In this document: positions 1-32,000 of the stretch, piece by piece
Numbering within the stretch: the first letter of the stretch is position 1
How the letters are laid out: each line of letters opens with the position of its first letter
NCBI GenBank assembly: GCA_963675515.1
Contig: OY776328.1
Coordinates: 1,860,001 to 1,892,000 of the forward strand
Source: Coprobacillaceae bacterium
Lineage (GTDB): Bacteria; Bacillota_I; Bacilli_A; Erysipelotrichales; Coprobacillaceae
Direction: 5' to 3'
Length of the DNA: 32,000 nt
Notes under the pieces: model-generated
Databases searched by the model: none
What the model saw: only the letters and a program-made list of their open reading frames with translations
What the model was told of the DNA's origin: nothing
Position numbers and translations under genes: made by a program

Positions 1-315
1 TCGGCCGAATATTCCTAGACCGAACTCAGTCTGTACATGGACAATGTCTGGCTGGAAATCCCGAATTTCCCGCATCCCAGAATAAGAATATATGTTGCAG
101 GCGCGATATCCGTAAAGCAATGACATTTCCAAGCCTGGAACCCTGACAATATTGTCATTGATATCATCCTTATAATCGCTGTCACTAGGCAATTCGCTAG
201 TGATGACAATGACCTCATGTTTGTTTTTAACCAGCGCATCATGCAATGTTTTCGTACTGGTGGCGACGCCGTTTAGATCCGGCAAATATGTATCTGAAAA
301 TAACGCTACTCTCAA
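1..315 (-). CDS. Glycosyltransferase family 4, N-terminal 105 codons only (the CDS continues past the left edge); probable glycolipid (glycosyl-diacylglycerol) synthase
   Basis: Not in the ORF track (open-ended, TTG start). Hand translation of the minus strand from TTG 315-313 gives MRVALFSDTYLPDLNGVATSTKTLHDALVKNKHEVIVITSELPSDSDYKDDINDNIVRVPGLEMSLLYGYRACNIYSYSGMREIRDFQPDIVHVQTEFGLGIFGR, with no stop down to base 1. This is the classic GT4 N-terminal pattern. An AGGAGAGAG Shine-Dalgarno at 327-319 overlaps the TAG of the upstream gene. Confidence 0.8.
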   Translation of the reverse strand, partial: MRVALFSDTYLPDLNGVATSTKTLHDALVKNKHEVIVITSELPSDSDYKDDINDNIVRVPGLEMSLLYGYRACNIYSYSGMREIRDFQPDIVHVQTEFGLGIFGR

Positions 316-325
316 ATTCTCTCTC

Positions 326-1342
326 CTAACCATTAATTTCGCGATCTAACGCAAAGACAAGACCTCCCAAAATTAATCCCAAATAATATGTAATGATCCT
401 CCATAAAAGCATAGTTGTCGGTGTCAACACCCCACCTAAAAGTGGTGAGAACAAAATGAAGTATATTCCTTCAGAGCCCCCACTAGCACCAGGAACCGGA
501 ACAAATGCGGTAACCATATAAATAAACGAAGATATCCCGATGAATTCAAAAAGCTGATAGAAGTCCAAAGGGACATTCAAAGCCAATCCGGCAAAAAAGG
601 GAATTGAATATATGAAAATAAGTTTGAGGACATTTCCAATTGAAGCCTCAACCAACAGTCTTTTGTTTTTCTTAAGATGTTTTACTTCTTTTCTGAAGTT
701 ATTCAACTGAACCTCAAAACGGATCTTGGTGTCATGAAAATTCTTGACAATTTTCACCTTGGCCAGAAGCCTGATTACTACGTTTGAGATGAATTTTTGA
801 AATTTTGACGAACTTGCACCAAGATACAATCCGACGATTACAAAAAAATTGACAAGGAAACCCACCAAAGTCAGAAGAAAAACGTCCGAATAGAGCGCCC
901 TATAAGCATTGAAGCGAAAAGCAATGACAACAATCGAAAACGCGACCAAAACAGTCTGGTAGACAATAAATCCCATAAGCAATATGCTCGAAGACTCGCA
1001 AGGTTTAACCTTTTGTTTGTTAAACACGTAAACTTGAGCAAATTGCCCGCCGCTGCTAAAAGGAGTTACACCATTAAAAAAAGCAGCAGACAAGGAATTT
1101 TTAAGACCTTGTTTGTATTTATAATTTTTATTGTACATTCTGGAAAACTTGGTCAATATAAGTGCGTCAACCAGAAAATAACAGAACATCACAAAAAAGC
1201 CGATAAATACAAAGAACAAATTCGCATTCTTCAGTGCCCTCAAAGCATCACCCAAATTATCCTTGAATAGAAGATAAATAGAGGCCCCGGAGACGAGCAG
1301 GACAAGCAATAAATTCCTTAAAATAGTTTTCCGATTATTCAT
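326..1342 (-). CDS. Flippase-like / lysylphosphatidylglycerol-synthase TM-region family (UPF0104-type) polytopic membrane protein
   Basis: 338 aa with an ATG start and many hydrophobic segments. It has a basic N-terminus followed by a TM helix (RKTILRNLLLVLLVSGASIYLL) and a C-terminal PVPGASGGSEG motif like the conserved P-G-G-x-G-x-x-E of this family. It sits between two GT4 genes with 4-10 nt gaps. Confidence 0.7.
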   Translation of the reverse strand: MNNRKTILRNLLLVLLVSGASIYLLFKDNLGDALRALKNANLFFVFIGFFVMFCYFLVDALILTKFSRMYNKNYKYKQGLKNSLSAAFFNGVTPFSSGGQFAQVYVFNKQKVKPCESSSILLMGFIVYQTVLVAFSIVVIAFRFNAYRALYSDVFLLTLVGFLVNFFVIVGLYLGASSSKFQKFISNVVIRLLAKVKIVKNFHDTKIRFEVQLNNFRKEVKHLKKNKRLLVEASIGNVLKLIFIYSIPFFAGLALNVPLDFYQLFEFIGISSFIYMVTAFVPVPGASGGSEGIYFILFSPLLGGVLTPTTMLLWRIITYYLGLILGGLVFALDREING

Positions 1343-1346
1343 AAGA

Positions 1347-2357
1347 TTACCTGTTGTTCAAAGTTTCGTGATAGACAGTTATCAACTGTTTACCAACCTC
1401 TTTTATATTCCGCTGTGAAGCTACTTCATAACCGGCATTTGCCAAACTATTTGAATCATTATAAATGATTTCATTCATTTGATGAATGAAATCCTCCAGG
1501 TCACTACCCATATGGCAATTGATTCCGCTTTGCATCCAGCCATCAAAAACCGGGATGTCACGCAACAAGACATTCTTGCACTTGCAAGCCAAAGCCTCAA
1601 GGACGACTATACCCTCAGTTTCTTCTCTGGACGGAAAGAAGAAAACGTCACACCTTGAATACGCGCCAATTAACGTTGTTGAATCAACGTAACCAGCCAT
1701 CAGTACATTGTCTGGCAAATTCCTGAGAATTTTCAATATATTTCCAGTTGGCGCCGACTTCTCAACGTCTCCGAACCAAATAAACTTTACGTCAGGAAAT
1801 TTCTTTGCCACTTCTATGAATGTATCAAAGCCTTTGCGTTCAAAAACCCATCCGACAGATATTACGATTTTATCTTCCGGATTTATCTTGAAATCGGACA
1901 CAAACTGATGTTCATATTCGCTGGAGTTTTTGAATCTATCCAAATCAATACCGTTGGAAATTGGCGTGATTGGAATCTCGATACCATATGATAACAAAAG
2001 TTTTTTTGAATATGGAGTCGGAGTTATGATATGGTCGCCCTGAGTATACAACTTTATAAGCCATTTTTTATAAAAAGGAGCCAAGGCGTTTGAAAACATG
2101 AATGAGTTCTTGAAATCCTCCTCGGTGGAGTGCGCATGAATTATGACTTTCTTTCCTTGTCGTTTTGCCTTTTTAGCCTCAAAATAACTGTTGACAAAAG
2201 GAGTGTTGATGTGAACAAGATCAAAGTCTCTATCCTTGACGGAAGTTGTATATTCGATGTTGTTCAATTCCAATGCTTTTTGTTGATGGTAGAAAGCTTT
2301 ACCAATTCCTGATAACTTTACCGTGTTTTCGTTACCTACGTATAATTTTATTTTCAT
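1347..2357 (-). CDS. Glycosyltransferase family 4; probable glycolipid synthase
   Basis: 336 aa. The N-terminus MKIKLYVGNENTVKLSGIGKAFYHQ is typical of GT4, and the C-terminal half has the GT4 E-x7-E type region (PSREETEGIVVLEALAC). AAGGTGA Shine-Dalgarno lies 4 nt upstream of the ATG. Confidence 0.85.
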   Translation of the reverse strand: MKIKLYVGNENTVKLSGIGKAFYHQQKALELNNIEYTTSVKDRDFDLVHINTPFVNSYFEAKKAKRQGKKVIIHAHSTEEDFKNSFMFSNALAPFYKKWLIKLYTQGDHIITPTPYSKKLLLSYGIEIPITPISNGIDLDRFKNSSEYEHQFVSDFKINPEDKIVISVGWVFERKGFDTFIEVAKKFPDVKFIWFGDVEKSAPTGNILKILRNLPDNVLMAGYVDSTTLIGAYSRCDVFFFPSREETEGIVVLEALACKCKNVLLRDIPVFDGWMQSGINCHMGSDLEDFIHQMNEIIYNDSNSLANAGYEVASQRNIKEVGKQLITVYHETLNNR

Positions 2358-2373
2358 CTAATCACCTTAACTA

Positions 2374-2402
2374 ATTATATTATAAAAACGCATAAATTTA
2401 AA
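2374..2402 (-). promoter_or_regulatory. Candidate sigma-70 promoter of the GT4/flippase-like/GT4 operon
   Basis: On the minus strand: TTTAAA (2402-2397), a 17-nt spacer, then TATAAT (2379-2374), about 15 nt upstream of the Shine-Dalgarno of the 1347-2357 gene. Confidence 0.4.
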
Positions 2403-2403
2403 G

Positions 2404-2429
2404 CTTTAAGACAATATTTGCCTATATTA
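2404..2429 (+). repeat. Left copy of the target-site duplication flanking the IS1202-group element
   Basis: CTTTAAGACAATATTTGCCTATATTA (26 nt) matches 3547-3573 (27 nt) apart from a single-base indel. It abuts the TGT-start left inverted repeat. Confidence 0.75.
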
Positions 2430-2543
2430 TGTCTAGAACGAATATGATATTGTCTTATTGTAAGGAAGATGATTATGTCCCAAAGCCATATATCATTTCC
2501 GGGAAATATGGTATCATAACCCTCTATGATTTTAAGGAAGTAT

Positions 2544-2958
2544 ATGATGAGAAAGATTGATCTTAGAATGAATGAATTAGAGAAATATAGAGTAATCAAG
2601 AAACTGGTTAAACTAATGGCAACAAGAAGCTATCAGCTACGAAACTTAACTGTTCAACCAGGATAGTCAACCGGCTAATCTTGAAATATAAATTGGCTAG
2701 CTACACCATGGCAACCGTGGCAATCTACCTGCACATACTTTTGATCCCGAAACTAAGGCAATGATTATTGATTTGTATGTTTCTAAGTATACCGATGCCA
2801 ATTTGGCTCATTTTGCCGAAATTGTTGAGGAGGGGCTGAAAATCAAAGTTTCTGACACCACCATCAATAACTGGTTGAAGCAGGAATATGTTTTATCCTC
2901 AAAAGCTAGAAGAAAGACCAAGAAGGCTATGAAAATTTTGAATGACCACATGGCTTAG
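2544..2958 (+). pseudogene. IS1202/ISNCY-type transposase, N-terminal HTH region; frameshifted and truncated
   Basis: The reading runs over three frames: MMRKIDLRMNELEKYRVIKKLV..., then (+1) TNGNKKLSATKLNCSTRIVNRLILKYK..., then (+1) HHGNRGNLPAHTFDPETKAMIIDLYVSKYTDANLAHFAEIVEEGLKIKVSDTTINNWLKQEYVLSSKARRKTKKAMK, followed by a stop. There are at least two frameshifts, and no DDE catalytic domain follows. Confidence 0.75.
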
Positions 2959-3095
2959 GTTGAAATTTTCAGTTGTGAAATATAGAAATTTTGTCACTCA
3001 ATAACACACCAAATTTATACATACCAGATAAAATACTATCTTTTCACAAATCAAAAAGCTATGCTCCTGTGGCATATGGTCATTCAAATAAGGGA

Positions 3096-3124
3096 TTGAT
3101 TTTTCCGCCATTTTTTATTATAAT
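3096..3124 (+). promoter_or_regulatory. Orphan sigma-70-like promoter inside the decayed IS
   Basis: TTGATT (3096-3101), a 17-nt spacer, then TATAAT (3119-3124). A strong hairpin with a T-run lies about 20 nt downstream, with no plausible ORF between them. Confidence 0.35.
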
Positions 3125-3142
3125 CATATTGTTCTTATGAGC

Positions 3143-3186
3143 AGATAGAAATCAAACTGTGGTTGGGGAGATTTCTATCTTTTTTC
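3143..3186 (+). terminator. Rho-independent terminator-like hairpin (plus strand)
   Basis: AGATAGAAATC (3143-3153) pairs perfectly with GATTTCTATCT (3170-3180): an 11-bp stem with a 16-nt loop, followed by TTTTT. Confidence 0.5.
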
Positions 3187-3218
3187 TTTCTAAAGGATAT
3201 ATTCTAAGTTAAGAATAG

Positions 3219-3266
3219 CAAAAAAAGATACAGCTGCCAAATAATAACAATCGGCTGTATCTTTTC
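3219..3266. terminator. Bidirectional terminator-like hairpin
   Basis: AGATACAGC (3226-3234) pairs with GCTGTATCT (3254-3262): a 9-bp stem with a 19-nt loop. It has an A7 run on the left and T4 on the right, so the T-run is better on the minus strand. Confidence 0.35.
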
Positions 3267-3302
3267 AAATCTTACACCTCAAGAAAGTTTGAAGGTAAAT
3301 AA

Positions 3303-3494
3303 GATGGCAAATATATTGAACCATCACTCATCTTGTTCGGAGCGGCAATATTAAACTATCTTGGATATTCGAAAAACTTTTACGGAGAACAGGCTACCAA
3401 GCCATAGAAGAAAAAGCATTATATACCGCCACTAAGCCATCCAATGGAAACAAGCTTCCTATATGAATTACTTGGCAAAACAAAAGCACCGTGA
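3303..3494 (+). pseudogene. Possible C-terminal remnant of the same transposase
   Basis: The frame reads ...KKKHYIPPLSHPMETSFLYELLGKTKAP, then a stop at 3492-3494, about 50 nt before the right IR. There is an in-frame TAG at 3405. The I-P-P-x-x-H-P motif near the C-terminus matches only my weak recollection of ISNCY/IS1202 transposase tails. Confidence 0.3.
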
Positions 3495-3546
3495 AAACAG
3501 TGCAAATGTTTAACAATTTTTAAGACATTATCAATTTCGCTTGACA

Positions 3547-3573
3547 CTTTAAGACAATATTTGCCATATATTA
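3547..3573 (+). repeat. Right copy of the target-site duplication
   Basis: CTTTAAGACAATATTTGCCATATATTA (27 nt), immediately after the right IR, which ends ...CGCTTGACA at 3546. Confidence 0.75.
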
Positions 3574-3595
3574 TGGCAGTTACCAATATATAATA

Positions 3596-3619
3596 TAAAA
3601 AAAAGGACTTACGTCCTTG
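3596..3619 (-). terminator. Rho-independent terminator of the rRNA operon
   Basis: On the minus strand: AAGGAC-GTAA-GTCCTT followed by T8, starting about 7 nt after the 5S 3' end. The same 23-nt module recurs at 22449-22471. Confidence 0.8.
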
Positions 3620-3625
3620 ATTTCA

Positions 3626-3733
3626 AACTGGCAGCTTGCTATTGTCGCACATTGCACTATCGTCGCCGTTATGATGCTTAACTTCTGTGTTCGGGATGGG
3701 AACAGGTGTGTCCATCATGCCATCGTTACCAGA
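3626..3733 (-). rRNA. rrf: 5S ribosomal RNA
   Basis: The reverse complement reads TCTGGTAACGATGGCATGATGGACACACCTGTTCCCATCCCGAACACAGAAGTTAAGCATCAT...GCAAGCTGCCAGT. It has the conserved CCCGAACACAGAAGTTAAGC core and complementary ends for helix I. Confidence 0.9.
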
Positions 3734-3803
3734 TTGTTGAGTTTTCTTGAGATCACTCAAAACTAGATAATAATCGAATTGTTGTTTGTTGTCTTTGTCC
3801 AAT

Positions 3804-6704
<2,901 letters not shown>

Positions 6705-6964
6705 ATTGGTGTTTGATTAAACTTTTTTAGTTTTAGTTTTTTCTTAGTTTTTTTTCGACTTTTTCTAGAAAGACCACATAAATTGTTTTAAATCTATCTG
6801 GTTATAATTTTGGAAATTTTCATTTCCTCGATCTCTTTTCTATCTTTCGATTATTATCCAGTTTTCAATGATCTCTTGAGCAACCTCTCAGTTCACTCAA
6901 AACTAAACAGAATTTCTTCACAACTTTTGCTTTTGTCCAACCGACAAGTTGAACGGTTCTCCTT

Positions 6965-8493
<1,529 letters not shown>

Positions 8494-8616
8494 TATGTAA
8501 ACAATAATGTTTGTTTAGCTCTTTTTAAATCTTTATTCTTATTGAATAATTGACGTTGTGTTTTTAATTCTGTTTAGTTTTCAATGAACTGTGACTCGTC
8601 TTGAGTCGACTTGATT

Positions 8617-8645
8617 ATCTTACAACATAGAGTAATAAATGTCAA
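8617..8645 (-). promoter_or_regulatory. rRNA promoter, proximal (P2)
   Basis: On the minus strand: TTGACA (8645-8640), a 17-nt spacer, then TAAGAT (8622-8617), about 120 nt upstream of the mature 16S 5' end. Confidence 0.6.
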
Positions 8646-8700
8646 TACTTTAATGAAAATATTATTTCATCCATATGAGTTTATTTCCTAGTGCATTAAT

Positions 8701-8729
8701 ATCTTACCATCCTTTTTTTTGATTGTAAA
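8701..8729 (-). promoter_or_regulatory. rRNA promoter, distal (P1)
   Basis: On the minus strand: TTTACA (8729-8724), a 17-nt spacer, then TAAGAT (8706-8701), 84 nt upstream of P2 and with the same -10 hexamer. Confidence 0.5.
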
Positions 8730-8821
8730 GAGAATAAATCCAAAACTTTCGATAAATTTGATTGCAATTGGAAATGGAAAATATTTTGTTGTCCACATGC
8801 GTTGTAGTGTGGCAGTCAAAA

Positions 8822-8846
8822 GAAAAAAAGCGCAAATTATGCGCTT
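8822..8846 (-). terminator. Rho-independent terminator after the PFOR gene
   Basis: AGCGCA-AATTA-TGCGCT hairpin (8829-8845) with T7 downstream on the minus strand, 9 nt after the stop codon. Confidence 0.8.
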
Positions 8847-8854
8847 TTTAAGAA

Positions 8855-11800
8855 TTATAAAATAACTTCAGCAGCCAAACGATCTAATCGAGCACGACGT
8901 TTAACAGCATCTGATTCAGTCTTTTCCTTAAGTTCTTGTGCATGAACTGGATTGATACGCGCCAATTGAGCGTAACGAGTTTCACTATTCAAGAAATCTT
9001 GGAATTTTGTAAAATCTGGAGCTTTTGAATCCATTTGTAATGGGTTCTTACCTTCGGCTTCCAAGCGTGGATCGAATCTGAATAAGTTGAAGTATCCACA
9101 ATCAACCGCCGCTTTTTCCTGACGTTGATGCATTGCCATACCACCCTTGATACCATGTTGTTGGCATGGAGAGTAGGCGATAATCAATGAAGGTCCATCG
9201 TAAGCTTCCGCTTCTTTGATAGCTTTGATTGTTTGAGCGGTATTGGCACCCATTGCAATTTGGGCTACATATACATGCCCATAAGCCATTGCGATTTGAG
9301 CCAGATCCTTTTTCGCACCTTTTTTACCACCAGCAGTAAACTTGGCGATTGAAGCAGCTTGTGAAGATTTAGATGACTGACCACCTGTATTTGAATAGAT
9401 TTCAGTATCCAATACCAATATATTTACGTTTTCATCATTTGCCAGAACATGGTCTACACCGCCGTAACCGATGTCATAAGCCCATCCGTCACCACCGACG
9501 ATCCATTGTGATTTGGAAACAAGATCACGTTCAACTGCTTTTAGAGCTTTTATTCCTTCATTTTTAGAAGCATCAATCAATTCGATCAATTTAGGAGCAA
9601 TTTCACGTTCTTTTTCGCGATTACCCTTGTTTGAACGATATTCATCGATAACTGCTTTCAAATCGTCTTCAAGAGCATCATAGTTGTCTTCCATGACTTT
9701 CAAGATATAACCTTCTTGATAGTTGCTTGCAAGACGCATACCAAATCCATATTCCGCATTGTCTTCAAACAGTGAGTTGGCCCAAGCAGGTCCTTCGCCG
9801 TTTTCATCCACAGTGAATGGTGATGAAGGTGTAGAACCACAATAGATTGAAGTACATCCTGTAGCGTTGGCAATCAACATGTCTTTACCGAATAATTGGG
9901 TAACCAATCTGTAGTATGGAGTTTCCCCACATCCCGCACAGGCACCTGACACTTCAAAGTATGGACGTTTGAATCCGACTCCCTTTGCAGACACTGCTGG
10001 GTATTTGTCATCACGATATTTTGTTTCTTTGTACAGGTAGTTTGCCAATGGAGCATGAACCAGCTCAGCATGAACAGGCACCATTTCCAATGCCTTTACA
10101 CCTTTTTTACCTGGACATTCAATCATACAAGTTCCACAACCTACGCAGTTATCAGGTGAAATTTGGATTCTGTAGTGTAATCCCTCAACATTTTTACCGA
10201 CTGGAGTCAACACGTCATCACTGATATCTTCAGGTGCACCGGCCATCTCTTCATCTGTTAACAAGAATGCACGGATTGTCGCATGTGGACAAACCATAAC
10301 ACAAGTATTACATTGGATACAGTTCTCTTTGATCCATTTTGGGACTTGAGTCGCGATTGCACGGTGTTCTTCAAAAGCGATACCGGTTTTGAATGAACCG
10401 TCAAGCTTATCCGTAAACGCAGACGTAGGCAAATCGTATCCATCAAGTGAATTGATTACTGAAACAAATTCATCAAAGTATTCATCACCAGTTTTAGTAT
10501 TAGTAGTATTAACTGTCAATGAAGACCATTCAGCTTGAACCGGAACTTCAACCACTTGGTCTTTTCCAGCGTCAATTGCCTTGTAGTTCATCTCGACAAT
10601 TTCATCACCTTTTGCACCATATGATTTTTTAGCCATTTCTTTCATATAGCTTACAGCATCTTCGATAGGAAGAATTTGTGGGTTCATGGCAAAGAATGCA
10701 GATTGCAGAATTGTGTTGGTTCTACGACCCATACCGATCGATTCCGCGATTTGATTGGCGTTTATGATATAGAACTTAGCTTTTTTGTCAGCCAGTTGTT
10801 TCTTAACTCTGTTTGGCAGGTAGTCAACGATTTCTTCAGGAGTGAATTCGGTATTCAACAAGAAAGTACCACCTTCTTTTAAATCACGAAGCATGTCATA
10901 TTTGAGTACATAGTTGTCCAAAGACGAAGAAATGAAATCCGCCTGATTCACATAATAAGTGGCTTTGATTGGAGAATTCCCAAAACGCAAGTTAGATCTT
11001 GTTACCCCACCGGCTTTTTTAGAGTCATAAGCAAAATATGCTTGAGAATATAAATCAGTATGGTCGCCGATGATTTTGATTGACGATTTATTTGCAGAAA
11101 CCGTACCATCAGATCCCAAACCGTAGAATAGACAACCTGAATAATCCGCAACAACTTTGAATTCTTCATCAGCAGGCAATGACAAGTTAGTTACGTCATC
11201 GATAATACCGACTGTGAATCCATGGAAAGGTTCTTCTTTTGCAATGTGATCATAAACCGGTTTGATATCTTGAGGGCGTGTGTTTTTAGAAGAAAGTCCA
11301 TAACGTCCACCTACAATTGTTTTGACGTGATCTACGTCTTTCAACACAGACACAACATCCAGGTACAATGGTTCCCCAGTAGCGCCCATCTCTTTAGTAC
11401 GGTCCAAAACAGCTACGCTAGTCACTGTTTCAGGTAAAACTTTCAACAGATATTTTGCTGAGAAAGGACGATATAAATGGACTTTGATCAAACCAACTTT
11501 CTCACCAAGTCTGTTCATAGCATCTACTGTTTCAATGATAGTTTCAGTGACTGAACCCATCGCAATAATCACTCTTGTTGCATCAGGAGCACCATAATAT
11601 GTGAATGGAGCATATTCTCTGCCGGTTTCTTGCGAGATTTTGTCCATATAATCAGCAACAACTTCCACAACTTTATCATAATGAGCGTTTTGAGCTTCTC
11701 TTCCTTGGAAGTAGATATCATCATTTTCAGCCCCACCACGTAAAATTGGGTTTGTATGTGGATTTAAAGCATTGGCCTTGAATTTGGCAACAGCTTCTTT

Positions 11801-12388
11801 ATCAAGATATTTTTCCAGGACATCATAGTCCATTACTTCTACTTTTTGGATTTCATGAGATGTTCTGAATCCGTCAAAGAAATGCATAACAGGAACTGAA
11901 GCCTTGATTGCAGCCAAATGTGCAATACCACCTAAGTCCATTACTTCTTGAACCGAATGAGAACAAATCATTGGCATCCCGATTTGACGGCACGCATAAA
12001 TATCTTGGTGGTCACCAAAGATACTCAATGATCTTGTAGCCAAAGATCTTGCTGCAACATGGAAAACACCAGGCAGACATTCACCTTGAATTTTATACAT
12101 GTTTGGAATCATTAACAATAATCCCTGAGAAGCTGTAAATGTTGTTGATAAAGCTCCTCCTTGTAATGCGCCATGGACAGCACCTGCAGCACCTGCTTCA
12201 GATTGCATTTCAATGACATTTACCGGAGTTCCGAAAATATTTTTCTTTCCGTTTGCAGCCCATGCTTCTGCATGTTCAGCCATTGGAGAAGAAGGTGTGA
12301 TTGGATAAATGCTTGCAACTTCAGTAAACGCATATGAGACGTGAGCCGCTGCTTGGTTACCATCCATTGATAAAAACTTTTTAGCCAT
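8855..12388 (-). CDS. nifJ: Pyruvate:ferredoxin (flavodoxin) oxidoreductase, single-polypeptide type
   Basis: 1177 aa. It has two 4Fe-4S ferredoxin motifs (CIQCNTCVMVCP, CVGCGTCMIECP), the TPP-binding GGDGWAYDIGYGG motif, and the N-terminus MDGNQAAAHVSYAFTEVASIYPITPSSPMAE. GAGGAGG Shine-Dalgarno sits before the ATG. Confidence 0.97.
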   Translation of the reverse strand: MAKKFLSMDGNQAAAHVSYAFTEVASIYPITPSSPMAEHAEAWAANGKKNIFGTPVNVIEMQSEAGAAGAVHGALQGGALSTTFTASQGLLLMIPNMYKIQGECLPGVFHVAARSLATRSLSIFGDHQDIYACRQIGMPMICSHSVQEVMDLGGIAHLAAIKASVPVMHFFDGFRTSHEIQKVEVMDYDVLEKYLDKEAVAKFKANALNPHTNPILRGGAENDDIYFQGREAQNAHYDKVVEVVADYMDKISQETGREYAPFTYYGAPDATRVIIAMGSVTETIIETVDAMNRLGEKVGLIKVHLYRPFSAKYLLKVLPETVTSVAVLDRTKEMGATGEPLYLDVVSVLKDVDHVKTIVGGRYGLSSKNTRPQDIKPVYDHIAKEEPFHGFTVGIIDDVTNLSLPADEEFKVVADYSGCLFYGLGSDGTVSANKSSIKIIGDHTDLYSQAYFAYDSKKAGGVTRSNLRFGNSPIKATYYVNQADFISSSLDNYVLKYDMLRDLKEGGTFLLNTEFTPEEIVDYLPNRVKKQLADKKAKFYIINANQIAESIGMGRRTNTILQSAFFAMNPQILPIEDAVSYMKEMAKKSYGAKGDEIVEMNYKAIDAGKDQVVEVPVQAEWSSLTVNTTNTKTGDEYFDEFVSVINSLDGYDLPTSAFTDKLDGSFKTGIAFEEHRAIATQVPKWIKENCIQCNTCVMVCPHATIRAFLLTDEEMAGAPEDISDDVLTPVGKNVEGLHYRIQISPDNCVGCGTCMIECPGKKGVKALEMVPVHAELVHAPLANYLYKETKYRDDKYPAVSAKGVGFKRPYFEVSGACAGCGETPYYRLVTQLFGKDMLIANATGCTSIYCGSTPSSPFTVDENGEGPAWANSLFEDNAEYGFGMRLASNYQEGYILKVMEDNYDALEDDLKAVIDEYRSNKGNREKEREIAPKLIELIDASKNEGIKALKAVERDLVSKSQWIVGGDGWAYDIGYGGVDHVLANDENVNILVLDTEIYSNTGGQSSKSSQAASIAKFTAGGKKGAKKDLAQIAMAYGHVYVAQIAMGANTAQTIKAIKEAEAYDGPSLIIAYSPCQQHGIKGGMAMHQRQEKAAVDCGYFNLFRFDPRLEAEGKNPLQMDSKAPDFTKFQDFLNSETRYAQLARINPVHAQELKEKTESDAVKRRARLDRLAAEVIL

Positions 12389-12431
12389 TTGCTATTTCCT
12401 CCTCTATATTACTGCTCTATTATACTACTTT

Positions 12432-12460
12432 TCTATACACAATAAAAGAAAAATTGACAA
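12432..12460 (-). promoter_or_regulatory. Candidate promoter for the PFOR gene
   Basis: On the minus strand: TTGTCA (12460-12455), a 17-nt spacer, then TATAGA (12437-12432). An alternative perfect TATAAT lies at 12424-12419 but has a poor -35. I cannot decide between them by eye. Confidence 0.35.
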
Positions 12461-12481
12461 TTACCTATCCATTACTTACTT

Positions 12482-12964
12482 TCAATTGTTACGTATCATG
12501 TAATAGGCCGTGAAAATACCTAACAAACTAAAAACGGTTTGAAATAAGCTCGCGCTAAACAAATATTGGAATCCCTGAACATATAAAGAGAGATCAAAAT
12601 AGTTTACAGTACCGACAAAAGAACTGATAATAGTCCCCAGATACAAGCCATATCCCAATATCATTCCCAAGAACAATCCAAAAGCTCCATTTGTAGCTGC
12701 CAGATTGTCTCCGCCATTCCCTTTGTATTTGACAACCCCTTTTGCGGCGGCATATCCAAGCAAAATATAGAAAAAGCTGAAATTTATCCCCAGAGTGTCC
12801 GCAACATTCAAAATCAAAATCAAGCCGGCCACGCCGATCAGCAGCGTGATCAAAAAAGTTATAATATAATCCTTTATGGAAAATCTGTAGCTGTTGTTCT
12901 TGTTAAAATAGGCCCGGGCCTCATTTCTTTGGTTAATCTGTTTCATTTTATCAATTATTTTCAT
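12482..12964 (-). CDS. Hypothetical small polytopic membrane protein (about 160 aa, 4 hydrophobic segments)
   Basis: The ORF-track ORF 12482-12988 begins at a TTG. The ATG at 12964 (MKIIDKMKQ...) follows an AAGGA Shine-Dalgarno and overlaps the end of galU by 14 nt. The N-terminus is basic, then come TM segments (ITFLITLLIGVAGLILIL, FFYILLGYAAA, AFGLFLGMILGYGLYLGTII, VFSLLGIFTAYYMI). I recognise no family. Confidence 0.6.
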   Translation of the reverse strand: MKIIDKMKQINQRNEARAYFNKNNSYRFSIKDYIITFLITLLIGVAGLILILNVADTLGINFSFFYILLGYAAAKGVVKYKGNGGDNLAATNGAFGLFLGMILGYGLYLGTIISSFVGTVNYFDLSLYVQGFQYLFSASLFQTVFSLLGIFTAYYMIRNN

Positions 12965-13850
12965 AAATTTCCTTAGCCTTTTCGACAATATATTGTTCGA
13001 CCTGCTCCTTTAGATTATCCCTGGCCAAAGCGAAGTCAATAGTGGCCTTGATGAAACCGAACTTGTCGCCAACATCGTATCGGACCCCTTCAAAATCATA
13101 CGCATATACTGCCTGGCGATCCATAAGACGCATGATTGCATCAGTGAGCTGGATTTCATTTCCCGCACCAGCCGGTTGTGTTTCAAGCAAATCAAATATT
13201 TCCGGATTTAGTACATAACGACCCAATACAGCCATATCGCTTGGCGCCTTGTCAATATCCGGCTTTTCAACAATGCCTGCCAGTTTTACCAGACGACCTT
13301 TGGCAGCATGCGACAGCGATGGTTCCACAATCCCGTACTTGTTCACCAGTTCATGAGCAACTTTTTGAACCCCGACAACCGATGCTTCTGTTTGTTCATA
13401 AGCATCTATGAGCTGTTTCAATGCCGGGTTCCTGTCATTGACGACAATGTCATCTCCAAGCAACACCGCAAATGGCTCGTCACCAATGAAAGACTTGGCG
13501 CAAAGAACGGCGTGCCCCAGACCTTTTGGCTCTTTTTGACGGATATAATAGATATTGGCCATATCGGCAATATCCGTAATCATCTTGACTTCACTGTTCT
13601 TGCCACTTTGTTTCAACCGTTCCTCTAACTCATAATTACGGTCAAAATGATTTTCCATGGCATGTTTATTGCTGTTGGTTATGATCAGGATTTCCTCTAT
13701 CCCACTTCTGACAGCTTCTTCGACTATGTATTGGATAGTTGGAACATCTACTATCGGCAACATTTCCTTTGCCAGCGCTTTGGTCGCCGGCAAAAACCTG
13801 GTCCCCAAACCCGCTGCTGGAATTATTGCTTTTCTTACTCTTTTTTTCAT
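12951..13850 (-). CDS. galU: UTP--glucose-1-phosphate uridylyltransferase
   Basis: The protein starts MKKRVRKAIIPAAGLGTRFLPATKALAKEMLPIVDVPTIQYIVEEA and contains the VGDEPFAVLLGDD motif. The start is moved to ATG 13850 (GGAG lies 7 nt upstream); the track start at 13862 is a TTG. Confidence 0.95.
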   Translation of the reverse strand: MKKRVRKAIIPAAGLGTRFLPATKALAKEMLPIVDVPTIQYIVEEAVRSGIEEILIITNSNKHAMENHFDRNYELEERLKQSGKNSEVKMITDIADMANIYYIRQKEPKGLGHAVLCAKSFIGDEPFAVLLGDDIVVNDRNPALKQLIDAYEQTEASVVGVQKVAHELVNKYGIVEPSLSHAAKGRLVKLAGIVEKPDIDKAPSDMAVLGRYVLNPEIFDLLETQPAGAGNEIQLTDAIMRLMDRQAVYAYDFEGVRYDVGDKFGFIKATIDFALARDNLKEQVEQYIVEKAKEIYENN

Positions 13851-13865
13851 AATCTTCTCCAATTT

Positions 13866-14480
13866 CTAACTGGTTTCTCTTTTATATAATGGATAAAAAC
13901 GTTCAAGGATAAACATGATGATTATTCCCCCTATATAGCCACCCAGATGTCCGACCAGGGAAATAGACGGCACCGAAACAGATATGAACAAGTTTAAAAA
14001 CAAAATAGGGATCAGCTGATTGAAAATCCTTTTGAAAACATCCCTGTATCTGAAACTAAGATAGGTGAATGCCCCCAGATAAGAAAAGATAACTCCGCTT
14101 ATCCCACCCAAAACAGTATTGGCTCCAAAACCATTGATGAAATAAATCAACAGCGGTATGGATGTCGTGAACAAGAGGCTGAAGATCGTTAGCAACAAAA
14201 AGCGCTTGAAGCGGATCACATATTCCAGAAACATTCCAAAGGCATATAGAGAATAACAGTTTGCAAGCAGATGGAATATACCAAAATGGATAAAATTTGC
14301 AGTAAGCAGGCGATAATACTGATGGTAATATACGACATAAAGCGGATTGAATCCGCCAGCCTCTATTCCCTCAACTGCATTCATCGACATGCCGTATTTG
14401 AATGTCGTGTACAAATAGATCACAAAACAAATCAAAATAAGGCCTGCAGTAATTTTAGATTGCTGTAATCTGCTCATCAT
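13866..14480 (-). CDS. Rhomboid-family intramembrane serine protease
   Basis: Rhomboid signatures are present: HFGIFHLLAN, the G-x-S-G catalytic motif (GGISGVIFSYLGA) and the catalytic His region (VGHLGGYIGG). The start is set at ATG 14480, 5 nt after a strong AGGAGG; the track start at 14531 is an upstream extension. Confidence 0.85.
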   Translation of the reverse strand: MMSRLQQSKITAGLILICFVIYLYTTFKYGMSMNAVEGIEAGGFNPLYVVYYHQYYRLLTANFIHFGIFHLLANCYSLYAFGMFLEYVIRFKRFLLLTIFSLLFTTSIPLLIYFINGFGANTVLGGISGVIFSYLGAFTYLSFRYRDVFKRIFNQLIPILFLNLFISVSVPSISLVGHLGGYIGGIIIMFILERFYPLYKRETS

Positions 14481-15474
14481 CGCTTCCTCCTGGAATAAAA
14501 TCGAAAATTGACATTTGAGTGAACTCTTCAAGGTTGACTATGCATAATCTTCGATTCTTTTCGTAAATATACTCAAAACTAAACTCACTGTCACTATCAA
14601 CCGGATTGAACTTGACATAATGCTGTTCTAGAAGTTTTTGATTTCCGGTGCACTTGTTGTTGACTACAAAAATCCGGGTCCATTTGAATGTCAAATTCTG
14701 AATCGCGTTGAACCACGTCAGACCGCTGTTCAACTTACTTGACATAATGATCCTGAAATCGCTAAAACGCGAGGAAAGTCCATCACTGACAATTTCATTG
14801 GTCGGATCATAAATTGAATTCGGTTCGAATTGGGACAGGATAACCATTTTTTTATTTTTCAATTGATCCTGGTATCTGTTCAACAATTCAAAATAATCGT
14901 TATACACAATCAAAACGATATTGACATTGTGCTTCAACGCAAGATTGAAACCGAGCTGGTCTACCCCTTTTTCCCCAATGCTGATATATGGCTTATTCTC
15001 TTTTTTCATCTTTAAAACCAGCTGCTCGATTATTCTTCGCTCATCACTCATGCAATCAGTCAAACCCGAAATGCGGATACCCTTGACTACATTATTTAGC
15101 GAACCAGAATAATACAGAAAAAAAGCTGATTTATCCTTACCCTTCTGCTTAATGAAAAAAGGGAATTCCCTATCAAATTTGGTAACAACGTATATTCCTC
15201 TTGTCGCCAGACTATCCAAATATCTTAAAACCGCACCGATTTCCTGCAATCGGTTCTTGGCTTTCATGACCAATTCCTCTCCCAGACTCAGCCGCTCGAC
15301 AATAGCGTCACAATCATTTTCCATCAGTTCACTGATGCCAGAAAAACCAAAAATCCTGAAATCCCGTTCCAAAGCAAGGTATTCGCGATAACTTAGATGA
15401 GGATGCTCGAAACACTGACTTTCCATAGTCAGCGCCAAAAGCACAATCGATTCAATGTCGGATTTTTTCAACAT
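14455..15474 (-). CDS. Divergent DprA/Smf-like (SLOG-fold) protein
   Basis: 339 aa from ATG 15474; GGAG lies 9 nt upstream, and the track start at 15510 is a TTG inside ansA. The layout resembles DprA. There is an N-terminal helical region and an L..RGIYVVTKFDREFPFFIKQ block (compare the DprA gi-x-vit-x-D-x-YP-x-L). There is also a Rossmann-like core ISIGEKGVDQLGFNLALKHNVNIVLIV (compare SGxAxGID...AH..AL) and a later SSKLNSGLTWFNAIQNL...IFVV segment. The usual DprA motifs are degenerate. Confidence 0.5.
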   Translation of the reverse strand: MLKKSDIESIVLLALTMESQCFEHPHLSYREYLALERDFRIFGFSGISELMENDCDAIVERLSLGEELVMKAKNRLQEIGAVLRYLDSLATRGIYVVTKFDREFPFFIKQKGKDKSAFFLYYSGSLNNVVKGIRISGLTDCMSDERRIIEQLVLKMKKENKPYISIGEKGVDQLGFNLALKHNVNIVLIVYNDYFELLNRYQDQLKNKKMVILSQFEPNSIYDPTNEIVSDGLSSRFSDFRIIMSSKLNSGLTWFNAIQNLTFKWTRIFVVNNKCTGNQKLLEQHYVKFNPVDSDSEFSFEYIYEKNRRLCIVNLEEFTQMSIFDFIPGGSDDEQITAI

Positions 15475-15475
15475 A

Positions 15476-16456
15476 TCAGTATTCTCCAAAAATTCTTTTG
15501 ATTTCACCAATATCGCGAGTCATACAAAGCGCCAGCATCAACAATACCCTAGCCTTAGGACCGGTCAGAGTGTTGGCGCTGATGCAACGGTTGCTAGGAT
15601 CAAAATGGATATTTTCAAACACCATTCCATTGTTGACCCGTGAAGCCCGGACGATTACTTTGCCCTTTTCAATCAGGCTTTCAATAGTGGCAATCCACTC
15701 TTTGGAGTAGTTTCCTGTTCCACTTCCAACAATAACCATACCATCCTTGTCCTGGGCAATCTTTTCCAAATCTTCTGCAGGTGCACCAACGTAGAAATAA
15801 CTAATCCCGACCGCAGGTAGTCTTTCCAAGTGCACTTGAGAGAACTCAGAAGTATATGTGTGACGCTTGTATGTTTTTGAAAAAAGGTAAGGTTTTTCAT
15901 CAAGCATGTACCCTAAACAGCCAAAATCTCTTTTAGAAAAAGCGTCAGTCTTGAAATTATTCTCCTTTTGGATATCACGTGACGAGTATATGGTATTGGA
16001 AAAGACCGCCACAACCCCCATTCCGATTGCTTGATCGGAACTTGCAAGAGCGATAGCCTGATACAGATTCATCGGACCATCAGGACTTGTTGCCGTAGCC
16101 GGTCGCATCGCCCCAGTCAAAACAACCGGTTTGGATGTCCCGCATACAAGATTAAGAAAAAAAGCTGTCTCATCCAGCGTATCGGTGCCGTGGGTTATTA
16201 CAATACCTGTGATATCGTCCCTACTTGCAACTTCGTTTACCGTGTTTTTGAGCTTAAGCCAATCGTCCAAAGAAAGATCGTTGCTATCCACATTGAACAA
16301 TTGGATGGCTTCTACTTTTGCAAATTCACCGATATTCCCAACAGTGGAAATAATTTCGTCAATGTTTATTTGCCCCGCCTCATATAGTTTGGACTTCCCC
16401 ACAGCGCCAGTTCCAACTATTGTCCCGCCGGTCGCGATTACCATTATTTTTTTCAT
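15476..16456 (-). CDS. ansA: L-asparaginase (type I-like)
   Basis: 326 aa. The N-terminal catalytic motif VIATGGTIVG and the second motif ITHGTDTLDETAFFL are both present. Confidence 0.9.
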   Translation of the reverse strand: MKKIMVIATGGTIVGTGAVGKSKLYEAGQINIDEIISTVGNIGEFAKVEAIQLFNVDSNDLSLDDWLKLKNTVNEVASRDDITGIVITHGTDTLDETAFFLNLVCGTSKPVVLTGAMRPATATSPDGPMNLYQAIALASSDQAIGMGVVAVFSNTIYSSRDIQKENNFKTDAFSKRDFGCLGYMLDEKPYLFSKTYKRHTYTSEFSQVHLERLPAVGISYFYVGAPAEDLEKIAQDKDGMVIVGSGTGNYSKEWIATIESLIEKGKVIVRASRVNNGMVFENIHFDPSNRCISANTLTGPKARVLLMLALCMTRDIGEIKRIFGEY

Positions 16457-16655
16457 AGCTCCAACCTTTCCCTGATATAAACACCCTAGGCCAACTCAAA
16501 CCATCCCAAATTGACATAGTTTATCTTAAATTAATTAAAATTATTAGGAATCATGTCACGTTATGCGATTTGTTATTGTCCACCATTTAAGTAATATTAT
16601 ACTAATTTTTTAGGATAATTACTACCCATTGATGTAAATAATTCCTAAAGCCATG

Positions 16656-16681
16656 GAAAAACACCCCGCAATGCAAGGTGT
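16656..16681 (-). terminator. Rho-independent terminator after the sugar kinase gene
   Basis: On the minus strand: ACACCTTGC-ATT-GCGGGGTGT (a 9-bp stem including two G-U pairs), then TTTTT. It starts at the stop codon. Confidence 0.65.
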
Positions 16682-17634
16682 CATTTATCAATCATTTCTT
16701 CAATTTCATATCGATTCGGCATTACCATCAGCGCACCTTTTCGGGTTGTTATGATGGACGCGGCAGCATTGGCATAAAGAAGCATCTCTTTTAGGGTTTT
16801 CTCGTCAAATTTATCCAATCCGACTTTCAAAACGAAATCCAACACAGTGCCACAGAAAGTGTCTCCTGCACCGGTCGTTTCAATTGTTCCTTCATTGACA
16901 AAGCCCGGCACTGCCACGACAATATCATTGTAGTAAGCCCGCGAACCTTCTTTTCCAAGCGTCACCAAAATCAAGTCAATATCGAAACGCTCCTTGATCC
17001 ATGCCACTCCTTGGTCATAGTCATCAATCCCTGTCAGCCAGACAATCTCATTATCAGATATTTTAAGGATGTCCGCATACTCGAGACCTTTCAAGACAGC
17101 CTGTTTGGCTTGCTCAAGATTATCCCACAGCGGCTCCCTCAAATTGGGATCAAAAGAAATCAGACAGCCACTGTTTTTTGCGATATCCAAGGCCTTCAAA
17201 GTCGCCTCTTTGACCTGGTCATGGGTCATCGACAATGTTCCAAAATGGAATATCCTCGATTTGGAAATCAGCGATTCATACACTTCGTCAGCCCTTAACA
17301 TCATATCGGCTCCCGGATTGCGATAAAAAGAAAAATCCCGGTCACCGTTTTCAAAATTATGGACAAAAGCCAAAGTGGTATGTACAGTTTCATCCAGCAG
17401 CAAATTTGAAGTGTCTATCCCCAATCCACCAACCCGCTTTTTCAATTCCTTGCCAAGCGTATCGTTTCCCACTTTACCAATAAAGGCTGTCTTGTTTCCA
17501 AGATTGCTCAGCATGGCCAACACGTTGCAAGGGGCACCGCCAGGATTGGCTTCAAACAACTGGTTCCCCTGTTTGGACATCCCACTTTCCGTAAAATCGA
17601 TAAGCAACTCCCCTAAAGCCGTCACATCAAACAT
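16681..17634 (-). CDS. PfkB-family carbohydrate kinase (fructokinase-like)
   Basis: 317 aa from ATG 17634 (AAAGGAG lies 7 nt upstream). The protein starts MFDVTALGELLIDFTESG, contains NPGGAPCNV, and has the C-terminal PfkB motif TTGAGDTFCG. Confidence 0.85.
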   Translation of the reverse strand: MFDVTALGELLIDFTESGMSKQGNQLFEANPGGAPCNVLAMLSNLGNKTAFIGKVGNDTLGKELKKRVGGLGIDTSNLLLDETVHTTLAFVHNFENGDRDFSFYRNPGADMMLRADEVYESLISKSRIFHFGTLSMTHDQVKEATLKALDIAKNSGCLISFDPNLREPLWDNLEQAKQAVLKGLEYADILKISDNEIVWLTGIDDYDQGVAWIKERFDIDLILVTLGKEGSRAYYNDIVVAVPGFVNEGTIETTGAGDTFCGTVLDFVLKVGLDKFDEKTLKEMLLYANAAASIITTRKGALMVMPNRYEIEEMIDK

Positions 17635-17710
17635 CACAATTCTCCTTTCATAATCCATTTCATTTTATTTCATTTATCCGCCTTTGTAAACCACTTTATG
17701 CCAAGATATA

Positions 17711-17860
17711 TCATTCGCGTCTTTTCTGCCCCGCCATAATAAAATATATGCTCACACCCAAAATTATCATATAGAGCACCAGATTCACCTGAAATACAAA
17801 ATTGTCGAAAACAAACAAAATCACAAATATCACAACACCTGTCATTATCTGCCAATTCAT
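17711..17860 (-). CDS. Small hydrophobic protein, 49 aa (two predicted TM helices)
   Basis: Below the size cut-off of the ORF track. GGAGG (17872-17868) is followed by a 7-nt spacer and ATG 17860. Translation: MNWQIMTGVVIFVILFVFDNFVFQVNLVLYMIILGVSIYFIMAGQKRRE, with stop TGA at 17713-17711. There is no terminator before the downstream kinase gene. Confidence 0.5.
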   Translation of the reverse strand: MNWQIMTGVVIFVILFVFDNFVFQVNLVLYMIILGVSIYFIMAGQKRRE

Positions 17861-17905
17861 CAGATCACCTCCGATATTAATGCAAAAAATAAGACAAGTT
17901 TACTT

Positions 17906-17934
17906 GAAAAAAGCCCTTAAATAAGGGCTTTTCA
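17906..17934 (-). terminator. Rho-independent terminator after ppdK
   Basis: AAAGCCCTTA-TT-TAAGGGCTTT hairpin followed by a T-run on the minus strand, 4 nt after the stop. Confidence 0.8.
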
Positions 17935-17937
17935 AGA

Positions 17938-20604
17938 TCATTTGTCTTTTACCAGGATATCTTCGGTTGAGTGAGCAACCAGGATTTGTTCTGCCGCAGC
18001 CTGTGCCGCAGCCAAGCGAGCCACCAAAACACGGTATGGTGAGCAAGAAACATAGTTCAAGCCGACACCATGGCAGAATTTGATTGATTCTGGATCCCCG
18101 CCATGTTCACCGCAAATACCCAATTTAAGATTCGGTTTGACTTCACGCCCCTTTTGAGACGCGATTTTAACCAATTGACCAACCCCTGATTGATCAAGGG
18201 AAACAAATGGGTCAACTTGGACAAGTTTTTTATCCTTGTAATCTGGAAGGAAACTTCCGATATCATCACGCGAGAAGCCGTATGTCATCTGGGTCAGGTC
18301 ATTTGTACCAAACGAGAAGAATTCCGCATGTTTAGCAATGCTGTCAGCCGTCAAAGCAGCCCGAGGTATCTCAATCATCGTACCGATTTTATATTCCATT
18401 TTGGAAGATCGTTTAGCCAATTCCAGCTCGATTACCTTTGTGATATTGCCTTTTACATAAATGATTTCTGATTCCTGACCAACCAGTGGAATCATGATTT
18501 CAGGAACGATGCTGACACCAAGTTCGTTTTGAACATCGATTGCCGCATTTATGATTGCCCGAACTTGCATATTGTAGATTTCCGGATAAGTGACTGCCAA
18601 ACGGCAACCGCGGTGTCCCAACATCGGGTTGGCTTCATGAAGGCTGTCACCTTTGACTTTCACTTGTGCCAGTGTTTTACCCAGCTTGTTCGCAACGACC
18701 TGATACTCTTCATCGGTGTGAGGCAAGAATTCATGAAGAGGAGGATCGAGCAAACGTACGGTGACCGGCAATCCAACCATCGCCCGATAAATTCCTTTGA
18801 AATCTTCAATCTGGAATTTGTACAATTCATCCAACGCCAGTTCGCGTTCTTCCAAAGTATCAGACAGGATCATTTGTCTTACATATTCGATCCGGTCACC
18901 CTCAAAAAACATATGTTCGGTCCGGCATAAACCGATACCTTCAGCTCCAAATTTGATTGCTGTATCGGCATCGTGAGGAGTATCCGCATTCGCGCGCACA
19001 CCCAGTGTTTTTATTTCGTCCGCCCAAGACATAAGTTCCGCAAAATCACCGGTAAGCTCTTGTTCTTCGACCGCCAGGGAACCGGCATACACATTTCCCG
19101 TTGTTCCGTCAATTGAGATTTCAGTTCCTTCAGGATATACAGTTCCGGAAATTGTGAATGATTTCTCCTTATAGTTGATCGAAAGTCCTTTGGCGCCGAC
19201 AACACAAGCACGCCCCATACCTCTGGCAACAACAGCGGCATGCGATGTCATCCCCCCTGTCGAAGTCAAAATCCCCAGGCAGGCCGCCATACCTTTGATA
19301 TCCTCTGGAGATGTCTCGTGGCGTACCAGAATTACTTTTTCACCCTTTTGAGCATACTCGACCGCTTTATCAGCTGTCAAATAAACTTTACCAGATGCGG
19401 CCCCAGGAGACGCTGGCAATCCTGTAAGTATTACATCACCCTGTTCCAATGCATCTTTGGTGAAGTTTGGATGCAAAAGCTGATCGATTTGATCAGGTTC
19501 AACCCTTGTCAAAGCAGTTGGCTTGTTGATCAGACCTTCATGAACAAGATCGACAGCGATTTTCAAAGCCGCATGACCGGTTCTTTTACCATTTCTGGTT
19601 TGAAGGATGTACAGTTTGCCTTCTTCAACCGTGAACTCACAGTCTTGCATGTCACGGTAATGCAGTTCCAACCCTTTTACAATCTGGATAAGTTGATCAT
19701 AAATGTGAGGCATATCCTCCGCAAGACGGTCAATCTTCAACGGTGTGCGGATCCCTGCAACAACATCTTCACCTTGAGCATTGATCAGATATTCACCATA
19801 AATGTGATTTTCACCGGTTGCAGCATTACGAGTGAACAAAACTCCGGTTCCTGAGCTGTCACCCATGTTTCCAAATACCATTTCCTGGACGTTTACTGCG
19901 GTGCCAAGATCATGTGGGATATTATTAAGGTTACGGTAAACCACTGCTCTATCATTCATCCATGAGCTAAAAACAGCCAAAATCGCCCCCATCAGCTGTT
20001 GTTTTGGATCCTGTGGGAAATCGCGACCCATATTTTTCTTGAAGACCGCCTTATATTCAGGAATAACATGGTTTTTGAAATCATCGGCTGTGATATCCAG
20101 ATCCGATTCGTAACCATTATCTTCTTTTAGTTCTGATAAAATTTCTTCGAAAAATTCCTTGTCAACTCCACAAGCAACATCGGAATACATCTGGATGAAA
20201 CGGCGGTACGAGTCATAAGCGAAACGGATATTATTAGTTTTTTTCGCCATAACCTCGACTGTTTCATCATTCAACCCGAGGTTCAAAATCGTATCCATCA
20301 TTCCTGGCATTGAGAATTTAGCCCCTGATCTTACGGATACAAGCAACGGGTTTTCCTTTCCACCCAAAGTTTTATCCGTTACGTTTTCGAGTTCATTAAG
20401 GCAAATGTCAATCTGCCTTTTAATCTCATCATTGATTATTTTTCCATCGGCGTAGTACTCATTGCAAGCTTCAGTTGTGACAGTGAAGCCCTGAGGCACG
20501 GGCAAATTAAGATTAACCATAGCTGCCAAATTTGCACCTTTACCCCCAAGAAGGCCACGCATTGTTTCGTTACCTTCCCTGAACATGTAAACATATTTTT
20601 TCAT
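17938..20604 (-). CDS. ppdK: Pyruvate, phosphate dikinase
   Basis: 888 aa. It has the N-terminal GGKGANLAAM motif, the phosphohistidine region GGMTSHAAVVARGMG, and the C-terminal PEP-utilising domain (GICGEHGGDPESI). AAGGAGG Shine-Dalgarno is present. Confidence 0.97.
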   Translation of the reverse strand: MKKYVYMFREGNETMRGLLGGKGANLAAMVNLNLPVPQGFTVTTEACNEYYADGKIINDEIKRQIDICLNELENVTDKTLGGKENPLLVSVRSGAKFSMPGMMDTILNLGLNDETVEVMAKKTNNIRFAYDSYRRFIQMYSDVACGVDKEFFEEILSELKEDNGYESDLDITADDFKNHVIPEYKAVFKKNMGRDFPQDPKQQLMGAILAVFSSWMNDRAVVYRNLNNIPHDLGTAVNVQEMVFGNMGDSSGTGVLFTRNAATGENHIYGEYLINAQGEDVVAGIRTPLKIDRLAEDMPHIYDQLIQIVKGLELHYRDMQDCEFTVEEGKLYILQTRNGKRTGHAALKIAVDLVHEGLINKPTALTRVEPDQIDQLLHPNFTKDALEQGDVILTGLPASPGAASGKVYLTADKAVEYAQKGEKVILVRHETSPEDIKGMAACLGILTSTGGMTSHAAVVARGMGRACVVGAKGLSINYKEKSFTISGTVYPEGTEISIDGTTGNVYAGSLAVEEQELTGDFAELMSWADEIKTLGVRANADTPHDADTAIKFGAEGIGLCRTEHMFFEGDRIEYVRQMILSDTLEERELALDELYKFQIEDFKGIYRAMVGLPVTVRLLDPPLHEFLPHTDEEYQVVANKLGKTLAQVKVKGDSLHEANPMLGHRGCRLAVTYPEIYNMQVRAIINAAIDVQNELGVSIVPEIMIPLVGQESEIIYVKGNITKVIELELAKRSSKMEYKIGTMIEIPRAALTADSIAKHAEFFSFGTNDLTQMTYGFSRDDIGSFLPDYKDKKLVQVDPFVSLDQSGVGQLVKIASQKGREVKPNLKLGICGEHGGDPESIKFCHGVGLNYVSCSPYRVLVARLAAAQAAAEQILVAHSTEDILVKDK

Positions 20605-20637
20605 ATATGTTCCTCCTTATTTCTTAACCATACGTTA

Positions 20638-20666
20638 ATTATACACCTGAAAACCCTTCCATTCAA
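20638..20666 (-). promoter_or_regulatory. Candidate ppdK promoter
   Basis: On the minus strand: TTGAAT (20666-20661), a 17-nt spacer, then TATAAT (20643-20638), about 30 nt upstream of the ATG. Confidence 0.55.
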
Positions 20667-20744
20667 TGTTTTTTTATAGTAAAATACTCATGGATATGTT
20701 AAGGCGATGTAATGTATAAGAAATAAGCGCTTAATTGGCGATAA

Positions 20745-20775
20745 AAATAAAAAGACAAACATGAAGTTTGTCTTG
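20745..20775 (-). terminator. Rho-independent terminator after the helicase gene
   Basis: AAGACAAAC-TTCAT-GTTTGTCTT hairpin followed by TTTTATTTTT on the minus strand. Confidence 0.8.
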
Positions 20776-20782
20776 TAAAATA

Positions 20783-22363
20783 CTAATCTTGATTGTTTGA
20801 AATTTCGATATTGACGCGACGATTGCGAATTTTCTTTTTCGAACAGTTCTTGATCAATTTCTGTACCACGAAACTGTTAACATCAACGTATGTGTTCTTG
20901 CGATTTATCTCTATTGAACCGATATCACTTTTGCGAATCCGTCCCTCGTTGCATAAGAAACCGACAATCGCTCCTGGATTGATCTTATCCATAGTGCCAC
21001 AAGTCATGAAAATACGAGTCATATCACCGCTGTTATTGTGTCCCACTTGATCGATGGTTTCACGAGTATAGTTATATCCCGGATTTGATTCATTGAGCAT
21101 GTACAATAATGCCGCGGCAAAATCATCCCTGATGTTCGGATCGATTTCATTGATTTGTGATTTGAATTTTTTGTGTTTGCCGGCAAAAATCGCATCCTCT
21201 ACTTCACTGATCAAAGACAAAACTTTATTTTCATTGATCTGGGTAAGTGTCGGAACCTCAAGTTTCTCAATTTTTGAGTTGGTCGAGCGCTCGATTTGAC
21301 GCAGGAAACCTTTCTCTTTCGAAACGACAATAGTCACAGCCTTACCTTCACGATTGGCTCTTCCGGTACGACCGATTCTATGAACGTATGATTCGATTTC
21401 CTGAGGCAATTCGTAGTTGATTACATGAGTAACATCGTCTACGTCGATACCTCTGGCTGCAACGTCAGTCGCAATCAGGAAATTGATCGTCTTGTCCTTG
21501 AATTTTCTTAATGTGTTGCTGCGGTGATTTTGAGTCAGATCCCCATGCATAGCTTCAACTTTGTAGTTTGCCTTTTGCATTTTCTCACAGACTTCATCAA
21601 CCGATCTCTTTGTACGGCAGAAAATGATTCCTGATTTCACGCCATCCAGATCGATACAACGGCACAGCGCCTCAAATCTGTCTTTTGGACTGACTTCATA
21701 ATAGTACTGTTTTACCGTTGAAGCGGTACGTGTTTTTGACTCGATTTTGACATGATCATAGTCAGATTTCATATAATTTTGAGCGATTTTTTTGATTTCC
21801 GCCGGCATTGTTGCAGAGAACAATACAGTCTGATGATCTTCAGGAACAGTTTGAAGAATCGTTTCGATATCTTCCACAAATCCCATATTCAACATTTCGT
21901 CAGCTTCGTCCAAAACGACATAACGGACTTCATTAAGTTTCAACACCTTACGACGCATCAAATCCATGATTCTTCCGGGAGTTCCAATGACGATGTCAAT
22001 TCCCTTCTTGATTGTCCTGATTTGTCTTTCGATATCGCTGCCACCATAAACACAAGTGACTTTTGCATCGTTATATTTTCCAATTCGTCCAAACTCTTCG
22101 TAGATTTGCATTGCAAGTTCGCGAGTTGGTGAAATGATAATTGCCTGAGGATTTTTTGAGTTGTTATTATGGATTAATGAGAGTATCCCACCACCAAAAG
22201 CCAAAGTTTTCCCAGTCCCTGTTTGTGCCTGTCCTATAATATCTTTACCTTGAATCACTAACGGGATCGCCTCTTCTTGAATCTTTGACGGTGAAGTAAA
22301 TCCCATATCATTTATTGCATTTAAGACCTCTTCCGAGAGTCCTAGTTTACTAAAATTTTCCAT
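20783..22363 (-). CDS. DEAD-box ATP-dependent RNA helicase with a DbpA/YxiN-type C-terminal RNA-binding domain
   Basis: 526 aa. Helicase motifs are present: the Q-motif region (GFTSPSKIQ), AQTGTGKT, PTRELA, VLDEADEM, SAT and HRIGRTGR. The C-terminal segment RIFMTCGTMDKINPGAIVGFLCNEGRIRKSDIGSIEINRKNTYVDV resembles the DbpA RNA-binding domain. Confidence 0.93.
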   Translation of the reverse strand: MENFSKLGLSEEVLNAINDMGFTSPSKIQEEAIPLVIQGKDIIGQAQTGTGKTLAFGGGILSLIHNNNSKNPQAIIISPTRELAMQIYEEFGRIGKYNDAKVTCVYGGSDIERQIRTIKKGIDIVIGTPGRIMDLMRRKVLKLNEVRYVVLDEADEMLNMGFVEDIETILQTVPEDHQTVLFSATMPAEIKKIAQNYMKSDYDHVKIESKTRTASTVKQYYYEVSPKDRFEALCRCIDLDGVKSGIIFCRTKRSVDEVCEKMQKANYKVEAMHGDLTQNHRSNTLRKFKDKTINFLIATDVAARGIDVDDVTHVINYELPQEIESYVHRIGRTGRANREGKAVTIVVSKEKGFLRQIERSTNSKIEKLEVPTLTQINENKVLSLISEVEDAIFAGKHKKFKSQINEIDPNIRDDFAAALLYMLNESNPGYNYTRETIDQVGHNNSGDMTRIFMTCGTMDKINPGAIVGFLCNEGRIRKSDIGSIEINRKNTYVDVNSFVVQKLIKNCSKKKIRNRRVNIEISNNQD

Positions 22364-22448
22364 TTATACATCCTTTCATTTCGTTTAATTACTATAACAT
22401 AGTTTTTCCAACAATAAAACAAAAACATTCGATTTTATCAAATAAAAT

Positions 22449-22472
22449 TAAAAAAAAGGACTTACGTCCTTT
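22449..22472 (-). terminator. Rho-independent terminator closing the long ntdp...asnS...dehydrogenase unit
   Basis: On the minus strand: AAGGAC-GTAA-GTCCTT followed by T8, starting at the TAA stop of the 22472-23845 gene. The sequence is identical to the rRNA operon terminator at 3596-3618. Confidence 0.8.
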
Positions 22473-23845
22473 TACAAGCGGTTTCTTTTCAGGTTGATAA
22501 GGAAAGCTTCTATATTCTTCTGGATTTCATCGATTACCCGGCTCCTTGTTTCAAAAGGCGCCCATGCTATATGGGGCGTCAAAATCAACTTGTTGGGATC
22601 CGAAACCTCGAAGAGGATCGAATCTTGTGGCAAGGGTTCGCTCTCAAAAACATCCAGGCCAGCACCTGCGATTTCGTTTTCGTTCAAGGCCCTTACCAGA
22701 TCAGCTTCATTGATGATCTTGCCCCGTCCGACATTGATGATAAAAGCACCCTTTTTCATCATCTTGAACGCATCATAGTCGAACAGGTTTAGTGTCGACT
22801 CATTCAAAGGGGCGTTGATTGAAATGAAATCACTGGTTGCCAAGGTCGTAGCGAAGTTCACTCTTTCATAGGGCTGATTAGAATTCATCCCCGAAGTCGA
22901 GTAATACTGAACCTTCATCCCCAACACAGTTGCGTATCTGGCCATCTCCTGGCCGATAGCACCCATACCGACGATTGTCAGAACTTTGTTGTCAAGCTCA
23001 TAGAAAGTGCTTGCAAAGTGGGAAAATGAATTCCCGCTTGAATATTCCTTGCTTTTGACAAAATTGTCGTAGTAAAGGAGATGATTGTTCAAAGCCATCA
23101 TCAAACTCAAGCCGTGACTGGCAACAGCTTTGGTCGAGTAGCCTTTCACATTGCAAGAGACAATGTCACACTCATGCAAGTATTCAAGATCAAGATTGTT
23201 GTATCCCGTGGCAGTTACACAGACTAGCTTTAAATCATCAAATCCCTGTAATGAATCTCCGTCCAAAAGCACCTTGTTTGTGATGATCACATCATGGTCC
23301 TTGGCCACTCCTTGCAAAGATTCTGCGTCATGGTAATCGCAAAATTCACCATAAGACCCGAACCGGCTCAAATCGATATCTTCGCCGATGCTGTTGGAAT
23401 CCAGAATCGCAATCCTGACCGGTTCCCAGTTGAACACGTTTTTCAAGAACTCCTCATTTTCCCTCGCAAATTGGCCCAGTCTTATCGCTTCGTTGACATC
23501 CAAAAATGGAGCATCCTTCAAAATCGCGACTGTCTTTCCAGACGTTGTTCGATATTCCACTGCGTTTTGCATCATCAAGATCCCCAGTGCCTGGTTGGTC
23601 GCTGGAGCGTACTTTTCATGATCTTCTTTAAGTTCAAGCAAAAAACCACTCTTGCAATCGATAGCCTTAAGTATTGCCTGATCCAGCGAGTCACATTGCA
23701 ATAAAATATCCTTGAATGTGTCATTGTAAATAAGGGGCAGGACATAATCATACAGGCTGATCTCGCAAGAACCGTAACCTTTGGTAAAAGAATATAGTAT
23801 GACCGCCCCCAATGACGAATCTTTCATGCCTTCAATCAAACTCAT
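22472..23845 (-). CDS. D-isomer-specific 2-hydroxyacid dehydrogenase (glycerate/hydroxypyruvate reductase-like) fused to an unassigned N-terminal domain of about 140 aa
   Basis: 457 aa. Residues ~143-457 make up a full 2-HADH. The sequence runs VRIAILDS...ATGYNNLDLEYL...GYSTKAVASH, with the NAD(P) loop GMGAIGQEMA. The catalytic candidates are Arg (NVGRGK), Glu (DVFESEP) and His (LTPHIAW). Residues 1-142 (MSLIEGMKDSSLGAVILYSFTKGYGSCEISLYDYVLPLIYNDTFKDIL...) are additional. Confidence 0.8.
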   Translation of the reverse strand: MSLIEGMKDSSLGAVILYSFTKGYGSCEISLYDYVLPLIYNDTFKDILLQCDSLDQAILKAIDCKSGFLLELKEDHEKYAPATNQALGILMMQNAVEYRTTSGKTVAILKDAPFLDVNEAIRLGQFARENEEFLKNVFNWEPVRIAILDSNSIGEDIDLSRFGSYGEFCDYHDAESLQGVAKDHDVIITNKVLLDGDSLQGFDDLKLVCVTATGYNNLDLEYLHECDIVSCNVKGYSTKAVASHGLSLMMALNNHLLYYDNFVKSKEYSSGNSFSHFASTFYELDNKVLTIVGMGAIGQEMARYATVLGMKVQYYSTSGMNSNQPYERVNFATTLATSDFISINAPLNESTLNLFDYDAFKMMKKGAFIINVGRGKIINEADLVRALNENEIAGAGLDVFESEPLPQDSILFEVSDPNKLILTPHIAWAPFETRSRVIDEIQKNIEAFLINLKRNRL

Positions 23846-23846
23846 A

Positions 23847-25310
23847 TCATATTAACGTCACCTTCAGACGCTGTCCTCCTGTCTTTTTTACATCCTCATA
23901 GACGCTGATGCAATAACGGAATTTGCGACGCTTATGGGAATATTTCAAAATATTGTAGCTAAGATAATGGCGTTTTTCCTCTTTGACGTAGCTTTGGGCC
24001 GATGAACCGGCCGAAACTACAGTCAGATTGCCATGGCGGATGCAACTTGGCAAATGGCGGTGGCCATGCAAAACGTATTTGACATCGTATGACTTTAGCC
24101 AGTAAAGCAACAAATCGGAGTCGATAAGCGCCTTGGAGTTGTCGATATAGCGTCCGATGAACATATTGTCGATCCACTTTTGTTTTAGAAACTCATCCCG
24201 ATGGATTGGGAACAGATGGTGATGGAGCATGACTATCAATGTGTAATCCTGCAAATTATCAATCGCCTCAAGTTCCTCATCGATTTCCTTAAGCTGGATT
24301 TGTCCAACCGATCCTCTGGCAAAATTGCCTTCAACCATCGAATTTATCTTGACGATGATTATCTTCTCGCTTTCAATGACCCGGATATTGTCACCAAGCA
24401 AATAGGCGACTATTTTTGTCTTTTGAGTGCGGAACAGATTCAATCCATGAGTGATTATATCATGGTTGCCAAGGACAAAATCAACCTTGCCATTATATCT
24501 TTTTTTTAACATGTTCATAAAACTCGTTACCTGATACATATTGGCAACCGTCGGCGAATTCATCAAGTCCCCTGTAATCAGGAACTTGGTCGGATATGAT
24601 GAATCGGTTTTTTTTATAATCTGGTCGATTGAAGAAAGCAAAAGCAGTTTGTGCTTCTCAGTGGCCTTGTTGTTTTTAAAATGAAGATCGCTTAGATGAA
24701 AGAAATAGGAATCCGTATTTTCAAAATCATAGCCAAATATAGTGTCATTGTCGATCATCGCAAAAGCTTCTTCAATATGTTCAGGTTCCCTTATCTTTAT
24801 AAAGCGGTATTGGTCATCTTTGAAAACCAGGATACCCGGCCATTTTTCAATATTCAAGATCCCTTTGATAAGGGCGTTGTAGGGACGCTGAAAAAGAAGT
24901 TCATTTTCGAACAGAATTTTGCGGCTGGTAAAAGTCCTTATTTTGTCACTTTGTAGCGACCGGACGTAGTCCAGGTTGGAAAAAATCCGGTTGACCTCGT
25001 AATCCTCGTCTAGTCCCGAGAAAAAGACAACTTGATATTTGCGCGTTTCAATATATTTGAAAGCCTGAAGCTGGTTGACGGAATCTTTTGAAAAGTGTCT
25101 TAATGTGTCTTCTTCGTTGTTGTCGTTTAATATGTCACGTTGAATGCCTTCGGTTATTTCATCTACGATGTCCAGATGGATGTCGTTGAAGGTCAACCAT
25201 TCCTTGATTATTGCCCTTCTTTGTTCATCCAGCAGGTAATCGAGGACAAAATAGCGCGAGTTGTTGAAAAGAAGCTGATAATAGGCATTGATGACATCAT
25301 AGTCGTTCAT
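23847..25310 (-). CDS. Calcineurin-like metallophosphoesterase with an unassigned N-terminal region of about 200 aa
   Basis: 487 aa. The MPE motifs appear in canonical order in the C-terminal half: HLSDLHF, ITGDLMN, LGNHD, MLHHH, HGHRH. The N-terminal 200 aa match nothing I recognise. The start is 12 nt after the asnS stop, and the stop is 1 nt before the next ATG. Confidence 0.8.
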   Translation of the reverse strand: MNDYDVINAYYQLLFNNSRYFVLDYLLDEQRRAIIKEWLTFNDIHLDIVDEITEGIQRDILNDNNEEDTLRHFSKDSVNQLQAFKYIETRKYQVVFFSGLDEDYEVNRIFSNLDYVRSLQSDKIRTFTSRKILFENELLFQRPYNALIKGILNIEKWPGILVFKDDQYRFIKIREPEHIEEAFAMIDNDTIFGYDFENTDSYFFHLSDLHFKNNKATEKHKLLLLSSIDQIIKKTDSSYPTKFLITGDLMNSPTVANMYQVTSFMNMLKKRYNGKVDFVLGNHDIITHGLNLFRTQKTKIVAYLLGDNIRVIESEKIIIVKINSMVEGNFARGSVGQIQLKEIDEELEAIDNLQDYTLIVMLHHHLFPIHRDEFLKQKWIDNMFIGRYIDNSKALIDSDLLLYWLKSYDVKYVLHGHRHLPSCIRHGNLTVVSAGSSAQSYVKEEKRHYLSYNILKYSHKRRKFRYCISVYEDVKKTGGQRLKVTLI

Positions 25311-25322
25311 CGTCCTGGCCTT

Positions 25323-26717
25323 TTAGAACTTAAGATTGCGAGGAGTTCTAGGATAAGCGACAACGTCACGGATATTAGAAACACCTGTCATGAACATTAC
25401 AAGACGTTCGAACCCGATTCCAAAACCGGCATGGTTTACTCCACCGAAGCGGCGCAAGTCAAGGTACCATTGCAATGCTTCTTTTTCAATTCCTTTTTCT
25501 TCCATCATTTGTTCAAGAACTTCATAACGCTCTTCTCTTTGAGAACCTCCGACCAATTCTCCGATTCCCGGCACAAGCAAGTCACATGCGGCAACGGTTT
25601 TGTTGTCATCATTCAAACGCATGTAGAATGCTTTGATGTCCTTAGGATAATTGATGATGAAGATTGGACCTTTGAACACCTGTTCACACAAATATTTTTC
25701 ATGTTCGCTGGCCAGGTCAATCCCCCAAGAAACCGGATTTTCAAATTCGACAGTCGCTTCCTGGAGCAATTCAATGGCATCAGTATAATCCAAACGTTTG
25801 AATTCGCTGTTAAGAACGGCACTAAGGCGGGTCACCAATGTCTTTTGTTTGTCAACGAAATCATTGAGGAATTCCATTTCCGCCGGTGCATTGTCCAAGA
25901 CATATTGGATGCAGAACTTGACGCAGTCTTCGATCAGGTCCATGTCGTCTTCAAGGTTCGCAAAAGCGATTTCCGGTTCAATCATCCAGAACTCCGAAGC
26001 ATGAGTTGAAGTGTTTGAGTTTTCAGCCCTGAAAGTAGGTCCGAAAGTATAGACATCCCTGAATGCCATCGCGAATGATTCGACGTGCAGCTGCCCTGAA
26101 ACTGTCAGTGAAGCGTGCTTTCCAAAGAAATCCTTGTCATAATTGTCATCAGATCTTGTGGTAACGGTAAACGTTTCTCCGGCACCTTCGGCATCATTTC
26201 CCGTGATGATCGGAGTTTGGACGTAGACAAATCCTTGTGATTGGAAAAACTCATGGATAGCCATTGCCAAAACCGAGCGGACCCGGAATGTCGCCAGATA
26301 TGTGTTGGCACGGGGGCGCAGATGGGGAATCTCACGCAGATATTCCAAAGTATGGCGTTTCTTTTGCAGTGGAAAATCTTCAGCGCATTTTCCTTCAACA
26401 ACCAATTCCGTAACTTCCACTTCGAAAGGCTGTTTTCCTTCTGGAGTCAGCTTGAATTTGCCTGTGACTTTGATCGCAGAACCAGTAGTCAATTTTGCCG
26501 CTTCGTCGAAATTTTCCAAAGTCTCTTCCAGATAGATCAACTGGATGTTTTTGAAGTATGTTCCATCATTAAGCGCAATGAAGCCGATCTTGCCGCTGTT
26601 GCGGTTGGTTTTGACCCAACCCTCAAGTTCAATCATGTCCAATCCTTCAAATTCCAATTCCTCACCATACAGAAACATTTCATACAGTTCTCTTACCGTC
26701 TTAAATTCAAACATCAT
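25323..26717 (-). CDS. asnS: Asparagine--tRNA ligase
   Basis: 464 aa, class IIb aaRS. It has an N-terminal OB-fold, motif 2 ([24 protein letters not shown]) and motif 3 ([10 protein letters not shown]). Spacing to the AGGAGA Shine-Dalgarno suggests the second ATG (26714) may be the true start. Confidence 0.95.
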
Positions 26718-26747
26718 ATCTCTCCTTTTATTGTTTTTAGCGCACTA

Positions 26748-27374
26748 TCAGCGCTTGCTGTGAATTTTGAGTGCCAACTCCTGAATTGCGGCAACCACAT
26801 CAACCGGTTTTACCTCAATTCCTTCGCGGACCGTGAAGTGGCTGTGGGTGAAGTCGACAATTCCCTTGACTCCCAAATCCATCAGCCGGTCGACTGTCTC
26901 CTGGATATTCTGGGAAATCGCAAGAATCGCAATTTCACAATCTTCAGGAAAAGTCTTCTCCAAATCATCGATGTGATGAACTTTCACTCCGAACAATTCA
27001 CCCTCTTTATTGCGGTCCATATCGTAGCAGCCGACAATTTTTCCTACCGTATACTGCCACCTGTTGTATTTTAAAATCGCCGAACCAAGATTTCCGACCC
27101 CGATCAAAATGATCGGAGACTCCAAACCGACTCCCAAAACCTCGGAAAGGCCATCAATCAGGTGTTTGACACTGTAGCCCTTGCCAGGCTTGCCAAAATT
27201 CTCATCCTTTGAAAGATAAGTCAAATCGCGACGGATTGTTGTGTCCTGGATTCCAGTCACCTCATAAAGCTCACTGGAAAGGACATTCTGTTTCCCTTCC
27301 AAGGCCATCTGGCGTAATGCTTTAAGGTATGTGGGAAACCGCGACATTGTCGCTTTTGAAATTACTTTTTCCAT
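26748..27374 (-). CDS. rex: Redox-sensing transcriptional repressor Rex
   Basis: 208 aa. The N-terminal winged-helix region (SRFPTYLKALRQM...VLSSELYEVTGIQDTTIRRDL) and the Rossmann NADH-binding loop LIGVGNLGSAI are present. The ATG overlaps the tsaD stop (TAATG). Confidence 0.92.
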   Translation of the reverse strand: MEKVISKATMSRFPTYLKALRQMALEGKQNVLSSELYEVTGIQDTTIRRDLTYLSKDENFGKPGKGYSVKHLIDGLSEVLGVGLESPIILIGVGNLGSAILKYNRWQYTVGKIVGCYDMDRNKEGELFGVKVHHIDDLEKTFPEDCEIAILAISQNIQETVDRLMDLGVKGIVDFTHSHFTVREGIEVKPVDVVAAIQELALKIHSKR

Positions 27375-28390
27375 TATATGCTCCTTGATTCGTTTTCTAT
27401 ATCGATATTTGGGCTGATTCCTAAATTAAAATCACTGAATTCATTATAATCATACATTAACTTTGCCGCTAGCGCAATCATCATCGCATTGTCACCGGTA
27501 AGTGAAAGGGGTGGCAGCCGCAAATCGATTTCCTTCTCTTTGCAAGCCGATTTCATCGCATCCCTCAGTCCGCTATTTGCGCTTACTCCTCCAGCCAACA
27601 TCAGGTGTGTGACGCCGTATTTTTCCAGCGCCGCCATCGTTTTGGAAACAAGAGAATTCACAACGACCCCCTGGAATGAAGCCGCCAGATCATCCTTGTT
27701 GATCGGTATGTTTTTTTGAACATGTTTGTGGTTCAAGTTGATCACTGCCGATTTGAGCCCGGAGAAGCTGAAATTCAGGCTTCCATCATCAAGTGGCTTG
27801 GGCAGATCATATGATGCTTTTCCGATTGCCGCCATCCTGTCGATGACCGGACCTCCAGGATAGGGCAGCTCGAGAACCCGGCCGACCTTGTCATAAGCCT
27901 CCCCTACCGCATCATCCAAGGTAGTTCCGATGATTTTGAAATTGAACTCCGACTCCATCAAAACCAATTCAGTGTGGCCCCCGGAAACTACCAGACAGAT
28001 GCAGGGATATATTATATCTTCAAAGATGTTGTTGGAAAAAATATGTCCGACGATATGATGGACCCCGATCAAAGGCAAACCGAAAGTAAGGGCCAGGGTT
28101 TTAGCCGCCTGAAGCCCGACATGAAGACTGCCGACCAGTCCGGGACCTTTAGTTACCGCAATCGCATCGATATCGTTCATCGTCACTCCGGCCTTGTCGA
28201 GAGTTTCTTTTAAGACAACAGTTACGGATTCGACATGTTTTCTTGAAGCAATTTCGGGAACAACCCCACCGTATTTTGCATGAATATCAATCTGCGAAGC
28301 GACAACACTGCTTAAAAAATCGCGTTTGTCTTTTAAAACGGCCATCGCCATCTCATCGCAACTAGACTCGATCGCCAAAATCAAGCTCAT
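27374..28390 (-). CDS. tsaD: tRNA N6-adenosine threonylcarbamoyltransferase
   Basis: The protein starts MSLILAIESSCDE, has the metal-binding GVHHIVGH motif, and is Kae1/TsaD-like over its whole length. The start is set at ATG 28390; the track start at 28399 is a TTG inside rimI. Confidence 0.95.
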   Translation of the reverse strand: MSLILAIESSCDEMAMAVLKDKRDFLSSVVASQIDIHAKYGGVVPEIASRKHVESVTVVLKETLDKAGVTMNDIDAIAVTKGPGLVGSLHVGLQAAKTLALTFGLPLIGVHHIVGHIFSNNIFEDIIYPCICLVVSGGHTELVLMESEFNFKIIGTTLDDAVGEAYDKVGRVLELPYPGGPVIDRMAAIGKASYDLPKPLDDGSLNFSFSGLKSAVINLNHKHVQKNIPINKDDLAASFQGVVVNSLVSKTMAALEKYGVTHLMLAGGVSANSGLRDAMKSACKEKEIDLRLPPLSLTGDNAMMIALAAKLMYDYNEFSDFNLGISPNIDIENESRSI

Positions 28391-28391
28391 A

Positions 28392-28826
28392 TTATTCAAA
28401 TCCTTTCATCATCAAATAGGCGTCATCACCATTGGCATAATAGTTCTTTCTTGTAGTCGCTATCTTAAAACCAAATTTCCGATACAGCTTGATGGCATCT
28501 TGGTTTTTTGTTCTAACTTCAAGATTTATATTGTCAAGATCATTATCTTTTGCCTGCTCGACCAGAAAAGATAACAACTTAGAGGCATTTTTCTGCCTCT
28601 GGTATTTCTTAAGTATTCCAATGTATGCGATCTCATAATTGTCATCCTGGTCATAATACTGGACAAAGCCGACAATATTCTCATTTTTCCCGATCAGATA
28701 GAGTTCACTGAAAGGATTCTTGTTGATCTCAAAATCGAGCTGTTCATCGCTCAATTTTGGGAAAAGCTGGTTGTAAATCGCTAAAACATCATCAAAATAT
28801 TTGTTTTTGTATTTCAAAATCTTCAT
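28392..28826 (-). CDS. rimI: GNAT acetyltransferase, ribosomal-protein-alanine N-acetyltransferase-like
   Basis: 144 aa with a GNAT core (IAYIGILKKYQRQKNASKLL). It occupies the conserved position between tsaB and tsaD. Confidence 0.8.
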   Translation of the reverse strand: MKILKYKNKYFDDVLAIYNQLFPKLSDEQLDFEINKNPFSELYLIGKNENIVGFVQYYDQDDNYEIAYIGILKKYQRQKNASKLLSFLVEQAKDNDLDNINLEVRTKNQDAIKLYRKFGFKIATTRKNYYANGDDAYLMMKGFE

Positions 28827-29416
28827 TAATTAAAAACTTCCTTTATATAATACGGCACGAGATTATCAGTATTTTCGACGTATTTTTCTCCTTTAGAACA
28901 TTCATATATATTCTTTACTAAATCAACAGGTTTGTCGCTTTGACCGATCAACTCCAGATCTCCAAATATATCCAGATCAGGATATCGGTCCTTATACTCA
29001 CCTATTTCACTTACGTTTACCAAACAGTCCCTTACTATGGGCTTGCCGGATTTGTATATTCCCAGATACGCCTTTTTCGAACGGGCATCGATTAAACCAA
29101 TACCGCTTCCATTTTCAACTATGGCCTTGAGTGAAGAGACTGCCTTGATTTTTATATTGGTAGTGGCAGCTATAGTTTTGGCAATCGTCAGGGCAACCCG
29201 GACACCTGTATATGAACCTGGTCCGATGGTGATGACAATCTCATCAAAATCCAAAACCGAAAGTTTATTGGCAGCCAACAATTCGTGCAATTTTTCCAAC
29301 GCCTGCTCAGACTGGCGCCGATTGCCATAATCCTGAAACTTGCCAAGACATTTGCCGTTTTCAAAAAGGCCCACTGCCAGATATTTATTTGCGGTATCCA
29401 AGACAATTGTTTTCAT
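28826..29416 (-). CDS. tsaB: tRNA threonylcarbamoyladenosine biosynthesis protein TsaB
   Basis: 196 aa. The protein starts MKTIVLDTANKYLAVGL and contains ITIGPGSYTGVRVALTIAKT. The stop and the rimI start overlap (TAATG). Confidence 0.9.
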   Translation of the reverse strand: MKTIVLDTANKYLAVGLFENGKCLGKFQDYGNRRQSEQALEKLHELLAANKLSVLDFDEIVITIGPGSYTGVRVALTIAKTIAATTNIKIKAVSSLKAIVENGSGIGLIDARSKKAYLGIYKSGKPIVRDCLVNVSEIGEYKDRYPDLDIFGDLELIGQSDKPVDLVKNIYECSKGEKYVENTDNLVPYYIKEVFN

Positions 29417-29856
29417 GGCAATACCTCCACGAGTTCCAGATATTTTTGTCCTGACGGCTTGAAGACGACCTTGCGGCTGACTTCATCCAAGTATTCGATC
29501 ACTATATCAAGCCTTTGTTCAGGTAGTATTTCCTCGATAAAGTCCGCCCATTCGATTATCGAGACATCATCGCTGTAAATCAGATCCTCGAATCCCAGGT
29601 CTATGTCCTGCCCCTCGAGGCGGTAGGCGTCAAAATGATTGAGATTGAGCCTGCCTTGATATTGCTTCAAAATGGTGAATGTCGGTGATGATACGACTTT
29701 ATCGATACCCATTCCTTTGGCTATGCCTTTGGTGAAGGTGGTCTTTCCTGCGCCAAGATCGCCACTCAAGGTCAGCACCATGCCCCGGCTCAGGTTTTCA
29801 CCAAGCTTTTTGCCTAGTGCCAAGGTCTCTTCTACTGAGTTGCAAATTATTTCCAT
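29413..29856 (-). CDS. tsaE: tRNA threonylcarbamoyladenosine biosynthesis ATPase TsaE
   Basis: 147 aa. It has the Walker A motif GDLGAGKTTFTKG and SPTFTI. It overlaps tsaB by 4 nt (ATGA). Confidence 0.92.
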   Translation of the reverse strand: MEIICNSVEETLALGKKLGENLSRGMVLTLSGDLGAGKTTFTKGIAKGMGIDKVVSSPTFTILKQYQGRLNLNHFDAYRLEGQDIDLGFEDLIYSDDVSIIEWADFIEEILPEQRLDIVIEYLDEVSRKVVFKPSGQKYLELVEVLP

Positions 29857-30392
29857 ACATAGTCCTCCCTTAAATCCTGGTACACATGATACCAGTGCTT
29901 GGTAAACTCAGGATTGAAAGGTCCTTTTTGGTTCACTGCCATTTCAATAAGCAACTCCAGCTGACGATTGAGAATCGAATCGAGTTTGTCGCTGTAATTC
30001 ATAAGTTGCTTGTGACGCTTGTACTCTTCCTCGTCAAGGACCCGATACCGGCCATCGGGAAAGAGTTTGAGATCAAGGTCGTAGTCGATATATTTTAGAG
30101 CTTCACCATCATAGATTGTAGGCGACGCAATATTGCAGTAGTAATGGACTCCGTTCTTTCGGATCATACATATTACATTGAACCATTTATCTTTAGGGAA
30201 ATAACAAATCGCAGGTTCGCGGGTGTGCCACATCCGGCCATCCGATTCAGTAACAAGTGTTTTATTATTGATGACGATAAAGTGTTCATCGGTTTCTTCC
30301 AAAACCAGGCCGGTTTGCCAAGAACGATGAATACTGCCATCATGTTTGTAACAATGGATCAAAATATTTTTGCCCGAAAGACTATCTTCCAT
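29847..30392 (-). CDS. ntdp: DUF402 / UPF0374 family nucleoside tri- and diphosphatase (YgaC/Ntdp-like)
   Basis: 181 aa from ATG 30392 (AGAGAGG lies 6 nt upstream; the track start at 30413 is a TTG). The sequence KHDGSIHRSWQ...YFPKDKWFNVICMIR...YYCNIASP...YIDYDLDLKLFPDG is typical of this family. Confidence 0.85.
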   Translation of the reverse strand: MEDSLSGKNILIHCYKHDGSIHRSWQTGLVLEETDEHFIVINNKTLVTESDGRMWHTREPAICYFPKDKWFNVICMIRKNGVHYYCNIASPTIYDGEALKYIDYDLDLKLFPDGRYRVLDEEEYKRHKQLMNYSDKLDSILNRQLELLIEMAVNQKGPFNPEFTKHWYHVYQDLREDYVWK

Positions 30393-30551
30393 AACGTACC
30401 TCTCTTTAAACAAATTATATTATACACAAATTATGCCCGAAATAATAGTAAAAGCTATCATAAATTGCCACGGCTTGCAACAAAAAAATTGCAAAGTGAA
30501 AAATAAATTTCATTTTGTGATTTAATTAACTTGGTTTTTTAGTCAATTCCC

Positions 30552-30580
30552 ATAGATTTTATCGGTAATAGTGTTATAAT
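30552..30580 (+). promoter_or_regulatory. Candidate ackA promoter (extended -10)
   Basis: TGTTATAAT at 30572-30580 is an extended -10. The -35 (ATAGAT, 30552-30557) is weak, with 17-nt spacing. AGGAGG Shine-Dalgarno is at 30591-30596. Confidence 0.5.
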
Positions 30581-30603
30581 ATCAATGTTTAGGAGGATTT
30601 GTT

Positions 30604-31794
30604 ATGGCAAAAATAATATCAGTAAACGCTGGGAGCTCCTCGTTGAAGTTCCAGTTGTTTGAAATGGACAACGAGGAAGTAATAACCAGTGGAGTAATTG
30701 AAAGAATCGGTTTTGATGACGCAATCTTCACCATCAAGTATCAGGACCTGAAAAATAGAGACGTTCTACCAATCAAAGACCATGAGGCGGCAGTAAACCT
30801 TTTGCTTGACACTTTGATCAAGAAAAACATAGTTTCAAGCCTAGATGAGATCAAGGGTGTAGGACACCGAGTGGTCCAAGGTGGTTCTTATTTCAATAGT
30901 TCCCAAATCATGGATGATTATGTCGTAGAGAAAATTGACGAGTTGAAAGTGCTGGCTCCTTTGCACAATCCGCATCATCTGACTGGATACTTCGCATTCA
31001 AAAAGGCAATACCTGGTGCAGGAGCGGTTGCGGTGTTCGATACAGCATTCCATCAGACATTGGAGAAACGCTGTTACATCTACCCAATTCCTTACAAATA
31101 TTATGAAGAAAACATGGTCCGTAAATATGGAGCGCATGGAACAAGTCATTTTTATGTTTCCCAACGTGCCATTGAAATGATGGGAAAACCGGAACATTCC
31201 AAGATAATCGTTGCCCACCTTGGTGCTGGCGGTAGCTTGAGTGCTGTCAAGGATGGCATTTCGATCAACACTTCAATGGGGTTCACCCCACTGGCGGGAA
31301 TCATGATGGGGACACGTTCAGGTGATGTTGACCCTTCGGTAATCGACTACCTGGTTGAAAACTTGGGATTGACGATGCATGATGTGATTCACATGTTAAA
31401 CAAGGAATCAGGTCTGTTGGGAATTTCCGGCGTATCTTCGGACTTCCGTGATATACAACAGGCGGCAAGTCAAGGAAACGAAAGAGCCAAACTCGCCCTG
31501 GATATTTTCTTTAGAAGGGTTATCGCCTATATCGGCCGTTACTTCATCGCCCTGGGTGGCGTTGATGCTATCTGTTTCACTGCGGGAATCGGTGAAAACT
31601 CATCATTTGCCCGCAAGGAAATCTGCGATTTGTTGTCGGAAGCACTTGGAATCGAACTGGATAAGGAAGCGAACGAACACGGAGTCGGAGACCGCCTGAT
31701 CTCAACTCCAAACTCAAAAGTTAAAGTGTACGCTATTTACACCAATGAAGAACTGGTTATTGCTCGAGATACAAAAAAATTATTGAACTTATAA
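30604..31794 (+). CDS. ackA: Acetate kinase
   Basis: 396 aa. The protein starts MAKIISVNAGSSSLKFQLFEM and contains GHRVVQGG, AVFDTAFHQT, HLGAGGSL and FTAGIGENS. Confidence 0.97.
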   Translation: MAKIISVNAGSSSLKFQLFEMDNEEVITSGVIERIGFDDAIFTIKYQDLKNRDVLPIKDHEAAVNLLLDTLIKKNIVSSLDEIKGVGHRVVQGGSYFNSSQIMDDYVVEKIDELKVLAPLHNPHHLTGYFAFKKAIPGAGAVAVFDTAFHQTLEKRCYIYPIPYKYYEENMVRKYGAHGTSHFYVSQRAIEMMGKPEHSKIIVAHLGAGGSLSAVKDGISINTSMGFTPLAGIMMGTRSGDVDPSVIDYLVENLGLTMHDVIHMLNKESGLLGISGVSSDFRDIQQAASQGNERAKLALDIFFRRVIAYIGRYFIALGGVDAICFTAGIGENSSFARKEICDLLSEALGIELDKEANEHGVGDRLISTPNSKVKVYAIYTNEELVIARDTKKLLNL

Positions 31795-31820
31795 CATGTG
31801 CCAGTCACATGTTATTTTTA
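31793..31820 (+). terminator. Rho-independent terminator after ackA
   Basis: AACATGTG-CCAGT-CACATGTT followed by ATTTTTA. It overlaps the TAA stop. Confidence 0.75.
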
Positions 31821-32000
31821 TGAGCGAAGACTATTTCGATAATTACCTGACCAGCTATCTGTTAGCGACAATCGGCGGATTTTTGGATATCTACACATAC
31901 CTTTTGAAAGGTCATGTATTCGCCAACGCCCAGACAGGCAACATTGTGATGCTGGCTTATAGCCTGGTCGACCTTGATTTTTATGAGACAATAACCTACC
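31820..32000 (+). CDS. YoaK/DUF1275 (UPF0700) family membrane protein, N-terminal fragment (runs off the right edge)
   Basis: Not in the ORF track (open-ended). From ATG 31820: MSEDYFDNYLTSYLLATIGGFLDIYTYLLKGHVFANAQTGNIVMLAYSLVDLDFYETITY. The GGFLD-x-YTY...VFANAQTGN signature fits DUF1275. There is no clear Shine-Dalgarno, so the exact start is uncertain. Confidence 0.6.
   Translation, partial: MSEDYFDNYLTSYLLATIGGFLDIYTYLLKGHVFANAQTGNIVMLAYSLVDLDFYETITY

Follow-up and report, generated by a model that had tools for sequence, protein, structure and literature searches.

Two genes on the minus strand, here called gene 1 and gene 2, lie downstream of a co-oriented group of housekeeping genes in the 32-kb stretch of DNA that was analysed (the window). 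The features of the locus, all on the minus strand, are as follows.

25323–30413, minus strand: asnS, rex, tsaD, rimI, tsaB, tsaE and a DUF402 gene, upstream and co-oriented (from ORFs and the Pfam annotation of orthologous loci)
25311–25322, minus strand: 12-nt spacer from the asnS stop to the gene 1 start, aaggccaggacg, with an AGGA Shine-Dalgarno-like element
23847–25310, minus strand: gene 1, ORF for a 487-aa metallophosphoesterase with an N-domain and a phosphoesterase domain of the Calcineurin-CE type
24726–25310, minus strand: gene 1 N-domain, aa 1–195, a helical bundle (3–88) and an alpha/beta subdomain (92–187) in the AF2 model
23847–24725, minus strand: gene 1 catalytic domain, aa 196–487, all metal-binding motifs intact
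23843–23849, minus strand: TGA-T-ATG junction of genes 1 and 2, which couples their translation (stop 23849–23847, one base, start 23845–23843)
22472–23845, minus strand: gene 2, ORF for a 457-aa MC3-fused D-2-hydroxyacid dehydrogenase
23417–23845, minus strand: gene 2 N-domain, aa 1–143, MC3/LmuC, the middle component of ABC-3C/Lamassu (Pfam and PADLOC)
22472–23416, minus strand: gene 2 dehydrogenase core, aa 144–457, Pfam 2-Hacid_dh_C (PF02826) and 2-Hacid_dh (PF00389)
22446–22473, minus strand: terminator-like hairpin AAAAGGACGTAAGTCCTTTT with a T-run at the end of the unit (terminator scan and direct reading)

The asnS gene ends with TAA at 25325–25323 and the ATG of gene 1 is found at 25310, while the junction of the two genes reads directly as GTG ACG TTA ATA TGA / T / ATG AGT. 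The coordinates, the one-base packing of the two ORFs and the 12-nt distance to asnS, all given in an earlier sequence-only reading, match the sequence. That reading also had the pair followed by a terminator as the last two cistrons of the unit; the hairpin and T-run are there, at 22473–22454, and the terminator scan gave no terminator-like site between asnS and gene 1 or between genes 1 and 2. Genes 1 and 2 are supported as the final, tightly coupled cistrons of a predicted DUF402-tsaE-tsaB-rimI-tsaD-rex-asnS array. The GC content of the pair is 0.38–0.47, the same as in the flanks, and the lack of a compositional break that had been judged by eye is borne out by this calculation. No mobility gene was found near the pair, no SMC-like or ABC ATPase is present among the ORFs scanned in the window or in the annotated orthologous loci, and the same holds for neighbouring defence genes in the window and those loci. 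PADLOC and NCBIfam class the pair as no known system.

Catalytic and N-terminal domains of the two enzymes

The calcineurin-like motif set D-x-H, G-D, G-N-H-(D/E), H, G-H-x-H is complete and invariant in gene 1, as HLSDLHF (205–211), ITGDLMN (245–251), GNHD (281–284), HHH (363–365) and GHRH (416–419), and D208, H210, D248, N282, H283, H363, H364, H415, H417 and H419 do not vary in 96 orthologues. Pfam Metallophos covers residues 203–420, and both Metallophos and Metallophos_2 are above their cutoffs. There are 193 homologues at E≤1e-3, mostly full length among the matches listed. The best NCBIfam match is DS9_1_antiphage with an E value of 5e-22, as compared to about 1e-8 for generic phosphodiesterases, and the lower-ranked matches are cAMP and other phosphodiesterases, with no sugar-acid phosphatases. 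The DS9_1 score is 78 bits, far under the family (equivalog) cutoff of 420, indicating that gene 1 belongs to a clade related to DS-9A and not to the same family. The DS-9A protein used as reference, which scores 572 bits on DS9_1, has a HAD neighbour and adjoins Hachiman, is aligned to gene 1 by hhalign along the entire catalytic domain, with a probability of 98.6% (E 6e-16) and at 29% identity. Judged from these profile comparisons, the closest characterised relative of the gene 1 phosphoesterase is the DS-9A/MisA/PUA-Cal effector. The top structural match is B. subtilis YydB in the YydD-YydB complex model (9a6c_B, E 6e-12), with a TM of 0.41 that is no better than for SMPDL3A or GpdQ. YydBCD is presumably a Lamassu system.

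The N-termini of both proteins had been described as impossible to assign, and for gene 1 this stands, as none of the 96 orthologues has a Pfam match in this region, including PUA, ASCH and EVE, and no ABC-3C CTD family (CTD1–12) is found in them at E≤0.1. The AF2 model (pLDDT 85) has a conserved W157-P158 motif inside the alpha/beta subdomain. A PUA-like identity was tried and rejected, residues 1–198 failing to align with residues 1–190 of DS-9A. The same end-to-end architecture is found in a family of 500–576 aa proteins (for example L069 of Chitinophagaceae, and P0247–P0312) with 20–27% identity to gene 1, which keep the LLPG strand, the D-x-W-P-G motif and all the catalytic motifs. Alike in N-domain and phosphoesterase, they differ from gene 1 in being solo genes that neighbour neither a dehydrogenase nor MC3. 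Their surroundings are mostly of a mobile or conflict type: in most of the contexts checked transposases, integrases, AIPR, pYEATS, HD-CE, RES or PIN genes adjoin, the exception being one inside a radical-SAM/NTP-transferase cluster.

The motifs of gene 2 are GMGAIG (293–298), VGRGK (372–376), FESEP (400–404) and TPHIAW (423–428), with R374, E403, H425 and G293/G295/G298 invariant in 93 orthologues, and all active-site motifs quoted earlier for the two enzymes are present. There are more than 100 full-length homologues. The dehydrogenase core is nearest to the glyoxylate/hydroxypyruvate reductases and to 5tx7, its closest structure (target-normalised TM-score, TMt, 0.9), and CtBP is among the close structural matches. 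Gene 2 shares with reductases of this type (PRK08410; PDB 5tx7, 5aov, 2dbq) the full two-domain fold, the Arg-Glu-His triad and GxGxxG, at about 30% identity to solved enzymes. Unlike them it has a 143-aa N-terminal MC3 domain, an NCBIfam PRK08410 (D-2-hydroxyacid dehydrogenase) score of 355.7 bits that is below the cutoff of 389, and an obligate coupling to a phosphoesterase gene. The cofactor loop, YYSTSG, is without the acidic residue that strictly NAD+-dependent enzymes typically have there.

The N-terminus of gene 2 could be assigned. PF20131 (MC3) reaches 25.4 bits against a gathering cutoff of 23.2 and is found in 86 of the 93 orthologues (best E 1.5e-8), and the LmuC model of PADLOC is covered over positions 20–147 of 163, with 9 of 22 sequences matching (best E 3e-6). 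The AF2 model (pLDDT 92.8, pTM 0.88) has helices and a beta-hairpin in this domain, and there is no DNA-binding family match for gene 2. Two HMM libraries concur in the predicted MC3/LmuC identity, a domain known otherwise only in Lamassu/ABC-3C, and by its motifs and profiles gene 2 is a catalytically intact 2-hydroxyacid dehydrogenase fused to an MC3/LmuC adaptor.

Conservation and selection in Coprobacillaceae

The pair is located 3' of tsaD-rex-asnS in most of the surveyed genomes, in at least 12 genera, with orthologue identities across Coprobacillaceae falling to 33–46%. In about 50 orthologous loci the inferred start of gene 2 is near or overlaps the stop of gene 1, mostly at -32 to +17 nt; the distance is +41 in a single locus, and a few start calls that are ambiguous fall at -71 to -80. 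Of the metagenome loci with testable flanks, 65 of 68 have the phosphoesterase ahead of MC3 and 69 of 73 have the dehydrogenase core behind it. Six loci (L031, L033, L034, L060, L062 and L068) have a phosphoesterase with no adjacent dehydrogenase, and one (L085) an MC3-dehydrogenase with no upstream phosphoesterase. Four lineages (L020, L024, L036 and L052) have a partner dehydrogenase that lacks MC3 and is still directly coupled to the phosphoesterase. The N-domain of gene 1 is kept in these four lineages and in the solo relatives, indicating that binding of MC3 is not its primary role. In several genera scpA-scpB are located 0–8 kb downstream of the pair, a proximity absent in the lineage of the window.

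The dN/dS of both genes is about 0.03–0.07, a rough figure as dS is saturated, and together with the many homologues this indicates that both ORFs are real genes and not chance ORFs. The dN of the pair is 3–6 times that of the flanking housekeeping genes, and a crude test gave no sign of positive selection. Both genes are under strong purifying selection, and in these comparisons the pair behaves as a vertically inherited core pair that is standard in Coprobacillaceae; defence modules do not typically behave in this way. The suggestion that it had been appended to the housekeeping unit does not hold, since the arrangement is no odd appendage but a family-wide rule under purifying selection; conservation as neighbours outside close relatives, on which the sequence-only reading had made its proposal depend, is found, the pair being kept far beyond them.

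Possible roles of the pair

We tentatively favour, at somewhat less than an even chance, that the pair is a lineage-fixed two-enzyme module built from conflict-system parts and Metis-like in its logic. The two proteins would work as one unit, where the MC3 domain may tie the dehydrogenase to the phosphoesterase by analogy with the LmuC-effector contact in Lamassu, and the N-domain of gene 1 could be a ligand or state sensor. The phosphoesterase would cleave a nucleotide-type substrate, for example NAD(P)(H) or (d)NDP/(d)NTP, and the dehydrogenase might have the role of MisB, either removing or converting the activating metabolite or coupling the activity to the NAD(P)H state, and could so restrain a potentially toxic hydrolase. 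Such a module might derive from a solo effector that was mobile and from an adaptor of the Lamassu type, later fixed in a core operon, and its trigger may be phage infection or an endogenous metabolic state. For this reading speak the domain ancestry, the settings of most of the wider relatives checked, the conserved coupling of genes 1 and 2 and the Metis precedent, as well as the invariant catalytic residues and the low dN/dS, by which both enzymes are of the active type. Against this reading count the fixed family-level synteny, the lack of a GC anomaly and the purifying selection, which are housekeeping-like, as well as the L085 locus that has no upstream phosphoesterase, the DS9_1 score of 78 against 420 bits, and the N-domain being kept where MC3 is missing. 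The sensor/effector (conflict) architecture suggested earlier fits the MC3 adaptor, the DS-9A/MisA-like phosphoesterase and the contexts of the solo relatives, but not the core-pair behaviour. A bolder version, which we consider doubtful, is that an immune-type module has become a fixed part of a core translation/redox operon, where an MC3-docked redox enzyme, with no SMC ATPase involved, gates a phosphoesterase that degrades nucleotides or NAD(P), either as a family-wide "core" abortive-infection system or as a domesticated control of nucleotide/NAD(P) homeostasis. More speculatively, MC3 might dock on the housekeeping Smc-ScpAB complex.

The housekeeping-like features would also be expected from two-step metabolism, where the phosphoesterase removes the phosphate of a 2-hydroxy or 2-oxo acid (e.g. 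phosphoglycerate or phosphoglycolate), the dehydrogenase then oxidises or reduces what is released, and the N-domains have been added in this lineage for structure or regulation and play no part in conflict. Core-genome behaviour, housekeeping neighbours, purifying selection and intact active sites agree with this, as do the similarity of the dehydrogenase core to glyoxylate/hydroxypyruvate reductases and 5tx7 and its direct coupling to the phosphoesterase, which persists in lineages that lost MC3. We still hold it to be unlikely, as the characterised protein closest to the phosphoesterase is an antiphage effector directed at nucleotides/NAD, followed by phosphodiesterases, the wider relatives stand alone, most of them next to mobile or conflict-type genes, and lack a dehydrogenase, MC3 is otherwise known only in Lamassu/ABC-3C, and six loci have the phosphoesterase with no adjacent dehydrogenase. 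The route from phosphoglycerate via glycerate to hydroxypyruvate, offered earlier as the sober alternative, gained no specific support, the phosphoesterase belonging to a nucleotide-directed clade.

The domain ancestry that suggests a conflict-derived module (MC3/LmuC, DS-9A-like) would equally suit a working abortive-infection defence fixed in the core genome, where phage activates the phosphoesterase, NAD(P) or (d)NTP is depleted, and the dehydrogenase is a guard or co-effector. The validated defences DS-9, Metis and PUA-Cal-HAD, each with a phosphoesterase and a partner, and the raised dN relative to the housekeeping flanks are in line with this; vertical inheritance throughout the family at one locus, with identities down to 33–46%, is unusual for defence, and the lack of neighbouring defence genes in the window and annotated orthologous loci, of positive selection in the crude test and of a system class from PADLOC or NCBIfam makes it improbable.

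It is very unlikely that the pair is a remnant or trans-acting Lamassu, using an SMC-like ATPase from elsewhere or the chromosomal Smc-ScpAB and with the dehydrogenase in the gene position of LmuB. The order of effector and MC3 is that of lmuA-lmuC-lmuB, YydB is the top structural match and scpA-scpB are close by in several genera, but neither the window nor the annotated orthologous loci hold an ABC/SMC ATPase, the phosphoesterase has no ABC-3C CTD and differs from LmuA in carrying its catalytic domain at the C-terminus, SMPDL3A and GpdQ match it at least as well as YydB does, and the scpAB proximity, missing in the lineage of the window, looks like ordinary synteny. That gene 2 encodes a DNA-binding regulator responsive to NAD(P)H and built like Rex or CtBP, with a helical or winged N-domain and a dehydrogenase-fold sensor, which would control gene 1 or other genes and not serve as a metabolic enzyme, is most improbable, as all 93 orthologues keep the catalytic Arg, Glu and His, which points to real catalysis, no DNA-binding family matches, four lineages lost MC3 and kept the enzyme, and Rex-type operators show no excess over chance, in spite of LmuC touching DNA in a Lamassu structure, CtBP (an NADH-sensing corepressor) among the close structural matches, rex two genes upstream of gene 1, and an N-domain of helices and a beta-hairpin.

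If the pair is a lineage-fixed module of conflict-system parts, gene 2 would be the first MC3/LmuC domain outside SMC-based Lamassu and the first fused to a metabolic dehydrogenase, and gene 1 the first relative of the Metis/DS-9 effectors inherited vertically as a family-wide core gene. The pair would be a tractable case of the domestication of immune modules, or of defence entering the core genome, and the wider, unannotated family of solo phosphoesterases with a new N-terminal domain supplies candidates for defence by a single gene. Gut communities commonly include Coprobacillaceae (Thomasclavelia, Faecalibacillus, Longibaculum, Sharpea and others), and the module is therefore abundant in human and animal microbiomes.

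Comparison with Lamassu and Metis/DS-9

In type II Lamassu (LmuA-LmuC-LmuB; DdmABC) the genes are ordered lmuA-lmuC-lmuB, and as in lmuA-lmuC an MC3/LmuC-family domain is here encoded directly 3' of an enzyme-effector gene. In Lamassu structures LmuC touches the C-terminal, non-catalytic domain of the effector, and in one it is also in contact with DNA. Lamassu has the SMC/Rad50-like LmuB, which the pair is without, its MC3 is free-standing whereas that of gene 2 is fused to a dehydrogenase, and its effector has an N-terminal effector domain and an ABC-3C CTD, whereas gene 1 has a C-terminal catalytic domain and no recognised CTD. Unlike Lamassu, the pair is neither mobile nor patchily distributed.

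DS-9, Metis and PUA-Cal-HAD are validated defences composed of a phosphoesterase and a partner enzyme; in Metis the phosphoesterase is enough for defence, and its toxicity is prevented by the partner (bioRxiv 10.1101/2025.11.05.686725), and PUA-Cal and HAD form a complex (10.64898/2026.01.15.699771). Like Metis/DS-9, the pair is a two-gene operon in which gene 1 has a putative sensor-type N-terminal domain of about 190 aa and a C-terminal phosphoesterase of a related clade, and a second small-molecule enzyme is tightly coupled to the first. The N-domain is PUA-like in Metis/DS-9, whereas that of gene 1 is modelled as a helical bundle and an alpha/beta subdomain, and the partner there is a HAD phosphatase (MisB/DS-9B), here an MC3-bearing 2-hydroxyacid dehydrogenase, with no HAD gene adjoining the phosphoesterase in the annotated orthologous loci. 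The pair is located in a core housekeeping operon and not in a defence island. With no HAD partner, no SMC-like ATPase and no known defence phenotype it belongs to no described system; the pair is undescribed, and related to the known Metis/DS-9 and Lamassu kinds. Like MisA, the phosphoesterase can occur without its partner, and the six loci where it is alone and the four lineages without MC3 fit the Metis precedent of an effector able to act alone.

Organization of the pair in the window

The sequence-only reading had placed two minus-strand ORFs of 487 and 457 aa behind asnS, and both are confirmed, as gene 1 and gene 2 in the following features.

29847–30413, minus strand: DUF402 gene, first of the array
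23847–25310, minus strand: gene 1, phosphoesterase, 487 aa
22472–23845, minus strand: gene 2, dehydrogenase with an N-terminal MC3 domain, 457 aa
22473–22454, minus strand: hairpin and T-run closing the unit (terminator scan)
8855–12388: pyruvate:ferredoxin oxidoreductase gene
3626–8492, minus strand: complete rRNA operon (5S 3626–3733, 23S 3803–6703, 16S 6967–8492), downstream of the pyruvate:ferredoxin oxidoreductase gene

The junction between the two genes reads TGA-T-ATG and gene 1 starts 12 nt past the asnS stop, both as had been described, and the closing terminator and all the motifs quoted earlier were found again. The terminator scan gave no terminator-like sites between asnS and the pair, or between gene 1 and gene 2. 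Computed GC is without a break, in agreement with the earlier impression by eye, and the remaining genes of the window are core housekeeping functions (pyruvate:ferredoxin oxidoreductase, the rRNA operon, pyruvate phosphate dikinase, a DEAD-box helicase and acetate kinase). A search for Rex operators gave 2 sites at 3 mismatches, where chance alone would give 3.6. The DUF402 protein is presumably of the Ntdp-type nucleoside di/triphosphatase family. This gene, with which the array starts, and the phosphoesterase of a nucleotide-directed clade at its end make two nucleotide hydrolase-type genes in one array.

Distribution and conservation

Gene 1 has 193 homologues at E≤1e-3; among the matches listed most are full length, with 36–46% identity beyond close relatives, and all named organisms are Coprobacillaceae or Erysipelotrichales. 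A scan of species-representative genomes gave 64 loci, in Thomasclavelia, Faecalibacillus, Beduini, Kandleria, Sharpea, Eggerthia, Massilimicrobiota, Longibaculum, Stoquefichus, Coprobacillus, Fimiplasma and MAGs, and most of them have the order tsaD-rex-asnS-phosphoesterase-dehydrogenase. The inferred start of gene 2 lies near or overlaps the gene 1 stop in about 50 loci, mostly at -32 to +17 nt, with +41 in a single locus and -71 to -80 for a few calls that are ambiguous. The linkage is also seen in 80 metagenome loci seeded on the MC3 domain, where, counting only flanks that were long enough, the phosphoesterase lies ahead of MC3 in 65 of 68 loci and the dehydrogenase core follows it in 69 of 73. 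No paper in the literature collection searched describes the pair.

Identity with the proteins of the window, closest relatives left out
asnS: 69–81%
phosphoesterase catalytic domain: 43–55%
dehydrogenase core: 41–53%
MC3 domain: 29–40%
phosphoesterase N-domain: 18–32%

Compared with the closest relative, dN/dS is about 0.03 in both phosphoesterase domains and about 0.07 in both dehydrogenase domains, and 0.011–0.014 in asnS, rex and the helicase gene, all of them rough values with dS saturated. The pair is a core, vertically inherited operon tail under purifying selection. A recently acquired horizontal island is ruled out by the lack of a GC break and of mobility genes, and by the conserved synteny.

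Some of the loci (L-numbers, with coordinates within each locus) depart from this arrangement. A dehydrogenase of about 320 aa without MC3 still abuts the phosphoesterase in four lineages (L020, L024, Kandleria L036 and L052), the phosphoesterase has no adjacent dehydrogenase match in six loci (L031, L033, Beduini L034, L060, L062 and L068), and the MC3-dehydrogenase is found without the phosphoesterase in one, L085. In the latter (5001–6383, 460 aa) a ROK kinase gene is located upstream in the place of the phosphoesterase, with an ECF S component and scpAB downstream. L052 (8439–10321) has tandem dehydrogenase copies after the phosphoesterase, both without MC3 and the second split into two ORFs. 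In L007 (9437–11009) the pair is relocated and follows a pyruvate:ferredoxin oxidoreductase gene instead of asnS, and the fusion is broken into two overlapping ORFs, one of 233 aa for MC3 and one of 304 aa for the dehydrogenase, probably through a frameshift in the MAG. In Faecalibacillus faecis (L027, 6377–7001) the gap between asnS and the phosphoesterase gene widens to about 620 nt; in other loci it is 12–100 nt. In several genera (L036 9431–10766, L052, L053, L055, L062, L063, L085 and L135–L160) the pair is followed within 0–8 kb by scpA-scpB, which encode the kleisin and KITE subunits of the chromosomal SMC complex; in Kandleria they come directly after the dehydrogenase, and in the window they are absent. 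The proximity is intriguing, MC3/LmuC being the usual partner of an SMC-like protein, and is probably ancestral synteny.

Domains of the two proteins

Gene 2 matches two 2-hydroxyacid dehydrogenase domains in Pfam, and also PF20131 (MC3, "middle component 3" of ABC-3C) at residues 12–99, scoring 25.4 bits where the gathering cutoff is 23.2. The LmuC model of PADLOC independently matches residues 16–141. The assignment is robust: of 93 full-length orthologues (gathered with the full-length query) 86 carry MC3 (best E 1.5e-8), and LmuC matches 9 of 22 diverse gene 2 N-domains over nearly the whole model. The presence of the fusion in those 86 orthologues also rules it out as a product of misassembly or a frameshift. 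Seeding the metagenome scan on MC3 gave orthologous fusions only and no free-standing LmuC relatives, and a word-indexed protein search gave nothing when the query was the isolated 149-aa N-terminus of the dehydrogenase. In type II Lamassu, MC3/LmuC is the small subunit; it bridges the non-catalytic domain of the effector and the SMC-like LmuB, and touches DNA too.

In the AF2 model of gene 2 (pLDDT 92.8, pTM 0.88) a predicted helical N-domain with a beta-hairpin packs on a canonical dehydrogenase, and the core is nearest to 5tx7 and glyoxylate/hydroxypyruvate reductases, with CtBP also near. R374, E403, H425 and the GxGxxG loop are invariant among orthologues, as are Y314, S316, T317 and G319. 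The cofactor loop (22901–22969, minus strand, aa 293–315) reads GMGAIG...KVQYYSTSG, and the lack in its YYSTSG part of the acidic residue that ends beta-B in strict NAD+ enzymes suggests an NADP(H)-compatible protein rather than a strictly NAD+-using one.

For gene 1, Pfam detects only the metallophosphoesterase domain (203–420), and no orthologue has a Pfam match in the N-domain. By far the top NCBIfam match is DS9_1_antiphage, "anti-phage phosphoesterase" (E 5e-22, 78 bits against a cutoff of 420). The AF2 model (pLDDT 85, pTM 0.87) predicts a helical bundle (3–88) and an alpha/beta subdomain (92–187), with an invariant W157-P158 motif, ahead of the phosphoesterase domain. PDB sequence searches with either N-domain, as single sequence or profile, gave no meaningful match. 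The top Foldseek match in the PDB is Bacillus subtilis YydB in the YydD-YydB model (E 6e-12), with a TM-score of 0.41 that is no better than the matches to SMPDL3A or GpdQ. The order of strands and helices and the invariant W-P before strand 3 had raised the idea of a thioredoxin-like topology for residues 92–187, which is a guess; hhalign to E. coli TrxA gave 1–2% probability, below significance, over the cis-Pro/beta3-beta4 segment only.

Relatives and comparison with known defence systems

An exhaustive profile search with the phosphoesterase gave 1703 proteins at E≤1e-3, 136 of them at E≤1e-30. Many are of 500–576 aa and have the full gene 1 architecture including the N-domain motifs. They form an unannotated family and are solo genes at every locus inspected, with no dehydrogenase or MC3 neighbour, and PADLOC (v2) does not recognize the wider family.

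Neighbours of solo phosphoesterase genes
L069, 6503–8116: IS91 transposases, integrase
L077: IS21-type genes, transposases, AIPR
L078: pYEATS, AIPR
L079 and L080: nSTAND3/IstB, HD-CE
L075: PIN, GIY-YIG
L162: RES-domain protein
L161 (exception): radical-SAM/NTP-transferase cluster

The solo proteins are candidate single-gene conflict proteins, and the module of the window might have descended from such a mobile effector and then been fixed in Coprobacillaceae.

DS-9 is a validated two-gene defence of a metallophosphatase and a HAD phosphatase (PMC13092281), and PUA-Cal-HAD and Metis (MisA/MisB) share this composition. The Metis system hydrolyses NAD+ once it senses m6dAMP, and its MisB component prevents toxicity by removing the basal signal (bioRxiv 10.1101/2025.11.05.686725). 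A bona fide DS-9/Metis operon, with a 549-aa phosphoesterase scoring 572 bits on DS9_1 and a HAD hydrolase, was recovered on a Klebsiella plasmid (NZ_AP021931.1; L074 3867–6349). The operon lies in a defence island, flanked by genes for a restriction endonuclease and a 1040-aa hypothetical protein and by Hachiman HamA with a helicase. A gene 1 profile from 96 aligned sequences matches this phosphoesterase along the whole catalytic domain (98.6% probability, 29% identity), and the same comparison gave no alignment between the N-domains.

A plain metabolic couple of a phosphoesterase and a dehydrogenase is unlikely, and would leave the family affinities unexplained. A Metis-like logic is the most economical reading of the pair: gene 1 would be a hydrolase directed at nucleotides or NAD(P), with the potential to be dangerous, and the gene 2 enzyme, its dehydrogenase recruited through MC3, would restrain it or couple it to the metabolic state. 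Such a module may still defend against phage, or may be domesticated. The pair lacks both a PUA domain and a HAD partner, and therefore fails membership of Metis; it has neither LmuB nor an effector C-terminal domain, and therefore fails that of Lamassu. No described system fits the pair. Its two genes are assembled from parts of conflict systems, gene 1 being a Calcineurin-CE-type effector domain behind a new sensor-type domain and gene 2 carrying the Lamassu adaptor.
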